Positions 1 through 64,000 of a stretch of DNA of 64,000 nt are shown piece after piece. The stretch covers positions 183-64,182 of the forward strand of contig QFOX01000004.1 in the NCBI GenBank assembly GCA_003241645.1. The letters are read 5' to 3'. The stretch comes from Azospirillum brasilense. GTDB lineage: Bacteria > Pseudomonadota > Alphaproteobacteria > Rickettsiales > UBA3002. Positions within the stretch are counted from its first letter, which is position 1, and every line of letters starts with the position of its first letter. Made by a program: the position numbers and the translations under genes. The notes below the pieces were generated by a model. It was not told where the DNA came from. It searched no databases and was given only the letters and a program-made list of their open reading frames with translations.

Positions 1-1298
1 GCCACTTCCGGTGCTTCGCCCTGCGCATTCGCGTAGTAACGGCCCATGATGCCCTGAAGCTCAGGGAATTCACCCACCATGCCGGAGGTTAAGTCGGCTT
101 TGCAGAGATGCGCTGCACGACGCACGAAGCGTTTGTCATCCTGAGCAACGCGAAGGATCTCAGCGGATGCTTCGCTACGCTCAGCATGACAAAGCATATC
201 GACCAGCTGGACTGCCAGCTGTTCAATGCGCTGCACTTTCTCGTTCATCATGCCGACCTTGGCGTGGAACACCACGTCGGCCAGTTTTTCGCCCCAGGCT
301 TCCAGCCGGGTGCTCTTGTCCTGCTCCCAGTAGAATGCGCCGTCGCTCAGGCGGGCACGCAGCACGCGGCTGTTCCCGGCGATCACGGCTTTGCCCTCGT
401 CGGCGGTGATCATGTTCGCCACCGCGATGAACTGGTTGGTCAGCGTGCCGCTGGCGTCGCGCAGCGCGAAGTAGCGCTGGTGCACTTTCATTTCCGAAAT
501 CAGCACTTCCGGCGGCAGGCTCAGGAAGCTGGCATCGAACGTGCCGAGCAGCGGCACGGGCCATTCGACGAGGCCGGTCACTTCATCCAGCAGGGCCGGG
601 TCGTTCACCACTTCGAGATTGTGGTGCTTGGCCAGTTGGGTGATCTCGGTGGCGATCCAGTCACGGCGGGTCGCGGCATTCACCACCACATGCGCGGCTT
701 TGAGTTTGTCTTCGTATTCTTCCGCATGGCGCAGGTGGATAGCGCCGGGTGCAAGGAAACGGTGGCCATAGGTGGTGGCCGCCGCCGTCAGGTGGCCGAA
801 TTGCACGGGCACGATGGCGTCATCCAGCAGGCAGGTGATGGCGTGCAGCGGGCGCACCCAGCGCATGGGGCGGGCTTTGCTGTCGCCCCATTGCATGCTT
901 TTCGGCCAGACGAACGCGGTAAGCGCCGCTTCGGCCACTTCTTTGGCCAGCTCGGCCATGGCGCGGCCCTTCTTTTCGATGCGCGCGAAATAGTACCCGT
1001 CGCGCTGCTCGCACTGTTCGGCGGTGAGGCCCACCGCGTTCAGGAAGCCCTGCATGGCCTGCGCGGGCGCACCCACTTTGGGGCCTTTGCGTTCTTCCGA
1101 AATATCGGGCTGCACCAGCGGCAGGCCGAACAGCTGGATGGCCAGATGGCGCGGCGATACGAAGGTCCTGACCTCGCCATGGGCGATGCCTGCTTTTTCA
1201 AATCCGGCGGCAATGAGGCGCTGCAACTGTTCGCACGCGCCGCGCTGCATGCGCGAGGGGATTTCTTCGGAGAAGAGTTCGAGAAGCAGGGTAGCCAT
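1..1298 (-). CDS. glyS: Glycyl-tRNA synthetase beta subunit, N-terminal part (3' end runs off the window start)
   Basis: Not in the ORF track because there is no stop in the window. Reverse translation from the ATG at 1298-1296 reads MATLLLELFSEEIPSRMQRGACEQLQRL..., the canonical GlyS N-terminus. The + ORF 108..1505 is its antisense shadow. Confidence 0.9.
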   Translation of the reverse strand, partial: MATLLLELFSEEIPSRMQRGACEQLQRLIAAGFEKAGIAHGEVRTFVSPRHLAIQLFGLPLVQPDISEERKGPKVGAPAQAMQGFLNAVGLTAEQCEQRDGYYFARIEKKGRAMAELAKEVAEAALTAFVWPKSMQWGDSKARPMRWVRPLHAITCLLDDAIVPVQFGHLTAAATTYGHRFLAPGAIHLRHAEEYEDKLKAAHVVVNAATRRDWIATEITQLAKHHNLEVVNDPALLDEVTGLVEWPVPLLGTFDASFLSLPPEVLISEMKVHQRYFALRDASGTLTNQFIAVANMITADEGKAVIAGNSRVLRARLSDGAFYWEQDKSTRLEAWGEKLADVVFHAKVGMMNEKVQRIEQLAVQLVDMLCHAERSEASAEILRVAQDDKRFVRRAAHLCKADLTSGMVGEFPELQGIMGRYYANAQGEAPEV

Positions 1299-1309
1299 GA
1301 TTATACCTC

Positions 1310-1412
1310 GTCATTCCAGCGGAAGCTGGAATCCATGAATGGGTGTGCGCCTGCGGCGCAGTGCGCATGGATGCCGGATCGGCACGCGCTGCGCGCATTG
1401 GTCCGGCATGAC
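1310..1412. repeat. 103-bp compound hairpin repeat (GTCATYCC...ATGAC family, subtype D)
   Basis: gtcattccagcggaagctggaatccat hairpin, then gcgcagtgcgc, then ggatgccggatcggcacgcgctgcgcgcattggtccggcatgac. Its reverse complement aligns along its whole length with 54522..54628. Confidence 0.85.
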
Positions 1413-1434
1413 GGCAGTGTAAGCAGGGTAGCCA

Positions 1435-1902
1435 TTAGTTCGTTTTCGCTTTCGTCGGTTTGCGCGCGGCGGTCGTTCGCGCGGCGGGCTTTTTCTTGGC
1501 GCTGACCTGATTGGTCGTGATCTTGCCGGGGCGCGATTTGTTCTCGACCGTGGCGATCTGGTTCTTGGCGTTCACCAGCACCACTTTCGGCTGGTGCTCG
1601 CGCGCGGCTTTCGGCTTCATCTGGCAGAAGGCGCAGATGATGACGAGGTCGCCTTTCTTCACCAGATGTGCAGCGGCACCGTTGATGGTGATCTCGCCCG
1701 AGCCACGCGGCTTCTGCGATTTGATGGCATAGGTGGTGAGGCGATGGCCGTTGGTGATGTTCAGCACATCCACCTGTTCATGTTCCAGAATGCCCGCGGC
1801 TTCCAGCAGCACCGGATCGATGGTGATGGAGCCGTTATAGTCAAGGTCGGCACCCGTGCAGGTGGCACGATGGATTTTGCCTTTCATCATGGTCAGGATC
1901 AT
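1435..1902 (-). CDS. panD: Aspartate 1-decarboxylase with a Lys/Ala/Pro-rich C-terminal extension
   Basis: [29 protein letters not shown] matches the PanD N-terminus, including the Gly-Ser self-processing site. The tail is [26 protein letters not shown] overlap with the upstream gene. Confidence 0.9.
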
Positions 1903-2804
1903 TCGCTTGCTCCTTGCTCCACGGTGGGAGCGTCCGTTTTTTTCTTGGCTTTTTTACTGGGCGTGGCCGCCGGTTCGGCCGTTGCGGCGGGCGCGACCAC
2001 GGGCGGGTCCTGCATGTCCGGCGCGACGGCCGCGGGCTCGTTCACGGCGGTGGCGGGGGCTTCCACTTTCGGTGCGCAGTATTGCGCGTCGTTCGCGGCT
2101 TTTGCGTCGCGCGCGATCTGCTCGATCACCTTCCGGTCGGCGCGGATGAGGTTACTCACCGTGCGGCTGGTGGTGTAGCTGAGGATGCTGCCCATGTCGC
2201 GGCCCGTGGTGGGCTTGATGTTCACTTGCTTCGTGGCGTCCTTCGCATCGGCGATGATGAAGGAATCATCCGGCACGGCGCTCATGTCGCCACCGGCTTT
2301 CGCCACGCGGTAGAGGTCGGAGATCTGCAGGTCGGAATAATGTTCGGACAGGAACTTCGCGGTTTCGCGGTTGATGGCGGTGTTGGTCACGCGCTCGCTC
2401 ACCGCGTTGATGATGTCGGTGCGCGTTTGCTTCTCGCCGCAGGCGCTGCCCGCTTCGGGGGCGATCAGCTCGTTCGCTTCCAGCGACACGGCGACGGACG
2501 AACGCGTTAGTTTGGGGTAGGGCGTGAAGAAATGCTCGGCAATGTCGTAGCCCATGGCGAGGCGCTGGTCCTCGGTGAAATACACGTGCTTGGCCACGGT
2601 GGGCGCTTGCGGCGTGACCAGTTTGGCCGCGGCGATGCTGGTCGCTTCTTCCTTCAGCTTGGTCGGCAGGCATTCTTCGTTGCTCAACTGGGCAAGGCCA
2701 CCCGCGAGGCAGTAGGCTGGCTTATACAAAAACTCGCGGCGATCCGCCTCGCCGCAGGCGGCGAGGGTTAAAGTGCTTATTAATAGCCAGATGCGAACTT
2801 TCAT
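1899..2804 (-). CDS. Putative lipoprotein, unknown function
   Basis: The internal ATG at 2804 gives [17 protein letters not shown] (signal peptide plus lipobox). No recognisable domain. C-terminus is [14 protein letters not shown] start/stop overlaps on both sides. Confidence 0.6.
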
Positions 2805-3022
2805 TTTGTACCCTGTGTACTGGTAGCAGGGGTTGATGTCTGACGTTCTGGTAATCCAGGCGCACAATCTTTCACATTGCCACGACCCATAAAGTCAAAT
2901 GGGAAGACCGTAGCACCTAAGCAGGTGCTTTCAGGGTTCCTACGTTCATGTCCAACGTACGGGATGCACGCAGTCAGCATTACGCTTATTACGAAAACGG
3001 ATGTTATGAAGCGGAGTTCCAT
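2801..3022 (-). CDS. Small putative lipoprotein (73 aa), visibly low GC
   Basis: MELRFITSVFVISVMLTAC has a lipobox-like N-terminus. Its ATG directly abuts the glyQ TAG stop (TAGATG). Local GC is clearly below the flanks. Confidence 0.4.
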   Translation of the reverse strand: MELRFITSVFVISVMLTACIPYVGHERRNPESTCLGATVFPFDFMGRGNVKDCAPGLPERQTSTPATSTQGTK

Positions 3023-4021
3023 CTACGCCGCCTCCTGCGTTTGGCTTTGCACCCACGCTTCGCAGCAGGCTTTCGCCATGGCGCGCACGCGGCCGATATA
3101 GGCGGCGCGCTCGGTCACGCCGATAACGCCGCGCGCATCCAGCAGGTTGAAACGGTGCGATGCCTTGATGCACTGGTCGTAGGCGGGCAGGGCGAGGGTC
3201 GCGCTGCGCGCATTGCTGTGCGCCAGCAGGCGTTTGCATTCGGCCTCGGCGGCATTGAACTGCTCGAACAGCTGCGCGGTGTCAGCCGCCTCGAGGTTGT
3301 AGGCGCTGAACTCGACCTCGTTCTGCTTGAACACGTCGCCGTAGGTGAAGTGAGTGGGGAGTGGGGAGTGGGGAGTGGTGGGTGTTGATGCACTGCCTTG
3401 CGTAGCGCCATCGCTGCGCGAGCCGCTGGCGGCGGGGGGGAGCGAAGCGTGGGGGGTAAGGCCCCCCTCAGGTACAAAATTCCACCCCAGGTCGTACACA
3501 TTCTCAACACCCTGAATGTACATGGCGAGGCGCTCAAGCCCATAGGTCAGCTCGCCGGAGATGGGGCTGCATTCGATGCCGCCGACCTGCTGGAAGTAGG
3601 TGAACTGGGTGACTTCCATGCCGTCGCACCAGACTTCCCAGCCAAGGCCCCAGGCGCCCAGCGTGGGGCTTTCCCAGTCGTCTTCCACGAAGCGGATGTC
3701 GTGCTTTTTGGGGTCGATGCCCAGCTCCACCAGCGAATCGAGGTACAGCTGCTGGATGTTGTCGGGCGAGGGTTTCAGGATCACCTGGAACTGGTAGTAA
3801 TGCTGCAGGCGGTTGGGGTTCTCGCCATAGCGGCCATCTTTCGGGCGGCGCGAAGGCTGCACATAGGCGCAGTTCCACGGCTTGGGGCCCAGCGTGCGCA
3901 GGGTGGTGGCCGGGTGGAACGTGCCTGCCCCCACTTCCATGTCATAGGGTTGCAGGATCACACAGCCCTGACGCGCCCAGTAGTTCTGGAGGGTCAGGAT
4001 AATATCTTGGAACGATTTCAT
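3023..4021 (-). CDS. glyQ: Glycyl-tRNA synthetase alpha subunit carrying an in-frame repeat insertion
   Basis: [42 protein letters not shown]... is the canonical GlyQ. An extra ~40 residues lie between VYDLGWN and FTYGDVF. Confidence 0.95.
3352..3379. repeat. Tandem heptamer (gagtggg)x3 plus one imperfect copy inside glyQ
   Basis: Read directly: gagtggg gagtggg gagtggg gagtggt. It encodes part of [12 protein letters not shown] on the minus strand. Confidence 0.9.
3385..3471 (-). repeat. 87-bp GC-rich palindromic repeat, family A, copy in glyQ
   Basis: The reverse complement ctgaggggggccttaccccccacgcttcgctcccccccgccgccagcggctcgcgcagcgatggcgctacgcaaggcagtgcatcaa matches 13154..13239 at 80 of 87 positions without gaps (hand alignment). 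Confidence 0.9.
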
Positions 4022-4129
4022 GCGCGCGTGTGTAGCGCGCGGGGGGGCGGAACGCAAGCGCAACAACGCATTTCTGGTGGCGGGCGTTCGCAGAACAAGA
4101 GAGGGAGAGCCGAGGCTCTCCCAATCCCG

Positions 4130-4519
4130 TTACTTGGCATAGGCGCTCCAATAGAGTCCTACCAGCAGTAACCCCAATCCCGTCCAGCGTATGGCCTCCA
4201 GCGTGGTGGCATAGCGAAACAGGTGGGGATAGAGATGCCGGGATCGTTTTTTCACGTCCAGCTCCCGATACAGGTTCGAATGCCGCAGGCTCAGGCGTAC
4301 CTGACGGTAGCTGCTGTCATACATGCTGCCATGCTGACGGACGCGGCGCATGATCCAGTACTCGTTCTTGAGCATCAGGATCAGGAAAGCACCACCCCCT
4401 GCAACCATCGGCAGTGCAAGTGCGATGGCGTTCGGACCTAGAAAATGAAGGATAACAGCATAGAGCACCGTCAGGGTCGCGGCAATGAACATACCGGACC
4501 AAACATGCTTATACGGCAT
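4130..4519 (-). CDS. Hypothetical membrane protein (about 3 TM segments)
   Basis: The ATG at 4519 is preceded by aaggaag. The protein reads MPYKHVWSGMFIAATLTVLYAVILHFLGPNAIALALPMVAGGGAFLILML. GC is lower than the neighbours. Confidence 0.55.
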   Translation of the reverse strand: MPYKHVWSGMFIAATLTVLYAVILHFLGPNAIALALPMVAGGGAFLILMLKNEYWIMRRVRQHGSMYDSSYRQVRLSLRHSNLYRELDVKKRSRHLYPHLFRYATTLEAIRWTGLGLLLVGLYWSAYAK

Positions 4520-4673
4520 GGATTCTTCCTTTTCACACACCAACCTATCCCACAAAAGCAGGATGATTTTACGCGCTAATTACAAGGGTAAGAAGGCGAG
4601 GTTGAACGCGTGCGCCTAACAGGGCTTCGCGTCAGTTTTATGACGGAACGGACAAAAAATGCTGCGTTGCAGC

Positions 4674-5357
4674 TTACGCGTGGCCCACGGTGGTGCTGAA
4701 GAAGGCCATGTCCACCCCGAGCGATTTGCTGGCGGTGGCCCATTTCAGCTCGTTCTCGGTGCCGAACACCAGCTCCGGCGTGGCGGGCACGGTGATCCAG
4801 CTGTTCTGCTCGATCTCGGCTTCCAGCTGCCCGGCGGTCCAGCCTGCGTAGCCCACGGCCAGCATGGCGTTGCGCGGGCCGTTACCCTCGACAATGTCAT
4901 TCAGGATGGCGCTGGAGGCGGTCACCGCCAGTTCGCCCGCACGGGCGAGGGTGAAATCCCGCGTGTAGTCGGTGGAATGGATCACAAAACCGCGCGCGCG
5001 CTCCAGCGGCCCGCCGAAATATACGGGCAGTTCGCGCTCGCCCACGGCTTTGGGCAGGTCCATGCCTTCCAGCAGGGCGGAGTAATTGATCATCTCCAGC
5101 GACTGGTTGACGATGAGGCCCATGGTGCCTTCGCTGTTATGCGCGAAGATGTAGACCACGGATTTCTGGAAGCAGCCCGTGTTGATGACGGGCGTGGCCA
5201 CCAGCAGCTGTCCGGCGAGGTAGCCGGGCTTGGTGCGGCCATCAAGAATGTTGGGGCTTTGGATATTGGCGGCATTCAGCGCAATATCGGCATGCGGGGC
5301 GGAAGGCTGCGAGGTGTCGCGGGTGAACATATGATGTACCGAACGAATGAATTTCAT
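4674..5357 (-). CDS. yqgE: YqgE/AlgH family protein (UPF0301)
   Basis: GYLAGQLLVATPVINTGCFQKSVVYIFAHNSEGTMGLIVNQ is the family signature. Start chosen at MKFIRS (ATG with an upstream GGAG). Confidence 0.8.
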   Translation of the reverse strand: MKFIRSVHHMFTRDTSQPSAPHADIALNAANIQSPNILDGRTKPGYLAGQLLVATPVINTGCFQKSVVYIFAHNSEGTMGLIVNQSLEMINYSALLEGMDLPKAVGERELPVYFGGPLERARGFVIHSTDYTRDFTLARAGELAVTASSAILNDIVEGNGPRNAMLAVGYAGWTAGQLEAEIEQNSWITVPATPELVFGTENELKWATASKSLGVDMAFFSTTVGHA

Positions 5358-5458
5358 GATCCGTCTAGAGCTCCGCACGTTTCTTGTTTTATGAGTCTTA
5401 ACCTACCATGTAGGCAGCGTTGCTCCAACTACAATAGGTGCGCGCGGCGCAGATAATT

Positions 5459-6331
5459 TTATTGATTCTCGCGTGCTGCTCTGAACTGCGCGAGTTTGGG
5501 CTGCAGCCACGCCGGCAGCTTCAACATAACCGGTCGATTATCCACAGTGATGGGGGTGTTGGCGCGCAGGGCGGCTTCCACTTCTTCGAACTTCAGCAGC
5601 GCAAGCCCGCACGGCCCTTGGCTGCCGCGCAGCGTGCCCAGCGCCACGGTGCCCGCCATGACCGGCGTGCCGAAGGCAGGCAAGGCAGCATCGCCCTGCA
5701 CGCCGTAGAATCCCTTACGCGCGATGTTCTTGTAATGCATGCGCGCGGTCACTTCCTGCCCCACATAGCAGCCTTTGGTGAAGCTGATGGCGCCGAGCGC
5801 GTCGAGCCCCGCATCCATCGCCACATCGTCGAGCATGTCGGTGCTGTCGGGCACGCCAAGGCTGATGCGGTGCTGGTGGTATGCCTCCATGCTGGCGGTG
5901 TTTTTGACGCTCAGCTCCGCATCATGCAAATAGAGCCGTTCGCCAAGCTCGGCGGCGCGCGGGTCGGTCACCAGCACCACGCCCTTCTTGGCGGTGCAGT
6001 GGCCCACGGCGGGGTGTTCGGCACGGGTGCGATAGGCCACGCGCCAGTCGGCGCTGGCGTCGCGCAGCGCCACTTTGGCGCGCAATTTATACATGCTGAG
6101 TTTCTTCAGCAGCGTGTCTTTCTGGGCCGCGGCAATGTCCATGAGAATGGCGTCGCCCTGCGCGAACAGGAAGAAATCATGCTGCACCTTGCCCTGCGGC
6201 GAAAGCAGCGCCGCATAGAGCGCGCGTTCCGGCTTCAGGTGCGTGGCGTCCTGCGTGATCAGCCCCTGAAGGAAGCTGACGCGGTCTTCGCCCGTGATCT
6301 CCAGCAGCGCGCGTGTGGTGTCGGTATGCAT
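5459..6331 (-). CDS. ygfZ: Folate-binding YgfZ-type protein (aminomethyltransferase-like)
   Basis: LEITGEDRVSFLQGLITQD at the N-terminus and the KGCYVGQEVTARM motif near the C-terminus. Confidence 0.85.
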   Translation of the reverse strand: MHTDTTRALLEITGEDRVSFLQGLITQDATHLKPERALYAALLSPQGKVQHDFFLFAQGDAILMDIAAAQKDTLLKKLSMYKLRAKVALRDASADWRVAYRTRAEHPAVGHCTAKKGVVLVTDPRAAELGERLYLHDAELSVKNTASMEAYHQHRISLGVPDSTDMLDDVAMDAGLDALGAISFTKGCYVGQEVTARMHYKNIARKGFYGVQGDAALPAFGTPVMAGTVALGTLRGSQGPCGLALLKFEEVEAALRANTPITVDNRPVMLKLPAWLQPKLAQFRAARENQ

Positions 6332-6355
6332 GCGGGCAAGATAGTCCTCGCGGCG

Positions 6356-7387
6356 TTAATTTCCAGTGCGGATTGCGGCAAGCGCCACGCGCAGGCGTGC
6401 GGCCATGGCGTCGGGGCTGTAGAGGGTGCCCGCATCATGCTTGGCGGCTTCGCCCAGCGCCCGGGCGCGCTCGGGGTCGGCCAGCAGGGTGGCGATGGCA
6501 TCGGCCAGTGCGGCGGCGTCGCCCAGCGGGGTGAGCAGCCCGTTCTCGCCGGGCTGGATGATCTCGCGCGGGCCTTCCGACGCGGTGGCCACCACCGGCA
6601 AACGCTGGTCCATCGCCTCGATGAGGACGATGCCGAACGGCTCATGGTGCGAGGGCAGCACGAACACGTCCAGCGCATCGAACCATGCCTGCTTGTCGGC
6701 CACCCAGCCGGGCATGGTGAGCGTGCCTTCAAGCCCGGCGTCGCACAGCATCTGGCGCAGGGTCGGCTCTTCGTCGCCACCACCACCGAGGGTGGCCTCG
6801 AATGCAATGCCCCGTTCCTTCAGGATGGCGCAGGCGCGGATATACACGTCGAACGCTTTCTTGGGCACGAAGCGGCCCATGCTGCCAATGCGCGGCGGCG
6901 TGCGGAAGGCCGGGCGGGGCGGCACATCGGTGGGGCGCACCATGTTGGGCATCAAATGGATGCGGGCATTCGCGATGCCGTTGGCCTGCAGCGCCTGCGC
7001 GCCATGTTCGGTGATGGCAAAGCAGGCATCGGCCCGGTGGAAACGTTTGGTGTGGTAGTTATGGCCGATCGCCACGATCTTCACGCCGCGCGTGCGCGCC
7101 AGCAGCGCCAGCGCCAGTGCGCGGTTGCCGTGGCACAGCAGCACCGAGGCGCTATGCGCGCGAATATGCTTGCGCAGGCGCGCCGCGGCCAGCAGGTCCC
7201 ATCCGCCGCGCTGGCTGAGGGTGGAGAAGGGTTGCTGCGCCAGCGTGAAAGCCTCCGCCGCCCAGCTGCCCTGCGCCAGAATGCTGTGCGTGGGCTCGCC
7301 CGCGCGCTGCAGCGCCTCGGCATAGTCGAGTGCGGCCTGTTCCAGCCCGCCGCGTTTCTTGCCCAGCATAAGGTTCAATACCGTCAT
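6356..7387 (-). CDS. Glycosyltransferase family 4 (GT-B, group 1)
   Basis: Start at MTVLNLMLGKKRGGLEQAALDY. EPFGIVLIEAMDQRLPVVATASEGPREII is the E-x7-E region. Confidence 0.8.
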   Translation of the reverse strand: MTVLNLMLGKKRGGLEQAALDYAEALQRAGEPTHSILAQGSWAAEAFTLAQQPFSTLSQRGGWDLLAAARLRKHIRAHSASVLLCHGNRALALALLARTRGVKIVAIGHNYHTKRFHRADACFAITEHGAQALQANGIANARIHLMPNMVRPTDVPPRPAFRTPPRIGSMGRFVPKKAFDVYIRACAILKERGIAFEATLGGGGDEEPTLRQMLCDAGLEGTLTMPGWVADKQAWFDALDVFVLPSHHEPFGIVLIEAMDQRLPVVATASEGPREIIQPGENGLLTPLGDAAALADAIATLLADPERARALGEAAKHDAGTLYSPDAMAARLRVALAAIRTGN

Positions 7388-7436
7388 GCGTTGGCAGTAG
7401 CGCGGGGCAGCGCCCCCGCACAAGGAATATTTCGTT

Positions 7437-7712
7437 TTAGTGGATGAGTAGCGAGCCGCGGCTGAAGGTAAAGCCCGGCGGGGCGATGAATTCGGCATGG
7501 CCCACCTGCACGGAATGGATCTTGCCATCCAGCTCGCGGTTCCAGAAATCGAGGAATTTATTCAGGATCGGGAATTTGGGGGCCAGATCGAGCTGCTGCC
7601 AGACGAAGCTCTGCAGCAGTGACGGGTGGTCGGGCAGGTGGTACAGGATCTCGGCGGTGGTGAGCCGGTAATCGCGCAGCATCAGCTGCAATTCATGCGG
7701 TTCGTGCTTCAT
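7437..7712 (-). CDS. Usg-like family protein
   Basis: YRLTTAEILYHLPDHPSLLQSFVWQQLDLAPKFPILNKFLDFWNRELDGKIHSV matches the alphaproteobacterial Usg-like family as I remember it. Confidence 0.7.
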   Translation of the reverse strand: MKHEPHELQLMLRDYRLTTAEILYHLPDHPSLLQSFVWQQLDLAPKFPILNKFLDFWNRELDGKIHSVQVGHAEFIAPPGFTFSRGSLLIH

Positions 7713-7821
7713 ACATCCTCCATCCTACATGGACTGCGCCTGCCATAGCTTGGCGGGTGGGGCATGGCGCCCATCGTATGAGTATAGCCTGCCAGCGGTT
7801 AAAAAACCGTGAAGCCCGCGG

Positions 7822-8559
7822 CTACTGGTAGGTCATGACCAGCGCGCAGGCATCGCGCGTGTCGGTGATCTGGAAGGTGTCGCCAATGGGGTCGCTGTTG
7901 GTGCCGGCGTTGTTCACGCAGTTGCTGACGTTCCAGTAGGTGCGCAGGCTGCCCGTGCCGGGGTGGCCGTTATCGAATTTGGTGTCGATCTTGTTGGCTT
8001 GGCGCGGGCTCATGAAGCCGCCGATGGGCAGGGTGTTGCCGCCGCCATCCATGCCGATGGCCACGAACGTGCCATAGAACCCGTCGTAATGGCGGGCGTT
8101 GCCGCTGAAGTAACCGCCCGCATTGGCAGAGTTAATGAAAAGCCCTACGTTTTTCATGGCAAGCGCGGGAATGTTCGAGCCGATATCGCCATCCTGCGTG
8201 CCGGCGCTGCCCGCCGCGCCTGTGTAGCTGCCGGTGATGGTGCCGGCGCGTACCATGTGGTCGAAGGCGGTGAAATATTCGCTCAGCGTGCTGCCCACGA
8301 TGTTATTGGCGTCGCCATTCGTGGCGCTCGCCCAATAGCTGGTGGCGTTGCCGAGGTCGCCCGGCAGGCCCTGATAGGTGCGTTCGAACTGCTTCATGGC
8401 GTTGAGGTAATATTTGCCCTCGTTCACCACGGTGGTCAGTTCCGCATTGCGCAGGTACGACTGCGTGGCGAGGATGCCGCCCACCAGCAGCCCGATGATG
8501 GACAGCACAATGGAAAGTTCCAGCAGCGAAAATGCCGCGCGGCGGGGTGAGGGGGGCAT
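7822..8559 (-). CDS. Prepilin-type N-terminal domain protein (pilin/pseudopilin-like), paralogue A
   Basis: The ATG at 8559 gives MPPSPRRAA-FSLLELSIVLSIIGLLVGGILA (class III signal, Glu at +5, Ala instead of Gly at -1). Paralogous to 40876..41667. Confidence 0.7.
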   Translation of the reverse strand: MPPSPRRAAFSLLELSIVLSIIGLLVGGILATQSYLRNAELTTVVNEGKYYLNAMKQFERTYQGLPGDLGNATSYWASATNGDANNIVGSTLSEYFTAFDHMVRAGTITGSYTGAAGSAGTQDGDIGSNIPALAMKNVGLFINSANAGGYFSGNARHYDGFYGTFVAIGMDGGGNTLPIGGFMSPRQANKIDTKFDNGHPGTGSLRTYWNVSNCVNNAGTNSDPIGDTFQITDTRDACALVMTYQ

Positions 8560-8659
8560 GTGGGAAAGTTCAGTCACCAGCGTAGTATACACGATCCGCA
8601 ATGCAACGCAGCAGGATTTCTTTTGTTTTACGGCATGGGAATTGCTAGAATAGCCGGTG

Positions 8660-9601
8660 ATGGGATTTCGCAACACAGTGCTGCTCGGGGGAGCGGCCTT
8701 CTGCCTGCTCACCGGGGTGGCTTCGGCCGCGCCGGCGCGCGACGCCATGATCGAAGGCGCGCGGCTCTGCACGCAGCATTTCCCCATTCAGGAACGCGCG
8801 CAGGGCATTCCCAACCATTTGCTTGCCGCCATTTCCAGCACCGAATCGGGCCGCTGGCATAAGGGGCTCGACATGGCGCTGCCATGGCCGTGGACCGCCA
8901 ACGTGGAAGGCAAAGGCTATTACTTCGCCAGCAAGGCCGAGGCCGTGGCCCGCACGCAGGAATTCATGCGGCAGGGTGCCCGCTCCATCGATGTGGGCTG
9001 CATGCAGGTGAACCTGAAGCACCACAGCGCGGCCTTCCGTGACCTGAACGAAGCCTATGACCCCGGCACAAACGTGGCCTATGCCGCCAAGTTCCTGCGC
9101 ACCAATTACAACGACCTTGGCGATTGGATCAAGGCGACCGCGGCCTACCATTCGCGCACCCCGAAATATGGCAGCGCCTACCTCGCGCGCATTGAGAAAA
9201 GCTGGAACCGCATCGTCACCAAAGTAGCGGCCGCCCGCACCAACCAGGGGCTGGCACCGCAGGCGACGGAAACCCCGGATTTCGGCGCGGGCCAGCAGGC
9301 CATGGCCGCCAGCGCCCCGGTGGCGCGCAGCATGAACCGCATCGACAGCACGCGCAATGTGCGGGTCATTCAGGTGTCCGGCGCGGCGGATCGCAACCAT
9401 TCCGATGTCATGGTCGTGCGGCGCAATTCGCAGGACGGGGTGACCCCCATCCGCGTGGCGGATGCACGGGCCGCCACCGCTTCGGACATGATGGTGAAGA
9501 CCAGCGGGGCACCCCAGCCCGTAGCGGTTGACAGCAGCGCCACAAATGCCAATAGTGCGGCCAAATCGGCAAGCCAGCCGAAATTTGTGTTTGCGAACTA
9601 G
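8660..9601 (+). CDS. Secreted lytic transglycosylase (SLT domain)
   Basis: Signal peptide MGFRNTVLLGGAAFCLLTGVASA. AISSTESGRW catalytic-Glu motif. GCMQVN and AYHS motifs. Confidence 0.8.
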   Translation: MGFRNTVLLGGAAFCLLTGVASAAPARDAMIEGARLCTQHFPIQERAQGIPNHLLAAISSTESGRWHKGLDMALPWPWTANVEGKGYYFASKAEAVARTQEFMRQGARSIDVGCMQVNLKHHSAAFRDLNEAYDPGTNVAYAAKFLRTNYNDLGDWIKATAAYHSRTPKYGSAYLARIEKSWNRIVTKVAAARTNQGLAPQATETPDFGAGQQAMAASAPVARSMNRIDSTRNVRVIQVSGAADRNHSDVMVVRRNSQDGVTPIRVADARAATASDMMVKTSGAPQPVAVDSSATNANSAAKSASQPKFVFAN

Positions 9602-9611
9602 GAAGTATCCC

Positions 9612-9785
9612 ATGGCCTACGAGATCCTTGAAGTGACCACCATGACGGTGGCGTGCGATGGCGGCAACGGTGCCCTTGGCCATCCGCGCGTGTACCTGCA
9701 TATCGACCCCGAACATGACCATTCCGTCACTTGCGGTTATTGCAGCCGCACCTATGTTTACCGGGAACCCCAACAGGTAGCGTAG
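9612..9785 (+). CDS. Zinc-finger (CHCC, NDUFS6-like) domain protein
   Basis: MAYEILEVTTMTVACDGGNGALGHPRVYLHIDPEHDHSVTCGYCSRTY. C-x...HP...C-x2-C pattern. Confidence 0.7.
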   Translation: MAYEILEVTTMTVACDGGNGALGHPRVYLHIDPEHDHSVTCGYCSRTYVYREPQQVA

Positions 9786-9787
9786 CT

Positions 9788-9988
9788 ATGACCGGTCTTG
9801 CCATCCTCCTTCTTGCCCTGATGGGCGCCACCGCCGTGGTGCTGGTGGTTGGCATTGTGTTGATGGCGCGCGGTGGCGAGCCCAACCGAAAATACGGCAA
9901 TAAAATGATGGTAGCGCGCGTGACGCTGCAAGGGCTGGCGCTGGGTGCCATGGCGCTGATGCTGCTGGCGCGCCAGCAGGGCGCGTAA
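9788..9988 (+). CDS. Twin-transmembrane-helix small protein (HIG1-like)
   Basis: 66 aa with two TM helices separated by ARGGEPNRKYGNKMMVARV. Confidence 0.65.
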   Translation: MTGLAILLLALMGATAVVLVVGIVLMARGGEPNRKYGNKMMVARVTLQGLALGAMALMLLARQQGA

Positions 9989-10074
9989 CGCATTTTTCTG
10001 ATCGCTGACGCTGCAGTGCAGCTTGCGTTTTTCCTAAAAAATCCGCATGGTTAAAGAAAAAGGAGAACTGCCGT

Positions 10075-10824
10075 ATGCGCATCCTCGTGCCGGTCAAACG
10101 CGTGGTCGATTACAACGTAAAGATCCGGGTGAAAGCCGACCAGTCGGGCGTTGAACTCGCCAACGTGAAAATGAGCATGAACCCGTTCGACGAGATCGCG
10201 GTGGAAGAGGCGATCCGCCTCAAGGAAAAAGGCATCGCCACCGAGGTGGTCGCGGTGAGCATCGGCATCAAGCAATGCGAGGAAACCCTGCGCACCGCCT
10301 TGGCGGTGGGCGTGGACCGTGCCATTCACGTGCTGACCGACGCGGCCATTGAACCGCTGGTCGCGGCCAAATTGCTGAAGGCCGTGGCGCAGAAAGAATC
10401 CGCCGACCTTGTCATTGCCGGCAAACAGGCCATTGATGACGACGCCAACCAGACCGGCCAGATGTTGGCGGCCCTGCTGGGCTGGCCGCAGGCGACCTTC
10501 GCCAGCAAGGTGGAGATCGCGGGCGGCGAGGCCACCGTGACCCGCGAGGTGGATGGCGGGCTGATGACCGTGGCGGTGAAGCTGCCCGCCGTCATCACCA
10601 CGGACCTGCGCCTGAACGAACCGCGCTACGCCAAACTGCCTGACATTATGAAAGCGCGCGCCAAGCCGCTGACCGTGCTTTCGCCGGCCGAGCTGGGCGT
10701 GGAGCCTGTCACGCGCCTGCAGGTGGTGAAAGTGGAAGAGCCGCCCAAACGCAAAGGCGGCGGCAAGGTGAAGGACGTGGCCGAGCTGGTCGATAAACTG
10801 AAGAACGAAGCGAAGGTGATATGA
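10075..10824 (+). CDS. etfB: Electron transfer flavoprotein beta subunit
   Basis: [46 protein letters not shown]. Confidence 0.95.
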
Positions 10825-10835
10825 ACGACGTTCAT

Positions 10836-10984
10836 GTCATCCCGGAACATTTTTCAGGAGAAAAATTTCTCCGGGATCCAGACCTCACGGCGCTCAGCAG
10901 AGCGCCGTCGTCAAAAAAGTCTGCTGACTTTTTTACCGTGGATTCCCCTATGATTTCGCCTGCTGGCGAAATCCGGGGAATGAC
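10836..10984. repeat. 149-bp three-hairpin MITE-like element (family C) between etfB and etfA
   Basis: gtcatcccgg...ccgggatcc hairpin, a central cggcgct/agcgccg hairpin, and gattcccc...ggggaatgac. About 80% identical to 14481..14630. Same architecture as 34136..34283. Confidence 0.85.
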
Positions 10985-11004
10985 AATTGTTGAAGGAGTT
11001 TAAC

Positions 11005-11931
11005 ATGACGATCCTTGTCATCGCCGAACATGACGGCACCCAGATCACCCCGGCCACCCGCGCCACCATTGGCGCGGCGCAACAGATCGGCGGTGAAGTG
11101 CACCTCGCGCTGGCGGGGCACAATATCGCCCCCGTCATCGAGCACGCAAAACGGCTCGCGGGCATCACCAAGGTGCTGGTCGAGGATGATGCACTGTATG
11201 CGCACCCGCTGGCCGAAGCGCTTGCACCGTTCATTACCCAGCTGGCGGCGGCCTATACACACGTGCTGGCCCCGGCCACCACGCAGGGCAAGGACGTGAT
11301 GCCGCGCGTGGCCGCACTGCTCGACGTGCAGCAGATCTCGGAGATCACCAAGATCATCAGCGCCGATACGTTCGTGCGCCCCATCTATGCGGGCAACGCG
11401 CTGCAGACCGTGCAATCGAGCGACGCGATTAAGGTCATCACCGTGCGCGCCACCGCGTTCGACAAAGTGGGCGAGGGCAACGTGGCGGAAGTGGTGGATG
11501 TGCCCGCCGTGCCGGTGCAGACCACCTCGCGGTTCGTGGGCATGCAGGAAGCCAAGTCCGACCGGCCGGAGCTGACCAGCGCGCGCGTGGTCGTATCTGG
11601 TGGTCGTGGGCTGGGTTCGGCCGAGAATTTCAAACTGCTCGAGAAGCTCGCCGACAAGCTCGGCGCCGCCATGGGTGCCAGCCGCGCCGCGGTGGATGCG
11701 GGCTACGTGCCCAACGACTGGCAGGTCGGCCAGACCGGCAAGGTCGTGGCGCCCGAGCTGTACATTGCCGTGGGCATCAGCGGGGCCATCCAGCATCTTG
11801 CGGGCATGAAAGAGAGCAAGGTCATCGTCGCCATCAACAAGGACGAGAACGCCCCCATCTTCGAGATCGCCGATTACGGGCTGGTGGGTGACCTGTTCGA
11901 GCTGCTGCCGCAGCTGGAAGCCGCGCTCTAG
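11005..11931 (+). CDS. etfA: Electron transfer flavoprotein alpha subunit
   Basis: gaaggag RBS then [12 protein letters not shown]-terminal [34 protein letters not shown]-binding motif. Confidence 0.95.
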
Positions 11932-11934
11932 CGC

Positions 11935-12351
11935 TTAGCGCCCGGGCGCAGCCCCGTCGCCGCTGCGAATGCGCGACGTGGCGCTGTCCTGCGCCTGCAC
12001 CGCATCCAGCAGCGGGGCATCTTCCGTGGCGCGTTTGAAGCCTTCATGCTGCTCCAGCAGGCGTGCTTTTTCCATGCTCAGGCGCACCACGGCTTCGCCC
12101 GCATTGGTGGGCACGGCGCTGGGCATGTATTTCGGTTCGATCGCGGCAATGGCTTTTTGCAAGCCCACGGCTTCTGCCAGCGGCAGGGTCTGCGATTGCA
12201 GGTAATTCGCCGTGTCGTCGCGGCCCACATATTGCGGATAAATGGTGTAGGGGTTGCCGGACTCGTCGCGCTCGAAATCGATGCAAAGCGATGTCCACCG
12301 CCCGCCGAGGCGTTGTTCTATGAATTGGCGTGTGCGTGTGTTATCTGGCAT
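11935..12351 (-). CDS. Hypothetical protein (138 aa)
   Basis: ORF with ordinary amino-acid composition, convergent with etfA. No motif recognised. Confidence 0.45.
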   Translation of the reverse strand: MPDNTRTRQFIEQRLGGRWTSLCIDFERDESGNPYTIYPQYVGRDDTANYLQSQTLPLAEAVGLQKAIAAIEPKYMPSAVPTNAGEAVVRLSMEKARLLEQHEGFKRATEDAPLLDAVQAQDSATSRIRSGDGAAPGR

Positions 12352-12405
12352 AGCGACCTCGCGAAATCCTTGCGCCGAGCTTACACCTAAGACAATGAAG
12401 AATTC

Positions 12406-14160
12406 ATGAACACCGCCCCGGACCGCCTGAAATTAGCCCTCGCGCAGATGAACCCCACCGTGGGCGACCTTGCGGGCAACGCGCTGGCCATTGTGCGCAC
12501 GGCGCAGGAAGCCGCCGCGCATGGCGCGGATCTGGTGCTGTTCCCCGAAATGGCGCTGACCGGCTACCCGCCGGAGGATCTGATTCTGGTGCCGGCCTTC
12601 CGCCAGGCCGCGTGGGACGCGGCGCGCCAGATCGCGAAGGATACGCAATCGCTGCCGTGCGACCTCATCTTCGGCAATTTGTGGGAAGAGGGCGCGGCGA
12701 TTTACAATGCCTCGGTGCTGGCCAGCGGCGGGCGCTTAAGCCTGCTGCGCGCCAAGCACGCGCTGCCGAATTACGGCGTGTTCGACGAAATGCGCGTGTT
12801 CGCCCCCGGCCCGGAGCCGGAAGTGGTGGAGTGGCGCGGCCTGAAATTGGGCCTGCTGATTTGCGAAGAGGTCTGGCAGCCGGGTGCAGGCGTGGCGCTG
12901 GCGCAGGCGGGCGCCGAACTGCTGCTGGTGCAGAATGCCAGCCCCTACCACATTGGCAAGGCCAGTGAACGCAAAGCCGTGGTGGATGCGGTAGTGAAGG
13001 CGACCGGCCTACCGCTGGTGTACCTGAACCTCGTGGGTGGGCAGGACGAGCTGGTGTTCGATGGCCGCTCCTACGCCGTCGGGGCCGACGGGGCCGATGC
13101 CGCGCGGCTGCCCGCCTTCTGCGAAAGCCTTGCGGTGCTGGAATGGAAGAAAACTGAGGGGGGCCTTGCCCCCCACGCCTCGCTTCCCCCCGCCGCTAGC
13201 GGCTCGCGCAGCGATGGCGCTACGCAAGGGAGCGCATCACGTTGGGTATGTGTTTCTGGCCCTATGGAGCCCGTGCGCGGCGACGAAGAAACGATCTACC
13301 ACGCGCTGGTGTTGGGCCTGCGCGATTACGTGCGCAAGAATGGCTTCCCCGGGGTGGTGCTGGGGCTTTCCGGCGGCATTGATTCGGCGTTGTCGGCCGC
13401 CATCGCGGTGGATGCGCTAGGCGCGGATAAGGTGCTCGGCCTGCGGCTGCCCAGCCCCTACAGCTCGGCCGATAGTCTGGAAGACGCACAGGCGCTGGTG
13501 GAATTGCTGGGCATGCAGACCCATACCGTATCCATTGAGCCGGGCATGCAGGCGGCCAACGCTGCGCTTGCGCCGTTATTCGCCGGTCGCGCCCCCGACA
13601 CGACCGAGGAGAATATCCAAGCCCGCCTGCGCGGCCTGACGCTGATGGCGATGAGCAACAAGTTCGGCCACATGCTGCTGACCACGGGCAATAAGTCTGA
13701 GATGTCGGTGGGCTATGCCACGCTGTATGGCGATATGGCGGGTGGTTTTTCGGTGCTGAAGGACGTGTACAAAACCACCGTGACCCGGCTTTCCAGCTGG
13801 CGCAATGGCTTTGCCGACATCGCGCGGCTGGGGCTGCTGGGGCCTGCGGGCCCGGTCATGCCGGAGCGCAGCATCACCAAGCCGCCAAGTGCCGAGCTGC
13901 GGCCCGGCCAGTTGGATCAGGATTCGTTGCCGCCCTATGCCGTGCTGGATACGGTGCTGCGCGGGTTGATCGAGCGGCAGCTTTCCGTGCATGAGTTGAT
14001 CGCCGAGGGCATGGAGCCCGCCGTGGTGGAAAAGGTCGCCAAGCTGGTGTGGGCGGCGGAATATAAACGCCGCCAAAGCGCGCCGGGCGTGAAGATCACG
14101 CCCATGGCGTTCGGCCGCGACCGCCGTTGGCCCATCACCAACCGCTGGAAATTCCAGTAG
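12406..14160 (+). CDS. nadE: Glutamine-dependent NAD+ synthetase carrying an in-frame repeat insertion
   Basis: N-terminal CN-hydrolase domain (LKLALAQMNPTVGDLAGN). C-terminal PP-loop LGLSGGIDSAL. The insertion [27 protein letters not shown] sits in the inter-domain linker. Confidence 0.95.
   Translation: MNTAPDRLKLALAQMNPTVGDLAGNALAIVRTAQEAAAHGADLVLFPEMALTGYPPEDLILVPAFRQAAWDAARQIAKDTQSLPCDLIFGNLWEEGAAIYNASVLASGGRLSLLRAKHALPNYGVFDEMRVFAPGPEPEVVEWRGLKLGLLICEEVWQPGAGVALAQAGAELLLVQNASPYHIGKASERKAVVDAVVKATGLPLVYLNLVGGQDELVFDGRSYAVGADGADAARLPAFCESLAVLEWKKTEGGLAPHASLPPAASGSRSDGATQGSASRWVCVSGPMEPVRGDEETIYHALVLGLRDYVRKNGFPGVVLGLSGGIDSALSAAIAVDALGADKVLGLRLPSPYSSADSLEDAQALVELLGMQTHTVSIEPGMQAANAALAPLFAGRAPDTTEENIQARLRGLTLMAMSNKFGHMLLTTGNKSEMSVGYATLYGDMAGGFSVLKDVYKTTVTRLSSWRNGFADIARLGLLGPAGPVMPERSITKPPSAELRPGQLDQDSLPPYAVLDTVLRGLIERQLSVHELIAEGMEPAVVEKVAKLVWAAEYKRRQSAPGVKITPMAFGRDRRWPITNRWKFQ
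13154..13239 (+). repeat. GC-rich palindromic repeat, family A, copy in nadE
   Basis: ctgaggggggccttgccccccacgcctcgcttccccccgccgctagcggctcgcgcagcgatggcgctacgcaagggagcgcatca. Same frame and orientation relative to its host gene as the glyQ copy. Confidence 0.9.
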
Positions 14161-14263
14161 AAAACTCCATTGCATTTAACGCAAATCCCGCCGGTTGTTA
14201 ACCGGCTGTTCATGTTGTGCGTGTAGGGTCGGCAGGTCAGCTCATCTACAAAAAGGAGATTTC

Positions 14264-14428
14264 ATGCCCTACAACCTGCATGGCGACACGGAACGTGCGC
14301 GCGAAACCCTCTGGGCCCGCAAGGAAGACGCCAAAGCCATTGAAGCGCTGCGCCGTCGCATCGACGCGGAAACCGCCCTGGCCGAAAAACTGCAGGAAGT
14401 GAAAGCGCAGGGCAGGCCAAAGGGATAG
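14264..14428 (+). CDS. Small hypothetical protein (54 aa, helical/charged)
   Basis: aaaggag RBS 6 nt before the ATG. MPYNLHGDTERARETLWARKEDAKAIEALRRRIDAE. Confidence 0.45.
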   Translation: MPYNLHGDTERARETLWARKEDAKAIEALRRRIDAETALAEKLQEVKAQGRPKG

Positions 14429-14480
14429 TCCACTCCTGCATTGAAGTTTGAAGAAAAATCCTCTAACGCTGCGACCCGCC

Positions 14481-14630
14481 GTCATCCTCGAAAAATTTTC
14501 AGCAGAAAATTTCTTCGGGGATCCAGACCACACGATGGCCAGTAGGCCATCGTCGTCAAAAAATATCTTCTGACATTTTTTGCGTGGATTCCCCTATGAT
14601 TTTGCCTGCTGGCAAAATCCGGGGAATGAC
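14481..14630. repeat. 150-bp three-hairpin MITE-like element (family C) upstream of gltX
   Basis: gtcatcctcg...cggggatcc, a central cgatggcc/ggccatcg hairpin (compensatory changes versus the etfBA copy), and gattcccc...ggggaatgac. Confidence 0.85.
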
Positions 14631-14659
14631 GATACGGAAGAGGCCTTAGAGGATTTTTT

Positions 14660-16006
14660 ATGTCGCAAGAGCAAGTATTCGTTCGTTTCGCCCCCAGCCC
14701 CACCGGCTGGCTGCATGTGGGCAACGTGCGCACCGCCCTCATGAACTGGCTGTTCGCCCGCGCGGCGGGTGGCCGCTTCCTGCTGCGTATCGACGATACG
14801 GACACCGTGCGCAGCAAGGCCGAATACGAAGCGGGCCTGAAGACCGACCTGCAATGGCTGGGGCTGGAATGGGACGCGTTCGAGAAGCAATCGCTGCGCT
14901 TTGACCGCTACGAGCTGGCCAAGCAAAAACTCATCGCCGATGGGCGGCTCTACCCGTGCTATGAAACGGCCGAAGAGATCGACATTAAACGCAAAATGCT
15001 GGCCGGTCGCGGCCTGCCGCCGATCTATGACCGCGCCGCGCTGAACGATACGGCCGAGATGCGCGCTGAATACGAAGCGCAGGGCCGCACGCCGCACTGG
15101 CGCTTCAAGCTGGACCATAAACCCATCGTGTGGGACGACATGGTGCGTGGCCGCACCGAGTTCGACGGCGCGAAACTTTCCGACCCCGTGCTGATCCGCG
15201 AAGATGGCGGCGTGCTGTTCACCTTTGCCACCTCGGTGGATGATGGGGAAATGGGCATCACCCACATTATTCGTGGGGAGGACCATGTGTCCAACAGCGC
15301 CATCCAGATCCAGATCATGGAAGCGCTCGGCTTTGCCGCCCCCATCATGGGCCACATGGCGCTGCTGAAAATGAAGGAAGGCAAAATTTCCAAACGCGAA
15401 GGCGGCGGCGATATCAAGTCGCTGCGCGAAGAGGGCATCCTGCCGCTGGCACTGGTGAGCTACCTCGCCAAGATCGGCACGTCCGACGCGATCGATCTCG
15501 CGCCGAGCCTTGAGCAACTGGGCGCGGAATTCGCCATTACCAAGCTGGGCCGCGCCATGGCGAATTACGACCCCGCCGAGCTGGAACGCCTGAACCAGAA
15601 ATTGCTGCACCAGATGGATTTTGCGGCAGTAGAGACGTTACTTGCAGCGCGCAGCGCTGGACATATTACACCCGAATTTTGGACGATGATTCGTGGTAAC
15701 CTGACAAGCCTCGATGAGACAAAAGAATGGTGGACGCTGGTGCAAGAGCCTATCACCCCAACCATCAACGATAAGGAATTCACCGACGTTGCAGCCACCT
15801 TGCTGCCCAGCGGCGAATGGGGCGCAGGCAGCTGGGACGAGTTCGTGGCTGCGGTGAAAGAGAAGACCGGCCGCAAAGGCAAAGAGCTGTTCATGCCGCT
15901 GCGCCTGGCGCTGACCGGCATGGAGCACGGCCCGGAAATTAAGGTGCTGTTCGCCCTGCTGGGTCGTGAGCGCGCGCAAAAACGCCTGATGGGCGAGGCG
16001 GCATAA
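14660..16006 (+). CDS. gltX: Glutamyl-tRNA synthetase
   Basis: VRFAPSPTGWLHVGNVRTAL (HIGH-type) and KISKREGG (KMSKS-type). Confidence 0.95.
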   Translation: MSQEQVFVRFAPSPTGWLHVGNVRTALMNWLFARAAGGRFLLRIDDTDTVRSKAEYEAGLKTDLQWLGLEWDAFEKQSLRFDRYELAKQKLIADGRLYPCYETAEEIDIKRKMLAGRGLPPIYDRAALNDTAEMRAEYEAQGRTPHWRFKLDHKPIVWDDMVRGRTEFDGAKLSDPVLIREDGGVLFTFATSVDDGEMGITHIIRGEDHVSNSAIQIQIMEALGFAAPIMGHMALLKMKEGKISKREGGGDIKSLREEGILPLALVSYLAKIGTSDAIDLAPSLEQLGAEFAITKLGRAMANYDPAELERLNQKLLHQMDFAAVETLLAARSAGHITPEFWTMIRGNLTSLDETKEWWTLVQEPITPTINDKEFTDVAATLLPSGEWGAGSWDEFVAAVKEKTGRKGKELFMPLRLALTGMEHGPEIKVLFALLGRERAQKRLMGEAA

Positions 16007-16011
16007 TGCCC

Positions 16012-16361
16012 GTCATTCCAGCGAAAGCTGGAATCCATGAGGCATGATGCAGCACTCCTACCTGTATATCATGGCAAGCAAGCTGCATGGTACACTCTAC
16101 ATTGGGGTGACCGCCGATTTGGTAAAGCGCGTGTATGAGCATCGTACTGGGATGGTTGCAGGGTTTACCAAGAAATACCACGTGCACATGCTTGTATATT
16201 ATGAGATGCACGAAGATATAACGCAGGCCATCCAGCGCGAAACGCAAATGAAGGCGTGGAAGCGAAGGTGGAAAATTGAACTTATTGAGAAGCAGAATCC
16301 AGCATGGGAAGACCTGTATGCGTCCATTCTCTGATTGGATTCCAGCTTTCGCTGGAATGAC
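16012..16361 (+). mobile_element. Candidate minimal mobile unit: GIY-YIG gene bracketed by perfect 26-bp inverted hairpin repeats
   Basis: 16012-16037 gtcattccagcgaaagctggaatcca and 16336-16361 tggattccagctttcgctggaatgac are exact reverse complements. The unit fills the gltX-cysS gap and its interior is AT-richer. Confidence 0.5.
16044..16334 (+). CDS. GIY-YIG nuclease family protein (YhbQ/UPF0213-like, nuclease domain only)
   Basis: SYLYIMASKLHGTLYIGVTADLVKRVYEHRTG...QRETQMKAWKRRWKIELIE. GIY/YIG, Arg and Glu positions are as in the family. Confidence 0.85.
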   Translation: MMQHSYLYIMASKLHGTLYIGVTADLVKRVYEHRTGMVAGFTKKYHVHMLVYYEMHEDITQAIQRETQMKAWKRRWKIELIEKQNPAWEDLYASIL

Positions 16362-16367
16362 GGTACG

Positions 16368-17750
16368 ATGATCAAACTTTCCAACACCCTGACGCGCGGC
16401 GTGGAGCCGTTTGCCCCACTCGACCCTGCGCATGTAAAAATGTATGTGTGCGGACCGACCGTGTATGCGCGCCCGCATATCGGCAATGCGCGCTCGGTGG
16501 TGGTGTATGACGTGCTGGCGCGGCTGCTGCGCCACGACTTCCCGAAGCTCACCTTCGTGCGCAATATTACGGATGTGGACGATAAAATTAACGCGGCTGC
16601 CATCGAGCGCGGCATCTCCATTCAGGCGCTGACCGACGAGGTGACCGCGCAGTTCCACGCCGATATGGGTGCATTGAATTGCGCCAAGCCGGACGTGGAG
16701 CCCAAAGCCACCGAACACATCGCGCAGATGATCGCGATGATCGAAACGCTCATCGTGCGCGGCCATGCCTATGCAGCGCAGGGCCATGTGCTGTTCGACG
16801 TGCAGAGCAACCCGGATTATGGCGTGCTCAGCCGCCGCAACGCGCGGGACATGATCGCCGGTGCGCGCGTGGAAGTGGCGCCTTACAAAAAATACCCCGG
16901 CGATTTCGTGCTGTGGAAACCCGCCAGCGAGAAAGACGACGCGAGCAGCAAGTTCGACTCGCCATGGGGCGTGGGCCGCCCCGGCTGGCACATCGAATGC
17001 TCTGCCATGAGCGCCACGCATTTGGGCCATGATTTCGACATCCATGGCGGTGGGTCGGACCTGATGTTCCCGCATCATGAGAACGAGATTGCACAAAGCC
17101 GGTGCGCGCATGCGGGCTCGCATTACGCGAAATACTGGGTGCATAACGGCTTTCTTACCGTCAACGGCGAGAAGATGAGCAAGAGCCTCGGCAACTTCAT
17201 CACCGTGCATGATTTGTTGGAGCGCGGCGTGAAGGGCGAGGTGATCCGCTTCGCGCTGCTTTCCACGCGCTACAACGAACCGCTCGATTGGAGCGACAAG
17301 CTGCTCGCCGATGCGGGCAAGGTGATGGATAAGCTCTATCGTAAAACTACCGATGTCATTCCCGCGCAGGCGGGAATCCATGATATAGGCGTGGCAGCGG
17401 AGGCAATCATGGATCCCGGCCTTCGCCGGGATGACGTATCTAAAGAACTTATGGCTGCCTTGCGCGATAACCTGAACACGCCGAAAGCACTGGCCATCCT
17501 GCAAACGCTGGAAGGCGACGAACTGCTGGCTTCAGCCCAGTTCATGGGCCTGCTGCAACAGCCTGCCGACCAATGGTTCCAGGGCGAAGCGGGCGACGAT
17601 GCCGCCGCCATTGAAGCGCAGATCGCCCAACGCAACGCCGCCAAGAAAGCGCGTGACTTCGCCACGGCTGATGCGATCCGCGAGGCGCTGAAGGCGCAGG
17701 GCATCCTGCTCGAAGACGGGCCGCAGGGCACCAGCTGGCGCCGCGCGTAA
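16368..17750 (+). CDS. cysS: Cysteinyl-tRNA synthetase carrying an in-frame repeat insertion
   Basis: MIKLSNTLTRGVEPF..CGPTVYARPHIGNARS (HIGH) and KMSKSLGN. An 81-bp hairpin repeat is translated as VIPAQAGIHDIGVAAEAIMDPGLRRDD. Confidence 0.95.
   Translation: MIKLSNTLTRGVEPFAPLDPAHVKMYVCGPTVYARPHIGNARSVVVYDVLARLLRHDFPKLTFVRNITDVDDKINAAAIERGISIQALTDEVTAQFHADMGALNCAKPDVEPKATEHIAQMIAMIETLIVRGHAYAAQGHVLFDVQSNPDYGVLSRRNARDMIAGARVEVAPYKKYPGDFVLWKPASEKDDASSKFDSPWGVGRPGWHIECSAMSATHLGHDFDIHGGGSDLMFPHHENEIAQSRCAHAGSHYAKYWVHNGFLTVNGEKMSKSLGNFITVHDLLERGVKGEVIRFALLSTRYNEPLDWSDKLLADAGKVMDKLYRKTTDVIPAQAGIHDIGVAAEAIMDPGLRRDDVSKELMAALRDNLNTPKALAILQTLEGDELLASAQFMGLLQQPADQWFQGEAGDDAAAIEAQIAQRNAAKKARDFATADAIREALKAQGILLEDGPQGTSWRRA
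17355..17435 (+). repeat. 81-bp double-hairpin repeat (family D) inside cysS
   Basis: gtcattcccgcgcaggcgggaatccat ... ggatcccggccttcgccgggatgac. Exactly 27 codons. Confidence 0.9.
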
Positions 17751-17869
17751 CCGTCACGATTCTTTCTTGTTGCATGTATTTGCGGGCATTTTCACGAAAA
17801 TGTCACACCGCATCGGTGGGTGCTGTGCCTAGATGGCGGCTTCGTTATGGATCATGAGGAGCACGCCCA

Positions 17870-18907
17870 ATGTCGGAACATGAAGCATCGTCGCCGGAAC
17901 ATCTGCACGTCAGCCGCCGCCCCATGTATCGGGCCGATCTGAACGATCAGGTCGCCAGCAGGCTGGTGGGGCATTATTCGGCGGATGCACTTACCGTGGA
18001 AGAGTTCGCGGGCATTGCCGGTGCGATCAACGACTATTTCAACCGTGCCGATTTCCCGCCCGAATACCGCGCTGTTTTCCGTGAGCATATGCGCCGCGAA
18101 ATGTCGCTGGATTTCGTGGGCGAACCCAGCAAGCCCTACATTCTGGATATTACCGCCGTGCCCACCACGGTGCCTGCCATGCGCAGCACCATGCAGCTGA
18201 TCGCGCAGAAAGTGCGCAACTGGGTGGCCGACCAGAACGGCTTCCTCGGAGAGCAGGAACCGCTGAACGACGATGTGCGCCACAGCATGCTCGAGCAGAA
18301 CAGCCATTTCTTCCATGATGCATGCCACCATCTTTCCGGCTTGGCGAATGACCTTGAGCGCAGCAAACTCATGCGGTCGCATCAGCCGCTGAAAAGCGCC
18401 TTCCAGAAGGGGCCGGGCAAACAGGAAAAACTGACCATGGGCACGCTTGCCCATGTGGCCGACCGCTGGCGCAGCTATCAGGAACTGCTGGGTGAGCAGC
18501 CGCGTTTCCGCGCCATCATCGACACGGCGCTGGATGCCGAGCTGGGCCTGCAATTCACGCCGCCGCCTGCCGACAGTGAGGAGCTGTTTGCCACCGCTTC
18601 GCGTGGGCAGAACGAGCATCTGCGCGGGTTCGAGGCGAGCGCCCATGGCAGCGACCTGGGCCAGATGCCCAAAACCATGGCCGATCTGCAGGAAATGCAG
18701 AATGGCCTGTATGCCGTGGTGAAGCAGCGCGTGGACCTGCGCATCCGCGAGCTGGAGGGCGATGCGGGCATGGAGCCAGCGCTGCGCGACCAGCTCATCG
18801 ACGAGAACAGGCGCTTCAAGGGCGATGTGAAGATCCTTGGCACGGTTCTCGGCAAGGAAGTGGCGGCCATGCAAACCGCCGCCACCGAGCAGGGGCGCGG
18901 GCGCTAG
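17870..18907 (+). CDS. Hypothetical hydrophilic protein (345 aa)
   Basis: gaggag RBS. No TM segment, signal peptide or recognisable motif. Confidence 0.55.
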   Translation: MSEHEASSPEHLHVSRRPMYRADLNDQVASRLVGHYSADALTVEEFAGIAGAINDYFNRADFPPEYRAVFREHMRREMSLDFVGEPSKPYILDITAVPTTVPAMRSTMQLIAQKVRNWVADQNGFLGEQEPLNDDVRHSMLEQNSHFFHDACHHLSGLANDLERSKLMRSHQPLKSAFQKGPGKQEKLTMGTLAHVADRWRSYQELLGEQPRFRAIIDTALDAELGLQFTPPPADSEELFATASRGQNEHLRGFEASAHGSDLGQMPKTMADLQEMQNGLYAVVKQRVDLRIRELEGDAGMEPALRDQLIDENRRFKGDVKILGTVLGKEVAAMQTAATEQGRGR

Positions 18908-18958
18908 GCGCGCGGTTTCCCTTTCTTTTTGCCGCAAAAGCCGCTATCAGCCTTGCCC

Positions 18959-20548
18959 ATGGCTGAACGTATCTACCTCTATGATTCCACCCTGCGCGAC
19001 GGCGCGCAGGCCCGCGGCATTGATTTTACCGTGGCGGATAAACTCGCCATCGCCACCGCGCTTGATGCATTCGGCATCGACTTCGTCGAAGGCGGCTGGC
19101 CCGGTGCCAACCCGACCGACGATGCGTTCTTCGCCGCGGCCCCCACCTTCAAGCGCGCGCAGCTCACCGCCTTCGGCATGACGCGCCGCGCCGGGCGCAG
19201 CGCCAGCAACGACACTGGGCTGCAGGACGTGCTGGCCCCCGCCACGCCCGCCGTGTGCCTCGTCGGCAAAGCATGGGACTGGCAGGTGGAAACCGCCCTG
19301 AAGGTCAGCAAAAAAGAAAACCTCCGCATGATCGAGGAAAGCTTCGCGCATGCGAAAGCGAAAAAGCGCGTCGGCATGTTCGACGCCGAGCATTTCTTCG
19401 ACGGTTACAAAGCCAATCCCGACTACGCGCTCGACGTGTTGCGCGCCGCGCAGGCGGGTGGGGCGCAATGGCTGGTGCTGTGCGACACCAATGGCGGCTC
19501 GCTGCCCAGCGAGATCTCGCACATCGTGAGCGCGGTAAAAAAAGCGCTGCCGAATGCGAACCTCGGCATCCATTGCCACAACGACACCGAGCAGGCCGTG
19601 GCCAATTCGCTGGCGGCGGTGGAAGCGGGTGTGCGGCAGGTGCAGGGCACCATCAACGGTATTGGCGAGCGCTGTGGGAATGCGAACCTGATCTCCATCA
19701 TTCCCACCCTCATGCTGAAGATGGGCTACAGCACGGGCGTGAGCGAGAAGAACCTCGCCAGCATCACCAAGCTTTCGCGGCTGGTGGACGAGCGGCTGAA
19801 CCGCGCGCCCAACGCGCATGCGCCCTATGTGGGGGCGAGCGCCTTCGCCCACAAAGGCGGCCTGCATGTGAGCGCCATGAACAAGGACAGCAAATCCTAC
19901 GAACATGTCTCGCCGGATGCGGTGGGCAACCGCCGCCTTATCCTCGTGAGCGACAAGGCGGGCCGCGCCAACGTGCTCAACCGGTTGCAGCAAATGGGCC
20001 TGCAGGTGGCCGAGGACGATGCGCGCATCACCGATCTGGTGAAAGTGGTGAAGGATCGCGAAGCGCAGGGCTATGCCTATGAGGATGCCGAGGCCAGCTT
20101 CGAGCTGATGGCACGGCAGATGCTGGATGCGGTGCCGAGCTTCTACGAGCTGCAAAGTTTCCGCGTGCTGGATGAGCGGCGCATGGACGCCAAGGGCCGC
20201 CGCACCACCATGTCGGAAGCCACCGTGAAACTCACCGTGGCGGGCAAACTGAAAATGAAAGTGGCCGAAGGCAACGGCCCCGTGAACGCGCTGGATGCGG
20301 CGCTGCGCAAAGCGCTGATCGTGAAGTACCCGCAGCTGAAAGACATGTACCTGAACGACTATAAGGTGCGCATCCTTAACCCGTCGGACGCAACGGCGGC
20401 GCTGACGCGCGTGATGATCGAGAGCAAGGACAAGCAGGGCCATAGCTGGACGACCATCGGCGTGTCGCACAACGTGATCGACGCGTCGTACAACGCGCTG
20501 CACGATGCGATCAGCTACCACCTGATGCGCCGCAAGGCGAAGGCATGA
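18959..20548 (+). CDS. cimA: Citramalate synthase / LeuA-family HMGL-like enzyme
   Basis: MAERIYLYDSTLRDGAQARGIDFTVADKLAIATALDAFGIDFVEGGWPGANPTDDAFF. About 530 aa with a LeuA-dimer-like C-terminus. Confidence 0.85.
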   Translation: MAERIYLYDSTLRDGAQARGIDFTVADKLAIATALDAFGIDFVEGGWPGANPTDDAFFAAAPTFKRAQLTAFGMTRRAGRSASNDTGLQDVLAPATPAVCLVGKAWDWQVETALKVSKKENLRMIEESFAHAKAKKRVGMFDAEHFFDGYKANPDYALDVLRAAQAGGAQWLVLCDTNGGSLPSEISHIVSAVKKALPNANLGIHCHNDTEQAVANSLAAVEAGVRQVQGTINGIGERCGNANLISIIPTLMLKMGYSTGVSEKNLASITKLSRLVDERLNRAPNAHAPYVGASAFAHKGGLHVSAMNKDSKSYEHVSPDAVGNRRLILVSDKAGRANVLNRLQQMGLQVAEDDARITDLVKVVKDREAQGYAYEDAEASFELMARQMLDAVPSFYELQSFRVLDERRMDAKGRRTTMSEATVKLTVAGKLKMKVAEGNGPVNALDAALRKALIVKYPQLKDMYLNDYKVRILNPSDATAALTRVMIESKDKQGHSWTTIGVSHNVIDASYNALHDAISYHLMRRKAKA

Positions 20549-21126
20549 AACCGCTGCTGCTGAGCATGGCCGCGTGCCTGCTGGCCGGTGCCGCGCATGC
20601 GCAATCGCCGCAAGTGACGCTGGATTACAACGATGCGAAGCTGAGCGATGTTGCCGTGCCGCGTGAGGGCAACATGTTCGACCATTTCCGTGAACTGGGC
20701 GAAGACTTCAACCAACTGCGCGTGCGCGGCGCAACGCCAGATAGTTTCCGCTACCGCTTCACCACGCAGGCCGCCATTGGCGCAGAAGGCCCGTGGCAAA
20801 CGCTCGACCTTGAGGCCGATTCGCCGTGGCAGGAACTGCCCGTGACCCAGAACGGCGACGAAGTGGTTATCGTGCTGGATGATGGGGCGGGCAAAGGCCT
20901 GTTCGCCACCGAGCCGATGACGCTGGTGGGCACGCCGCGCAACTACCCCGCGGGCGAAGATGTGGTGAGTACCATGCGCCCCGAGCGCGATTGCCTGAAC
21001 GCCAGCGGTGCGTTCGATGCGCAGGCGGGCGCGTGCTACACCTACCGTTCGCAGGACCGCATCCGCTTCAACGGCACCGACGGCAAGGCTTATGAGATCA
21101 CCATCGGCCACCCCGGCGGGTGTTAG
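20545..21126 (+). CDS. Secreted hypothetical protein
   Basis: MKPLLLSMAACLLAGAAHAQS signal peptide. ATGA overlap with cimA. Confidence 0.6.
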   Translation: MKPLLLSMAACLLAGAAHAQSPQVTLDYNDAKLSDVAVPREGNMFDHFRELGEDFNQLRVRGATPDSFRYRFTTQAAIGAEGPWQTLDLEADSPWQELPVTQNGDEVVIVLDDGAGKGLFATEPMTLVGTPRNYPAGEDVVSTMRPERDCLNASGAFDAQAGACYTYRSQDRIRFNGTDGKAYEITIGHPGGC

Positions 21127-21127
21127 C

Positions 21128-21835
21128 ATGAGCATCGCCATCATCCTCGTGCGCCCGCAAATGGGTGAGAATATCGGCGCGGCAGCGCGTGCCTGCGCGA
21201 ATTTCGGCGTGACCGACCTGCGCCTCGTTGCCCCGCGCGACGGCTGGCCCAACCCCAAAGCGGTGGATATGGCGGGCCGCGCCATCGACCTGCTGGACGA
21301 AACAACCGTGTATGACACCACCGCCGAAGCCGTGGCGGATTGCCAGTTCGTGCTGGCCACCACCGGCCGTGCGCGCGCGGTGAACATTCCGGCGCACACG
21401 GCGCGCGAAGCGGCAAGCATGCTGCGCCAGCGCGTGGCGGCGGGGCAGAAGGTGGCCGTGCTGTTCGGCCCCGAGCGCACCGGGCTGGAGAACGAAGACG
21501 TGGCCACCGCCAACGGCGTGCTCTACATTCCCGTGGCGCCCGAATACCCCAGCCTGAACCTTGCACAGGCCGCCGTGGTGGTGCTTTCCGAATGGTTCGC
21601 CGCGGGCGAGCCGCCCGCGCCCGAAGGGCTGGCCCCCGCCGCCCCGCGCGAGGAACTGCAGGGCATGTTCGCCCAGCTGGAAGCAGCGCTGGATGACGTG
21701 AATTTCTGGAAGGTGCCCGCGAAAAAAGAGCTGATGTGGCGCAACATTCGCACCGGGTTGACGCGTGCCGACCTCACCAGCCAGGAAGTGGCCACGTGGC
21801 GCGGCATGATCCGCGCGCTGCGCGACGGGGCATAG
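21128..21835 (+). CDS. SpoU/TrmJ-like RNA 2'-O-methyltransferase
   Basis: MSIAIILVRPQMGENIGAAARACANFGVTDLRLVAPR...VLFGPERTGLENEDV...IPVAPEYPSLNLAQA. Confidence 0.8.
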   Translation: MSIAIILVRPQMGENIGAAARACANFGVTDLRLVAPRDGWPNPKAVDMAGRAIDLLDETTVYDTTAEAVADCQFVLATTGRARAVNIPAHTAREAASMLRQRVAAGQKVAVLFGPERTGLENEDVATANGVLYIPVAPEYPSLNLAQAAVVVLSEWFAAGEPPAPEGLAPAAPREELQGMFAQLEAALDDVNFWKVPAKKELMWRNIRTGLTRADLTSQEVATWRGMIRALRDGA

Positions 21836-21862
21836 GCATCCGGCGGCGCTCGTAAGCACTTT

Positions 21863-21968
21863 GCCCTCACCCTCCCACGCCTGACGGCGTGGTGCCCTCC
21901 CTCTCCCTCAGGGAGAGGGCGCGAGGCTTGGCGAGCAACGGCGAGCCTAGCCGCAGGGGTGAGGGTGG
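21863..21968. repeat. 106-bp nested palindromic repeat (ccctcaccc ... ggtgaggg)
   Basis: Outer arms are gccctcaccct / aggggtgagggt. Inner hairpins are cacgcctgacggcgtg, ccctctccctcagggagaggg and aggcttggcgagcaacggcgagcct. Confidence 0.8.
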
Positions 21969-22041
21969 AAGCGTCGCATTGTCACGCAATGTTCATAAAC
22001 CGCCGGGCCATCTTCCCCTATACTGCAAGGTAGGAAAAACT

Positions 22042-22623
22042 ATGGCCAATCCGACCCAACAGCCCCCGCAGCAACCGAAAGGTCCGCCGCCGCAGCCGAA
22101 AGCCCAGCATATGGGCTTCGACCCGCTGCGCCCGGTGCGCTACGGCTTCGGCTTCACCAAAGGGGCCACCGTCGGCCTGCTCGATGGCATGGCGGGCTTC
22201 GGCCGCAAAGGCGCATGGGCCGGGGCGGGGCTTGGCATTCTCATGGGCATTGCCGGCACGTTCAGCGGCGGCCTCATTCTGGGCATGGCGCTGACCGGGC
22301 TGGTCGTGGGTGCGGGCGCGGGGGCGGCCATCGGGGCCGTCACGGGCGGCACCAACGCCATTGGCCGTGCGCATCGCCGCGAGAAATACGCCGACGAACT
22401 TTCCGAGCGCCAGCAGGCACGCGCCGCGCGCGAAGCGCGCACGCAAAAGACGCACATTCCCGCGCCGGATTATCGTGACCAGCTGGAATATCGCCGCCGC
22501 GCCGCGAACTTCAACTTCGATCGCGCGCTGCAGCAGGAAATGGAAAACGACCGCGACTATGGTACCTACTGGCAGGATCGTGTAAGCCAGTCGCAAAGCA
22601 ACGGTAACGGACGAGGCTTCTAA
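22042..22623 (+). CDS. Gly/Ala-rich glycine-zipper membrane protein 1 (P/Q-rich N-terminus)
   Basis: MANPTQQPPQQPKGPPPQP...AWAGAGLGILMGIAGTFSGGLILGMALTGLVVGAGAGAAIGAVTGG. TAATG coupling to the next gene. Confidence 0.6.
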   Translation: MANPTQQPPQQPKGPPPQPKAQHMGFDPLRPVRYGFGFTKGATVGLLDGMAGFGRKGAWAGAGLGILMGIAGTFSGGLILGMALTGLVVGAGAGAAIGAVTGGTNAIGRAHRREKYADELSERQQARAAREARTQKTHIPAPDYRDQLEYRRRAANFNFDRALQQEMENDRDYGTYWQDRVSQSQSNGNGRGF

Positions 22624-23240
22624 TGGTAACGACCCCCGGCGGCCCAGAGACCCAACTCCTGCAACAAGGCGGCCAGATGCTGCAGCAGGGCGCGCAACGC
22701 GTCATGAGCGGTGGCGGCGGATTCCTCAGCGGCCTCATTTCGGCGCCGTTCAATGCGCTGGGCGGCATGGCCAAGGGCGCGTTCAATGGCATCGTTCGCA
22801 ATACACTGCTGGGTGGGGGTATCCTCTCCGGCCTGATGCTTTTTGCGCCGGATGTAATTCCCGGCGTGCTGGAATTCATTGGCAAGCCGGAATGGGGTGA
22901 GCGCCTCGCCAGCATGGTGCGCACCGGTGGTGCACCGGCGGCGCTGGGCACCGCCTTTGCCACCGCTGCGGCGGGTAGTGCCGCATGGGGTGCCGCACGC
23001 GGTGCGATCGGCGGCGTGAGTGAAGGATTCGGCGGCAGCGGTGCCACCAGCCCCGAACAGGCGCAGGGCATCGGCATGGGCACGCTGGTGGGGGGTGGCC
23101 TTGCACTGGCGGCGGTGACCGCCGTGGCCATCGGCGCCATTAAGAAAGACGGTATCAGCCACGACGCTGGCGCGGGCGACCGCGTGGAACCCCCGGCAAC
23201 CCCGGGTGGCCGAACCGGCCAGACCGCCCAGCGCGGGTAG
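22623..23240 (+). CDS. Gly/Ala-rich membrane protein 2
   Basis: GGGGFLSGLISAPFNALGGMAKGAFNGIV...GIGMGTLVGGGLALAAVTAVAIGAI. Confidence 0.55.
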   Translation: MVTTPGGPETQLLQQGGQMLQQGAQRVMSGGGGFLSGLISAPFNALGGMAKGAFNGIVRNTLLGGGILSGLMLFAPDVIPGVLEFIGKPEWGERLASMVRTGGAPAALGTAFATAAAGSAAWGAARGAIGGVSEGFGGSGATSPEQAQGIGMGTLVGGGLALAAVTAVAIGAIKKDGISHDAGAGDRVEPPATPGGRTGQTAQRG

Positions 23241-23382
23241 TAGCAAGGTTCGTGCAGATCATCGAAACTCCGATTTACGGTCGTTGAGCATGTGGGGCGG
23301 TCATCACGGCATGTGCGGCTAAGCGTTGCCCATCGCCATACGGAGATGGCTCGGGCCCCGCAAGCCTCCCATGGTTTTCGCC

Positions 23383-23409
23383 AGTTTCGACCGATTTACG
23401 GTCGAAACT
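23383..23409. repeat. Perfect 27-bp palindrome (11-bp arms) with a partial upstream copy
   Basis: agtttcgaccg attta cggtcgaaact. The core ccgatttacggtcg also occurs at 23270-23283, preceded by tcgaaact. Confidence 0.85.
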
Positions 23410-23481
23410 GTCATCAAACCTTCACGTTACTTGCATGCACGCTGTGCTATTCTGCAAGCTAGGAAATAAGCCCATTAGGGG

Positions 23482-24033
23482 ATGAACATGCGTAACGAAG
23501 TCATTGCACCCATCAACCACGGCGCACTCAGCACCGCCACCACCACCGCCGTTGAGGCGGGCAAAAGCGGCCTCGGCGGGTTGCTGAAAGGTGCGCTGGT
23601 CGGCATCGGCCTCACGGCTGGCCTTATCGGCGCGGTCGCACTTGGGTTCGGCGCAACGCTTGCCACCGCAGCAACGGTTGCCGCGCTGGGCACAGGCGTG
23701 GCCATCACGGCCGCTGCATTCGGTGCGCCGGTGGTCGGTTCGCTCATTGGCATCAGCGCGGGCCTTGGCTCGCTGGCCGGTGGCTTCAAAGGTGCGTCGC
23801 GCGGGCTTGAGCGCGTGGGGCAGGAACGTGGCGCGGCCAACATGCTTTCCGCGCAGGTGGATGCGTACAAAGCACAGAACCAGCCGCAAACGGTGGTGTA
23901 TGCCCCGAGCGCTTCGAACAGCCAATCGTTCCCCGCGCAGGGCTCGCCCATGAATCAGGCGGGCAGCACGGTGACGAACGCCCAATACATGGACCGCGTG
24001 AACGGCGCTGAACTCGCCGCCGCACGGGCATAA
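23482..24033 (+). CDS. Gly/Ala-rich glycine-zipper membrane protein 3
   Basis: GLGGLLKGALVGIGLTAGLIGAVALGFGATLATAATVAALGTGVAITAAAFGAPVVGSLIGISAGLGSLAGG. Confidence 0.6.
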   Translation: MNMRNEVIAPINHGALSTATTTAVEAGKSGLGGLLKGALVGIGLTAGLIGAVALGFGATLATAATVAALGTGVAITAAAFGAPVVGSLIGISAGLGSLAGGFKGASRGLERVGQERGAANMLSAQVDAYKAQNQPQTVVYAPSASNSQSFPAQGSPMNQAGSTVTNAQYMDRVNGAELAAARA

Positions 24034-24045
24034 GGAGTCAGGATC

Positions 24046-24537
24046 ATGGCAATCTTCCCCAAAGCCGCTGCCCAATTCGGCAAAGTCGCTGGCGACTTTA
24101 AAGGCCTTGGCAGCAATATCGGCAACGCCTTCGGCGCGCTGAAGAACAGCCTCACCAACGGCACCGGCTTCATTGGCCGCGCGGCCGACACCGCCACCAG
24201 CACCACCGTGTGGGCGGCGCGTGCGCCCGTGCGCATGGTCAAAGGTGCTTACGGTGCCTTCCCGAAACTTTCTGCTCTTGCCACTGTGGCTGGCGGTGCT
24301 GTGGTCGTGAATAACGTGGTGCGTGGCGCTGCCGAAAAACGCACGCAGGGCGAGCTGGAAGCGCAATACAACCAGCCCACCGGCCCGGTCAGCGCGAATG
24401 CCTATCAGGTATCACCGGAAGAATACGCCGCCATGCAGGCACGCATGCGCCAGGGCGGGCAGGGCCAGGGCTTTGCCGCCGCTGAAGAAGCACGCCGCGC
24501 CGCCGCGGCGCAGCAGCAAACGACCCCGGCCGTGTAG
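24046..24537 (+). CDS. Gly/Ala-rich protein 4 with a C-terminal FAAAEEAR motif
   Basis: aaggag RBS. FGKVAGDFKGLGSNIGNAFGALKNSL...GQGQGFAAAEEARRAAAAQQQTTPAV. Confidence 0.6.
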   Translation: MAIFPKAAAQFGKVAGDFKGLGSNIGNAFGALKNSLTNGTGFIGRAADTATSTTVWAARAPVRMVKGAYGAFPKLSALATVAGGAVVVNNVVRGAAEKRTQGELEAQYNQPTGPVSANAYQVSPEEYAAMQARMRQGGQGQGFAAAEEARRAAAAQQQTTPAV

Positions 24538-24561
24538 GCAAACCACGTCGGGAATCGGAAA

Positions 24562-24590
24562 AGCGGGCCCCCTCCGGCCCGCTTTTTTTA
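24562..24590 (+). terminator. Rho-independent terminator after the Gly/Ala-rich cluster
   Basis: agcgggcc / ggcccgct stem followed by ttttttt. Confidence 0.7.
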
Positions 24591-24708
24591 TGGCTGGGCG
24601 CGATCTTCTGCGCATCCATGCTTGACAGTCTGTGGAAAACCGTTAAAAGACCTGCTCCTTGGGCACCGGAGCGCATATTCCCCTCCGCCCTTGAGAGGTG
24701 AGATTTAG

Positions 24709-24790
24709 GGCGAGGCCAGTAGGCCGAGCGAGCCATCAGCCCGCGAAGCGGCGCACCATTGGGAGCGCAGGAGCGCGAGCAGGGTGCAGC
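24709..24790. repeat. Family B-related repeat in the rpsD upstream region
   Basis: The core ggccgagcgagccatcagcccgcgaagcggcgc (24722-24754) matches 42782-42814 inside rnpB. Confidence 0.75.
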
Positions 24791-24881
24791 TAAAACTCGT
24801 TTGGGAATAGTAATCATTGGTGTCGCACCGCAGCGAAGGCTGCCAAGCGGCGCTGATAACGTTGAACTGAAGGAGACTCGC

Positions 24882-25502
24882 ATGAGCAAACGTCATGCCG
24901 TGAAGTACAAAATTTCCCGCCGTATCGGTGAGAACCTCTGGGGCCGCGCCAAGGACCCCGTGAACCGTCGCAGCTACGGCCCCGGCCAGCATGGTGCTGC
25001 CGCAGCCCGCAAAAAACTGTCCGACTACGGCCAGCAGCTGCGCGCCAAGCAAAAACTGAAAGCCTACTACGGCAACCTGACCGAGAAGCAGTTCAGCAAG
25101 CTCTACAAAGAAGCGATCCGCGTGAAAGGCGATACCAGCGAGAACCTGATCGGCCTGCTGGAGCGCCGCCTCGATGCAGTGATCTACCGCATGTGCGTGG
25201 TGCCCACCGTGTTCGCGGCACGCCAGTTCGTGAACCACGGCCACATCAAAGTGAACGGCCGTCGCGTGAACATCCCGAGCTACACCGTGAAAGAAGGTGA
25301 TGTGATCGAGGTGAAGGACAAGTCGAAAGAACTCGCCATCGTGATCGAGTCGATGCAGTCGCCCGAGCGCGAAGTGCCCGAATACATCGAAATGGATGAG
25401 AAGGCCGTAAAAGCGACCTTCAAGCGCATTCCGAAACTGTCGGATGTGCCCTATCCGGTGAAGATGGAACCGAATCTGGTGGTGGAATTCTACAGCCGCT
25501 AA
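24882..25502 (+). CDS. rpsD: 30S ribosomal protein S4
   Basis: [38 protein letters not shown]. Confidence 0.97.
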
Positions 25503-25636
25503 AACGCCTTCTGGCGGGCATTGGCGGTGTCATGTCCGTGCGCGGTCGGTCATGTACTTATGGTACACTCCCTCCCTGTGCGCGGGCATTCCTAGCCACT
25601 GCCACCCCATAAGACGTTTCTTGACCAATACGAGAA

Positions 25637-25664
25637 GGGCGGCCCGAACAGGCCGCCCTTTTTG
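25637..25664 (+). terminator. Rho-independent terminator of rpsD
   Basis: gggcggcc cgaaca ggccgccc then ttttt. Confidence 0.7.
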
Positions 25665-25707
25665 CTTGCCCCTCGCAATTGCCTGCAAACCGCGCTACAT
25701 AGCTTCT

Positions 25708-26238
25708 ATGCACGACCAACATGACGATGAACGCCTGGATGCCGACGCCGTAGCGCGCCGCCTTGAAGAGCATATGGACAGCATCATGCAACTGCTTGAG
25801 GCGATCGCCGCCGAGCAGCCGGATGCCGACATGAAGCTGGCCGCGCTGCTGGAGGGCGAAGCATCCACGCAGGTGCGCGTCGCCATCATCGAGAAGCTGC
25901 AGGCGCTGCTGCGCTCCATGGCTGCGGAGAAGGAAAAAGAGCTGGATAAATTCATCGAGGCCGAAAAACGCATCGAGGTAGAACGCCAGCGCAACGTGTT
26001 CCTGCAATGGCTGCAATGGATCATGAGCGAAGAAACGCTGCGCAAGATCCGCGAGGCGTTCCTTGCCTCGCCCGCCATGCAGCAGCGGGTGCTGGACATT
26101 GGCCACGAGCTGGCCGCCCGCGGCGTGCTGAACCAGCTCACCCCCAGCGATGGGAAAAAGGCGCTGGGCGAGCTTTCGGTGAATCTGCCGCAGGTGGGGC
26201 AGGGGCAGGGCAAGGATCAGGGCAAAGGGCGGCTCTAG
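25708..26238 (+). CDS. Hypothetical acidic coiled-coil protein
   Basis: MHDQHDDERLDADAVARRLEEHMDSIMQLLEAIAAEQ...EKEKELDKFIEAEKRIEVERQ. No motif recognised. Confidence 0.5.
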   Translation: MHDQHDDERLDADAVARRLEEHMDSIMQLLEAIAAEQPDADMKLAALLEGEASTQVRVAIIEKLQALLRSMAAEKEKELDKFIEAEKRIEVERQRNVFLQWLQWIMSEETLRKIREAFLASPAMQQRVLDIGHELAARGVLNQLTPSDGKKALGELSVNLPQVGQGQGKDQGKGRL

Positions 26239-26244
26239 GCCGCG

Positions 26245-26670
26245 TTAGTCGCGGCCACGCCCACGCGCTTCGGTGCGCACGGCGCAGCGGCCATTCGCCG
26301 CACGGTAGCCGACATAGCGGTTCGGCTCATCCTGCGCGTCGTCAAAATCACGCACCTGACACAGCCGCGCCCCGGCTTCGGCGCGCGTACGGGCAAGTTC
26401 CATGATGGCGCGGTATTCGCGCGAGCCGGGCTGTGGGGCGGGCGTGTCGTAAAGCTCGGCCTTGCCGGCGATCTGGCGGCGGGCGCAGCTTTGCGTCGAT
26501 GCATCGTTGATGGAGCCAAGGCCCACCCACCCAGCCAGCGTATTGCCGATGGAGGCGAGCACGCCGTCATTGCGCGGATCGGGCAGCAGGCAACGCGTGG
26601 CCACCGCCTGCGCGGCCTCGGCCTGCTGGCGGTCGTTGAAATGGCGTTGCGATGGAGGCGTATCACCCAT
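26245..26670 (-). CDS. Hypothetical protein (141 aa)
   Basis: Most protein-like of several overlapping frames in this span. No motif recognised. Confidence 0.35.
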   Translation of the reverse strand: MGDTPPSQRHFNDRQQAEAAQAVATRCLLPDPRNDGVLASIGNTLAGWVGLGSINDASTQSCARRQIAGKAELYDTPAPQPGSREYRAIMELARTRAEAGARLCQVRDFDDAQDEPNRYVGYRAANGRCAVRTEARGRGRD

Positions 26671-26731
26671 AGCCTAGATTCTAGCGCAAATGGGCCCGGA
26701 AAGTATGACGATTCGGTGAAATATCCAGCGT

Positions 26732-27082
26732 TTAGGCCGCGTTCTCTTCGCGGAAGGCGATGCCTTTTTCTTTCAGCAGCGCCTGCAGCTCGCCGGACTG
26801 GTACATGTCGCGCACGATGTCGCAGCCGCCGATGAATTCGCCCTTCACATAGAGCTGCGGAATGGTCGGCCAGTCGGAAAAGGCCTTGATGCCCTCGCGG
26901 ATCTCCATATCGGCCAGCACGTTCACGTCGTGATACTCGCTGATGCCGAGGCGCTCCATGACCGCGGCGACGGTGGCGGAGAACCCACATTGCGGCAGCT
27001 TCTTGCTGCCCTTCATGTAGAGCACGATGTCGTGGCTTTTAATGTCGGCCTCGATGCGGGCGAAGGCGGGGTTCTCGGTCAT
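26732..27082 (-). CDS. grxD: Monothiol glutaredoxin (Grx4 family)
   Basis: [19 protein letters not shown]...[19 protein letters not shown] with the CGFS active site. Confidence 0.9.
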
Positions 27083-27090
27083 GGCGGTTC

Positions 27091-27492
27091 CTATAAATAA
27101 ATATCGACCGTGCCGTCTTCTCTCTGCACGGGCGCCGTATCCCGCGATGCTGGCTTGCCGGTCATGACCGGCTGGCAACGGCTGACCTGCAATTCCAGGT
27201 CGCGTTTCAGGTGCACAGGCAACGCGCGGGTGCGCGCCATCTCAAATAGATCAGCCTCCACCAAATGCAATCCCTCATTGATGCAGCGGCAATAATTCGC
27301 GGCGTTGCCTTCGCTGACCTGCCGCGGCACCAGCCCGCGGGCCACCATTTCGGTGGTGCATTGGTTAAGATTGTTGCTGCGCAACTTGGCGGTGGCGTAG
27401 GCCGTGAATTGCGGCAGGCCCCAGAAATACATCACCGGAAGCATGAGGAGCCAGAAAATGAACAGGCGAAGCAAAAACCGCATGCCCACCAA
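27091..27492 (-). CDS. Hypothetical membrane-anchored protein
   Basis: N-terminal TM segment [19 protein letters not shown]. Directly upstream of grxD on the same strand. Confidence 0.5.
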
Positions 27493-27600
27493 CGTAAGCG
27501 TTTTTGCATGCCGCGTCCAGTGCCTTGCAGAATTTGCACTGGCACGGGGCAGGGTTTGTCGCTAAGCACGAACCAGCCACCCTTGCACCGATGGACCCCC

Positions 27601-29823
27601 ATGACTGCGATCGCCGAAAAAGCTGCTGAAACCACCCCGCACATCACCAAAGAGATCATCGAGGCGCACGGCCTGACGCATGACGAATACGAGCGCGTGG
27701 TGCATATTCTGGGCCGCACGCCGAACCTTGTCGAGCTGGGCATTTTCAGCGTGATGTGGAGCGAGCATTGCAGCTACAAGACCACCCGCAAATGGCTGCG
27801 CAGTTTCCCCACCACCGGCCCGCAGGTGATCTGTGGCCCGGGCGAGAATGCCGGCGTCATCGACATTCAGGACGGGCAGGCGATCATCTTCAAAATGGAA
27901 TCGCACAACCACCCCAGCTTCATCGAGCCGTTCCAAGGGGCGGCCACCGGCGTGGGCGGCATTTTGCGTGACGTATTCACCATGGGCGCGCGCCCCATCG
28001 CGCTGCTGAACGCGCTGCGCTTCGGCGAACCGGCGAACCCGAAAACGCGCCACATCGTTAACGGCGTGGTCGCGGGCATCGCGCATTACGGCAACTGCGT
28101 GGGCGTGCCCACCGTGGGCGGCGAGGCCATTTTCCACGCCAGCTACAATGGCAACCCGCTGGTGAACGCCATGGCGGTGGGCCTGGCCGATATGGACAAG
28201 ATCTTCTATTCCAAAGCTTCGGGCGTGGGCAACGACGTGATCTATTTCGGTGCCAAGACCGGGCGCGACGGCATTCATGGCGCCACCATGGCCAGCGCCG
28301 AGTTCGACGAGAATTCCGAAGAAAAACGCCCCACCGTGCAGGTGGGTGACCCGTTCACCGAAAAGCTGCTCATCGAGGCCTGCCTTGAGCTGATGGCGAC
28401 CGACGCGATCATCTCCATTCAGGATATGGGCGCGGCCGGCCTGACCTGCAGCTCGCTGGAGATGGCGAGCAAAGGCGAGCTCGGCATCGAGATGCAGCTG
28501 GAGAACGTGCCCGTGCGCGAAGAGCGCATGACGCCCTACGAGATCATGCTTTCCGAATCGCAGGAGCGCATGCTGATGGTGGTCAAGCCCGGCCATGAGG
28601 ACGAGGTCTACGCCATTATGAAGAAATGGAACCTTGCCTGCGCCACCATCGGTAAACTCACCGACACGGGCCGCATGGTGCTGAAAATGCAGGGCGAGGT
28701 GGTGTGCGATATTCCCGTCGCCCCGCTTTCCGACGAAGCGCCGGTGTATGACCGGCCCTACACGCTCACCCCGCCGCGCCCCGTGCTTGCCGCGGCCGAT
28801 GTGCCGCCCCCGCGCGACCTTGGGCAGGCGCTGGCGCAGCTCATGGCGTGCCCCGACCTTGCCAGCAAGCGCTGGATCTGGACGCAGTACGACCACATGG
28901 TGATGAACGACACCGTAGCCCGCCCGGGTGGTGACGCCGCCGTGGTGCGCGTGCATGGCACGCAAAAAGCCGTGGCGCTGACCAGCGACTGCACCCCGCG
29001 CTACGTGGAAGCCGACCCGGTGGATGGCGGCAAACAGGCCGTGGCCGAAAGCTGGCGTAACCTCATTGCCACCGGCGCGGAGCCGCTCGCCATTACCGAT
29101 TGCCTGAATTTCGGCAACCCGCAGAAGCCCGAAGTGATGGGCCAGATCGTGGGCGCCATTCAGGGCATGGCGGAAGCCTGCCGCGTGCTTGGCTACCCGG
29201 TCGTGTCGGGCAACGTGTCGCTGTACAATGACACGCACGGCAAATCGGTGCAGCCCACCCCCACCGTGGGTGGCGTTGGCCTGCTGAGCGACTACAGCAA
29301 GCGCGTGGGCAATGCCTTCACCGAGGTGGGGCAGGCCATTCTGGTGCTGGGCGAAACGCATGGCCACCTTGGCAGTTCGCTGTACCTGCGCGAGCAATGC
29401 GCCCGCGAAGACGGCGCGCCGCCGCCGGTCGATCTGGCGAAGGAAAAAGCCCATGGCCGCATGGTGCAATTGTTGATCCAGAAAGGCCTGCTTGCCGCCT
29501 GCCACGACGTGAGCGATGGCGGGCTGCTGGTGGCCGTGGCGGAGATGTGCCTGCCCAAACGCATTGGTGCACAATTGCGCTTCCCGGCGCATATCCTGCC
29601 GCACGCCTATGCGTTCGGTGAGGATCAGGCGCGCTACGTGCTGGCGGTGGATGCACAGCACAAAGACGAGGTGCTGGTGATGCTGAATCAGGCAGGCCTG
29701 CCGTTCGATGATCTGGGCCACACCATTGCCGACCTGCTCATCGTGGAAGACAAAGCGCGCATGCCGGTGGAACACCTGCACGACGTGAACGAAACCTGGC
29801 TGCCCGGCTACATGGCCGCATAG
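27601..29823 (+). CDS. purL: Phosphoribosylformylglycinamidine synthase subunit PurL
   Basis: [33 protein letters not shown]...SEHCSYKTT...ESHNHPS. 740 aa. Confidence 0.97.
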
Positions 29824-29833
29824 GAGGGTGGGT

Positions 29834-31198
29834 ATGGACGCGAATGCTCCGCAGGAATTCTCCACCGAGGTGCGCGGCCATTACGAAGAGCTGCCCTACC
29901 CGTACCGCGACGTCGCGCAGGAGGGGAAGCAATTTAATGGCTCCGATGGTTTCAACCCCACCGCGTTCACGCATCATGGCTGGCAGGGCAAGCGCGACCT
30001 GCGCGACGGCGCACGCATTCTGATCGCGGGCGATGGCACGGGCGATGCCTCGATCAACTGGGCGGAAAGCATGCTCGGCAGCCGTGCCGAGATCGTGGCG
30101 ATCGATCTGTCTTCGCAATCCATTGCGCTGGCCAAAGCGCGCCTTGCCAAGCGCCAGCTCACAAACGTGACGCACCACCACATGTCCATTCTGGACCTGC
30201 CAACGGCCGGGCTTGGCAGCTTCGACGTGATCGAATGCACCGGCGTGCTGCACCATTTGCCCGACCCGGCGGCCGGCCTTGCGGCACTGGGTTCCGTGCT
30301 GAAGGATGATGGCATCATGGGGCTGATGGTCTATGCCGAATATGGCCGCGTGGCGGTCTATATGCTGCAGGACCTGTTCCGCCGCCTGAGCACCCCCGAC
30401 ATGACGCGCGCCGAGAAACTTGCGCTGGCGCGCGCGTTTCTCGATAACGTGCCCACCACGCACTGGATCACCGTGAAGAATGAGCTTTTCCTTGGCGACA
30501 TCCAGTGGCCGGATGGCAGCGGCATCTACGACCTGCTGTTGCACAGCACCGATCGCGCCTACACCGTGCCGCAGCTTTATGAATGGGTGCAGGGTGCCGG
30601 GTTGAACCTGCATGGCCTGTTCGGCGATTTCATCAGTGAGTCGCTGTATGAGCCCGGCAATTACAATCGCGATCCGCGTATCCTCGCTTCGCTGGAAGGG
30701 AAGGATAAGCCCGAGCGGCAAGCCATCGCCGAGCTGATGCATGGCAGCATGTGCAAGCACAACCTGTACGTGACCAAGCAGCCCAAAGAGCCGGCCTCTT
30801 TCGCCGATGATATGGTCATCACTTATGGGCTGATGCACACGCTGTTCGTATCGTTCGTGGCGGAGCTTTCGGCCCTGCTGGCGCAGGTGAATATCGGGGA
30901 ACGGGTGCTGTTCCGCCCACGCCCGATGGCGACGGCCGAGATGATGTACCTCACCCGCCGCCCGGCAACGATCATGCTGCTACAAGCCATCGATGGGAAG
31001 CGCAGCATCGGCGAGATCGTGGGCCTTGTCAGCAGGGAAGCCAAGCTGTCGCGCAACGATGTGCGCAAGGACCTGCACCTGCTCTACACCGAGATGTATG
31101 ATCGGTTGCTGGTGTTCCTGCGGCATGAATCGGTGCCACCCTACTTCACGGCCGTTGAAATGCTGGCGCGGTTGCGCGCGATTGGGCTGATTGCTTAG
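29834..31198 (+). CDS. Class I SAM-dependent methyltransferase with an extra C-terminal region
   Basis: aggagg RBS. ILIAGDGTGDASI (motif I) ...FDVIECTGVLHHLPDP...GIMGLMVY. The C-terminal ~60 aa resemble a PqqD-like fold (AIDGKRSIGEIVGLV). Confidence 0.8.
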   Translation: MDANAPQEFSTEVRGHYEELPYPYRDVAQEGKQFNGSDGFNPTAFTHHGWQGKRDLRDGARILIAGDGTGDASINWAESMLGSRAEIVAIDLSSQSIALAKARLAKRQLTNVTHHHMSILDLPTAGLGSFDVIECTGVLHHLPDPAAGLAALGSVLKDDGIMGLMVYAEYGRVAVYMLQDLFRRLSTPDMTRAEKLALARAFLDNVPTTHWITVKNELFLGDIQWPDGSGIYDLLLHSTDRAYTVPQLYEWVQGAGLNLHGLFGDFISESLYEPGNYNRDPRILASLEGKDKPERQAIAELMHGSMCKHNLYVTKQPKEPASFADDMVITYGLMHTLFVSFVAELSALLAQVNIGERVLFRPRPMATAEMMYLTRRPATIMLLQAIDGKRSIGEIVGLVSREAKLSRNDVRKDLHLLYTEMYDRLLVFLRHESVPPYFTAVEMLARLRAIGLIA

Positions 31199-31629
31199 TG
31201 AAGGGTGCGGGTGGCCGGCGCGTTGATGCGGGCTTCTTCCGCGGCGGCAAAGCTGCGGTCGGCCTGCTTGGCGCCTTCTTCCAGAATGGTGGACAGGCGG
31301 GGCGAATGCACCGGGCCTTCCAGCATTTCTTCCTGCTCCAGCGCGGTGGCGCGGCCTTCCAGCCGGGCCAGCTTGGCATCGTAGATCGTGTTGTGTTTCT
31401 GCTGGTGGTAATTGCTGAGCGCCTGATGGCCGCTGAACATGCCCACGGTGAGCGCGGTGGAAAGCACGCTGATGACCGCCACGGTCACCGACACGCCGGG
31501 CAGCACGCCCGCCAGCATCAGCCCGCCCACGGGCACGGCCAGCGCGGCGATGTAGCCAAAGCTGCGCACGAGACCCTTTTTGGCGCCATCCCAGAAGGCG
31601 GAAGCGGTTTCCTGTGTTGAGAGCTGCAT
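31195..31629 (-). CDS. Hypothetical membrane protein with a bilobed hydrophobic segment and FAAAEEAR tail
   Basis: FGYIAALAVPVGGLMLAGVLPGVSVTVAVISVLSTALTVGMF ... RSFAAAEEARINAPATRTLH. Confidence 0.55.
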   Translation of the reverse strand: MQLSTQETASAFWDGAKKGLVRSFGYIAALAVPVGGLMLAGVLPGVSVTVAVISVLSTALTVGMFSGHQALSNYHQQKHNTIYDAKLARLEGRATALEQEEMLEGPVHSPRLSTILEEGAKQADRSFAAAEEARINAPATRTLH

Positions 31630-31720
31630 TCCTTAGATGTAGCAAAAATCACCGGCGGCCGGTGTGAAGATTGTGTGACGGCAACGGATGCGCTATAGAG
31701 CCCCGCAGGAGAACCGCACC

Positions 31721-31951
31721 ATGCCCATGACCGCCGACGAGATCACCCGCCGCATTACTGCTGCCATTCCCGATGCGCAGGTGGAACTGACCGACCTTGC
31801 CGGTGATAACGACCATTGGCAGGCCACGGTGAAAAGTGCGCAATTTAAAGGGCTGAATCGTGTGGCGCAGCACCGCATGGTGAACGCGGCATTCGGTGCC
31901 GATTTGGGCACCACGCTGCATGCGCTGGCGGTCACGACCGTGGCGATCTAG
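31721..31951 (+). CDS. bolA: BolA family protein
   Basis: VELTDLAGDNDHWQATVKSAQFKGLNRVAQHRMVNAAF...LHALAV. Confidence 0.8.
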   Translation: MPMTADEITRRITAAIPDAQVELTDLAGDNDHWQATVKSAQFKGLNRVAQHRMVNAAFGADLGTTLHALAVTTVAI

Positions 31952-31965
31952 CGCGACGGCTCCGG

Positions 31966-32247
31966 CTATTGCGCCGGGCCAGCCTTATTCAATAGCTCGT
32001 ATTGTTGCTTCACGATCTGTAGCTGCGCCGCCTGGTATTGCAGGATCTTCTCGAGCGTTTCGATTTGCTTCTGCTGCTGTTCCTGAATGGCTTTCAGGGT
32101 TTCGTTCTGCTGCTGCAAGGCCGCAAGGCTTTCCTTCTGGAAGCCAAGCTGCTGCTGCTGGAACGGCGAATTCACATAGACCGGGTTCGACGCCGCATGG
32201 GCGCTTGCCGCGCTCAGCGTGATGAGAAGGAAAGCGAAGCGTTTCAT
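31966..32247 (-). CDS. Secreted Gln-rich coiled-coil protein (93 aa)
   Basis: MKRFAFLLITLSAASAHA signal peptide, then a QQQQLGFQKESLAALQQQNETLKAIQEQQQKQIETLEK heptad-like sequence. Confidence 0.55.
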   Translation of the reverse strand: MKRFAFLLITLSAASAHAASNPVYVNSPFQQQQLGFQKESLAALQQQNETLKAIQEQQQKQIETLEKILQYQAAQLQIVKQQYELLNKAGPAQ

Positions 32248-32355
32248 AAGGCATCATCCATGGTGCGGTGGGGAAGGCGTTCTGCCTTCATGCCACCGAC
32301 CATAGCGATGCTGCGTGGAAAAATCCACGCCAGAAGCACGGGGTGCTGCGCGGGA

Positions 32356-32505
32356 TTAATCCGCGTCGTGCACGACCACGGGTTGGGCCGCAGGCTGCTG
32401 CACGATGATGGGTTGACGCTCGATGACGGTGGTCTTCTCGTCGTCCCCGCAGGCGGTGAGGGTGAACGCGAGCGGGGCAAGGGCAAACAGATGGATAAGG
32501 CGCAT
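32356..32505 (-). CDS. Small putative lipoprotein (49 aa)
   Basis: MRLIHLFALAPLAFTLTACGDDEK has a lipobox. Confidence 0.4.
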   Translation of the reverse strand: MRLIHLFALAPLAFTLTACGDDEKTTVIERQPIIVQQPAAQPVVVHDAD

Positions 32506-33097
32506 AACAACTCCTGATGAATGGGTGTTGTCTACGATGCCTGCATTGCCATCAGCGTGCGATGTGCCGCGCCCACGCAAAGAATAAAAAAAGGGCCGGG
32601 GAAAACCCCGACCCTGCAGTTGGCAAACCACGTTAAACTCGTTCTTCCGCGCTACCTAGCCGCGGGCATTCCCTGCGTCGTGTGCCGAATACGCTACGGG
32701 GGCGGGCGGGGGTACGAAGGCCGAAGCCCCGTCCACTCGTCCGTCGCCGCGCTGTGTATCAAGGGCTTTCACCCCCTTGATCCCCAACCCTTCACCTTGC
32801 ATGTCGTAAAGACTTGCCGTGACCATGCTGAGGAAGGCTTCCCCGTCAAACCCCCGGGCACTCAGATGTGCGGCGGCAGAGCGCGCCGAATCCATCGAGA
32901 CCGTCAGGTAAGCCAGGTTCATATCACCACCATCGTTTTTTAATCGTCAGCGGTGATCCCGCCCTACAACTTGAAGGTAGCAAATAAGTGTTAATGGGGA
33001 GTTAACTTGCCCTAAACTTATCGGCAAATACGCGCATTTATCTATTGATGAAAATCAATGGCTTGATTGGTTTTGGCGCGATGGCTGTCGAAAAAAA

Positions 33098-33385
33098 TCA
33101 ACGCGCGGGCGAATTTTTTTGCTGCGATTGGAGGAACTTCAGCGTGTCGGCGCAGAGTTTCTCGGCCGGATTGGCCTCGCGCGGGTCGCTCAGGCGGGTG
33201 CGCATGGCGCTGGCCACCTGTTCGGCTTCCACCACGGCGATGTTCACGCCATTGCGGCAGAGCAGCTGGAAATCCGCCGGGGAATCGGGGTTGGGCAGCT
33301 GGTTCTCGCGCGCATCCGGCCCAAGCACGACCAGCTGGGGGCCCGTGCCGAAGGCAATCGTGGTGGGGGTGTTTTGCTTAGGCAT
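33098..33385 (-). CDS. Hypothetical protein (95 aa) downstream of purQ
   Basis: Same strand as purQ. No motif recognised. Confidence 0.35.
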   Translation of the reverse strand: MPKQNTPTTIAFGTGPQLVVLGPDARENQLPNPDSPADFQLLCRNGVNIAVVEAEQVASAMRTRLSDPREANPAEKLCADTLKFLQSQQKNSPAR

Positions 33386-33452
33386 GGCGCATTCTCCGTT
33401 TGCGCCAGCCTAGCAAGCCTGCATGACAGGTTGATGACAGCGGCCGGATTTT

Positions 33453-34124
33453 TTACGCGGCGAAGCGCTGCAGCAGCGAACGGAACATGACCGCACCATC
33501 GGTGCCGCCGAGGGCTTCGTCGGCATGGCGTTCGGGGTGGGGCATCAGCCCCAGCACATTACCGGCCTTGTTGGTGATGCCTGCAATGTTCTCCTGCGCA
33601 CCGTTGATGTCGTCCACATAGCGCAGGGCGACCTGACCGTTCGCGTTCAGTTCTTTCAGCGTGGCTTCATCGGCGAAGTAATTGCCCTCGGCATGCGCGA
33701 CGGGCAGGTTGATGACCTGCCCCTTGCTGTAGCCCTTGGTGAAGGCGGAGTCGGTGGCTTCCACGCGCAGCATCGCTTCTTTGCAATGGAACTTCAAATG
33801 GTCGTTGCGCATCAGCGTGCCGGGCAGCAGGCCCGATTCGCAGAGGATCTGGAACCCGTTGCAGATACCGAGCACATGGCCGCCTGCCTCGGCAAAGGCT
33901 TTGACGCTTTGCATAATGGGCGAACGCGCCGCCATGGCGCCGCAGCGCAGGTAATCACCGAAGCTGAACCCGCCGGGCAGCACCACCAGATCCAGCCCTT
34001 CGGGCAGGGTGGCGTCGTCGTGCCAGACTTTGGTGGGGTTCATGCCCTCGGCTTCAAGCACGCTGAACACGTCGCGATCGCAGTTGGAGCCGGGGAAAAC
34101 GATAACGGCGGATTTCATGGGCAT
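33453..34124 (-). CDS. purQ: Phosphoribosylformylglycinamidine synthase glutaminase subunit PurQ
   Basis: MKSAVIVFPGSNCDRD...GICNGFQIL...MPHPER. Confidence 0.95.
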   Translation of the reverse strand: MPMKSAVIVFPGSNCDRDVFSVLEAEGMNPTKVWHDDATLPEGLDLVVLPGGFSFGDYLRCGAMAARSPIMQSVKAFAEAGGHVLGICNGFQILCESGLLPGTLMRNDHLKFHCKEAMLRVEATDSAFTKGYSKGQVINLPVAHAEGNYFADEATLKELNANGQVALRYVDDINGAQENIAGITNKAGNVLGLMPHPERHADEALGGTDGAVMFRSLLQRFAA

Positions 34125-34135
34125 CTCTCCATTCT

Positions 34136-34283
34136 GTCATCCCGGTTTGTGAAGCCAGCAGGCGCTACAACACCGGGATCCAATCAAAAATATCAGGAGA
34201 TATTTTTGAGATGAAAAACGCCTCCTGACGTTTTTCATTGGACCCCGGAGTGACTTCGCTGCTGCTGCGTCATCCGGGGTGAC
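34136..34283. repeat. 148-bp three-hairpin MITE-like element (family C) between purQ and purS
   Basis: gtcatcccggtttgtgaagccagcaggcgctacaacaccgggatcc ... cgtcatccggggtgac. Same modular layout and length as 10836..10984. Confidence 0.8.
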
Positions 34284-34290
34284 AATGTTA

Positions 34291-34530
34291 CTATTCCGCC
34301 AGTTCGACGGCGTATTTTTCGATCACGGTATTGGCCAGCAGCTTCTCGCACATCTGTTCCACCGCGGCTTTGGCTTTGGCCTTGTCCTTCTCGGCCACGT
34401 CCAGCTCGATGAATTTACCCACGCGCGCTTTCACCCCGGCGAAACCGAGATGGTCCAGCGCCGATTCAATGGCTGCGCCCTGCGGGTCAAGCACGCCGTT
34501 CTTCAGGGTGATATGGACTTTGGCCTTCAT
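34291..34530 (-). CDS. purS: Phosphoribosylformylglycinamidine synthase subunit PurS
   Basis: MKAKVHITLKNGVLDPQGAAIESALDHLGF. Confidence 0.9.
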   Translation of the reverse strand: MKAKVHITLKNGVLDPQGAAIESALDHLGFAGVKARVGKFIELDVAEKDKAKAKAAVEQMCEKLLANTVIEKYAVELAE

Positions 34531-34532
34531 GG

Positions 34533-34826
34533 TTATTCTCCGGTAAGGTCGCGCACGTTGAACGCATAGGACTGGCTGGTGCCGAGGTTGGCGGCGAGGT
34601 TCTCGTCGCCGTTCATCAGCTCCATCAGGAAGCCGAACTCGATGTCGATGACCTCGTAGGGGAATTCCTTGCCGTCGATGGCTTCTTCAAGCAGCGCGTG
34701 CGAGGTGTAGAACGGGATCATGGGTTTGCCGTTGACGATGAAATCCTGCAGCGCGAGCTGCTCGTCGTCGGGGTTGGCGGGGGCGGCCAGCACGACCGTC
34801 ACCATATCGTCAGCGTTGAATTCCAT
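34533..34826 (-). CDS. Hypothetical acidic protein (97 aa) between purC and purS
   Basis: [55 protein letters not shown] overlap with the purC stop. The upstream part of ORF 34533..35057 is a frame overlap with purC. Confidence 0.55.
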   Translation of the reverse strand: MEFNADDMVTVVLAAPANPDDEQLALQDFIVNGKPMIPFYTSHALLEEAIDGKEFPYEVIDIEFGFLMELMNGDENLAANLGTSQSYAFNVRDLTGE

Positions 34827-35668
34827 TATTTCTTCTTCGGTGGGGTTTTCTTCGGGGCGGGTTTGGCGGCCTTGGTGGCTTTGCCGTTCTTCGCCGGTTT
34901 GGCGGGGGCGGCATCGGCGAAGCTGGCTTTCTCCACCACGTTGATGTTCGGCATCACGCCCAGGCGGCGCGCCACTTCGCGGTAGGCTTCCTCGGTCTTG
35001 CCGAGGTCGCGGCGGAAGCGGTCCTTGTCCATCTTGTCGTTGGTGTTGATGTCCCACAGGCGGCAGGTATCCGGCGAGATCTCATCCGCCAGCATGATCA
35101 TTTCGCCGTCGCCCTCATAGAAGCGGCCGAATTCCAGCTTCAGGTCGATCAGGCGAATGCCGTGGCCGTAGAACAGGCCGGAGAGGAAATCGTTCACGCG
35201 CAGCGCGTAGTGGCGGATCTCGTCGATCTCCTCGGGCATGGCCACGCCGAACGCGTAGATATGGTCTTCGCCGATGAACGGATCGCCGAGGCGGTCGTCC
35301 TTCAGGCAGAATTCAATGAGCGGGCTGCCCAGCGCTTCGCCCTCGAAGGCGCCGAAACGCTCGGCAAAGCTGCCGGCGGCGTAGTTGCGCACGATGATCT
35401 CCAGCGGAATGATCTCCACCGCGCGCACCAGCTGTTCGCGCATGTTCAGGCCGCGGATGAAATGGGTGGGAATGCCCATGTCGTTCAGGCGGGTGAACAG
35501 GAACTCCGAGATCTTGTTGTTGATGATGCCTTTGCCCTGGATGGTGCCCTTCTTCTTGTTGTTGAAGGCGGTGGCATCGTCCTTGAAATGCTGGATGAGG
35601 GTGCCCGGCTCGGGGCCCTCGAAGAGTTTCTTGGCTTTACCTTCGTAAATGGGCGTCTTCGGCGACAT
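34826..35668 (-). CDS. purC: SAICAR synthetase with a Lys/Ala/Pro-rich C-terminal tail
   Basis: [36 protein letters not shown]. The tail is [28 protein letters not shown]. Confidence 0.95.
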
Positions 35669-35748
35669 CGCAACCCCTGTGTTTGACATTTGCTGGTAGC
35701 ATCCATAAATGCATTGGCAGGAAACGTCTAGCGCAAGATAGGAATTGT

Positions 35749-36072
35749 ATGACCAGTTTTGATGATCGTGAGAAAGCCTTCGAAACCAAGTTCGCCCACG
35801 ACGAGGAAGTGCAGTTCAAAGTGAACGCCCGCCGCAACAAGCTGCTGGGCCAGTGGGTGGCCGGGAAACTGGGCAAGACCGGGGCCGATGCCGAGGCCTA
35901 CGCGAAAGACGTGGTGATGAGCGATTTCGAGGCCCCCGGCCACGAGGACGTGCTGCATAAAGTGATGAAGGACCTGAAAGCCGCCGGTGCGCCGGTGACG
36001 CGCGAAGAGGTCTGTGCCGTGTCGGAGCGCCTGCTGGGCGAAGCCCGCACGCAGGTGATGCACGAAGCGTAA
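35749..36072 (+). CDS. DUF1476 protein (F1Fo-ATPase inhibitor zeta-subunit family)
   Basis: [45 protein letters not shown] closely resembles the Paracoccus zeta subunit N-terminus as I remember it. Confidence 0.85.
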
Positions 36073-36143
36073 GGCTATTCCCTAGGGAACGATGCGAGAA
36101 CGGTTTATCCCCACCACCGAAATGGTGGGGATAAACGAACACG

Positions 36144-36584
36144 TTAGCGCGGCAGCAAATCCTTCTTCGGTAGCATGAAGAGCATGGATTTGATGATCGA
36201 TAACGTCGCTTTGCAGATCGCGGCGATGGCGAAGGCCAGCCCGATCGTAAAAATGGCGCCCAGCGTATCGACCGTGCCGGTGGCTACTCCGTAGACGAAG
36301 TAGAACAGCATGATGCCGAGATAGCTGTAGCCCATGCCGAACAGCAATGCGCGTTTTCCGGCCCGTGTTTCGGTGCGGAAAAGCCCATAGCCGATCGAAG
36401 CGCCCCCGATGAGCCAGAAAGCCCCGGAGTGCATGGTTTCGCTGATCGTGCCGAACAGGTAAGCCTGCTCGATAAGCATGAACAGCGCGGTGCCGAGGAT
36501 GAAGTAGCCCAGCCCCGGAAAGAAACGAATGGTCTCGTAATAGTTGCGCCGCAGGGTTAGTGAGAACGGTGCTTCCATGATCAT
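36144..36584 (-). CDS. Hypothetical 4-TM membrane protein
   Basis: Hydrophobic segments GLGYFILGTALFMLI, AFWLIGGASIGYGLF, ALLFGMGYSYLGIMLFYFVYGV and IFTIGLAFAIAAI. GC is lower than the flanks. Confidence 0.5.
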   Translation of the reverse strand: MIMEAPFSLTLRRNYYETIRFFPGLGYFILGTALFMLIEQAYLFGTISETMHSGAFWLIGGASIGYGLFRTETRAGKRALLFGMGYSYLGIMLFYFVYGVATGTVDTLGAIFTIGLAFAIAAICKATLSIIKSMLFMLPKKDLLPR

Positions 36585-36708
36585 TCAACTCCTACACATC
36601 ACCGAACAAGGTTCGGGGTTTAGCCTTTCAATGCGGGTGCATTGAGAAAAAAGAAGGCAAAAACAGCCGTAGGATAGCAGTCGAACATGTCGGTTTCGTG
36701 ACGGTGGG

Positions 36709-37983
36709 CTAGCGGCCCAATTGCTGGTCGGGCGCGTCGCTCAGCTTGTGTTGCGCGCGGTTGACCAACCCGCGCCAGCCGGTGCCCAGCCGCTGGTCCA
36801 GCCCGGCCTGCTGGAACTGCGTGGCCATGACCAGCGCGCCCATTTCATTTTCATTGAGCTTGTTGTCTTCCACCGCGAAGCGTTTGATGGCGCCCCACAT
36901 GCTCTTCAGCACGCCGTCTTCCGGGCGGCTGGTGGCGTGCAGCCGCGCATCGTGGGTGGCTTTCTCCAGCGATGCATCGGTGTGGTGGATGCCGCTGGGC
37001 ACGCACACCCCGCCATTGACAAAGCTGTCGCAGACGAGGCCGTTATTGGTGATGAGCTTCAGCCCGTGCTGCGGGTCGGCAGCGAGGGCGGCGGCGATCT
37101 CCTCGCGGCGCACATGGTCCGTCGGCGTGTCGATGGTGTGGCCGTTGAAGAAATGCAGGTCGGGAATCGAGGCCGGGCCCTGATACTCCAGCTCGATCAT
37201 GAATTTGGGGCGCACCTGCGGGTGGGGGCGGGCGCTCTCGCGGGCGCGGATGGCCTCATGCCGCGCGCGTTCGGCGGCCTGCTGTTCGGCCTCGCTGCGC
37301 ACCAGCCCGCCAATGGCTTCGCCAAGGCCGCTGAACGTATCGGCGATGCTGTTCTTGGTGGTTTCGGCGGCGCTGGTCACGTCCTGCGTGAAGGGCACGT
37401 CCTCGGCCTCGGGCTTGCCGAAAATGCTGATGCGCAGGAACTGTTTGCCCGCATGGTCGGTGCGCAGGGAAACGCCGAAATCGGACGCGTCCTGGAACAA
37501 ATGGTAGGGCATGTAGAGGTTGCGCGTGGTGCGCTCCAGCTTGATCTCCTGCGGGTCGTGGCGGTGCTGCAGGCTGTGCTCGTAGGCGGCCTGCCCGCGC
37601 TCACGCGAAAGCGCCTTCAGTGTCAATTCCGGGCTGACGATGAGCGATTCCAGCCCGTTGCCGGCGAGGCTGCCGGGGCTTAAGCCCTCGAGGCTGGTCT
37701 TGGCCGGCTCGATCATGCCCTCCGCGTTGCCGGTGGACATGCGGCGGTGCACCAGCCCCATTTCCTGCTGCTCGGGGTCCATTTTCAGCAGCGCGAAATC
37801 GTAATGCTCCGGCGCGTCCAGCACGTAATGTTTGAAACCATAGCCGCCAGCCGCGGCCGTGCCCGTGGCAAGCAGTGTGTTGCGGGTGCCGCGCAGGAAA
37901 TCGCGGCGCGTCAACGGCGCGCGTATGGGCTGGTCCGGGGTGGGCTGGGTGTCGTTAGGGTGCTCTAAGGCGCGGTCGTTCAT
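36709..37983 (-). CDS. Hypothetical protein with a twin-arginine (Tat) signal
   Basis: LTRRDFLRGTRNTLLATGTAAAGG Tat motif. No recognisable catalytic domain. The start could also be the TTG at 38007. Confidence 0.6.
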   Translation of the reverse strand: MNDRALEHPNDTQPTPDQPIRAPLTRRDFLRGTRNTLLATGTAAAGGYGFKHYVLDAPEHYDFALLKMDPEQQEMGLVHRRMSTGNAEGMIEPAKTSLEGLSPGSLAGNGLESLIVSPELTLKALSRERGQAAYEHSLQHRHDPQEIKLERTTRNLYMPYHLFQDASDFGVSLRTDHAGKQFLRISIFGKPEAEDVPFTQDVTSAAETTKNSIADTFSGLGEAIGGLVRSEAEQQAAERARHEAIRARESARPHPQVRPKFMIELEYQGPASIPDLHFFNGHTIDTPTDHVRREEIAAALAADPQHGLKLITNNGLVCDSFVNGGVCVPSGIHHTDASLEKATHDARLHATSRPEDGVLKSMWGAIKRFAVEDNKLNENEMGALVMATQFQQAGLDQRLGTGWRGLVNRAQHKLSDAPDQQLGR

Positions 37984-38120
37984 AGGGTGGCTGCCATTCG
38001 GGTTCAAACCTTAGGGTAGCGCCGCCGGGTTAGCGTTTCGTTAACGCCGAATGCGTCGCCCGTGCCGCCCGATCGATGCAAAAAACATCAGCATTCGATG
38101 ATGGGGTTGTGCATAAGTGA

Positions 38121-38258
38121 TGTGGATAACACACCCGGTAAAAGCATGGCTGCGGCATTGCGCAAATCAAGGGGTTAGCCACAAAATCTTGTTGCGGAGG
38201 GGGCTGCGCATCTATATATAGTGGTTAACGCTACTTCGTAACGGACAAGTTATCCACA
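38121..38258. promoter_or_regulatory. DnaA-box cluster (two perfect TTATCCACA boxes, one 8/9 box) with an AT-rich tract
   Basis: tgtggataa at 38121-38129, ttagccaca at 38175-38183, ttatccaca at 38250-38258, and tctatatatag at 38211-38221. All lie in a 257-bp intergenic region. Confidence 0.4.
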
Positions 38259-38264
38259 GGCCCG

Positions 38265-38657
38265 ATGACCAGTTTTAGTGCATTCGCCGATGCGTATTCT
38301 GCCCCTGCCGACGCCAGCCGTCGCCCGGTGGCCGATGCCCTCGCCGAAGCGGTCGCTGCACTGGCGGCCAAATTGGCCATCGCCTCGCGCCAGTCACCCT
38401 ATGCGGTGCTGGGTGTGAGCGAGCAGGTGGATGATGTGCAGCTTCGCCGTGCCTATCTGGCGCGCGTGCAGGCCCTGCACCCGGACCAGTACCATGCAGC
38501 GGGCGCCAACGCGGCGACCATTGCCATGCTGAGCCAGCAGCTCGCGGCCGTGAATGCGGCCTACACGGGCATCGTCGCGCAGCGTGCGAAGAAATTTGCG
38601 GGGTTGGGGCGCATCTTTGCCCCCAAAACGCAGCGAAGCGTCAGGCGGGCAGCCTAA
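38265..38657 (+). CDS. J-domain (DnaJ-like) protein
   Basis: PYAVLGVSEQVDDVQLRRAYLARVQALHPDQ with the HPD tripeptide. Confidence 0.7.
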   Translation: MTSFSAFADAYSAPADASRRPVADALAEAVAALAAKLAIASRQSPYAVLGVSEQVDDVQLRRAYLARVQALHPDQYHAAGANAATIAMLSQQLAAVNAAYTGIVAQRAKKFAGLGRIFAPKTQRSVRRAA

Positions 38658-38715
38658 CGCTTCGGACACGGGATTCCGGCCAGAGGCCGGTAAACAGTTG
38701 CTTGCCGAGCGACTT

Positions 38716-38750
38716 GGGGCTTGAGACTTGTTCTCAAGCCCTCTTTTTTT
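38716..38750 (+). terminator. Rho-independent terminator
   Basis: gggcttgaga cttgt tctcaagccc then tcttttttt. Confidence 0.7.
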
Positions 38751-39113
38751 GCTTTGCGCCGCATGGCGGGCTGGGGCGTTGCGGCGCGATTGCGTCACTC
38801 GGTCACGTACTAGCTGTACGCTCCCTCGTTCGCATCGCTGGCGCCTGCCATCCCATCCATGCTGCATCAAGGCAACCCACGTTCACAGCTTGGTGCTGCA
38901 ATTCCGTGGGTGCATCGGGGTGGGTAACCTACCAAAAATCCGGCAGACGTGCCAGCGCAAAGCGCCTTTTTGCCTTCCTGTGTTATAATGAAGCCAAAAC
39001 AATATCTTCAATGAAAATAACTGGCGGTATGTTCAGTGGGGTGGTGGATAAAATGCGCTGGCGTTGCGCCGGGCGAGGGGGTATGAGGCTGCCCTCACCA
39101 AGGAATCCTCGCC

Positions 39114-39998
39114 ATGCCGCCCATTGCCATTGCCGCCGCTCTACTCGTTGCCCTGTGCTGGGGCGGCAATTTCTCGGCCAGCAAATACGCGATGATGGAT
39201 TTCCCGCCGTTCCTCACGGTCATCCTGCGGTTCGTGTGCGTCAGCGTGCTGCTTGCGCCCATCGCGCTGCGCCAGCGCCCATGGCCGCGCCTGCGCGACA
39301 TGGCGTTCATTGCGCTCACGCTCATCGTGCTGCATTTCGCGCTGATCTTCGTGGCCATGCAGATGGGGCTCACCATCACCTCGGTGATCGTGGCAACACA
39401 AATGGGCGTGCCGTTCTCGTGCATGGTGTCGGCCGCGTTGTTCAAGGATTATCTCGGCCCGTGGCGCAGCATGGGGTTGATGGTGGCCTTCATGGGCGTG
39501 CTGATGGTGGCGCTGACCAAGAATGCTTCCGACCATTGGGGCGCGTTCATGCTGGCCATGTTCGGCGCGTTCGCGTGGTCGAGCGCGAACATCTACATGA
39601 AACGCATGAAGCCCACGCCCGTGGCCTCGCTGCTGTTCTGGCCGGGCGTGCTGTCGCTGCCGGTGCTGCTGGTACTTACGCTGATCTTCGAGCAGGACCA
39701 GATCGCCATCATCCGCAACGCGGCATGGACCAGCTGGGCAGGCATTGCCTACAGCACGGTGCTGTCGTCGCTGGTGGGCTATGGGCTGTGGAACTGGCTG
39801 ATCGCCAAATACCCGCTCAGCCAGGTGGTGCCGTTCTCGCTGTGCGTGCCCATCGCGGGCATTGCCGGGGGTGTGCTGCTGTTCAACGAGCCGCTGACCG
39901 GGCAGATCCTCGGTGGCGCCGCGCTGACTATCGTGGGCGTGGGCATCATCGCCATCCGCCGTCCGAAAATGGCGGAGCTGGGCAAAGATGCAAGTTAG
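39114..39998 (+). CDS. EamA/DMT family transporter
   Basis: About 10 TM helices. AAALLVALCWGGNFSASKY at the N-terminus and a duplicated EamA-like layout. Confidence 0.8.
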   Translation: MPPIAIAAALLVALCWGGNFSASKYAMMDFPPFLTVILRFVCVSVLLAPIALRQRPWPRLRDMAFIALTLIVLHFALIFVAMQMGLTITSVIVATQMGVPFSCMVSAALFKDYLGPWRSMGLMVAFMGVLMVALTKNASDHWGAFMLAMFGAFAWSSANIYMKRMKPTPVASLLFWPGVLSLPVLLVLTLIFEQDQIAIIRNAAWTSWAGIAYSTVLSSLVGYGLWNWLIAKYPLSQVVPFSLCVPIAGIAGGVLLFNEPLTGQILGGAALTIVGVGIIAIRRPKMAELGKDAS

Positions 39999-40000
39999 AT

Positions 40001-40098
40001 GGGAAGGGGGCGTGCCGCCGCCCTTCGCACCTTCGGTGCTGACCCCCTCGTTTCGCTGCGCTCACGGCTCGCGCAGCTTCGGCGCTACGCAAGGGTTC
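40001..40098 (+). repeat. Family A variant repeat (intergenic)
   Basis: gggaagggggcgtgccgccgcccttcgc...ccccctcgtttcgc...ggctcgcgcagcttcggcgctacgcaaggg. Aligns with 58276..58372 and with the 3' half of the glyQ and nadE copies. Confidence 0.8.
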
Positions 40099-40142
40099 TT
40101 TCGCTGCTGGATAAATCCTGTAACATCCTTTAGGGTCATGGC

Positions 40143-40865
40143 ATGAATATTCTCTCCCGCCCATCGCCCAACCATGACAGCCGTGGCGACCAGCCGGTCG
40201 ATACGCTGGTGCTCCACTACACCGACATGCTGAGTGCGGAGGAGGCGATTGCGCGCCTGTGCGATGCCGAGGCAAAAGTGTCGGCACATTATGTGGTGAG
40301 CGAAGCGGGCGAGGTGACGCAACTGGTGGATGAGGCGATGCGCGCATGGCACGCGGGCGAATCGCACTGGCGCGGCAACAACAACATGAACGCGCGCTCC
40401 ATCGGCATCGAGATCGCCAATCGCGGCCACAGCCACGACTACCCGGATTTTCCGCCGGCGCAGATGCAGGCGGTGATCGCGCTGGCGAAGGCCATCGTGG
40501 CGCGGCACGGCATTCCTGAGCGCAACGTGGTGGGCCATTCCGACATTGCCTTCCTGCGCAAGCAGGACCCCGGCGAGAAATTCGACTGGGCCGCGCTGGC
40601 GCAGGCGGGGGTGGGGGTGTTTCCGTTCAACACCAAACCGCTGACCGGCACGGAACTAAAAATCGGTGACACGGGCAATGTCGTCATCCGCCTGCAGACC
40701 TCGCTTTCCAACTGGGGCTATGGCCTGAAGCTGGATGGCAAGTTCGGTGAGAAAACGCATGCCTGCGTGGTCGCCTTCCAGCGCCATTACCGCCCCGCCA
40801 ACCTCGACGGTGTGTGGGACAACGAGTGCGCCGGATTGCTTGCGGCGTTGCACGGCATGGTATAA
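40143..40865 (+). CDS. N-acetylmuramoyl-L-alanine amidase (amidase_2, AmpD/AmiD type) with a C-terminal PG-binding domain
   Basis: SPNHDSRGDQPVDTLVLHYTDM...SAHYVV...AWHAGES...IGIEIAN...VVGHSDI. C-terminal LQTSLSNWGYGLKLDGKFGEKT. Confidence 0.85.
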   Translation: MNILSRPSPNHDSRGDQPVDTLVLHYTDMLSAEEAIARLCDAEAKVSAHYVVSEAGEVTQLVDEAMRAWHAGESHWRGNNNMNARSIGIEIANRGHSHDYPDFPPAQMQAVIALAKAIVARHGIPERNVVGHSDIAFLRKQDPGEKFDWAALAQAGVGVFPFNTKPLTGTELKIGDTGNVVIRLQTSLSNWGYGLKLDGKFGEKTHACVVAFQRHYRPANLDGVWDNECAGLLAALHGMV

Positions 40866-40875
40866 ACTTCTTTGC

Positions 40876-41667
40876 ATGAAGTCCTCTGCCTCTCACGCAT
40901 TCTCACTCGTTGAATTAAGCATCGTGCTGGTCATTCTCGGCCTGCTCACGGGCGGCATTCTGGCGGGGCAATCGCTGATCCACGCCGCCGAGATGCGCAG
41001 CATCTCCACCGACATCAACCGCTACACCACGGCGATGCGCAGCTTTCAGGATAAGTATTTTGCCATTCCCGGCGACATGACCAACGCCACCGCCTTCTGG
41101 GGCGCGCAGGATAGTGGCGACGGCCTGGGCGCCGATTGCACGGGTGTGGATTCGACCACGCCGCTCACCTGCAATGGCAATGGCAGCGGCAATATCTACG
41201 CCGATAACAGCGGCGCGACGGACGCGCCCGAAGCCTACCGTGCATGGCAGCATCTGGCGAATGCGGGGCTGATCGAAGGCTCCTACCGCGGCAAGCAGAC
41301 CAGCGGCAGCCTGAGCATTACGCCGGGGCAGAATATTCCCGCCTCGAAGATCGGTGCGGGCATGGGCTGGTTCTGGAATTACCGCGGTTTCGAGAACGGC
41401 ACCTCGGGCTACTTCAATGGCAATTACGGGCAGATGATCCGGCTGGGAAGCGGGCAGGCGGCGCGCACGGCGGTGATCTCGGCGCAGGACATGTGGAACC
41501 TTGATACCAAGATGGACGATGGCCGCCCGGCCTATGGCGTGATGCGCGGCAACAAGAGCGACACCTTCCCCGAATGCACCACGGCCACGGCCGTGACGGC
41601 GGATTACAAGCTGGATTCGACCAGCGGCACGGCCTGCTCGGTGCAGTTCATCGTGCAGCCGATGTAG
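40876..41667 (+). CDS. Prepilin-type N-terminal domain protein, paralogue B
   Basis: MKSSASHA-FSLVELSIVLVILGLLTGGILA. Shares PGD..NAT.FW and LDTKMDDG.P motifs with 7822..8559. Confidence 0.7.
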   Translation: MKSSASHAFSLVELSIVLVILGLLTGGILAGQSLIHAAEMRSISTDINRYTTAMRSFQDKYFAIPGDMTNATAFWGAQDSGDGLGADCTGVDSTTPLTCNGNGSGNIYADNSGATDAPEAYRAWQHLANAGLIEGSYRGKQTSGSLSITPGQNIPASKIGAGMGWFWNYRGFENGTSGYFNGNYGQMIRLGSGQAARTAVISAQDMWNLDTKMDDGRPAYGVMRGNKSDTFPECTTATAVTADYKLDSTSGTACSVQFIVQPM

Positions 41668-41676
41668 GCGGCGCGC

Positions 41677-42387
41677 TTAGCGCGTGAAGGTGATGCCGAA
41701 ATCCTGCTCAAGTTTCGCGCGGCCCTGAAGGTTGCGCTCCTGCGCTTCCTCCAGCGTGGTGCGTGGCGTGGTGGCGGCGCGGGCTTCTTCGGCCAGCTGC
41801 ATGATGCTGGTGCGGTTGGGGAATGCGTTGAAACGATCCGGCTGGGCAAGCACGCGGCGCGGGTGTTCGCGCGCGAAGGCTTCAAAGGCTTCTTCCACCA
41901 GCGGGTGAATATCGAACTGGCGGTGCGCGCTCAGGATCTGCGGCGCAAACCCCACGGCCACGGCGGGCTGTGCTTCCATCACGATCGGGGTGATGACGCG
42001 GATGGTTTCGCTGTATTGCCGGCGCTCGTCGTTGCTGAGCGTGCCCTGCTTCAGGGCGTAGCTGTATTGAATGAAGAAATCGCTGTAGCTGTGGTCGCTC
42101 AGGTGGGCGGCCAGTTTCAGCACGTCCAGCTCGTCGGCGGGCGTGAAATTCTTGTGCAGCTCCTGCATGGTGCGCATGCCGCGGCGGCAGAAATTCTGCG
42201 CCCATTCCCACTCGCGCGAGCCTTCGGCCGGGCCTTTTTCCTGCAGGCGTTCGATCAGTTCCACCAGCTCGGGGTGGGTCTGGGCGCGGGTGCGCAGCGC
42301 CTCACGCGTGTGGTCGTGAAAGGGGGAGCTGCTGGTGTCGGTCAGCCAGCGTGGCAGGGGTTTGGATGGGTGTTCGTTCTGGTTCAT
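41677..42387 (-). CDS. Hypothetical hydrophilic protein (236 aa)
   Basis: No TM segment or signal peptide. The C-terminal region contains LAEEARAATTPRTTLEEAQ. No domain recognised. Confidence 0.5.
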   Translation of the reverse strand: MNQNEHPSKPLPRWLTDTSSSPFHDHTREALRTRAQTHPELVELIERLQEKGPAEGSREWEWAQNFCRRGMRTMQELHKNFTPADELDVLKLAAHLSDHSYSDFFIQYSYALKQGTLSNDERRQYSETIRVITPIVMEAQPAVAVGFAPQILSAHRQFDIHPLVEEAFEAFAREHPRRVLAQPDRFNAFPNRTSIMQLAEEARAATTPRTTLEEAQERNLQGRAKLEQDFGITFTR

Positions 42388-42592
42388 GGCGGGGCCTTCT
42401 AACGGTAATCTGCCTTAGAAGTGTGAATATTGCGTTACAATCGCCGCACGGGGCGCTAGATTACCCTGACCAGATGGCCGGATGGCTGCGGGGAATGCTA
42501 TGTGTTGCTGAGGAGCGAAGAGCTCCAACGCAAGAAAAACGGGTTTTGTTTTTGTGCATGGACGGCCAGCAGGCCGGCCCTGCCAAGAGCAC

Positions 42593-42638
42593 GCGAAAGC
42601 GGCGCGAAGCATCGCACAGTATGTGCGATCTGCGGAGC
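42593..42638 (+). repeat. Family B hairpin repeat inside rnpB helix P3
   Basis: gcgaaagcggcgcgaagcatcgcacagtatgtgcgatctgcggagc. The stem is atcgcac/gtgcgat. Confidence 0.85.
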
Positions 42639-42765
42639 AAAAAAATCCAACATCTCCCCGAGGAAAGTCCGGGCTCCACGGAACACGGTGGCGGGTAACG
42701 CCCGCCCGGCGCAAGCCGAGAGACAGTGCCACAGAAACAAACCGCCTTTTTCGCGCGGTACTGGC

Positions 42766-42848
42766 GGCAGCGAGGGCAGCAGCCCGAGCGAGCCATCAGC
42801 CCGCGAAGCGGCGCGAAGCATCGCACAGCATGTGCGATTTGCGGAGCA
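42766..42848 (+). repeat. Family B repeat (long form) inside rnpB helix P12
   Basis: ...gcccgagcgagccatcagcccgcgaagcggcgcgaagcatcgcacagcatgtgcgatttgcggagc. The 3' part matches 42593..42638 and the 5' part matches 24722..24754. Confidence 0.85.
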
Positions 42849-43124
42849 CCAATAAGGTAAGGGTGAAAAGGTGGGGTAAGAGCCCACCGCGCCGCTGGTA
42901 ACAGCGTGTGGCCAGGCAAACCTCACCGGGAGCAAGACCAAATAGGCGTGCAGTGGTTCAATCCACGGGCCGTTCCGGGCCGCACGCGGGTAGGTTGCTT
43001 GAGCCATGCAGCAATGCATGGCCTAGATGAATAGCCATCCATCCCAGCAATGGGGGGACAGAACCCGGCTTACAGGCCATCTGGTGTTAACGCTTTGTTC
43101 ATGCGTGGCTGCTAACCTCGGCCT

Positions 43125-44075
43125 ATGAGCAGTGCCGAACAGACCCAGCGCATGAACGCCGTGCAACGCCAGATCAGCGAGCAGATGGGCCCGTGGCTGG
43201 ATTACCTCGCCACGCATGGCATCGACCGCTCTTATCCGGTCAGCCCCATTAACGAAGCGACGCGCGTCAGCTCTGGCTTCGGCCGCCGCAACGTGCGCGG
43301 CCATGGCGACGGCATGCCGCCGCCGACCCGCAAGCACGAAGCCATCGACATGGTGCCCGCCAGCGGCCGCACCGAGGATGTGGACGTGGTGGCCGTGGTA
43401 TCGGGCCGCGTATTGTATGTGGGCACGCCGGATGCGGCGTCGGGCTTCAGCATCGTCATCGGGGGCGATAACGGCAAAATTTATTCCTACGCGCACCTGG
43501 AAAATGGCAGCGCCGATGTGCGCGTGGGCCAGCGCGTGGGCCGCATGCAGCCCATTGCCACCATGGGCGATACGGGCACGGTCACCTCGGCCTGCGTGCA
43601 TGTGGTGGAGCGGCAGATCCCCTTTGATTATGCCGAAGGGAAACCGGGCGATTTCGACAAATGGTCGTGGCGCAACCGCAGCGGCACGCTGGGCGACCGC
43701 ATTGCGCCCGGTGCCGTGCGCGAAGCACTCACCGATTTCCGCCGCGACCATGACGGGCGCACCGTGAACTTCCTGGATTTCGAACGGGTGCCGCCGCGCC
43801 TGCGCTGGGAAGAGGACCCCAAGAAACACACGATCATTCCGGCCAACACCGAGCGTGACCGCGACCCGCACGCCCATGAAATGCGCCGCCGCGCGCAGGC
43901 GGCACGCCCGGCCACCCCGGCCCCCGCGAAGGCCGAGCCCGAGCAAAGCTGGGGCTCGCAGGCGCTGGAAACGCTCAACGGTGCCCTCTGCACGGTCAGC
44001 TTCGGCTGGGTCGGCAGTTGCGAGGCCCCGGCTGCCCCGGCACCCGCCCGGCCAAACCCCCCGCGCCAGCGCTAG
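43125..44075 (+). CDS. M23/LytM-like peptidase-domain protein without a signal peptide, Pro/Ala-rich C-terminus
   Basis: VSSGFGRR...HEAIDM (HxxxD)...VSGRVLYVG...YSYAHLENGSADVRVGQRVGRMQPIATMGDTG. The HxH motif reads CVH. Confidence 0.65.
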   Translation: MSSAEQTQRMNAVQRQISEQMGPWLDYLATHGIDRSYPVSPINEATRVSSGFGRRNVRGHGDGMPPPTRKHEAIDMVPASGRTEDVDVVAVVSGRVLYVGTPDAASGFSIVIGGDNGKIYSYAHLENGSADVRVGQRVGRMQPIATMGDTGTVTSACVHVVERQIPFDYAEGKPGDFDKWSWRNRSGTLGDRIAPGAVREALTDFRRDHDGRTVNFLDFERVPPRLRWEEDPKKHTIIPANTERDRDPHAHEMRRRAQAARPATPAPAKAEPEQSWGSQALETLNGALCTVSFGWVGSCEAPAAPAPARPNPPRQR

Positions 44076-44157
44076 AACCCATCATTTTCCTGCATTGATG
44101 TGACCGGAAGGCGACAGCCATCGGCCTTTTTTCGGTGCATTCCACAGGGTTGGCGAT

Positions 44158-44240
44158 TTGCCCAAAATCCCCCTTGACCGCCCCAAAATTTGCCCGTACT
44201 TTCCCAAGTGTTCCCAAGAAATTCCAAAAACGCCCAAATG
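44158..44240. promoter_or_regulatory. Eight approximately 10-bp-phased CCCAA (TTGGG on the minus strand) repeats; putative MraZ operator array / Pmra region
   Basis: CCC-led units start at 44161, 44171, 44182, 44193, 44203, 44213, 44223 and 44233. A TTGACC-N17-TACTTT promoter-like pair is embedded at 44174-44202. Confidence 0.45.
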
Positions 44241-44429
44241 GCTGTTTTTCGGGGCTTCCGCACAGAAGAACTGAAGAATTTTAATAAGCCTTTGAGTCGT
44301 AATAAATAAAAAACCTTGGGAAAGCAGACGTTCAGTTAATTTTGACTGGGCATCTGGTGGAAACGTCACATGGTCTGGGTTGCCTTTCACGGGGTGATTT
44401 GGGCTTAACCAAGGGTGAGGACGCGTGCC

Positions 44430-44897
44430 ATGGCACTGTTCCTGTCGACATTTGAAAAGCAGATCGACAAGAAGGGTCGGGTTTCCGTGCCCCCGTCGTT
44501 CCGTGCTGTCCTCGCCGCGCAGAATTTTAATGGCATGGTCGCCTACCAGTCGTTCGTGCATCCCTGCATCGAGGCCTGCGGCATGGAGCGTCTGGAAAAG
44601 CTCTATGCACGCATCGAAACGCTGGACCCGTTCTCGGAAGAGCATGATGCCTTCACCACCGCCATTCTGGCCGGTTCGGTGCAGCTGGCGTTCGACGGTG
44701 AGGGGCGCGTGGTGATTCCTGAGGCGCTGCTGAACGCCGCGGGCATTACGGGCAACGGCGTGTTCGTGGGCAAAGGTGCCACGTTCGAGATCTGGGCGCC
44801 GGAAGCCTTCGCCAAACATCAGGCCGCTGCGCGCGAGCTGGCGCTGAAAAAGCGCCTGAGCCTGAAAGCAGAATTGCCAACCGGGGGTGCCGCATGA
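44430..44897 (+). CDS. mraZ: Transcriptional regulator MraZ
   Basis: MALFLSTFEKQIDKKGRVSVPPSFRAVL... and a second SpoVT/AbrB-like half, DGEGRVVIPEALL. Confidence 0.9.
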   Translation: MALFLSTFEKQIDKKGRVSVPPSFRAVLAAQNFNGMVAYQSFVHPCIEACGMERLEKLYARIETLDPFSEEHDAFTTAILAGSVQLAFDGEGRVVIPEALLNAAGITGNGVFVGKGATFEIWAPEAFAKHQAAARELALKKRLSLKAELPTGGAA

Positions 44898-45859
44898 GCG
44901 ATGCGCGCCACATTCCGGTCATGAAGCATGAGATGGTCGCCGCCGTTGCCCCCAAGGCCGGCGAAGTGATCGTGGATGGAACATTCGGTGCCGGCGGCTA
45001 CAGCCGTGCACTGCTGCAGGAAGCCGCCTGCACGGTGATCGCGTTCGACCGCGACCCGCACGTCAAGTTACTTGCCGATGCGCTCGCCCGGGATTTTCCC
45101 GGGCATTTTTTATTCTTTGCGTCGCGCTTCGGTGCGATGCTCGAGGTGCTCCAGCAGGCTGGGGTTGATGCCGTGGATGCGGTGGTGCTGGATATTGGTG
45201 TGTCGAGCATGCAGATCGACGACGCGGAGCGCGGCTTCAGCTTCGCCAAAGAGGCGGCGCTCGACATGCGCATGAGCCAGCAGGGCGTGAGCGCGGCGGA
45301 TGTGGTGAATACCTACCCCGAGGCCGAGCTGGTGCGCATCCTGCGCGACTATGGCGAAGAGCGCGACGCGCGCCGCATCGCCCGCAGCATCGTGAATAAC
45401 CGCGTGCTGGAGCCCATTGCCACCACCAAACAACTGGCAGAGCTGGTGAAGGGTGCAGTGCGTGGCGCGGCAAAAATGAAGATCCACCCCGCCACGCGCA
45501 CCTTCCAGGCGCTGCGCATCGAAGTGAATCAGGAGCTGGCAGAGCTTGAGGCGGCGCTGGTCGCGGCCGAGCGCCTGCTGAAGCCCGGCGGCCGGCTGGT
45601 GGTGATCTCGTTCCACTCGCTGGAAGACCGCATCGTAAAGCAATTCATGGTGTCGCGCAGCGCGCATGCCACCAAAATTTCCCGCCACGACCCGGCAGCC
45701 CTGCTGCCGAACGCCACGTCGCCCACCGCGATCTTCGAACTGACCCCCAACCGTGCCATCGCCCCGACTGAACAAGAGGTGAGCATGAATCCCCGCGCCC
45801 GCTCGGCAAAGCTGCGCTGTGCAACCCGCACCGCGATCCCGCTTTCACATGCCGCGTAA
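44894..45859 (+). CDS. rsmH: 16S rRNA m4C1402 methyltransferase
   Basis: HIPVMKHEMV...VDGTFGAGGYSRALL...DIGVSSMQID...RGFSF...HPATRTFQALRIEVN. Confidence 0.95.
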   Translation: MSDARHIPVMKHEMVAAVAPKAGEVIVDGTFGAGGYSRALLQEAACTVIAFDRDPHVKLLADALARDFPGHFLFFASRFGAMLEVLQQAGVDAVDAVVLDIGVSSMQIDDAERGFSFAKEAALDMRMSQQGVSAADVVNTYPEAELVRILRDYGEERDARRIARSIVNNRVLEPIATTKQLAELVKGAVRGAAKMKIHPATRTFQALRIEVNQELAELEAALVAAERLLKPGGRLVVISFHSLEDRIVKQFMVSRSAHATKISRHDPAALLPNATSPTAIFELTPNRAIAPTEQEVSMNPRARSAKLRCATRTAIPLSHAA

Positions 45860-45870
45860 GGAGTGCGTTT

Positions 45871-46206
45871 ATGAGCTTTCGCCTTTCGACCCTGATTAGT
45901 TGGGTGTGCGTCGCCATCGCGGCGTTTGGTATCTACCTTGTAAAATACACGGTGCAGGACGTGCAGCGCGACGTGGTGGCGCTAAAGACCGAGCTGGCGC
46001 AGGAGCGCGAGTCGCTGCACCTGTTGAACGCTGAATGGGCCTACCTGAACCGCCCGGAACGCCTGCGTGAACTGTCGGACCGCCATCTGGCCCTCGCGCC
46101 GATGGATAGCCGCCAGATCCAGGATGTGGGTGTGCTGCCCGCCGCCATCGATAGCAGCGAAGCCGTGCCGGATGCGCGCGTGATCCAGACCGGGGCGCAG
46201 CAATAA
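45871..46206 (+). CDS. ftsL: Cell division protein FtsL (alphaproteobacterial type)
   Basis: Single TM segment LISWVCVAIAAFGIYLV, then a coiled coil LKTELAQERESLHLLNAEWAYLNRPERL. Positioned between rsmH and ftsI. Confidence 0.85.
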   Translation: MSFRLSTLISWVCVAIAAFGIYLVKYTVQDVQRDVVALKTELAQERESLHLLNAEWAYLNRPERLRELSDRHLALAPMDSRQIQDVGVLPAAIDSSEAVPDARVIQTGAQQ

Positions 46207-48038
46207 TGGCGCCACGTCCGAAATATAAGCGCCCCGCTTCGCGCCCGGCCAGCCGGGTGGTGCAGGGGGAAAGCTCGCAGGTGCGGCAGATGGGCGAGTC
46301 GCGCATCCGCCTGATCTGCATTGCCGCATTCTTCGGACTGAGCTTCACCATGCTGGCGACCCGCCTGCTGGAAGTGAGCCTGATGGGCGGCGGCGACCTG
46401 CCGTTCAAAAAACTGGTGAGCCACCCCGAGCTGCTGATCCAGCGCGAAGACGACGTGGACGTGAGCAAAGTGGCGGCCGATGAGCACATCATCCGCCGTG
46501 AGATCACCGACCGCAACGGCATGGTGCTGGCCACCTCCATTGAAACGGCGTCGCTGGTGGCGAACCCCACCATCATCCGCCACGAGCCGGAAGTGGCGCG
46601 CGGGCTGGCAAAAATTTTCCCTGACCAGTCGTACGATGCGCTGCTGAACAAGCTGAGCCACAAGAAATCGACCTTCCTCTACATCAAGCGGCATTTGACG
46701 CCCGCCGAGCAGGAAGCGGTGAATAACCTCGGCGTGCCCGGCCTGTTCTTTGAGCCGGATACGCGCCGCGTGTACCCCTATGGTGGGCTGTTCGCGCACA
46801 CGCTGGGCTATGTGGGCGTGGACAATCAGGGCCTCGCCGGCATCGAGAAATATTTCGATGCGCAGCTGGAAGACCCGCTGAAGCATGAGCCGCTGCAATT
46901 GTCGCTGGACCTGCGGGTGCAATCCATCGTGCGCGATGAGCTGGCCAAGGCCGTGAAGGAATTCAGCGCCATTGGCGGCACCGGCATCGTCATGGACATT
47001 AAAACCGGCGAGCTGCTGGCGGTGGCGAACCTGCCGGAATTCGACCCCCACCAGCCGGGCAAGGCCAGCGACAATGCGCGCTTCAACCGCGCCACGCTGG
47101 GGGCTTATGAAATGGGCTCCACCTTCAAAAGCTTCACCATGGCCGCCGCGCTGGACTATGGCATCAACAGCATCAGCGATGGGTATGATGCCAGCCAGCC
47201 GCTGCGCATGGCGGGCTTCACCATCACCGATTACCATGGCAAAGGCCGCTGGCTGAGCCTGCCCGAAATTTATGCCTATTCCAGCAATATCGGCACCGCC
47301 AAGGCAGCGCTCGCGATCGGCAAGGAACGCCAGCAGGAATTCCTGCGTGAGCTGGGCATGTTCGAGCCGGTGAAGATGGAAGTGCCCGAGCTGGCCAAGC
47401 CGCAATTGCCGCGCCAGTGGGGCGATCTTGCCACCATGACCGTGTCGTATGGCCATGGTATTTCGGTGTCGCCCATCCACCTTGTGCGGGGCATTGCCGC
47501 CATCGCGGGCGACGGGCGTTTGCACCCTGTCACGCTGGTGAAGGGTGGCACGGCGAACAAGAAGGCCAGCGAGCGCGTGGTCAAAGAATCCACCACCAAG
47601 GACATGCGCGACATGATGCGCCTGGTGGTGGCGCACGGCACCGCAAAGGGCGCGGAAGCGCCGGGCTACAGCGTGGGCGGCAAGACCGGCACGGCCGAGA
47701 AGATCACCGGCCGCGGCTATTCGCAGGATGCGAAGATCGCGCTGTTCACGGGCGTGTTCCCGGTGAACGACCCGAAATACGCCATGCTGGTGATGGTGGA
47801 TGAACCGCACGGCACCAAGGCCAGCTACGGCTACGCGACCGGCGGCTGGGTGAGCGCGCCCGTGGTAGGTCGCGTGGTGCAGCGCATGGCGCCGATGATG
47901 GGCATGAAGCCGAACTTCATGGAAACCAACGCGCGGGTGGACGCGATGTGGGCAAGCGCCGAAGCGCGCGCCAAGGAAGCCGAAACCCGCCGCCTGCAAC
48001 GCCTGCATCAGGGAGCGATCCGTGCCGCTTCTTTCTGA
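46206..48038 (+). CDS. ftsI: Peptidoglycan D,D-transpeptidase FtsI (PBP3)
   Basis: GSTFKSF (SxxK), YSSNIG (SxN) and GKTGTAEK (KTG) motifs. Confidence 0.95.
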   Translation: MAPRPKYKRPASRPASRVVQGESSQVRQMGESRIRLICIAAFFGLSFTMLATRLLEVSLMGGGDLPFKKLVSHPELLIQREDDVDVSKVAADEHIIRREITDRNGMVLATSIETASLVANPTIIRHEPEVARGLAKIFPDQSYDALLNKLSHKKSTFLYIKRHLTPAEQEAVNNLGVPGLFFEPDTRRVYPYGGLFAHTLGYVGVDNQGLAGIEKYFDAQLEDPLKHEPLQLSLDLRVQSIVRDELAKAVKEFSAIGGTGIVMDIKTGELLAVANLPEFDPHQPGKASDNARFNRATLGAYEMGSTFKSFTMAAALDYGINSISDGYDASQPLRMAGFTITDYHGKGRWLSLPEIYAYSSNIGTAKAALAIGKERQQEFLRELGMFEPVKMEVPELAKPQLPRQWGDLATMTVSYGHGISVSPIHLVRGIAAIAGDGRLHPVTLVKGGTANKKASERVVKESTTKDMRDMMRLVVAHGTAKGAEAPGYSVGGKTGTAEKITGRGYSQDAKIALFTGVFPVNDPKYAMLVMVDEPHGTKASYGYATGGWVSAPVVGRVVQRMAPMMGMKPNFMETNARVDAMWASAEARAKEAETRRLQRLHQGAIRAASF

Positions 48039-49497
48039 TCTGCTGAACCGCGCTGGCCTTAGCGCTGAACTTACCCCCTCGCAGGATGTGCTCATCACCG
48101 CCATCACGGCGGATTCGCGGCAGGTGAAGCCGGGTAGCATCTACGTGGCGGTGCGTGGCGTCACGGTGAACGGTGCCGATTATATTCCCGATGCGATCAG
48201 CCGTGGTGCCAGCGCCGTGGTGGCCGAGCATGGCACGGCCATGGGCGTCGCGACCACGGCACCGCTCATCGCGGTGGCGGATGTGCGCGCCAGCGTGAGC
48301 GCGCTGGCCGATGCGCTCTACCCGCAGCAGCCGGAACATCTCTACGCCGTGACCGGCACCGACGGCAAAACCAGCACCGCCGATTTCCTGCGCCAGCTGG
48401 CCACGCTGCTGGGCCACAAAGCCGCCAGCGTGGGCACGTTGGGCCTACGCTCGCCCGTCGCGCGGTTGAACGAACAGTTCCCCGCCATTAATACGTCGCC
48501 GGAGCCGGTGCTGCTGCGCCGCATTCTCTCCAGCCTCGCGGATGCGGGCGTGACCCATGCCGCCATCGAAGCAAGCTCGCACGGGCTGGACCAGAAACGG
48601 CTGGACGGGCTGCGCTTTACCGCCGCGGCCTTTACCAACCTGACGCGCGACCATCTCGACTACCACGGCACGGTGGAAGCGTATGCGCAGGCGAAAGCGC
48701 GCCTGTTCTCGGCCGTGTTGCCGGTGACGGGCCTTGCCGTGCTGAACCGCGACGATGCGCAGTTCGAGGCGCTCGCCGCCCTTTGCGCGCAGCGCGGCAT
48801 CCGCATGAAAAGCTTCGGCCTGCATGACGCGGCCGACTATCGCATTCTCTCGGTGACGCCGCATGCGGGCGGGCTGGATGCGCAGCTGAACCTGCGTGGC
48901 AAAACCATGGAGGTTTCGCTGCCGCTGTATGGCGCGTTCCAGCTATTCAACATTCTCGCCGCGCTGGCGATGCTGGATGTGAAGCCTGCCGAGCTGGAAG
49001 GCATCGTGCGCACGCACCTGCCGCGCCTGAGCGGTGTGCCGGGTCGGCTTGAGAAAATCGCGGAAGTGAATGGTGCACCGATCTTTGTGGATTACGCGCA
49101 CACCCCCGCGGCGCTCGCCAACATCCTGAAAACGCTGCGCCCGCACACGGCGGCAAAACTGCGCGTGGTGTTCGGCGCGGGCGGCGACCGCGATACGGGC
49201 AAGCGCCCCGAGATGGGCCGCGCTGCGACAGAATATGCAGATGACGTCACCATCACCGACGATAATCCGCGCAGCGAGGACCCCGCCGCCATTCGCGCCG
49301 CCATCGCGGCGGCGGCACCGGGCGCTGAAACCATAGCAGACCGTGCGGTGGCCATCCGTGCGGCGATCAAGAAACTACAGCCCGGCGACGTTCTGGTCGT
49401 GGCCGGGAAAGGCCATGAAACCACCCAGACCATCGGCAGCGACATCATTCACTTCAGCGATGCAGAACACATCAGAGAGGCAGTCGGTTCCCGATGA
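48022..49497 (+). CDS. murE: UDP-MurNAc-tripeptide synthetase (meso-DAP adding)
   Basis: ADSRQVKPGSIYVAVRG, VTGTDGKTST, DNPRSEDP. Confidence 0.95.
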   Translation: MPLLSDLLNRAGLSAELTPSQDVLITAITADSRQVKPGSIYVAVRGVTVNGADYIPDAISRGASAVVAEHGTAMGVATTAPLIAVADVRASVSALADALYPQQPEHLYAVTGTDGKTSTADFLRQLATLLGHKAASVGTLGLRSPVARLNEQFPAINTSPEPVLLRRILSSLADAGVTHAAIEASSHGLDQKRLDGLRFTAAAFTNLTRDHLDYHGTVEAYAQAKARLFSAVLPVTGLAVLNRDDAQFEALAALCAQRGIRMKSFGLHDAADYRILSVTPHAGGLDAQLNLRGKTMEVSLPLYGAFQLFNILAALAMLDVKPAELEGIVRTHLPRLSGVPGRLEKIAEVNGAPIFVDYAHTPAALANILKTLRPHTAAKLRVVFGAGGDRDTGKRPEMGRAATEYADDVTITDDNPRSEDPAAIRAAIAAAAPGAETIADRAVAIRAAIKKLQPGDVLVVAGKGHETTQTIGSDIIHFSDAEHIREAVGSR

Positions 49498-50918
49498 CAA
49501 CGAGCTGGAAAGCAGGCGAGATCGCCCGCGCGACCAAAGGTAAAACAACGGGCACGTGGGAAGCGACCAGCGTCAGCATCGACACGCGCACGCTGGAGGC
49601 TGGCGCGCTGTTCGTGGCGCTGCCCGGCACACGGGTGGATGGCCACGCACACGTGGCGGATGCCATTGCCAAAGGCGCCGCTGGCGCACTGGTCAGCCGC
49701 ATGGTGGATGGTGTGGATGCCGATAAACAAGTGCTGGTGGCCGATGTGGAAACCGCATTGCAGGATCTGGGCGTGGCCGCGCGCGCACGCAGCAGTGCCA
49801 CCTTCATTGGGGTGACGGGCAGCGTGGGCAAGACCGGTGCCAAGGAAATGCTGGCCGCCGCACTGGCGCCGCATGGCCGTGTGCATGCCACCAAAGGCAA
49901 CCTCAACAACCATCTCGGTGTGCCGCTGAACCTCGCCAACATGGCGTTGGATTGCGAATTCGCGGTCATTGAAATGGGCATGAACCACGAAGGCGAGATC
50001 GCCCGCCTGTCGCATTGGGTGCGCCCGCATGCCTCGCTGATTACGACGGTGGACGCGGTACATATCGAATATTTCAAGAGCGTGGAAGCGATTGCCGATG
50101 AGAAGGCGAGCATCTTCGATGGCATGGGCGGGCAGGGCATTGCCGTCATCAACGGCGACAACCCCCATGCCGCGCGCATTCGCGCCTATGCCGATGCGAA
50201 GGAGCTGGACCGCGTGCTCAGCTTCGGCACGGCCGATGGCAATGTGTGCCAGATGACGCATTACCAGATCGAGGATATGCATTCGGTGGTGGATGCGATC
50301 ATCGCGGGCACGCCGGTGCAATACCGCATCGGGGCCATTGGCAAGCATTGGGCGCTGATGTCGGTCGCCGTGCTCGGCATGATCGATGCGCTGGGGCTGG
50401 ACATGGCGAAATCCGCCGCCGTGCTGGAATATTTCAGCGAGCCGAAAGGCCGCGGCCAGATCAAGAAACTCGCCGTGAAGGGCGGCCACCTGAAGCTGGT
50501 GGATGATTGCTATAACGCAAGCCCCATCAGCATGAACGGCGCGTTCGAGAAACTCGCGGGCCTGCGCGACGCCGCCATGCACGACGACACGCGCACCGTG
50601 GTGGTGCTGGGCGACATGCTGGAGCTGGGCGAGCACAGCGAAGACATGCATGTGGGGCTGGTGCCGACCCTCATCAACAACCAAATGGGGCTGGTCTTCG
50701 CCGCCGGCACCTTCATGGAAAAAATGTACAACGCCCTGCCGGACGCGATGCGCGGTGCCTACCGCGCGACCAGCACCGAGCTGGCACCCGTGGTGGTGAA
50801 CGCGCTGCGCCCGCATGACCTGGTGCTGGTGAAAGGCTCGCGCGGCAGCCGCATGGATGTGGTGGTGGAAGCCATCGAGGCCAACGCCCGCGAACTGGAG
50901 AGCGCCGATGCTGTATAA
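49494..50918 (+). CDS. murF: UDP-MurNAc-pentapeptide synthetase
   Basis: [38 protein letters not shown]. Confidence 0.95.
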
Positions 50919-51996
50919 CCTGCTTGCGCCGCTGGCCGAGGATTACACCTTCTTCAACCTGTTCCGCTACCTCACCTTCCGCTCGGGCGGGGCGGTGTTC
51001 ACGGCGCTCATCATCTGCTTCATCGTTGGCCCGCGGCTGATTCGCTGGCTGCGCAAGGTGCAAAATGGCGGCCAGCCCATCCGCGATGACGGGCCGGAAT
51101 CGCACCTGCTGACCAAGAAAGGCACGCCCACCATGGGCGGCCTCATGATGCTGTTCGCAGTGACGGTTTCCACCACGCTGTGGTGCGACGTGAAGAACCC
51201 CTATGTGTGGGTGGCGCTGTTCGTGACGCTGGGCTACGGCCTTATCGGCTTCCTTGATGATTACCTGAAAGTGTCGAAGAAGAATCACAAGGGCCTGTCG
51301 GGGAAGAAGAAACTCGTGGGCCAGTTCGTCATCGCCTTCGCGGCGGCGTATTGGATCACCACCGTCACGCCGGATGGGCTGAACCACCACCTCGCGCTGC
51401 CGTTCTTCAAGAACCTGCTCATCAACCTGGGCTTCCTCTACATTCCATTCGTGATGCTGGTGCTGGTGGGCGCGAGCAACGCCGTGAACCTCACCGACGG
51501 GCTGGACGGGCTGGCCATTGTGCCCATCATGATCGCGGCAGGCTGCTTTGCGCTCATCACCTACCTTGCGGGTAATCTGGTGTTCGCGAATTACCTGCAG
51601 ATCCATTTCGTGCCGGGCACGGGCGAGCTCGCGGTGTTCTGCGCCTCGATGATCGGTGCGGGCCTCGGCTTCCTGTGGTACAACGCCCCGCCAGCGAAAG
51701 TGTTCATGGGCGATACCGGTTCGCTCGCGTTCGGTGGCGCGCTGGGTGCGGTGGCCGTGATGGTGAAGCACGAGATCGTGCTCGGCATCATCGGCGGGTT
51801 GTTCGTGATGGAGGCGCTCTCGGTCATCATTCAGGTGGCAAGCTTCAAGCTCACCGGCAAGCGCGTGTTCCGCATGGCGCCCATTCACCACCATTTCGAA
51901 AAACTCGGCTGGCAGGAATCCACCGTGGTCATCCGGTTCTGGATCATTGCGGTCATCCTTGCGCTCATCGGCCTCAGCACGCTGAAGCTGCGCTAG
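50908..51996 (+). CDS. mraY: Phospho-MurNAc-pentapeptide translocase
   Basis: [25 protein letters not shown]...KKGTPTMGG...[13 protein letters not shown]...[12 protein letters not shown]-type motifs. Confidence 0.97.
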
Positions 51997-53343
51997 ATGA
52001 AGCTGGGCTTCGCAGCGGGCAAAATATACGCCGTGGTGGGCATGGGCAAGACCGGCCGTGCCACCGCCGCGGCCCTGCGCGAAAGCGGTGCCAGTGTGGT
52101 GACGTGGGACGATAAGAACCACGAAGCCGGTGCTCCGCACTTCAGTGACTGGGATTGGGCGACGCTTGATGCCATCGTCATGAGCCCGGGCATTGCATGG
52201 TATTACCCGGCCATGCACCCCATCGCGGCGCTGGCGCAGCAGCATGGCCTGCCGCTGATCGGCGATATTGAGTTACTCTATCTGGCGCAGCCAAAGGCGA
52301 AATACATTGCCATTACCGGCACCAACGGCAAATCGACAACGACGACGCTCATTGCCCATATCCTCGCACAATGCGGCGTGCCCAGCGCGGTGGGCGGCAA
52401 CCTCGGCACCCCGGTGCTGGACCTGCCCGAGCTGGGCGAGGGCGGCACCTACGTGCTGGAGCTTTCCAGCTACCAGCTGGACCTGCTGCACAGCACGCGC
52501 TTCAACGTGGCGGTGTGGCTGAATATCTCGCCCGACCATCTCGACCATCATGGCAGCATGGAGCGCTACGTCGCGGCCAAGCAGCATATTTTCGACCGCC
52601 AGAAAAAGGCCGATGTGGCCGTGCTGGGCGTGGACGATGCGACCAGCGAGCAGGTGGCCAAGGAAATGCGTGCGGCCAAGCAGCAATGCGTGATTCCCAT
52701 TTCCACGCGCAGCAAGCTTGCCTCGGGCATCGAGGTGCGCGACGGCATCCTCACCAACCGTTTCGCGTTGACCGAACCCACCGGCGACCTTCGCAGCATC
52801 AAGGCGCTGCAGGGCGAACATAACTGGCAGAACGCCGCCGCTGCCTATGCCGCGTGCTTTGCGCACGGGCTGGCGCATGACGCCATTATGCAGGCCATGC
52901 AAAGCTACCCCGGGCTGAAGCACCGCATGCAGTGGCTGGGTGAAATTGCGGGCGTGACCTTCGTGAACGATAGCAAGGCCACCAATGCCGACGCGGCCGA
53001 GAAAGCCCTGCGCACCTACGACAATATTTACTGGATCGCCGGGGGCGTGGCGAAGGAAGGTGGCATCGAGCCGCTGCGCGCCTACTTCCCGAAGATCTGC
53101 CGCACCTACCTCATTGGCGAAGCGGCCCCGACCTTTGCGCAAACGCTGAACGGTCAGGACGTGGTGCAGGCAGGAACGCTTGCCGAGGCCTTCGCGCGCG
53201 CCGTGGCGGATGCGCCCGCGGGCAGTGCCATTGTGCTGTCGCCCGCCTGCGCCAGCTTCGACCAGTTCGCGAATTTTGAAGTGCGCGGCGATGCGTTCAT
53301 TGCGTTGGTGGACGCGCATCGTGCGAAGCGGGGGGCAGCATGA
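51997..53343 (+). CDS. murD: UDP-MurNAc-L-Ala--D-Glu ligase
   Basis: AITGTNGKSTTTTLIAHIL...DSKATNADA. Confidence 0.95.
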   Translation: MKLGFAAGKIYAVVGMGKTGRATAAALRESGASVVTWDDKNHEAGAPHFSDWDWATLDAIVMSPGIAWYYPAMHPIAALAQQHGLPLIGDIELLYLAQPKAKYIAITGTNGKSTTTTLIAHILAQCGVPSAVGGNLGTPVLDLPELGEGGTYVLELSSYQLDLLHSTRFNVAVWLNISPDHLDHHGSMERYVAAKQHIFDRQKKADVAVLGVDDATSEQVAKEMRAAKQQCVIPISTRSKLASGIEVRDGILTNRFALTEPTGDLRSIKALQGEHNWQNAAAAYAACFAHGLAHDAIMQAMQSYPGLKHRMQWLGEIAGVTFVNDSKATNADAAEKALRTYDNIYWIAGGVAKEGGIEPLRAYFPKICRTYLIGEAAPTFAQTLNGQDVVQAGTLAEAFARAVADAPAGSAIVLSPACASFDQFANFEVRGDAFIALVDAHRAKRGAA

Positions 53344-54509
53344 AATTGAACATTGACCGGCGCGATTCATCGGCCTTCGGCCGTTGGTGGATGACCATCG
53401 ACCGCCCGGCCTTCTTCGCCATGATGGCGCTCATCTGCATCGGCCTGTTCCTGGTGGCGGCGGGCAGCCCGCCGGTGGCGCGCCGCATCGGCCTGCCGGA
53501 TTTCTATTTCGTCACCCGCCACCAGATGTTCCTGGCGCTCTCCACCATCGTGATGATCGTGGTGTCGATGATGCAGCCGCAGCAGATCCGCCGCCTTGCG
53601 GTCATTGGTTTCGCGGTCACGGTGGTGCTGTTGCTGCTGCTGCCCGTCATCGGGTTCGAGAACAAAGGCTCCGTGCGCTGGATGCGCTTTATGGGCCTGT
53701 CGCTGCAACCGTCGGAATTCATGAAGCCCTGCTTTGCGGTGGTGCTGGGCTGGGTGTTCGCCGCGCGCTTCGAAGCGGCACATTTCCCGAGCTACCGGCT
53801 GGCCATCGGGCTGTATGTGCTGGTCGCGTTCCTGCTCATCATCCAGCCGGATTTCGGCATGGTGGTGACCGTGACCGGCATGTTCGGCGTGCAGTTCTTC
53901 CTCGCGGGCATGCCGTTCCTGTGGGTTGCGGGCATGATCGTGCTGGCGGTGCTGGGTGTGTATGGTGCCTACCACGCGCTGCCGCACGTGGCCGAGCGCA
54001 TCAACCGCTTCCTCGATCCGCAAAGCGGCGACAATTATCAGGTCGAACAATCGCTGCGCGCCTTCAAACAGGGCGGCTGGTTCGGCCGCGGCCCGGGCGA
54101 GGGCGTGGTGAAGCAGCACATCCCCGATGCGCATACCGACTTTATCTTCTCCGTTGCGGGCGAGGAATTCGGCATGATCGCCTGCATGCTCATCGTGCTC
54201 ATCTTTGCGTTCATTGTAGTCCGTGGCTTTTTGAAGCTGGGACGCGAAGGCGACATGTTCAGCATGATCGCCGTGGGTGGCCTGCTATCGCAGTTCGGCA
54301 TTCAGGCGCTGGTGAACATGGGCGTGGCGGTGAACCTGCTGCCCGCGAAGGGCATGACGCTGCCGTTCCTCAGCTATGGCGGTTCGTCGCTCATCGCCAT
54401 GGCGGGCGGCATGGGCATGATGCTGGCGCTGACCCGCAAGAAATATGGCAAGATGGTGGTGGATAACCGCGGCGCGAAGAAATACCGGGTAAGAGCGACA
54501 GTGAAGTAG
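53340..54509 (+). CDS. ftsW: Cell division SEDS protein FtsW
   Basis: 10-TM SEDS layout. LQPSEFMKP, HTDFIFSVAGEEFG, LPAKGMTLPFLSYGGSS. Confidence 0.95.
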   Translation: MKLNIDRRDSSAFGRWWMTIDRPAFFAMMALICIGLFLVAAGSPPVARRIGLPDFYFVTRHQMFLALSTIVMIVVSMMQPQQIRRLAVIGFAVTVVLLLLLPVIGFENKGSVRWMRFMGLSLQPSEFMKPCFAVVLGWVFAARFEAAHFPSYRLAIGLYVLVAFLLIIQPDFGMVVTVTGMFGVQFFLAGMPFLWVAGMIVLAVLGVYGAYHALPHVAERINRFLDPQSGDNYQVEQSLRAFKQGGWFGRGPGEGVVKQHIPDAHTDFIFSVAGEEFGMIACMLIVLIFAFIVVRGFLKLGREGDMFSMIAVGGLLSQFGIQALVNMGVAVNLLPAKGMTLPFLSYGGSSLIAMAGGMGMMLALTRKKYGKMVVDNRGAKKYRVRATVK

Positions 54510-54521
54510 TCAGCGACGCAC

Positions 54522-54628
54522 GTCATCCCGGACCAATGCGCGACGCGCATGCCGATCCGGGATCCATGCGAACTGTGCGCAGCACACAAATAGAGTCATT
54601 AGGAGATTCCTGCGTTCGCAGGAATGAC
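54522..54628. repeat. 107-bp compound hairpin repeat (family D) in the ftsW-murG gap
   Basis: gtcatcccggaccaatgcgcgacgcgcatgccgatccgggatccatgcg...gattcctgcgttcgcaggaatgac. It is the inverted counterpart of 1310..1412. Confidence 0.85.
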
Positions 54629-54741
54629 AAATCTGTATCGGTTCCCCCTGCCATTCTCGTTTCGTGCTACTGCTGTAGTGGCTTGCGTATTCTCCGCTTA
54701 ACAATTCTGATAAACCCCTTGCAAAGCCTCGGGCGCGTGGC

Positions 54742-55920
54742 ATGCTGCCGCGCATGAGCAAAAATCCACATTCCCGGGTGATCGTGCTGGCTGCGGGCGG
54801 CACGGGCGGGCATATCTTTCCGGCCGAAGCACTGGCCGAGGAAATGCTGCTGCGTGGCTATGAGCCGCATCTGATCACCGACCACCGTTTCCACCAATAC
54901 AACAAGAACAGCGCCGAGGGCGTGCTGGGGCGCATTCCCATTCACACCATCACGGCGGGTTCGCTGGGCGGCGGCATGCTAAGCCGCGCGAAGAACGCGC
55001 TGGGGCTGGTGCGTGGCACCGTGCAGGCGCGGGCGCATTTGAAAAAGCTCAAGCCCCTCGCGGTGGTGGGCTTTGGGGGCTACCCCTCGTTCCCCACCAT
55101 GGCAGCGGCGATTTTATCGGGGCAGACCACCATCATCCATGAACAGAATTCCGTACTTGGCCGGGTGAACCGCCTGTTCGCGGGCAAGGTAAATCTGCTG
55201 GCCACCAGTTATGCCGACATGCGCGGCATGCCCGCGAAGGTGAAGGCCAGCGAATGCACGGGCAACCCCGTGCGCGCGGCCATTCGTGTGCTGGCCAACG
55301 TGGAGTACCCTACGCTGGCCGATGGTGGCATGCTGCGCGTGATGGTCATTGGCGGCAGCCAGGGTGCCAGCGTGTTCAGCCGCGTGGTGCCCGAAGCAAT
55401 GAAGCTGCTGCCCGGCCATATCCGCGCGCGCATCCGGCTGGACCAGCAATGCCGCGCCGGTGAGATCGAACAGGTGCGTGAAGCCTATGCCGCGCTCGGC
55501 ATGCAGGTGGATCTTGCACCCTTCTTCACCGACGTGGCCGCACGCCTTGCCAGTGCGCACATCATGGTGTGCCGCGCCGGGGCTTCCACCGTGGCGGAGC
55601 TGATGGCCGCGGGCCGACCCGCCATGCTGGTGCCGCTGCCGCAGGCGACCGACAACCACCAGTATTATAACGCCCAGGCCATTGAAGATGTGGGCGCCGG
55701 CTGGGTGATGACGCAGGACGCCTTCACGCCCGAAGCGCTGGCGACCAAACTTGAAACCCTGATCCTCGCGCCGCAACGGCTGGCGGAATACGCCACCGCC
55801 ATGCGCAAGCTCGGCAAGCCCCACGCCGCCAGTGCGCTGGCCGATGGCGTGCTGCGCGCCGCCGGATCGAACGCCCCCCAGAACCAAGGCGCACCCGCGC
55901 CGCAAGGAATCGCTGCATGA
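54742..55920 (+). CDS. murG: Lipid II synthase MurG
   Basis: [23 protein letters not shown]. The start could be the second ATG at 54754. Confidence 0.95.
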
Positions 55921-57389
55921 ACCAGAAGATCAAATCCTTCCCCATTGCCAACCGCATGTCGCTGGATGTGGGCACGCTGCATTTCGTGGGCATCGGCGGC
56001 ATCGGCATGAGCGGCATTGCCGAGGTGCTGCATAACCTTGGCTACAAGGTGCAGGGCTCCGACATGGCGGAAAGCTATGTGGTGGAGCGGCTGCGCAAGA
56101 ACGGCATCACGGTGATGATCGGCGCGCACACGGCCGAGAATATCGCTGGTGCGTCGGCGGTCATTATTTCCAGCGCGGTGAAGTCCGACAATCCGGAAGT
56201 GGTGGAAGCGCGGGCGAACCGCATTCCCATCGTGCGCCGGGCAGAAATGCTGGCGGAGCTGATGCGCCTGAAATCCACCGTCAGTGTGGCGGGCACGCAC
56301 GGTAAAACGACCACCACTTCGCTGATCTCGACGCTGTTCCTCGCGGCCGACAAGAAGCCGACCGTCATCAATGGCGGCATCATCAACGCCTATGGCACCA
56401 ACGCCATCAAGGGCGAGGGCGACTGGATGGTGGTGGAGGCCGACGAGTCGGACGGCACGTTCATTCGCATTCCCAGCACCGTGGCGGTGGTCACGAACAT
56501 CGACCCCGAGCATCTCGACCATTACGGCGATTTCGACAGCCTGAAAGCCGCATTCAAACAATTCCTCGACCAGCTGCCCTTCTATGGGTTCGGCGTGCTG
56601 TGCATCGATCACCCGGAAGTGCAGGCGCTGATGGCGAAGATCGTGGATCGCCGCATCATCAGCTACGGCACCAGCCCGCAGGCCGATGTGCGCGCGGTGA
56701 ATATCCGCCAGCAGCCGGGCGGCCAGCTGTTCGACGTGGAGATCGCCGACCGCGTGAGCGGCGAGGTGGCCCTGCTGAAAGACGTGCTGCTGCCCATGTA
56801 TGGTGCGCACAACGTGAAGAACGCGCTCGCCGCCATTACCGTGGCGCGCGAAGTGGGCATTGCGGATGCGTTCATCCTGAAAGGCCTGCGTGAGTTCGGC
56901 GGGGTGAAGCGCCGCTTCACCAAAACCGGCGAAGCGCACGGCGTGACCGTCATCGACGATTACGGCCACCACCCGGTGGAAATTGCCGCCACGCTGAGCA
57001 GCGCGCGCCAAGCGGTGGAAGCCACGGGCGGGCGTGTCATCGCCGTCATCCAGCCGCACCGCTACACGCGCCTGAGCCACCTGTTCAACGAATTCTGCAC
57101 CTGCGCCACCGACGCCGACACCGTACTGGTGACCGATGTGTACAGCGCGGGTGAAGAGCCCATCGAGGGCGCGGACCGCGACCATCTCGTCGAAGGCATG
57201 CGTGCGCATGGCCACCGCCATGCCATTGCCCTGCCGGGCGAGGGCATGCTCGCCGAGATCCTTGCCGACATTGTGCAGCCCGGCGATTTTGTGGTGTGCC
57301 TTGGCGCGGGCAGCATCAGCAAATGGGCGGGGGCGCTTCCTGCGCAGCTTGAGCCATTGCTAGCTAAAAAGCTGAAAGAACGTGCGTAA
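55917..57389 (+). CDS. murC: UDP-MurNAc--L-alanine ligase
   Basis: [17 protein letters not shown]...[13 protein letters not shown]...DDYGHHP. Confidence 0.95.
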
Positions 57390-58269
57390 CGACCTTCCCG
57401 AGATCCGCGGGCAATACCGCTTCGATGCACCGTTGGCCAAGACCACCTGGTTCCAGGTGGGCGGCGCGGCGGATGTGCTGTTCAAGCCGGCCGACACGCA
57501 AGACCTTGCCCATTTCCTGAAGCATAAACCCGCCGATCTGCCCGTGACCGTGCTGGGGGTGGGCAGCAACCTCATCATTCGCGATGGCGGCATTGAAGGC
57601 GTGGTTATCAAGCTGGGGCGCGGCTTCACGCAGGCGGAGCTTCGCGATGGCGAGATCGAGGCGGGTGCCGCGCTGCTGGATGTGCATCTGGCCCGCTTCA
57701 GTGCCGATCAGGGCTGCGCCGGGCTTGAATTCTTCGCGGGCATTCCGGGCACGGTTGGCGGTGCGCTCGCCATGAACGCCGGGGCCTATGGCCGCGAAAC
57801 GAAGGATTGCCTGCTGCGCGCCGAAGCGGTGACGCTGGACGGCACCATCGTGATGCTGGAGCTGGACGAGATGCGCTACAGCTACCGCCATTATGGTGGG
57901 CCCGCGGGCCTTATTTTTACGCGCGCATGGTTCGCCACCACCCCGGATGCGCCGGAAGCCATTCACGCGCGCATCGCTGAAATTCAGGCGAGCCGCGAAG
58001 CCACCCAGCCCGTGCGCGAACGCACCGGCGGCAGCACCTTCAAAAACCCCGAGGGCCACAAAGCATGGCAACTGGTGGATGCGGCAGGCTGCCGCGGCCT
58101 GACCATGGGCGGTGCGCAAATTTCCGACCTGCACTGCAACTTCATGCTCAACACAGGTAATGCGACCGCCGCCGAGCTGGAAGCGCTGGGCGAAGCAGTG
58201 CGCACCCGCGTGAAGCAGCATGCCGGTGTGCAGCTGGAGTGGGAGATCAAGCGATTGGGGCGTTTTTAA
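57382..58269 (+). CDS. murB: UDP-N-acetylenolpyruvoylglucosamine reductase
   Basis: GTG start. [15 protein letters not shown]...VLGVGSNLI...[18 protein letters not shown]...GSTFKNP. Confidence 0.93.
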
Positions 58270-58275
58270 GCCGTG

Positions 58276-58372
58276 TGAAGGGGGCGTGCCGCCGCCCTTC
58301 GCTCGCGAAGGCTCGCTGACCCCCTCGCTTCGCGGCTCGCGCAGCGATGGCGCTACGCAGGCAATGCATCAA
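58276..58372 (+). repeat. Family A variant repeat in the murB-ddl gap
   Basis: tgaagggggcgtgccgccgcccttcgc...ccccctcgcttcgcggctcgcgcagcgatggcgctacgcaggcaatgcatcaa. The 3' 50 nt are near-identical to the glyQ and nadE copies. Confidence 0.85.
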
Positions 58373-58474
58373 GGGAGTTGCAAGGGCATAAGGCTTGCGC
58401 TAACTTCAGCGTAACAACAAAAAACCCCCTGCATCGGTAGCAATCACTTTTAAACGCGAGAAGGATCGCGCGCG

Positions 58475-59374
58475 ATGCATGTTGCCGTATTGAAGGGCGG
58501 GTTCTCCGCCGAACGAGATGTTTCCCTGACCAGCGGTGCCGCGGTGGCCAAGGCCTGCCGCGAACTCGGCCATCAGGTCACCGAGGTGGATGTGGGCCAC
58601 GACGTGGTCGAGAAACTCAAAGCCGCTAAGCCGGATGTGGCCTTCAATGCGCTGCATGGGCGCTTCGGCGAAGATGGTGGCATGCAGGGCGTGCTGGAAC
58701 TGCTGAAAATCCCCTACACCCATTCGGGCGTGCTGGCCTCAGCACTCGCCATGGACAAGCCCATGGCGAAGAACGTATTCGCCAGCGTGGGCCTGCGTTG
58801 CGCGCAGGGCCGCGTGCTGACCAAGCACGAGATGTTCGAGGCCGAGCCCATGCCGCGCCCCTTCGTGGTGAAGCCGTTGAACGAAGGCTCCAGCGTGGGC
58901 GTGACCATCGTGCATGACGGCGAGGATTTCAGCTTCAACGAGGATAACTGGAAATTCGGTGAGTCGGTGCTGGTGGAAACCTTCATCGCCGGCCGCGAAG
59001 TGCAGGTGGCCGTGCTGAACGGCAAAGCGCTGGGCGCCATCGAGATCCGCCCCAAGGGCAAGTTCTACGACTACGAAGCAAAATACACCGACGGCGGTGC
59101 CGAGCATCTGATGCCTGCGCCCATTCCCGCCGATAAATACGAGGAGGTCTGCCGCCTCGCCGAGCGTGCGCACACTGCGCTGGGTTGCCGCGGGCTGACG
59201 CGCAGCGACTTCCGCTACAACGAAGGCGGCGACGGGCAGTTCTACATCCTGGAAGTGAACAGCCAGCCGGGCATGACGCCGCTGTCGCTGTCGCCGGAGA
59301 TCGCCGCACACGCGGGCATTGGCTTCAACCAACTGGTACAGACCCTGATCGAGGGAGCGCAGCTGGATGCCTAA
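58475..59374 (+). CDS. ddl: D-alanine--D-alanine ligase
   Basis: MHVAVLKGGFSAERDVSL...FNALHGRFGEDGGMQG...EVNSQPGMT. Confidence 0.95.
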   Translation: MHVAVLKGGFSAERDVSLTSGAAVAKACRELGHQVTEVDVGHDVVEKLKAAKPDVAFNALHGRFGEDGGMQGVLELLKIPYTHSGVLASALAMDKPMAKNVFASVGLRCAQGRVLTKHEMFEAEPMPRPFVVKPLNEGSSVGVTIVHDGEDFSFNEDNWKFGESVLVETFIAGREVQVAVLNGKALGAIEIRPKGKFYDYEAKYTDGGAEHLMPAPIPADKYEEVCRLAERAHTALGCRGLTRSDFRYNEGGDGQFYILEVNSQPGMTPLSLSPEIAAHAGIGFNQLVQTLIEGAQLDA

Positions 59375-60251
59375 ACGCGCCAGAGTGAAAGTGACCTCAC
59401 GCGGGCCCACACGGGCGCAGCAGGCGGCCGAGTTCAGCCGCAAGAAGCAGAAGCTGCGCTCGCGCCAGTTGAAGCGCCGCGGGCTGATGGTCGCGGGCGT
59501 TGCTTTCGTGGCGTATGTGGGCGTGGGCGGCTGGTGGCTGAGCCACACCGGCAAGATCGAGCGCGCGGTGAACGTGACCAGCGATGCGTTCTGGGAAATG
59601 ACCGCGGATGCGGGCTTCCGCCTTGACCAGATCTACCTTACGGGGCGCGAACATGCCGACGTGAACGTGGTGAAAGCCGCCATCGGTATGGAGTCCGGCT
59701 CGCCGATCCTTGCCGTGCCGCTGAAAGAATTGCAGGCGCGCCTGCAGGAAATTCCCGAAGTGAAATCCGCCACCATTGCGCGCCAGCTGCCGAACAAACT
59801 CAGCATCGTGCTGGCCGAGCGCCAGCCCGCGGCCGTGTGGCAGCGCGAAGGCAAACACATGCTGGTGGATGCCGAAGGCGTGGTGCTTGCCAGCGACAAA
59901 TACAAAACCCGCGAATCGCTGCCGGTGATCGTGGGCAACGACGCCCCGCAACATGTGCGCGAATTGCTGGCGCTGCTGAACGCGGCGCCAAGTGTGAAGC
60001 CGCAAGTGGCGGCTGCCGTGCGTGTGGGCGACCGCCGCTGGAATGTGCGGCTGGCGAACAACGTCACCGTGATGCTGCCCGAGGAGAACCCACAAGCGGC
60101 ATGGACGCGCTTTTCGCGGTTAGTAGATCGCGAAGGGTTGTTGACCAAAGCGATCCGCAGCGTAGATATGCGCATGGAAGACCGCGTGTTCATCATGCCG
60201 TTGGAACAACAACAAAATCCCATCACGCTGACCACCGCGCGTGATACCTAA
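59367..60251 (+). CDS. ftsQ: Cell division protein FtsQ
   Basis: Basic N-terminus, one TM segment (LMVAGVAFVAYVGVGGWWL), then POTRA-like YLTGREHADVNVV. Positioned between ddl and ftsA. Confidence 0.88.
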   Translation: MPKRARVKVTSRGPTRAQQAAEFSRKKQKLRSRQLKRRGLMVAGVAFVAYVGVGGWWLSHTGKIERAVNVTSDAFWEMTADAGFRLDQIYLTGREHADVNVVKAAIGMESGSPILAVPLKELQARLQEIPEVKSATIARQLPNKLSIVLAERQPAAVWQREGKHMLVDAEGVVLASDKYKTRESLPVIVGNDAPQHVRELLALLNAAPSVKPQVAAAVRVGDRRWNVRLANNVTVMLPEENPQAAWTRFSRLVDREGLLTKAIRSVDMRMEDRVFIMPLEQQQNPITLTTARDT

Positions 60252-60268
60252 GGAGCGACGAGAATAGC

Positions 60269-61522
60269 ATGCGTAATGTCACCCCGCACCGCCATGGGCC
60301 CATCGCGACGTTGGATATCGGCACCACAAAGATCGTCTGCATGATCGCCACGCCCGACGAACAGGGCGAGTTCACGGTCATCGGCGTGGGCCACCAGCTG
60401 GCGCGCGGCATCAAATCCGGCGTCATCACCGAGATCAACGAAGCCTGCACCAGCATCACCGCGGCCGTGCACGCCGCCGAGCAGATGGCCGGTGTGACGA
60501 TCGAAGATGTGATCGTGAGCGTGAACGGCACCAACCTGAAATCGCGCAACGTGGCGGTGGAGCTGGATGTGCTGGCCGACGGCGTGAGCGACCAGGACAT
60601 TGCCGACATCATCCAGGAAGGCTGCGCCTCGCTGGAATCGCACGAAGCGTCGGTGCTGCATTATTTCCCCACGCAATACACGCTCGACAGCGCGCGCAGC
60701 CTGCGCGACCCACGCGGCATGATCGGCAAGAAACTGGGTGCCGACCTGCAGATCATCACCGCGCGCGAACAGTACCTGCGCAACCTGAGCCAGTGCATCG
60801 CGCGGGCACACCTGAACATCGCGGAATACGTGATGGTCAGCCATGCCAGCGCGCTTGCCGTGCTGGAAAAAGACGAAATGGACCTTGGCTGCACGGTCAT
60901 CGATATGGGCGGCGGCGTGACCAGCTTCTCGGTCTATGTGGGCGGGCGCAATATCTATTCCGACAGCATTCCCGTGGGCGGCAACCATGTGACGAGCGAC
61001 ATCGCGCAGGGGCTTTCCACCTCGCTGCACCATGCGGAACGCCTGAAGACGCTGCATGGCAGCGCCATCAATTCCGCGCGCGATGCCGACGTGATGATCG
61101 ACGTGCCGCAACTGGGCGAGCGCGAGGACGAGGACGAACCCACCACCATGCCGCGCGCCATGCTGGTCGGCGTCATCCGCCCGCGCATGGAAGAGATTTT
61201 CGAACTCATCCGCGGCAAGCTGGAACAGGCCGGCGTGGATAAGATCGCCGGTCGCCGTTGCGTCATCACCGGCGGGGCGAGCCAGATGCTGGGCGTGAGC
61301 GACCTCGCCGCGCGCATGCTGGGCAAACAGGTGCGCAAAGGCAAGCCGCTGCCCATTCCCGGGCTGGCGGATGCGGTGTCCGGCCCGGCCTTCTCGGGCG
61401 TCATCGGCATGCTGCGTTACGTGCAGCACCCGCTATGGGAGAATGAAATTTTCATGGCCGACCAGACGCGCCGCAAATGGCTGCCCGAGCGCATCGTCAA
61501 CTGGTTCCGCGAGAATTTCTAA
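60269..61522 (+). CDS. ftsA: Cell division protein FtsA
   Basis: ATLDIGTTKIVCMIA...VIDMGGGVTSFSVY...ITGGASQMLG. Actin-fold phosphate motifs. Confidence 0.95.
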   Translation: MRNVTPHRHGPIATLDIGTTKIVCMIATPDEQGEFTVIGVGHQLARGIKSGVITEINEACTSITAAVHAAEQMAGVTIEDVIVSVNGTNLKSRNVAVELDVLADGVSDQDIADIIQEGCASLESHEASVLHYFPTQYTLDSARSLRDPRGMIGKKLGADLQIITAREQYLRNLSQCIARAHLNIAEYVMVSHASALAVLEKDEMDLGCTVIDMGGGVTSFSVYVGGRNIYSDSIPVGGNHVTSDIAQGLSTSLHHAERLKTLHGSAINSARDADVMIDVPQLGEREDEDEPTTMPRAMLVGVIRPRMEEIFELIRGKLEQAGVDKIAGRRCVITGGASQMLGVSDLAARMLGKQVRKGKPLPIPGLADAVSGPAFSGVIGMLRYVQHPLWENEIFMADQTRRKWLPERIVNWFRENF

Positions 61523-61717
61523 CCGCGCATTCCGCGTTCTAAAAATTCCTGTGAATATTTTTTCGAAATCGATGCATTTCGATGTAACTAGCGCTAGACA
61601 GGTTTTCGAACACTACATATAGTGGTGTCACAAAAATGCGGCACACCGCAGAAAAAATATCGCATCCGGCAACATCCTAACCTTTGTTGAAACCGTGCCC
61701 CGCACGAGGAGAGCCGC

Positions 61718-63364
61718 ATGACTATCAATCTTCACCTGCCGTCCGAAATGGAAACCCTTCGCCCCAAGATCACCGTTGTTGGTGTGGGTGGCGCGGGTGG
61801 CAACGCCGTGAACAACATGATCGCGGCGAGCCTTGAAGGCATTGATTTCGTGATCGCCAACACCGATGCGCAGGCGCTTGATTCCGCCCGCACGGACCGC
61901 GTGATCCAGCTGGGCGTGAACGTCACGCGCGGCCTCGGCGCGGGCGCCAAGCCGGAAGTCGGCTACGCTGCCGCCGAAGAAGCGGTGGATGAGATCGCCG
62001 ATTCGATCGCGGGCAGCAACATGGTGTTCATCACCGCGGGCATGGGCGGCGGCACCGGCACCGGTGCAGCGCCGGTGGTAGCGCGCCTCGCGAAAGAGCA
62101 GGGCATGCTCACCGTGGGCGTGGTGACCAAGCCGTTCCAGTTCGAAGGCGCGCACCGCATGCGCATGGCCGAAGCGGGCATTCGCGAACTGCAACAATAC
62201 GTGGACACCCTCATCGTGGTGCCGAACCAGAACCTGTTCCGCATCGCCAACGAAAAAACCACCTTTGCCGAAGCCTTCCGCCTGGCAGATGAAGTGCTGC
62301 ATAGCGGCGTGCGCGGCGTGACCGATTTGATCGTGAAGCCCGGCATGGTGAACCTCGATTTCGCCGACATCCGCGCCGTGATGAGCGAGATGGGCAAAGC
62401 CATGATGGGCACCGGCGAAGCCACCGGCGACAGCCGTGCGCTGCAGGCCGCTGAAGCCGCCATCAGCAACCCGCTGCTGGACGATGTGTCGCTGAAAGGC
62501 GCGCGTGCCGTGCTGGTGAACATCACCGGCGGCATGGACCTGTCGCTCTACGAAGTGGACGAAGCCGTCAACCGCATCCGCGACGAGGTGGATGCCGACG
62601 CGAACATCATCTTCGGTTCCACCTTCAGCGATTCCATGGAAGGCAAAATGCGCGTCAGCGTGGTGGCCACCGGTATCGATGCGGCCGAACTGCAGAACCG
62701 CCCGACCCAGCCGGAATTCACGCAGGCCCCGCGTCCGCAAAGCCGTGCGCCGTTCAGCATCGGTGCGGCGGCCCAGCAAGCTCCCGTGCGTAAGGAAGCG
62801 CCCGTGGCCGCAGCGCCGCGCGCGGTGGCTCCCCAGCCGGTTGCCGCCCCCCGTGCGGCTGCCCCGCAAGCCCCGGTGATCCGTATCATCGATGAAGCCG
62901 CGCAAGCGCAGGAAGATGCGGCCCGTGCCGCTGCCCACCAGCAGCAAGTGGCCGCCATGAACGCGCAGGCTGCGCAGCTGGAGCAGGCCATGCGCCTGGC
63001 CGCCGCCCCGCAGCAGGCGCGCCCCGTAGCAGCCGCTGCCGCGGCCCCCGCACAAGCCGCCATGGCGGAAGCAGGCCCGCTGTTCGTCAGCCCGCGTGCT
63101 GAGCAGCCCGTGCAACGCACGCTGTTCGCGGCCCAGTCGCCGGAAATGGAAGAGGAAGAATACGACGACGCCAGCGCGGGCGGTAAGAACATCTTCGGTC
63201 GCCTTGCCAACGTGGGCAAGGCACTGGCTTCCGGCCGGGTCGAGCCGCGTGGCCGCGAAGAGCTTTCGCCGCGCAAGGCCGAGGTGCGTGAAGTCGCCGC
63301 CCAAGGGCAGGATGAGGAAGAGTTCTACGACATTCCCGCTTTCCTGCGCCGTCAGGCCAACTAA
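61718..63364 (+). CDS. ftsZ: Cell division GTPase FtsZ with a long P/A/Q-rich linker
   Basis: [30 protein letters not shown] (tubulin signature). C-terminal peptide [12 protein letters not shown]. Confidence 0.97.
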
Positions 63365-63394
63365 AGTTTCTAGCTGTCCTTTTTAAGGCTAAAA

Positions 63395-63425
63395 GGTGTG
63401 GTGAGCGATCACCGCACCTTTTTCT
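63395..63425 (+). terminator. Rho-independent terminator after ftsZ
   Basis: ggtgtggtga gcga tcaccgcacc (one G-T pair) followed by ttttt. Confidence 0.65.
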
Positions 63426-63565
63426 TATTCGCCTTAAGCATTTGTAACGAAGCGCGAATTATCTGTAACAATCGGTTACAAAGCGTGAATTGCGCGGCTG
63501 CGTGCATCGCCGTATTTTCCGACCATAGGCCACAGAGCCGAAGCATTTCTAGAAACGGACATACG

Positions 63566-64000
63566 ATGGAAACCACGCATATCACCGAAGAATTCTTCCA
63601 ACACACTGTTGCGGCCGAAGTCAGCTGCGTGGGCGTGGCGCTGCACACCGGCGACATGGTGAACATGACCATTCGCCCCGCCGCGGTGAACACCGGCATC
63701 GTGTTCGTGCGCAAGGACGTGGAAGCGAACAACGTGGTTCCCGCGCGCTACGACGCGGTGGTGGAAACCACCCTCGGCACCACCATTTGCAACAAGCACG
63801 GCGTAACCGTTTCGACCATCGAACATGTGATGGCGGCGCTGTGGGGCGCCGGCATCGATAACGCCCGCGTGGAGCTGGACGGTGCGGAAGTGCCGATCAT
63901 GGATGGCTCGAGCGAGCCGTTCGTGTTCCTGCTGGATTGTGCCGGCCGCGTGCAGCAGCGCGCCACCCGCCGCACCATCGAGATCCTGCAGGAAGTCAGC
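63566..64000 (+). CDS. lpxC: UDP-3-O-acyl-GlcNAc deacetylase, N-terminal part (runs off the window end)
   Basis: Not in the ORF track because there is no stop. My translation from the ATG at 63566 is METTHITEEFFQHTVAAEVSCVGVALHTGDMVNMTIRPAAVNTGIVFVR...TIEHVMAALWGAGIDNARVELDGAEVPIMDGSSEPF. Confidence 0.9.
   Translation, partial: METTHITEEFFQHTVAAEVSCVGVALHTGDMVNMTIRPAAVNTGIVFVRKDVEANNVVPARYDAVVETTLGTTICNKHGVTVSTIEHVMAALWGAGIDNARVELDGAEVPIMDGSSEPFVFLLDCAGRVQQRATRRTIEILQEVS

Follow-up and report, generated by a model that had tools for sequence, protein, structure and literature searches.

The glyQ gene in the 64-kb stretch of DNA analysed here (the window) raises the question of how a repeat that also occurs elsewhere in the same DNA can lie inside the gene of an aminoacyl-tRNA synthetase while the reading frame stays open. 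A sequence-only reading of this locus had described the segment as a dispersed palindromic repeat of 87 bp, inserted in frame, and had likened its behaviour to that of the Rickettsia palindromic elements (RPEs). Here we ask what the glyQ segment is, where else it is found and how it may have arrived.

Results

A repeat shared by glyQ and nadE

In a repeat search of the window, which has a GC content of 62%, the glyQ copy (minus strand) and the nadE copy (plus strand) were found to be reverse complements of each other over 86 nt, with 93% identity (80/86); the computed alignment thus bears out the 80 matching positions that had been counted by hand. Both copies lie on the sense strand of their host and are read in an identical frame, as had also been stated, and the peptide EGGL(A/T)PHASLPPAA(S/R)GSRSDGATQ is common to GlyQ, NadE and the ETF-QO encoded at a related locus (L044). 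The two intergenic segments that had been pointed out as relatives are real members of the same family, here called family A, though more distant (79-89% identity over the alignable part); they lie 4-7 nt beyond stop codons and have the common 3' module CGGCTCGCGCAGCnnnGGCGCTACGCA with a variant 5' hairpin. In total the window holds four copies in 64 kb, two genic and two intergenic (Table 1). With the glyQ 87-mer as query, zero further matches at up to three mismatches were obtained in the window (expectation 0 from 100 shuffles). At the DNA level, in-gene repeats were detected in glyQ, nadE, glyS and cysS of the window, and all four are in frame. The rnpB gene of the window also carries a repeat, from another family.

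Table 1. Positions of the host genes, of the parts of the glyQ insert and of the family-A copies in the window
Feature	Position	Strand	Remarks
glyQ host gene	3023..4021 (ORF 3023-4066)	-	likely ATG gives 332 aa; PF02091 homologues
Insert tail in glyQ	3350..3385	-	36 nt; 7-nt tandem repeat, not the dispersed element
Family-A element in glyQ	3386..3471	-	in frame; nhmmer match 3384-3474, E = 3e-27
A/T-rich leader TTTGTACCT (codons F-V-P)	3470..3478	-	just 5' of the element; missing from empty glyQ alleles (alignment of L038 and L034)
nadE host gene	12406-14160	+	584 aa
Family-A element in nadE	13154..13239	+	between the CN-hydrolase and NAD-synthase domains
Intergenic family-A variant	40003..40098 (repeat match from 40001)	+	sense orientation; 5 nt past the TAG stop of the plus-strand gene 39087-39998
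Intergenic family-A variant	58276..58372	+	sense orientation; 7 nt past the TAA stop of the plus-strand gene 57376-58269

The inserts occupy the place of short ancestral segments

The closest relative for which glyQ is available (L038) encodes a GlyQ that is ~99% identical outside the loop, with ~4 residue differences, K179G among them, and it has the 8-residue loop DAKPGEVQ where the GlyQ of the window has 43 residues. The glyQ of L034 is also empty, and in 78 of 120 GlyQ relatives the loop measures 2-13 residues. In the E. coli protein (7eiv_A) the insert site holds the 8 residues SDGPLGKT, in keeping with the figure of about 8 that had been given for it. These orthologues show the long loop of the window to be derived and not ancestral, as had been proposed. 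The description as an 87-bp in-frame insertion stands as far as the frame is concerned; the insertion itself is not a clean one, since 129 nt (3350-3478, 43 codons) stand in place of 24 nt (8 codons), a net change of +105 nt, and the tail of the insert is not the dispersed element. This tail contains, at 3352-3378, a perfect 7-nt tandem repeat of 3.9 copies (unit CTCCCCA on the coding strand, 100% matches by TRF). It has no counterpart in the nadE copy, and in two relatives (L040 and L041) the glyQ site is filled by inserts built of 7-mer arms. We read the tail as the putative leftover 3' arm of an older hairpin-type insert. As for the leader, A/T-rich stretches also precede the nadE copy of the window (AAGAAAACT), the nadE copy of L045 (AAATTACCT) and the intergenic copies, and the leader is probably a component of the family-A element.

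The insert has the junctions ...VPE|GGL... and ...PTH|FTY..., and the gene halves on both sides are collinear and in frame. In GlyQ it separates the catalytic domain from the C-terminal helical domain, at the point where the phmmer alignment to 7eiv_A breaks (between K192 and T193, with query residues 188-224 unmatched). In the AlphaFold model of GlyQ, residues 181-225 are coil and pLDDT falls below 50 at 190-215; the insert is thus predicted to form a disordered loop between the two domains.

P0122 and P0123, the closest NadE relatives (93-95% identical to the protein of the window), have an empty site, which is likewise consistent with insertion. Compared with the empty alleles of L035 and L036, the window nadE has a net gain of 78 nt. 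Among NadE relatives the site is empty in 89 of 116, and the empty segments are uniformly 40 residues long. In one filled/empty pair, L045 and L046, the nadE genes share 96.8% nucleotide identity, and exactly 87 nt separate their lengths. The dN/dS values, 0.10 for glyQ (against L038) and 0.06-0.13 for nadE, show from coding-sequence comparison that both hosts are under purifying selection (~0.1).

A composite element with a conserved hairpin

The modules of the family-A unit (~75-90 nt) are a short leader rich in A/T, a hairpin made by a G-run and a C-run, a spacer containing another C-run that matches, a GCCGC..GCGGC box and the 3' module GCGCAGCnnnnGCGCTACGCA. The last four bases of this module, CTAC, are complementary to the GTAG tag that marks classical REPs. 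All copies terminate in ...GGCGCTACGCA; for loci L001-L032 this invariance is partly an artefact, because the search pattern demanded it, and it also holds in the four copies of the window and in L044, L038 and L045, all detected independently of that pattern. Beside the CTAC tag a stem CGCCGCAAGC/GCTTCGGCG can be drawn, which is imperfect in the window's own copies. The first hairpin is kept through compensatory variants (GGGGGG/CCCCCC, GAAGGGAT/ATCCCTTC, CGAGGGAAC/GTTCCCTCG and AGGGGAC/GTCCCCT), and the second C-run varies in step with them.

The term palindromic, used in the sequence-only reading, suits the element poorly: it has two short local hairpins, its folding energy is not better than that of shuffled sequences (z = -0.9 to -1.5), and hairpin-bearing is the better description. 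No terminal inverted repeats were found, the ends of the element not being complementary. Neither were target-site duplications seen at the junctions of L045/L046 or of the window and L035, where 9-22 nt of target are replaced instead; across the three filled/empty comparisons, the stretch of target lost to the element measures 9-24 nt. An Rfam search of the window at the gathering threshold gave no family for the element, and neither did four loci searched at E values up to 0.1.

Dispersal in related genomes

Outside the window, 32 family-A loci were found in four other related MAGs, most copies being intergenic, and with the four copies of the window and the further host genes they bear out the claim of a dispersed repeat. 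The ETF-QO gene of L044 carries the same element in the same frame, the CarB gene of L002 has a related copy with the same frame in its 5' half, and the genes for RsmE and inositol monophosphatase (IMPase) in other MAGs are probably hosts as well. By crude gene calls, 13 of the 19 scorable intergenic copies begin just past the stop (≤10 nt) of an upstream ORF on the same strand. Nearly all copies are single units, and one inverted pair was seen (L004, 3824-3878 and 3918-3966).

The copy in the L044 ETF-QO gene is ~96% identical to the nadE copy of the window over 73 nt, whereas between the window and L038 the orthologous nadE copies share only 81% identity, in host genes that are ~80-85% identical. 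At the sequence level, this higher identity across genes than between orthologues gives signs of an active, homogenised family. A metagenome scan with the 5' hairpin returned three loci, the ETF-QO copy among them, which is far too few for a census; the doubled element peptide, used as a protein query, gave no match and six word-sharing candidates, a result that says little on the frequency of the peptide. The database labels of the genomes disagree (Azospirillum brasilense for the source MAG; Rickettsiales bacterium or Alphaproteobacteria bacterium for the relatives), and none is Rickettsia.

Filled and empty alleles at shared sites

Different repeat families occupy the glyQ, nadE and cysS sites in different relatives. 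In the NadE tree at least 14 alleles filled by family A each stand beside an empty sister allele, and filled and empty alleles are likewise interleaved in the GlyQ tree; both are neighbour-joining trees of single conserved proteins. For glyQ the loci are related as (window,(L033,L034)), with the window and L033 filled and L034 empty, and for nadE as ((window,L035),L038), with the states filled, empty and filled.

Changes in the flanks were seen beside several inserts. The flank GWNFVP is common to filled GlyQ alleles of non-sister lineages, and in NadE a serine at position +5 occurs in 8 of 15 filled and 14 of 89 empty alleles (Fisher p = 0.003, a post hoc test). Between L045 and L046 nine mismatches fall within 37 nt beside the insert, with ~220 nt on either side identical, and this cluster therefore favours allele transfer or break repair over repeated transposition. 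Around the glyQ insert, a sliding-window comparison gave no signal of an imported recombination patch past ~20 nt. The upstream motif CTGGnnTGGAA, present at both sites, had suggested an ectopic conversion from nadE to glyQ, which was rejected because the leaders AAGAAAACT and AATTTTGTACCT differ.

At this same position in nadE, four relatives carry a DUF559 (PD-(D/E)xK endonuclease-like) domain between palindromic arms, and a cargo-less form of this element occupies the glyQ site on the same contig. A tblastn search for DUF559 found it only in the nadE of L039, and no endonuclease was tied to family A.

Discussion

The confirmed identity of the two genic copies, the derived state of the loop, the independent assemblies considered below and the dispersal of the repeat together mean that the RPE-like behaviour claimed for this locus is real: a dispersed repeat has genic copies in frame, and relatives have the empty sites. 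The glyQ and nadE repeat is a real new example of behaviour known from Rickettsia and other REP-type repeats.

In our view the glyQ segment is probably one copy of a non-autonomous REP-type selfish repeat whose in-frame genic copies survive in loops and linkers and whose filled alleles also recombine between strains. Family A usually comes to rest a few bases past a stop codon, in sense orientation, and an enzyme acting in trans would copy it to new sites; the most plausible candidate would be a RAYT-like HUH tyrosine transposase that acts on DNA hairpins. Now and then a copy would enter a gene, and selection would spare only in-frame, stop-free copies whose Gly/Ser/Pro/Ala-rich disordered peptide falls in a surface loop or an interdomain linker, where it may well be neutral. 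In glyQ the element has taken the place of the ancestral 8-residue loop, at a spot that would already have held an older hairpin insert, and the whole would be read out as a disordered loop of 43 residues. Filled alleles would then pass between related strains by homologous recombination, with short flanks carried along. The replacement of target bases counts against this explanation, because clean transposition would not yield it, and so does the lack of terminal inverted repeats and of target-site duplications at the L045/L046 junctions. In addition, a tblastn search for a RAYT gene with E. coli RayT, a single query of limited sensitivity, gave nothing below E = 0.26 in 488 kb of genome fragments (the window and all loci), the best match being MetX (homoserine O-acetyltransferase), and Pfam assigned no transposase or endonuclease to the 10 unassigned ORFs of the window.

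The patchy distribution of filled alleles could also mean that the repeat persists at re-occupied landing pads: the filled glyQ and nadE alleles would have been gained from a filled template, by homologous recombination or by site-specific double-strand break repair, with co-conversion of the flanks. The interleaving of filled and empty alleles in the trees and in the relationships of the loci points this way, as do the flank changes that accompany the inserts (K179G, the L045/L046 mismatch cluster, the serine at +5 of NadE), the DUF559 element at the nadE site with its cargo-less form at the glyQ site in four relatives, and the occupation of the cysS site by different elements in different genomes. 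However, the trees were built by neighbour joining from one conserved protein each, the flanks were tested post hoc, no endonuclease is linked to family A and no imported glyQ patch extends past ~20 nt. Family A has moreover clearly spread to other genes and to a large number of unrelated positions between genes, so some homology-independent copying mechanism must exist. As the sole explanation, allele transfer is possible and on balance unlikely; it accounts for the spread of filled alleles and not for the origin of the first copy, and it therefore complements, rather than replaces, the REP-type repeat as the main explanation. A bolder version is that a few codon-precise landing pads in core enzymes of this clade (the loop between the GlyQ domains, the linker between those of NadE and a loop of CysS) are serially re-occupied by unrelated hairpin repeats, that some lineages have an unspliced in-frame DUF559 cassette in similar arms, and that filled alleles spread like homing elements with flank co-conversion while staying in the mature protein. 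We offer this tentatively and hold it to be rather doubtful; if true, the landing pads would be a homing-like selfish system that can do without splicing because disordered linkers are targeted.

That the element is instead kept by the host seems improbable to us. It would then be a structured RNA or DNA signal (a stabiliser of mRNA 3' ends, a terminator or a protein-binding site), its genic copies or their peptide having been recruited to regulate glyQ and nadE or to serve as flexible linkers. The covariation in the first hairpin and the second C-run would fit, as would the use of one frame in GlyQ, NadE and ETF-QO, the sense bias and the position of copies directly past stop codons, which are also seen for REPs acting as RNA elements (PMC3733652). 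Yet the hairpin covariation is equally expected under recognition by a mobilising enzyme, the closest relatives lack the genic copies and have otherwise unchanged proteins, other relatives have unrelated sequences at the same sites, the peptide is predicted to be disordered, and the element neither matches Rfam nor folds better than shuffles. Far less credible is a segment that is never translated, whether removed (as an intein or small intron) or passed over in a programmed ribosomal bypass of the kind found in T4 gene 60 or in the yeast mitochondrial 'byp' elements. A G/C hairpin does stand at the start of the insert, but in every case examined the net change is a multiple of three with no stop in the used frame (+105, +78 and +87 nt, and the glyS and cysS inserts), and a removed segment would have no reason to keep frame. 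Introns of group I or group II are longer than 87-129 nt, and no pair of take-off and landing codons encloses a stop. The glyQ insert also lacks the junction residues of inteins: its N-terminal junction has no Cys/Ser/Thr, its C-terminal junction lacks His-Asn with a following Cys/Ser/Thr, and it contains no Cys. It is just as hard to believe, and largely refuted, that the loop is ancestral and was lost elsewhere, or that a repeat was collapsed into the gene during assembly. The window does come from a MAG (PZP86790.1), and repeats are a classic source of chimeric contigs. Against this, the empty alleles keep a homologous 8-residue loop, DAK(E/P/D)G(E/Q)(V/P)Q, across the clade and its outgroups, E. 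coli has a loop of the same length, the empty NadE segments have one uniform length, and the glyQ halves around the insert are collinear and in frame. Independent assemblies of other metagenomic samples (L033, L038, L044 and L045) have the same element in the same in-frame arrangement, which speaks against the misassembly that had been considered with the first description.

If the glyQ segment is the REP-type repeat that we favour, the RPE phenomenon of selfish repeats within enzyme genes extends to an uncultured, GC-rich lineage of Alphaproteobacteria for which metagenomes are the only source. The filled and empty alleles form clean pairs for study (GlyQ ~99% identical outside the loop, nadE 96.8% at the nucleotide level), and they show where GlyRS-alpha, NadE and CysS can accommodate 25-60 additional residues, which is of use for protein engineering and for understanding the origin of new loops. 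For annotation, long odd loops in proteins from MAGs may be repeats and not errors. That different families recur at shared sites, and that one such site also has a version bearing an endonuclease, gives a testable lead on how sites are chosen and inserts retained.

Comparison with known systems

The closest parallel in behaviour is offered by the RPEs, of which R. felis has 728, with 85 in ORFs and 3 in RNA genes (PMC1166351). Like them, family A is a short dispersed repeat found both between and inside genes of an alphaproteobacterial host, with genic copies in a consistent frame that add a peptide to housekeeping enzymes, here including aminoacyl-tRNA synthetases; RNA-gene copies have their counterpart in the different repeat family in rnpB. 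Unlike the RPEs, which are AT-rich and ~100-150 nt long, family A is GC-rich and ~75-90 nt long, and it has a CTAC/GTAG-type tag, whereas the RPEs of R. conorii end in CGTC (PMC3733652). The host here is free-living-looking, 62% GC, uncultured and not Rickettsia, and several unrelated families occupy the same codon-level sites in different relatives. Homology to RPE-1 to RPE-10 (Ogata et al. 2000, 2002, as cited in PMC10969869 and PMC1166351) is unlikely, to judge from the GC-rich composition and the CTAC end tag. The contrast with Rickettsia drawn in the sequence-only reading stands for the GC-rich setting and loses some of its novelty, because intragenic GTAG/CGTC REPs have already been described in GC-rich bacteria, namely Opitutus terrae, Thauera and Xanthomonas (Di Nocera et al. 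2013, PMC3733652).

In structure, family A comes nearer to the GTAG REPs and REPINs. It shares with them a short imperfect hairpin beside a GTAG/CTAC tetranucleotide, a position shortly after coding regions, where the neighbouring genes are unidirectional or convergent, and occasional in-frame copies coding for 20-30 residues; in Xanthomonas recB, too, different REPs lie at about one site in related species (PMC3733652). On the other hand, family A is longer and composite, with an extra 5' hairpin and a repeated C-run, it occurs mostly as single units and not as head-to-head dimers, its junctions replace target bases, and the 488 kb sampled gave no RAYT gene. MITEs such as ERIC, BOX, Correia/NEMIS and those of Anabaena, which make in-frame fusions (review PMC10969869), are likewise small non-autonomous repeats tolerated inside unbroken ORFs; family A differs from them in having neither terminal inverted repeats nor target-site duplications.

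Homing endonuclease genes and inteins resemble family A in their site-specific, patchy presence in conserved genes of close relatives and in the apparent co-conversion of flanks, and a DUF559 domain sits at the very same nadE site in some relatives. Family A, however, has no enzyme or splicing motifs, stays in the protein and is widely dispersed. Ribosomes jump over the mitochondrial byp elements, which can do without a preserved frame, whereas family A always preserves it, and we know of no sequence relation between family A and either these elements or the mitochondrial GC clusters. What family A has in common with them, and with the coding palindromes described in mitochondrial genes, for example those of Nematomorpha (PMC6649704), is that GC-rich hairpin elements have invaded the protein-coding genes of an alphaproteobacterium-derived genome.

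Family A in the window

The sequence-only reading of this DNA held that an 87-bp palindromic repeat, behaving like Rickettsia palindromic elements (RPE), lies in frame in glyQ and matches a segment of nadE in the same frame and orientation. A repeat search of the window recovered the two segments (see the table) as reverse-complement copies of 86 nt with 93% identity (80/86); both are sense to their host gene and share one frame, in which the peptide begins EGGL(T/A). The related intergenic copies that had been proposed were also found, 79-89% identical across the alignable part; they have in common the 3' module CGGCTCGCGCAGCnnnGGCGCTACGCA, and their 5' hairpin is a variant form. Elsewhere in the window the 87-mer finds no near-exact match, and shuffled sequence is expected to give none either.

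The element is dispersed, as described, but does not form a long palindrome. Folding it as a single strand yields a G-run/C-run hairpin of 6-7 bp plus a small hairpin at the 3' side, and the energies do not beat those of shuffled sequence (z = -0.9 to -1.5). Across the 36 copies compared, the first hairpin is kept via compensatory variants (GGGGGG/CCCCCC, GAAGGGAT/ATCCCTTC, CGAGGGAAC/GTTCCCTCG, AGGGGAC/GTCCCCT), and a second C-run, further 3', varies in step with it. The last four bases of the 3' module are CTAC, complementary to GTAG, the tag by which the larger REP superfamily is defined (PMC3733652), and an imperfect stem can be drawn beside the tag. Family A has no terminal inverted repeats and no Rfam match.

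Inserts and associated features in the window and in related loci (L-numbers) and proteins (P-numbers)
Feature	Position	Strand	Description
glyQ ORF	3023-4066	minus	332-aa GlyRS alpha chain from conserved ATG; PF02091 homologues
nadE	12406-14160	plus	second host gene of family A
Family-A copy in glyQ	3386-3471	minus	repeat search, paired with 13154-13239
Family-A copy in nadE	13154-13239	plus	between CN-hydrolase and NAD-synthase domains
Family-A intergenic copy	40003-40098		starts 5-7 nt 3' of upstream plus-strand gene's stop codon
Family-A intergenic copy	58276-58372		starts 5-7 nt 3' of upstream plus-strand gene's stop codon
Lipoprotein-like ORF	1899-2867	minus	322 aa, between glyQ and panD (1435-1953); no Pfam match
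glyS palindrome	132-193	minus	62 nt, GTCATGCTGAGCGTAGCGAAGCATC...GATCCTTCGCGTTGCTCAGGATGAC, CGTC-tag type, in frame
cysS element	17355-17435	plus	81 nt, palindromic, ATTCCCGCGnnnGCGGGAAT type, in frame (VIPAQAGIHDIGVAAEAIMDPGLRRDD)
Units related to cysS element	1309-1338, 16011-16040		between genes
rnpB	42616-43088	plus	RNase P RNA (RF00010, 259.8 bits), 473 nt
rnpB insert	about 42753-42845		~93 nt, P12 loop
rnpB duplicate	42597-42639, 42806-42848		95% identical
Family B, other copy	24710-24754		non-coding
Family C	10836-10987, 14481-14633		~150 nt, intergenic, 77-88% identical
glyQ hairpin inserts	L040 10547-10624, L041 9348-9431		7-nt tandem-repeat arms
Family B in nadE	L035 1261-1342; also L036		in frame, another nadE site
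NadE with DUF559	P0216 (L039 1-1271), P0169, P0188, P0195		718-755 aa
GlyQ-site insert type			QSPVAGHQSPV...GDWRLETP, 7-mer hairpin type
GlyQ-site insert type			PSPLRGGLGRG...PPPNLPREGGG
GlyQ-site insert type	P0002		family A

Empty and filled alleles

That the glyQ segment is an insertion and not an ancestral loop is borne out by the relatives, 78/120 of which have a loop of 2-13 residues at this position, most commonly the 8-residue DAKEGEVQ. In E. coli GlyQ the loop is likewise 8 residues long, and the alignment of that protein to the window's breaks exactly there, at K192/T193. L038 is the nearest relative with obtainable glyQ DNA (91-92% nucleotide identity; about four residue differences outside the loop). 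Its GlyQ has KWNDAKPGEVQFTYGDVF, again 8 residues, where the window reads GWNFVPE..., so that 129 nt (3350-3478) replace 24 nt and the gene is longer by 35 codons (105 nt). The tail of the insert is a perfect 7-nt tandem repeat, similar to a single arm of the hairpin inserts built from 7-mers that L040 and L041 carry at this site, which suggests that family A may have landed in an older insert, replacing part of it.

The L040 and L041 inserts are local hairpins with an A-rich loop (example arm: (CAGCCGA)x3 ... then its inverse) and not dispersed repeats, having no second copy within 20 kb; slippage or hairpin expansion are possible sources. The top-scoring GlyQ match, P0001 (418 aa, on a 1952-nt contig), has ~125 residues duplicated internally and appears to be a chimera assembled from two strains, not a real protein. 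As for gene order, the 322-aa ORF next to glyQ is common to the window and L038 and absent from L033, L034, L039 and L041; panD and glyS directly follow glyQ in L033 and L034, a 38-aa ORF intervenes first in L039 and L041, and a 246-aa ORF lies between glyQ and panD in L040.

At nadE, the segment is an uninterrupted 40 residues in 89/116 aligned relatives, as it is in the closest two, P0122 and P0123 (93-95% identical; DNA in L035 and L036). A filled (L045) and an empty (L046) allele make an even cleaner pair, being 96.8% identical and different in length by exactly 87 nt. Family B is in frame at a different nadE site in L035 and L036, reading LWEE[SEPAEPAMSPRSGAKGRSEVRSVATKN]IYNAS, the family-A site there being empty.

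Misassembly is not tenable, because the in-frame arrangement recurs in sequence assembled independently from different samples. Splicing out or bypass of the segment is very unlikely, since every examined insert (+105, +78 and +87 nt, glyS, cysS) changes length by a multiple of three with no in-frame stop, and a segment that is removed has no need to keep the frame; the insert also has no intein junction residues. We infer that the insert is translated. An AlphaFold model of GlyQ (120 homologues; mean pLDDT 82) places residues 181-225 as coil between the last catalytic-domain strand and the first C-terminal-domain helix, with pLDDT <50 at 190-215. Purifying selection on the two host genes is strong (dN/dS 0.10 for glyQ, 0.06-0.13 for nadE).

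Hot spots and proposed spread of filled alleles

About 42/120 relatives carry 20-60 extra residues at the GlyQ site, of many unrelated sequences, and other families also occupy the nadE site. Filled and empty alleles are interleaved in the GlyQ tree and in the NadE tree, the latter with at least 14 family-A-filled alleles, each with an empty sister. Locus relationships contradict simple vertical inheritance of the inserts: (window,(L033,L034)) has glyQ states filled, filled, empty, and ((window,L035),L038) has nadE states filled, empty, filled. Junctions are unclean, with 9-24 nt of target replaced, and no target-site duplication was seen at filled/empty junctions.

Changes in the flanks accompany the inserts. 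K179G is among the roughly four GlyQ substitutions between window and L038, and GWNFVP is common to almost all filled GlyQ alleles; L045 and L046 have 9 differences within 37 nt beside the insert and zero over about 220 nt either side; Ser at +5 is enriched in filled NadE (8/15 vs 14/89, p = 0.003, post hoc test). We read these changes as pointing to filled alleles that would pass from strain to strain through homologous recombination, taking short co-converted flanks along, in addition to a distinct copying process by which new sites would be seeded. The case for several families re-using one site in core enzymes, and for allele-level spread, is suggestive.

The cysS site is a third hot spot, with an unrelated insert (PSKGEDGRG...PPPNLPLQGGG) in L037 and just a short SPVASHQSPV in L045 and L046. 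The glyS palindrome adds ~15 residues (LCHAERSEASAEILR) and is absent from five relatives.

A search for mobilising enzymes gave no RAYT homologue in 488 kb (window and loci) with E. coli RayT as query, and no transposase among ten window ORFs of no assigned function. In four relatives a DUF559 domain (PF04480; PD-(D/E)xK-like, endonuclease-like) sits in frame at exactly the family-A nadE site. The arms of this cassette are palindromic (PSPxxGGLGxG ... PPPNLPxEGGG), and cargo-less arms occupy the glyQ hot spot (P0010) on the same contig as a DUF559-bearing NadE. No DUF559 linked to family A was found, and a literature search gave no report of an in-frame DUF559 in NadE.

Family A across relatives

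The window NadE is 100% identical to PZP86790.1, from the NCBI MAG that is the source of the window and is labelled Azospirillum brasilense. Scanning species-representative genomes with the 3' module extended the dispersal to 32 loci, spread over four MAGs (three carry the label Rickettsiales bacterium, one Azospirillum sp.; GC 50-64%). Among these loci, L021 shows synteny with the 38.7-49 kb part of the window, with identity of about 65-67%. The copies are mostly intergenic and, by crude gene calls, 13/19 scorable ones lie <=10 nt 3' of an upstream ORF on the same strand. One copy is within CarB (L002), another probably within an RsmE-like methyltransferase (L001), and a third, antisense, probably within inositol monophosphatase (L012). 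Scanning metagenomes for the 5' hairpin added L044, where family A lies inside ETF-ubiquinone oxidoreductase in the same orientation and frame, as extra residues relative to porcine ETF-QO (2gmh). This copy is about 96% identical to the window nadE copy over 73 nt, whereas identity between the host genes of these organisms is only about 80-85%, and that between the orthologous nadE copies of window and L038 only 81%; the pattern fits a family that may be held uniform by recent copying or conversion.

The MAG labels conflict (Azospirillum brasilense, Azospirillum sp., Rickettsiales bacterium, Alphaproteobacteria bacterium) although the loci are syntenic (ETF, zf-CHCC, HIG_1_N, Usg, glyQ-panD-glyS-PPDK), and at least some are probably wrong.

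Other repeats in the window

The length of rnpB is due to an insert in the P12 loop, composed of family B, a dispersed repeat distinct from family A, and a 43-nt duplicate of the rnpB upstream region/5' end; rnpB of L021 has no such insert. The family-C copy at 14481-14633 behaves as an apparently recent insertion, because L035 and L037 are without it at the matching intergenic site.

Comparison with known systems

The finding of the glyQ insert was real and its overall interpretation correct. Like RPEs, of which R. felis has 728, with 85 inside ORFs and 3 inside RNA genes (PMC1166351; review PMC10969869), family A is a repeat found in frame within genes; host, composition and end tag set it apart, and by these it probably does not belong to the RPE families. 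A further match is with intragenic REPs carrying GTAG or CGTC tags, which Di Nocera et al. reported from Opitutus, Thauera, Xanthomonas and R. conorii, among them different REPs at nearly one position of recB (PMC3733652). Family A shares tag and position with GTAG REPs but not their usual dimer organisation, the 488 kb searched yielded no RAYT homologue, and its lack of terminal inverted repeats and target-site duplication separates it from MITEs. Family A is a new repeat family showing already known behaviour; what goes beyond the literature read is the suggested re-use of codon-precise sites by multiple families, in several core enzymes and throughout an uncultured clade, along with the signs of allele-level spread.

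What the first reader, a model, noticed from the sequence alone, without database searches (positions are those of the whole stretch)
13154..13239. The same family A repeat is inserted in frame in the NadE inter-domain linker
NadE reads ...LEWKKTE[[27 protein letters not shown]]RWVCVSGPMEPVRGDEE.... This places the insertion between the N-terminal CN-hydrolase/glutaminase domain and the PP-loop synthetase domain. The peptide differs from the glyQ insert at one residue. Two unrelated enzymes therefore share a near-identical 27-residue module that derives from DNA-level repeat spread, not from domain shuffling. Both coding copies use the same one of six possible frames. This suggests only that frame is tolerated, or that insertion is oriented.
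Basis: partly seen in the sequence, partly recalled or inferred. Interest (0 to 1): 0.7.

Follow-up and report, generated by a model that had tools for sequence, protein, structure and literature searches.

The report
In-frame mobile repeat inside NadE
An 86-base hairpin-rich repeat that normally sits just after genes has also landed in frame in a surface loop of two housekeeping enzymes (NadE and GlyQ) of an uncultured alphaproteobacterium, which resembles the "protein-coding palindromes" long thought peculiar to Rickettsia.

Summary
Window 13154-13239 (+) in nadE and 3386-3471 (-) in glyQ are 93% identical. Both are in frame and encode peptides that differ at one residue.

Two intergenic relatives lie at about 40003-40091 and 58277-58371. 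A profile of the family finds 92 copies in 76 stretches of DNA from related alphaproteobacterial MAGs and metagenomes.

Most NadE orthologues lack the segment. Fifteen scattered ones carry it at the same beta-hairpin tip, each next to a relative without it. One filled/empty pair is 97.2% identical.

AlphaFold models the insert as a low-confidence coil between two strands at the boundary of the glutaminase and synthetase domains.

The element sits in 14 sites of 11 protein families, in both orientations and several frames.

The element is a chain of short hairpins with a core conserved across genera. It has no terminal inverted repeats and no target duplication. Intergenic copies usually start 2-27 nt after the stop codon of a gene on the same strand.

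The closest known parallel is the Rickettsia palindromic elements. I file it as a new member of a known kind. The mobilising enzyme is unknown.

The parts
13154..13239 (+). Family A repeat copy in frame in nadE, covering codons T250-S278 (peptide [28 protein letters not shown])
   Evidence: I1; nhmmer 13150-13226, 53.1 bits
12406..14160 (+). nadE ORF, glutamine-dependent NAD+ synthetase, 584 aa. It is identical to NCBI PZP86790.1.
13158..13174 (+). Hairpin H1: GGGGGGC, loop CTT, GCCCCCC
   Evidence: Sequence. In the family, 64 of 73 copies have an H1 stem of at least 7 bp, with 34 different 5' arms.
13186..13191 (+). C-tract that mirrors the 3' arm of H1 across the family
   Evidence: alignment
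13192..13203 (+). Hairpin H3: GCCGC, TA, GCGGC
13204..13226 (+). Conserved core: TC, then variable hairpin H4 (GCGC-AGCGATG-GCGC), then TACGCA
13227..13239 (+). 3' tail AGGGAGCGCATCA. It is shared with the glyQ copy, the 58-kb copy and L158.
3386..3471 (-). Family A copy in frame in glyQ, falling between residues 192 and 193 of E. coli GlyQ
3023..4021 (-). glyQ ORF, 332 aa, identical to PZP86779.1
40003..40091 (+). Intergenic family A copy with an extra hairpin H2. It starts 5 nt after the TAG stop codon (39996-39998) of the upstream gene on the same strand.
58277..58371 (+). Intergenic family A copy. It starts 8 nt after the TAA stop codon (58267-58269) of the upstream gene on the same strand. 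It shares the GAT-loop H4 and the TGCATCA tail with the two coding copies.

Best explanation
Family A is a small, non-coding, hairpin-rich dispersed repeat of about 75-100 nt, of the REP/RPE type, in an uncultured lineage of Alphaproteobacteria. Its MAGs are deposited as 'Rickettsiales bacterium', 'Azospirillum' and similar names.

Its usual home is the DNA just after the stop codon of a gene on the same strand. It spreads and is homogenised at the DNA level. This happens by an unidentified trans-acting enzyme, by ectopic gene conversion, or by both.

Now and then a copy ends up inside a gene. It survives only where three conditions hold: its length keeps the frame, the frame read has no stop codon, and the site is a permissive surface loop. 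In NadE that site is the tip of a beta-hairpin at the boundary between the glutaminase and synthetase domains. There the copy is translated as a 28-residue Gly/Ala/Ser/Pro-rich, probably disordered loop that the enzyme tolerates.

Shown: the repeat family, the in-frame state, presence/absence among orthologues, the loop location, and use of several frames and both orientations elsewhere. Inferred: mobility and its mechanism, translation of the insert, and near-neutrality.
For: - The window holds four copies, two coding and two intergenic.
- The core is found in 32 stretches of 5 GTDB MAGs and in about half of 120 metagenome stretches.
- A family profile finds 92 copies in 76 sources.
- The architecture is shared, and H1 is kept through compensatory variants. 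A stem of at least 7 bp occurs in 64 of 73 copies against 6% of shuffles, with 34 distinct arms.
- Verified in-gene copies occupy 14 sites in 11 protein families: NadE, GlyQ, PriA (3 sites), PurH, CarB, CarA, MutY, MnmC (2 sites), LeuRS, an inositol-monophosphatase-family protein and YggS. Nine are in plus and five in minus orientation.
- Most NadE orthologues lack the segment. Fifteen carry it at the same site and none of these is sister to another on the NJ tree.
- The filled L034 and empty L035 nadE genes are 97.2% identical. The flanking 150-nt windows show 0 and 3 mismatches. Gene order (ETF genes, nadE, gltX) is conserved, which supports orthology.
- The same hairpin tip holds unrelated repeat-like inserts in other lineages. 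The GlyQ site holds dozens of unrelated inserts.
- AlphaFold models residues 254-275 at pLDDT below 50, as coil between strands 241-250 and 279-284.
- The H4 loop GCGCAGCGATGGCGC is shared by the nadE, glyQ and 58-kb copies of the window. Among all other copies aligned or listed it occurs only in L104. This shows that coding and non-coding copies evolve as one DNA family.
- Precedent: the RPEs of Rickettsia (PMC10969869; PMC2229807).
Against: - There are no terminal inverted repeats and no target-site duplication.
- Junctions between filled and empty sites are not clean. The empty site reads GAGAAG-GCGAGTAAG-GGCTGG. The filled site reads GAGAAA-AAATTACC[element]ATTCAAGAATGGT-GGCTGG.
- No transposase was found. 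A RAYT-like motif is absent from all fetched loci.
- All 15 filled NadE alleles share one orientation and one frame. That fits few origins plus loss or allelic exchange better than 15 independent hits.
- The core GCGGCTCGC...GCTACGCA is conserved across genomes of 49-64% GC, which hints at a function beyond selfish spread.
- The ratio of 5 synonymous to 1 non-synonymous change between the nadE and glyQ copies hints at constraint on the peptide.
- The folding energies of the four window copies are no better than those of shuffles (z from -0.7 to +0.1).
Confidence: 0.78

Rival explanations
1. There was one ancient insertion, or very few, in NadE. It has been inherited vertically and kept similar to other copies by ectopic gene conversion. 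The patchy distribution comes from repeated, nearly precise loss or from homologous exchange of filled and empty alleles between related lineages. The element need not be mobile today.
For: - All filled NadE alleles share site, orientation and frame.
- The window and L158 (P0004) inserts are 81% identical, which equals the nadE background of 81.7%. They also share the same junction layout.
- The glyQ inserts of the window and L033 lie at the same site. They are 92% identical over the 5' 53 nt, against 85.5% for the gene.
- Divergence between L034 and L035 is mosaic, as expected with frequent recombination.
Against: - This needs about 40 losses on the NJ tree, against 15 gains.
- The window nadE copy is closer to the glyQ-type copies (90-93%) than to other NadE inserts (77-81%).
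- The family occupies many other genes in other frames, so new in-gene copies do arise.
Confidence: 0.35
2. The element is first of all a functional structured RNA or DNA signal, for example a 3'-end mRNA stabiliser, a translation-termination modulator or a protein-binding site. Its in-ORF copies would then be kept for an RNA-level effect, such as ribosome pausing at a domain boundary or mRNA processing, rather than merely tolerated.
For: - The core is conserved across genera with different GC content.
- In 38 of the 72 copies outside long ORFs, a gene on the same strand ends 2-27 nt upstream. Its stop codon is TAG in 24 of these 38, against a 36% background (p about 6e-4).
- Regions between convergent genes are enriched (22 of 50) and regions between divergent genes are depleted (3 of 50).
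- H1 is kept by compensatory changes.
- The C-tract covaries with H1, which suggests alternative pairing.
Against: - There is no Rfam match.
- Folding energy is not better than that of shuffles.
- Close relatives do without the nadE copy.
- In-gene copies occur in both orientations, which an RNA-level role would not predict.
- Avoidance of promoter regions is also typical of selfish REP-like repeats (my own knowledge).
Confidence: 0.15
3. The shared 27-28 residue module is a functional peptide, such as a binding or localisation motif, acquired by both enzymes and selected at the protein level.
For: There are 5 synonymous and 1 non-synonymous difference between the nadE and glyQ copies. The motif EGG(L/I)xPxAxLxPxASGS..T(Q/H) recurs in NadE orthologues.
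Against: - The peptide conservation mirrors DNA conservation that is equally present in intergenic copies.
- The same DNA is read in other frames and in antisense in other proteins, which gives unrelated peptides.
- The module is low-complexity and is modelled at pLDDT below 50.
- Close relatives lack it.
Confidence: 0.05
4. The insert is an assembly or binning artefact, that is, repeat-induced misassembly of a MAG contig.
For: The window comes from a MAG contig of 65,230 bp whose deposited name, 'Azospirillum brasilense', is doubtful.
Against: - The ORF is intact and in frame.
- The same kind of insert at the same site appears in at least 14 independent assemblies from JGI, ENA, NCBI and Logan.
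Confidence: 0.01

Closest known systems
Rickettsia palindromic elements (RPE-1 to RPE-10; Ogata et al. 2000 and 2002, as summarised in PMC10969869 and PMC2229807)
   Same: - They are dispersed non-coding repeats found both between genes and in frame inside conserved housekeeping genes.
- The encoded peptides sit where the fold tolerates them.
- Presence and absence vary among related species.
- RPEs also sit in RNase P RNA. In this window another repeat (family B) sits in a loop of the RNase P RNA gene.
   Different: - RPEs are 105-146 bp, AT-rich, form one long stem-loop with about 12-bp terminal inverted repeats, and are confined to Rickettsia.
- Family A is about 75-100 nt and GC-rich. It is a chain of short local hairpins (H1, optional H2, H3, H4) without terminal inverted repeats.
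- Family A occurs in genomes of 49-64% GC from lakes, soils and wastewater.
- I made no sequence comparison with RPEs.
REP/BIME elements of gamma-proteobacteria, mobilised by RAYT (Y1 HUH transposases)
   Same: - They are short GC-rich hairpin repeats that lie after gene 3' ends and avoid promoter regions.
- They have no target duplication.
- They carry a conserved GTAG next to a hairpin. Here the complementary strand reads TGCGTAG-CGCC...GGCG.
- Adjacent inverted pairs occur, as in L004.
   Different: - REPs are nearly always extragenic.
- No RAYT-like gene was found in any fetched locus.
- Family A is a longer composite with a core conserved across genera, whereas REPs are usually species-specific (my own knowledge).
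Bacterial MITEs with in-frame gene fusions (Coxiella QMITEs in PMC5896051; ERIC, the 107-bp Correia element and YPAL in PMC2229807)
   Same: They are small non-autonomous repeats with open frames that are occasionally fused in frame to host genes.
   Different: Those elements have terminal inverted repeats and usually TA target duplications. Family A shows neither.

Membership tests
Rickettsia palindromic elements (RPE) | Dispersed repeat with both intergenic copies and in-frame copies inside conserved protein genes | tested here: met
Rickettsia palindromic elements (RPE) | One long stem-loop formed by pairing of the 5' and 3' ends (terminal inverted repeats of about 12 bp), size 105-146 bp | tested here: not met
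   The element is a chain of local hairpins of about 75-100 nt with no pairing between its ends. The feature definition comes from PMC2229807.
Rickettsia palindromic elements (RPE) | Sequence homology to one of the RPE-1 to RPE-10 consensus sequences | not tested
GC content and length make homology unlikely.
Rickettsia palindromic elements (RPE) | The inserted peptide lies at the protein surface and is compatible with the fold | tested here: met
   In the NadE AlphaFold model the insert is coil at pLDDT below 50 at a beta-hairpin tip, and the rest of the fold is confident. The GlyQ model is too poor to use (mean pLDDT 58).
Canonical bacterial MITE | Terminal inverted repeats and a target-site duplication (often TA) | tested here: not met
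   Filled versus empty nadE sites show no duplication, and the element ends (TGAAGGGG... and ...GCTACGCA or TGCATCA) are not inverted repeats.
REP / BIME (RAYT-associated) | Short imperfect palindrome with an adjacent conserved GTAG tetranucleotide | tested here: inconclusive
   The complementary strand carries GTAG next to hairpin H4, but the element holds three or four different hairpins.
REP / BIME (RAYT-associated) | A cognate RAYT (Y1 transposase) gene in the genome, typically flanked by REPs | tested here: inconclusive
   No HUH...Y..NP motif occurs in any ORF of the 155 loci then held or of the window. Whole genomes could not be scanned.
REP / BIME (RAYT-associated) | Extragenic location after gene 3' ends, with promoter regions avoided | tested here: met
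   The upstream neighbour is the end of a gene on the same strand in 42 of 59 copies. Of 50 copies with both neighbours called, 22 lie between convergent genes and 3 between divergent genes.
IS200/IS605-derived palindrome-associated elements (PATE) | No inverted repeats or duplications, subterminal hairpins, insertion 3' of a fixed tetra- or pentanucleotide, and precise excision | tested here: inconclusive
   The absence of inverted repeats and duplications and the frequent gain or loss fit. No fixed target motif could be defined from the left flanks.

The most novel reading that the evidence does not exclude
Family A may not be just selfish DNA. It could be a cross-genus conserved structured module with a dedicated machinery that inserts it and removes it almost precisely. 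Its normal role would be at stop codons, in control of the mRNA 3' end or of termination. Inside ORFs it would then act as a reversible in-frame cassette at domain-boundary loops of housekeeping enzymes, modulating translation or folding. That would explain 15 or more gain/loss events at a single NadE codon position, always in the same frame.
Probability: 0.1. Interest if true: 0.85.

Novelty: new member of a known kind. Interest (0 to 1): 0.52.

Why it matters
In-frame 'protein-coding palindromes' have been treated as a peculiarity of Rickettsia. Here an unrelated, GC-rich repeat family does the same thing in an uncultured alphaproteobacterial lineage.

It is found in at least 11 families of essential enzymes. 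The same NadE and GlyQ loops are filled and emptied again and again across dozens of lineages.

That offers a natural experiment in three areas: which protein loops tolerate insertions, how new peptide segments enter conserved proteins, and how REP-like repeats move. On the practical side, such inserts distort orthologue alignments and gene-length checks in MAG annotation.

Tried and rejected
- Exact look-up of the NadE product including its stop codon found nothing. The protein was then found as P0001 / PZP86790.1.
- Rfam gave no family at any copy, either at gathering scores or at E-values up to 10.
- A composite five-frame peptide profile searched against 5.8 billion proteins gave no hit with E up to 10.
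- A 30-aa module profile searched against 1.84 billion cluster representatives gave one hit: P0241, a 118-aa hypothetical protein of a 'Rickettsiales' MAG, E = 3.6e-4. Short low-complexity peptides are below the power of these searches. The frame and host survey was therefore done on DNA.
- A regular-expression search for a RAYT-like HUH...Y..NP motif in all loci found nothing.
- The inverted pair of copies in L021 brackets only an EamA-type transporter-like ORF and an amidase-like ORF (my reading of the sequences), not a transposase.
- RNAalifold on the family alignment gave only a weak consensus of -7.1 kcal/mol. It preferred pairing of the H1 G-run with the downstream C-tract. I did not build a covariance model.
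- The GlyQ AlphaFold model is too poor (mean pLDDT 58) to place that insert.
- A full-text literature search for the core sequence found only unrelated papers.
- A recombination-tract explanation for the L034/L035 difference was rejected. The 150-nt windows on either side have 0 and 3 mismatches.
Full report
**1. The observation**

The window (62% GC) carries a 584-aa ORF at 12406..14160 (+). Pfam finds CN_hydrolase at residues 9-243 and NAD_synthase at 298-557. The closest solved structures are glutamine-dependent NAD+ synthetases (4F4H, 3N05, 5KHA).

Between the two domains the ORF reads [39 protein letters not shown]. The DNA at 13154-13239 is 93% identical, in inverted orientation, to 3386-3471 (I1). 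That second copy lies in frame in glyQ (3023..4021, minus strand).

A 41-nt core with up to 3 mismatches occurs only at these two places, with none in 100 shuffles. The peptides differ at one residue. Of the six DNA differences, five are synonymous.

**2. It is a DNA repeat family**

- Two intergenic relatives lie at about 40003-40091 and 58277-58371.
- The core GGCTCGCGCAGC-NNN-GGCGCTACGCA occurs in 32 stretches of five GTDB genomes. All are MAGs, deposited as 'Rickettsiales bacterium' (4) or 'Azospirillum sp.' (1), with locus GC of 49-64%.
About half of them are clear members.
- An alignment of 73 distinct copies shows a common architecture. In order, the parts are:
  - H1, GAAGGGG(nn)-loop-(nn)CCCCTTC.
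  - An optional hairpin H2 of arbitrary sequence.
  - TGA followed by a C-tract that mirrors the 3' arm of H1.
  - H3, CCGC-loop-GCGG.
  - CTC.
  - A variable hairpin H4 (GCGC..GCGC, GCGCC..GGCGC or GCC..GGC).
  - TACGCA.
- H1 has a stem of at least 7 bp in 64 of 73 copies, with 34 different 5' arms, against 6% of shuffled controls.
- Rfam has nothing at these places.
- An nhmmer profile finds 92 copies in 76 sources.

The window itself is a contig of an NCBI MAG. NadE is PZP86790.1 and GlyQ is PZP86779.1, both deposited as 'MAG: Azospirillum brasilense'. Its nearest relatives are labelled Rickettsiales, Alphaproteobacteria or Pseudomonadota bacterium, so the deposited name is doubtful.

**3. 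NadE orthologues**

Among the best 120 relatives (60-100% identity) the usual length is 555-558 aa. Fifteen carry a family A peptide of the form EGG(L/I)xPxAxLxPxASGS..T(Q/H). It always lies between W-E-K and G-W-x-C, and always in the same orientation and frame.

On a neighbour-joining tree none of the 15 is sister to another. That means 15 gains, or one gain and about 40 losses. The tree has no support values, and the database is clustered at 90% identity.

The syntenic loci L034 (filled, P0029) and L035 (empty, P0062) have nadE genes 97.2% identical. The 150-nt windows on either side of the site show 0 and 3 mismatches, so the event is recent and local.

The junctions are not clean. The empty site reads GAGAAG-GCGAGTAAG-GGCTGG. 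The filled site reads GAGAAA-AAATTACC[element]ATTCAAGAATGGT-GGCTGG. There is no target duplication and there are no terminal inverted repeats.

The closest relatives of the window protein (P0002 and P0003, 87-88% nucleotide identity) are empty. P0004 (L158, 81.7%) is filled with an insert 81% identical to the window's.

The same hairpin tip holds unrelated repeat-like inserts in other lineages, for example PSPLAGEG..., HPNPLPQGE... and PPLTSPPLAGG.... A second beta-hairpin tip near residue 95 holds 'family B' peptides of the form EPAMSPRSGAQGRS.

**4. GlyQ**

The insert falls between residues 192 and 193 of E. coli GlyQ (7EIV). Among 120 orthologues this site holds dozens of unrelated inserts. 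Family A appears only in the window and in P0122.

P0122 lies on the same JGI contig as the filled NadE P0023 (L033). The 5' 53 nt of the two glyQ inserts are 92% identical, against 85.5% for the gene. That is compatible with common descent.

The H4 loop and the 3' tail of the window glyQ copy tell a different story. They match the window's nadE and 58-kb copies, not the L033 orthologue. Among all other copies aligned or listed, this H4 loop (GCGCAGCGATGGCGC) occurs only in L104. So coding and non-coding copies within one genome share derived characters. That requires either recent spread or ectopic gene conversion.

**5. Frames and hosts**

I took every profile hit that has an open frame of at least 60 codons on both sides, then checked the candidates with Pfam. 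This gives 14 in-gene sites in 11 protein families.

| Orientation and frame | Sites |
|---|---|
| Plus, GGC-TCG frame (as in the window) | NadE, GlyQ, PriA (three sites), PurH |
| Plus, other frames | CarB, MutY, YggS |
| Minus | an inositol-monophosphatase-family protein, LeuRS (editing domain), MnmC (two sites), CarA |

Among the 73 mostly intergenic copies, the numbers that are stop-free in the five usable frames are 41, 39, 34, 31 and 24. The sixth frame is always closed by the TAG in the reverse complement of GCTACGCA.

That frame is still the commonest, at 6 of 14 sites. About 14% of the copies sampled by DNA pattern lie in verified genes (12 of 85).

**6. Structure**

AlphaFold with a 70-sequence alignment gives a mean pLDDT of 81.5. 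It models strands 241-250 and 279-284 with the insert between them as coil. Residues 254-275 have pLDDT below 50.

The site is thus a hairpin tip at the C-terminal edge of the glutaminase domain, just before the synthetase domain. The GlyQ model is too poor to use (mean pLDDT 58).

**7. Where intergenic copies sit**

- The neighbour on the 5' side of the element is the end of a gene on the same strand in 42 of 59 cases.
- In 38 cases that stop codon lies 2-27 nt before the G-run of H1.
- The stop codon is TAG in 24 of those 38, against a 36% background (p about 6e-4).
- Of 50 copies with both neighbours called, 22 lie between convergent genes and 3 between divergent genes.

This resembles REP elements. 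I leave the TAG excess and the covariation of the C-tract with H1 unexplained.

**8. Mechanism**

The best reading is a REP/RPE-like non-autonomous repeat. Its in-gene copies are filtered by selection for three things: an intact frame, no stop codon, and a permissive loop. The product is a disordered, tolerated loop.

The following fit a single-strand 'peel-and-paste' (Y1/HUH) system or template-switch and gene-conversion copying:
- the lack of inverted repeats and target duplications;
- the hairpin-rich ends;
- the bias in orientation relative to the neighbouring gene;
- the frequent, nearly precise gain or loss.

However, no such enzyme gene was seen in the fetched loci. This step is inference.

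For NadE specifically, the uniform frame and orientation argue for few origins followed by loss, allelic exchange and conversion, rather than 15 independent hits. I cannot separate these alternatives with the present data.

**9. Comparison with known systems**

The phenomenon matches the Rickettsia palindromic elements. Those occupy 44 sites in R. conorii, nearly half of them in frame in ORFs, and also sit in the RNase P and tmRNA genes.

The parallel extends to this window. Its RNase P RNA (42616-43088) carries an insertion of about 93 nt in an apical loop. That insertion is made of repeat family B plus a duplicate of the gene's own 5' end.

Membership in the RPEs or in canonical MITEs fails on the defining long terminal palindrome, the inverted repeats and the target duplication. 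Membership in REP/RAYT is undecided. A full-text search for the core sequence found no description of it.

I therefore rate this a new member of a known kind. It is a new, GC-rich, multi-hairpin family showing RPE-like in-frame colonisation of housekeeping genes outside Rickettsia.

Noticed in passing
window 42616-43088 (insert about 42744-42840): The RNase P RNA gene is 473 nt against a 367-position Rfam model. It carries an insertion of about 93 nt in an apical loop (after model position 136). The insertion consists of repeat family B plus a duplicate of the gene's own 5' end (42806-42848 matches 42597-42639). RPEs of Rickettsia also sit in RNase P RNA.
   Followed up: partly
window 24710-24754, 42560-42600, 42770-42814: Repeat family B has the consensus GCGAGGSCAGYAGSCCGAGCGAGCCATCAGCCCGCGAAGCGGCGC. 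Translated as EPAMSPRSGAQGRS, it is inserted in frame after about residue 95 of NadE (a second beta-hairpin tip) in orthologues P0003, P0013, P0039, P0083 and P0098. A variant also occurs in PriA of L053 and L111.
   Followed up: partly
window 3350-3385 (-): In glyQ the family A copy is directly followed by a CCCCACT-type microsatellite that codes [12 protein letters not shown]. The total extra segment in GlyQ is therefore 37 aa.
   Followed up: no
window 10836-10987 and 14481-14633: Two direct repeats of about 150 nt (77-88% identical) contain short inverted repeats such as ATCCCGGA...TCCGGGAT. One lies just upstream of etfA and the other just upstream of gltX, so together they bracket etfA, a small ORF and nadE.
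   Followed up: no
window 1309-1338, 16011-16040, 17354-17383; also 1356-1413 / 54521-54578: Further small palindromic repeat families are present, for example CGTCATTCCAGCGGAAGCTGGAATCCATGA, which from memory resembles Neisseria dRS3. The contig is unusually rich in different short repeats.
   Followed up: no
family A copies in L001-L155; window 39996-40003 and 58267-58277: In 38 of the 72 copies outside long ORFs, a gene on the same strand ends 2-27 nt upstream. Its stop codon is TAG in 24 of these 38, against a 36% background. Regions between convergent genes are enriched and regions between divergent genes are depleted.
   Followed up: partly
family A alignment; window 13158-13191: The C-tract upstream of H3 covaries with the 3' arm of H1 (GAAGGGA types have CCCTTC, GAGGGAAC types have CTCCCTC). 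This suggests alternative pairing or an internal duplication. It is unexplained.
   Followed up: partly
GlyQ orthologues P0121-P0240, at the site equivalent to window residues 187/225: This single GlyQ loop carries dozens of unrelated 15-50 aa inserts in different lineages. Many look repeat-derived, for example CQVTSDKESAPVTRHPSPV and PSPPAGEGW.... It is a general insertion hot spot.
   Followed up: partly

Follow-up and report, generated by a model that had tools for sequence, protein, structure and literature searches.

A probable ssn cassette between gltX and cysS in an uncultured alphaproteobacterium: a single-domain GIY-YIG nuclease gene flanked by inverted NTS-like hairpins

The closest described system to the one considered here comes from Neisseria. 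Chenal et al. (Nat Commun 2025; PMC11893778) defined the Neisseria Transformation Sequence (NTS), CGTCATTCCCGCGMAVGCGGGAATCYRG, which, either as such or in a degenerate form (SRM), flanks the gene for SsnA, a 94-aa, single-domain GIY-YIG protein. [quoted passage not shown] SsnA binds the motif in single-stranded DNA only and cuts a few nt upstream of it; double-stranded DNA, RNA and the complementary strand are left uncut, and RNA is not bound (PMC11893778). Any one of the substitutions Y6A, Y17A and E64A inactivates the enzyme. Recognition was found to depend on the 5' GTC, on the sequence of the stem and on the C that comes next; in Neisseria, activity is lost when the stem is given another sequence with its structure retained (PMC11893778). 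Three more homologues, one of them from Wolbachia, cut next to their own motifs, so that four homologues in total have been characterized. In N. meningitidis, SsnA reduces the integration of NTS-bearing transforming DNA, which is the sole role demonstrated in vivo (PMC11893778). An SRM lies near the gene in 71% of homologues, and on both sides of it in 42%. Among genomes with >200 SRMs, 81% encode an Ssn homologue and 19% do not, and Rickettsia is one of the SRM-rich genera (PMC11893778). A regulatory link between motif and gene was the authors' first idea; their Discussion also draws the analogy of the NTS-ssnA-NTS layout with REP/RAYT and IS200/IS605 systems (PMC11893778).

How does the present locus compare? 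The window, by which we mean the whole 64-kb stretch of DNA that was analysed, contains between gltX and cysS a unit that is very probably an ssn cassette: judging by sequence comparison, a 95-aa Ssn-family single-domain GIY-YIG enzyme with its cognate NTS/SRM hairpin on both sides (Table 1). The unit shares with the Neisseria system a single-domain protein of ~95 aa, at 52% identity and with the three catalytic residues (Y, Y and E) aligned, and a near-identical hairpin that occurs on both gene flanks and in many further genomic copies. It differs from it in the stem, where an A-T pair takes the place of the C-G pair of the Neisseria NTS, and in its host, an uncultured alphaproteobacterium in which the activity of Ssn is a prediction from sequence. 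The flanking motifs also face differently: they point inward in the window (+ then -) and outward in N. gonorrhoeae (- upstream, + downstream), so that members of the Ssn family do not all have the same layout.

Other known systems resemble the unit in part. The original prediction had likened it to the REP/RAYT arrangement, with a GIY-YIG enzyme as the nuclease. As a description of the layout this holds, for both the inverted arms and the dispersed convergent modules, and the analogy itself is already published. In REP/RAYT systems, too, a gene present in single copy lies between inverted copies of a dispersed hairpin (a resemblance of layout only), the enzyme recognizes hairpins in single-stranded DNA, and target-site duplications are absent. 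The enzymes, however, are different: an HUH tyrosine transesterase there (TnpA_REP, which is IS200/IS605-like Y1) and a GIY-YIG hydrolase here, with no known strand transfer and only one strand per site as substrate in the case of Ssn. For insertion sequences and MITEs the comparison is mixed: terminal inverted repeats and filled as well as empty sites are present, and neither a target-site duplication nor a known transposase fold was found. Homing endonucleases of the I-TevI type share the GIY-YIG catalytic domain and the association with mobile DNA. Unlike them, the window protein has neither a DNA-binding domain nor a linker and ends right after the catalytic domain, and their substrate is an intron-less double-stranded allele rather than the hairpin-adjacent single-stranded DNA that Ssn cuts. 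Finally, UPF0213/YhbQ proteins (1zg2, 1ywl) share the superfamily fold and are of comparable length, with marginal similarity in sequence (E=3e-4). We know of no association of UPF0213/YhbQ proteins with hairpin repeats.

Table 1. Positions in the window of the unit between gltX and cysS, its neighbours and the other hairpin pairs.
Feature	Position	Strand	Basis or remark
Compact 56-bp pair, different hairpin variant (GTCATCCTGAGC...GCTCAGCATGAC)	135..190		Loose definition
Gene-less convergent pair	1310..1412		Left module one loop base off the ssn-flanking 26-mer
Gene-less convergent pair, 149 bp, between etfB and etfA	10836..10984		
Gene-less convergent pair, 150 bp, same family as 10836-10984	14481..14630		
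gltX, glutamyl-tRNA synthetase, left neighbour	14660..16006	+	Pfam tRNA-synt_1c
Left hairpin, NTS/SRM type	16010..16037	+	Sequence read, repeat finder, ssDNA fold
Probable ssn gene, single-domain GIY-YIG nuclease	16044..16334	+	Pfam and SsnA alignment
Right hairpin, exact reverse complement of left	16336..16363	-	Repeat finder, fold
cysS, cysteinyl-tRNA synthetase, right neighbour, ATG at 16368	16368..17750	+	
Convergent pair, 81 bp, in frame inside cysS, +27 codons (VIPAQAGIHD...GLRRDDV)	17355..17435		
Gene-less convergent pair	34136..34283		
Gene-less convergent pair	54522..54628		

The architecture of the unit is simple. Sequence and ORFs alike place it between the gltX stop at 16006 and the cysS start at 16368, where it had first been noticed as an ORF between perfect 26-bp inverted copies of a repeat. 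The copies are indeed perfect and extend further, by two bases per arm: the repeat finder gives arms of 28 nt each, 100% complementary, with a spacing of 298 nt. The ORF begins 6 nt after the 26-nt left repeat and stops 1 nt before the right one, as predicted. It encodes 96 aa counting from the first ATG and 95 aa from a second ATG at 16047, which is where the publicly annotated protein, P0001, begins; P0001 is identical over these 95 aa. GAGG at 16039-16042 forms a Shine-Dalgarno-like motif ahead of the ORF. The expectation that the ORF would be AT-richer than its neighbours was also right, its GC content being 0.478 (GC3 0.61) against 0.609 (GC3 0.76) in gltX and cysS. No second ssn copy occurs within the 64-kb window.

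The GIY-YIG fold of the encoded protein is not in doubt. Pfam GIY-YIG matches at residues 5-78 (E=1.6e-14) and is the sole Pfam match, so that the 96 aa contain no further domain and, in particular, no HUH Y1 transposase domain of the IS200/IS605 TnpA-like kind. Which branch of the superfamily does it belong to? A tblastn search of a plasmid collection (PLSDB) matched two 2.17-Mb N. gonorrhoeae records (E=3e-27), which are chromosomes filed as plasmids and were the source of the Neisseria comparison sequence. The ORF found there has 94 codons counted from an ATT codon, carries Tyr 6, Tyr 17 and Glu 64, and has exact NTS copies on its flanks; because of these features we infer that it is the SsnA orthologue. 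Over a gapless alignment that reaches the same C-terminus, the window protein is identical to it at 47/90 positions (52%), with E=4e-38, where the homology criterion for Ssn in PMC11893778 is E<1e-10. Y8, Y19 and E66 of the window protein align with Y6, Y17 and E64 of SsnA at identical spacing (11 and 58 residues). The ORF had been taken for a protein of YhbQ/UPF0213 type, an assignment that did not survive the comparison: UPF0213 proteins are its best PDB matches, at E=3e-4 (1zg2) and E=9e-3 (1ywl) versus 4e-38 for the SsnA orthologue, and no close homologue has a structure in the PDB. TIGR01453, the NCBIfam model for group I intron endonucleases, scored 16.2 bits (cutoff 56.05), the PADLOC defence-system models gave no match at E<=0.01, and a PHROGs search with the protein returned a marginal match only.

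Each 28-nt arm reads CCGTCATTCCAGCGAAAGCTGGAATCCA, the right-hand motif being read 5' to 3' on the minus strand. The left arm consists of an unpaired 5' GTC, an 8-bp stem (ATTCCAGC/GCTGGAAT), a GAAA loop and a 3' CCA, and both arms folded as single-stranded DNA form the 8-bp stem with the GAAA loop (z-score about -3.6 to -3.8). The left arm matches the published SRM search pattern, and the right arm misses the strict pattern at its final base only. Compared with the Neisseria NTS consensus, the arms contain one compensatory stem change, a C>A paired with a G>T, and the last base of the left arm is T where the consensus has G. An Rfam search with the hairpins matched no family. That the A-T stem variant is the target of the window protein rests on motif and gene travelling together; we infer that the protein may have the same activity on this variant in single-stranded DNA as characterized Ssn enzymes have on theirs.

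The hairpin is by no means restricted to the cassette. With up to 3 mismatches (<=3), the 26-mer is found 3 times in the window and 0 times in 100 dinucleotide shuffles, and the more general module GTCATYCC..GGRATYY is found 11 times against a shuffle mean of 0.02; recurrence of the 26-mer and of the module by chance is excluded. All 11 modules have an unpaired 5' GTC and a stem starting ATYCC, and 10/11 have a CCA-like 3' tail, the exception being the module at 54604, which ends CTC. The parts conserved among the window modules coincide with the published determinants of recognition (5' GTC, stem sequence, C following the stem). In its strict published form, the SRM pattern occurs at 3 sites in the window (0.37 expected, shuffle maximum 3); since this form does not cover the local variants, a structural hairpin definition was used as well. 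The loosest definition also picks up chance hairpins, and only those with ATCCA-like tails were counted.

This looser search brought out the missing partners, and all clear modules then fall into convergent pairs, with the left member on the + strand and the right member on the - strand. The module had been proposed to begin or end the composite repeats of the window, and it does cap them in this way. The pair at 16012-16361 is the sole one in the window that encloses a gene, and most of the gene-less pairs have stems that differ from the ssn-flanking stem. Some of the pairs are related to one another. For example, the 10836 and 14481 pairs are copies of one 150-bp element and are 77-88% identical, and the left module of the 54522-54628 pair is related to the right module of the 1310-1412 pair (arms 54521-54578 and 1356-1413). 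A conserved stem-loop just upstream of gltX has its loop interrupted by the 14481-14630 pair. The pair inside cysS invites a different comparison, by description, with the Rickettsia palindromic elements (RPE), which we regard as a lead. RPE are reportedly short palindromic elements that lie in frame in protein-coding genes, as Ogata et al. are said to have described in 2000. A + strand ORF at 108-1505 runs across the 1310 hairpin and was set aside because it looks like a shadow ORF. A minus-strand gene apparently starts at ~1298, and the 1310-1412 pair is therefore probably intergenic.

Is the association of gene and hairpin preserved in other genomes? Eighty loci encoding proteins 53-68% identical to the window protein were fetched from Omnitrophota, Patescibacteria, Chloroflexi, Planctomycetota, several classes of Proteobacteria and other groups, and the 78 of these 80 with complete flanks were used for hairpin counts. 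A strict SRM lies no more than 120 bp from the gene (<=120 bp) in 48/78 loci and on both sides in 17/78. By the looser structural definition, at least one hairpin lies within 150 bp (<=150 bp) in 71/78 loci, and in 41 of the 78 the nearest hairpins are oriented as in the window, + upstream and - downstream. Across the 78 loci, hairpins number 7.6 per kb beside the gene, compared with 0.57 per kb at distances above 500 bp, a 13-fold difference. The exact Neisseria NTS flanks the gene in relatives whose proteins are 57-66% identical (L003, L006, L037, L054 and L061), and the 26-mer of the window occurs in identical form around the genes of the closest relatives (L082, L087, L088 and L091). The GC3 of ssn is low in all hosts, at 0.44-0.61 against 0.64-0.76 in neighbouring genes. 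High identity across phyla and a GC3 persistently below that of the host suggest that the gene may often have moved horizontally. None of the 80 more distant relatives has the gene next to cysS.

Presence or absence of the cassette could be compared directly at the gltX|cysS junction, which was read in relatives found through their CysS homologues (percentages are CysS identity to the window). Looking for an empty site in relatives had been suggested as a check, and three such sites were found: in L083, L085 and L086 (78-81%) the junction is empty, the gltX stop overlapping the cysS start by 4 nt (TTGA or GTGA). The closest relative, L081 (88% along the whole of CysS, 92% when columns with gaps are left out), has a gene-less pair of ~95 bp with another stem type (TGTCATTGCGAG...CTCGCAATGACA), and L084 (82%) has an unrelated insert. 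The ssn cassette occupies the junction in the window and in L082, L087, L088 and L091; the Ssn proteins of these four are 74-79% identical to that of the window and are its nearest relatives in the whole protein database. In L090 a compact cassette lies at etfB|etfA instead (Ssn 68% and EtfB 82% identical), with hairpins a few nt from the start and stop codons, at the junction where the window has the gene-less pair 10836-10984. The 14481-14630 pair, in turn, is absent at that position in L081, L083, L085, L086 and L087.

What do these sites reveal about how the segments arrive? Three filled-versus-empty comparisons showed neither a target-site duplication nor a common target sequence. Outside the hairpins, filled sites carry 0-12 extra nt of unrelated sequence and variable length. 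On a neighbour-joining tree of CysS the occupied loci are not monophyletic, an observation of little weight because the tree is of one gene and has no support values. The presence/absence polymorphism of the cassette and of the gene-less pairs fits mobility, and it does not by itself demonstrate Ssn as the cause.

Homology to the characterized members suggests how the enzyme would work. As a monomer, it would bind its hairpin solely in single-stranded DNA, recognizing the sequence of its stem together with the GTC that is unpaired on the 5' side and the C behind the stem. With Mg2+ as cofactor, it would then hydrolyse the strand a few nt 5' of the motif, the complementary strand of the site being no substrate. 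Because the flanking copies are inverted, the predicted cuts lie just outside the cassette, one per strand. The cellular substrate would be transient single-stranded DNA, such as incoming DNA or intermediates of replication or recombination. Acting wherever a genomic hairpin is exposed, the enzyme could shape recombination at hairpin-marked sites.

Could the arrangement be explained without an ssn cassette? An ordinary housekeeping GIY-YIG protein of YhbQ/UPF0213 type might have come to lie between two repeats by accident, and the Pfam GIY-YIG domain, the similar size and the weak matches to 1zg2 and 1ywl speak for it. This is nevertheless extremely improbable, being contradicted by the E values (3e-4 and 9e-3, versus 4e-38 for the Neisseria SsnA orthologue), by the lack of the gene at gltX|cysS in the closest relatives and by the 13-fold enrichment of hairpins beside the gene in the 78 relatives. 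It is also very unlikely that the hairpins act mainly at the level of the transcript, as terminators, mRNA stabilizers or a regulator of ssn, the nuclease link being secondary. Most of them are intergenic and lie at operon junctions, as transcript-level elements might, and a regulatory link was what the authors of PMC11893778 first considered. However, no T-run follows the hairpins, a promoter and terminator scan of the + strand found no terminator-like or promoter-like site, and there is no Rfam match; moreover, SsnA does not bind RNA (PMC11893778), and one pair lies within a coding sequence, that of cysS.

Two further readings concern how the segments spread, and they are refinements of the ssn-cassette explanation, not alternatives to it. 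Ssn may be a trans-acting mobilizer, a functional analogue of RAYT, with the cassette as the autonomous element and the gene-less pairs as its non-autonomous, MITE-like derivatives; we put this forward tentatively and consider it doubtful on balance. Its favourable evidence comes partly from the window, where all clear modules share the convergent (+,-) arrangement that brackets ssn and one pair lies in frame in cysS, and partly from the relatives, where gltX|cysS is at exactly the same site empty, filled by a gene-less pair or filled by the cassette, where L090 has a cassette at etfB|etfA in place of the gene-less pair of the window, and where five genomes lack the 14481-14630 pair. The 81% of genomes with >200 SRMs that encode Ssn, and the IS/RAYT analogy raised by the authors, point the same way (PMC11893778), but the other 19% of these SRM-rich genomes have no Ssn homologue (PMC11893778). 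Cutting by itself, moreover, gives no account of reinsertion. SsnA spares the complementary strand, which leaves one cleavable end per strand, unlike the same-strand ends of IS200/IS605. The three filled/empty comparisons revealed no target-site duplication or shared target, the stems of most gene-less pairs in the window are unlike the ssn-flanking stem, and 64 kb contain a single ssn copy. GIY-YIG enzymes are hydrolytic, and to our knowledge none has a covalent intermediate or strand-transfer activity. The cassette could instead be selfish and spread through recombination rather than transposition, its hairpins serving as short homology arms or hotspots, which seems rather unlikely. A cassette or gene-less pair would then replace the content between hairpins, or travel with flanking genes between related genomes, and Ssn cuts would stimulate exchange in a homing-like manner. 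In keeping with this, gene-less pair and ssn cassette alternate at the same two junctions in related genomes; the window and L081, which are sister lineages, have different hairpin-bounded inserts at the identical position; and genomes with only about 80% identity in CysS have the 26-mer in identical form. The low GC3 of ssn in every host argues against long undisturbed residence, and an influence of Ssn on how incoming single-stranded DNA recombines has been documented (PMC11893778). The occupied loci that are not monophyletic on the CysS tree also fit, although that tree is a neighbour-joining tree of one gene with no support values. Truly empty sites, on the other hand, offer the enzyme no hairpin, which leaves the first arrival unexplained, and the Neisseria Ssn decreases the integration of hairpin-bearing DNA (PMC11893778). 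By an extension of the mobilizer reading, the cassette would be an autonomous mobile element, and all segments bounded by hairpins, including the gene-less pairs at operon junctions and in-frame, RPE-like insertions, would be gained, lost and replaced through Ssn acting with host repair or replication functions. This is possible, though we lean against it.

What, then, does the ssn cassette add to the published picture? PMC11893778 already describes the family and its motif, the placing of that motif on both sides of the gene, and the analogy to IS200/IS605 and REP/RAYT. The original prediction held that the nuclease is functionally linked to the dispersed hairpins: the link itself has been demonstrated for the family by the experiments of that study, and the mobilizing role is still a proposal. 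The statement that no repeat-mobilizing role is established for the GIY-YIG family still holds as well, the idea itself having been raised in PMC11893778. The novelty lies in the comparisons between relatives, which give evidence of hairpin-bounded units appearing and disappearing; this modest addition makes an open question testable in this clade.

At the very least, the locus provides one more Ssn/SRM pair with a slightly different stem, which is modestly useful as another candidate specificity among tools that cut ssDNA. Of broader interest is the question, left open by PMC11893778, of how the hairpins multiply and whether Ssn is responsible. For this question the clade is unusually clean natural material, with two junctions that vary between empty, gene-less pair and ssn cassette, and an in-frame pair in cysS. 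If Ssn does drive the turnover of these segments, this would explain how a very widespread class of palindromic repeats in bacteria arose, and if it does so as a mobilizer, Ssn would be a non-HUH functional counterpart of RAYT.

Operon junctions in the window and its relatives are occupied reciprocally by the ssn cassette (the GIY-YIG nuclease gene ssn between inverted hairpins) and by gene-less pairs of convergent hairpins. At etfB|etfA, the window has a gene-less pair (10836-10984) whereas the related locus L090 carries an ssn cassette (2462-2826). The opposite holds at gltX|cysS: there the window carries the cassette, and L081, the closest relative, has a gene-less pair.

Other inserts are found beside ssn or at the same junction in relatives. 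For example, a second cassette adjoins ssn in L087 (1778-2156) and L088 (689-1064), bracketed by the same hairpins. It encodes a protein of 100-103 aa (MKFAYVIYKLTFPNGKIYVG...) that has no match in a Pfam search and no similarity to Ssn detectable by BLASTP; among PHROG families, it hits those of homing endonucleases (phrog_314, E=1e-6). In L084, the gltX|cysS junction (1437-2060) holds a 620-bp insert with a hydrophobic ORF of 110 aa and, near its right end, a ~30-nt segment similar to the gltX 3' end (CGAGAAGCGGCTGAAGAGCGAGGCTGTAA); a hairpin remnant (CCGTCATCATCCCG) lies 3' of the gltX stop.

Gene-less hairpin pairs also lie within cysS and upstream of gltX (see table). The pair within cysS adds 27 residues (VIPAQAGIHD...GLRRDDV) to a linker that has no insert at this position in seven relatives; in the same linker, L081 CysS has a palindromic insert of another kind (CCTCCCCCTCGAAGGGGGAGG...). 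In being inserted in frame, the cysS pair resembles the Rickettsia palindromic elements. The pair upstream of gltX splits a stem-loop (AAATCCTCTAACGCTGCG|GCCTTAGAGGATTTTTT) that is uninterrupted in L081 (about 2640-2660) and kept, with minor sequence changes, in L083, L085, L086 and L087. This stem-loop matches no Rfam family, and is a candidate attenuator or terminator of an upstream small ORF.

Hairpin pairs and other repeat-associated features in the window
Feature	Position	Length	Remark
Hairpin pair upstream of gltX	14481-14630	150 bp	within loop of conserved stem-loop, immediately 5' of gltX start codon
Convergent hairpin pair in cysS	17355-17435	81 bp	in-frame insertion
GGCTCGCGCAGCGATGGCGCTACGCA repeats	3386-3471 and 13154-13239	86 nt	inverted pair, 93%
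GGCTCGCGCAGCGATGGCGCTACGCA repeats, further sites	40059-40095; 58301-58363		
Bacterial RNase P RNA	42616-43088	473 nt	model 367 nt

A separate repeat family with the core GGCTCGCGCAGCGATGGCGCTACGCA is distinct from the ssn-type hairpins. The copy of its inverted pair at 13154-13239 falls within the nadE ORF (12406-14160), and may be a further in-frame insertion (12-residue excerpt not shown). The RNase P RNA region contains two 43-nt direct repeats that are 95% identical (42597-42639; 42806-42848), and shares a 45-nt repeat with 24710-24754. Together with the over-long match to the model, these internal repeats suggest that a repeat element has inserted into a variable helix of the ribozyme.

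What of the nuclease gene itself? The presumed SsnA orthologue of Neisseria gonorrhoeae (NZ_CP119142.1, a 2.17-Mb chromosome listed as a plasmid in PLSDB; L089 1489-1773) has an ATT codon at the expected start, with no ATG, GTG or TTG in frame there; an ATG close by is in another reading frame and leads into a stop. The gene may use a rare start codon or be inactive in this strain. In every host examined (window 16044-16334; L082, L087, L088), ssn has GC and GC3 far below those of its neighbors (GC3 0.44-0.61 versus 0.64-0.76), yet Ssn identity among these loci, at 74-79%, is comparable to that of CysS (about 80%). Vertical inheritance of ssn is difficult to square with its lack of amelioration.
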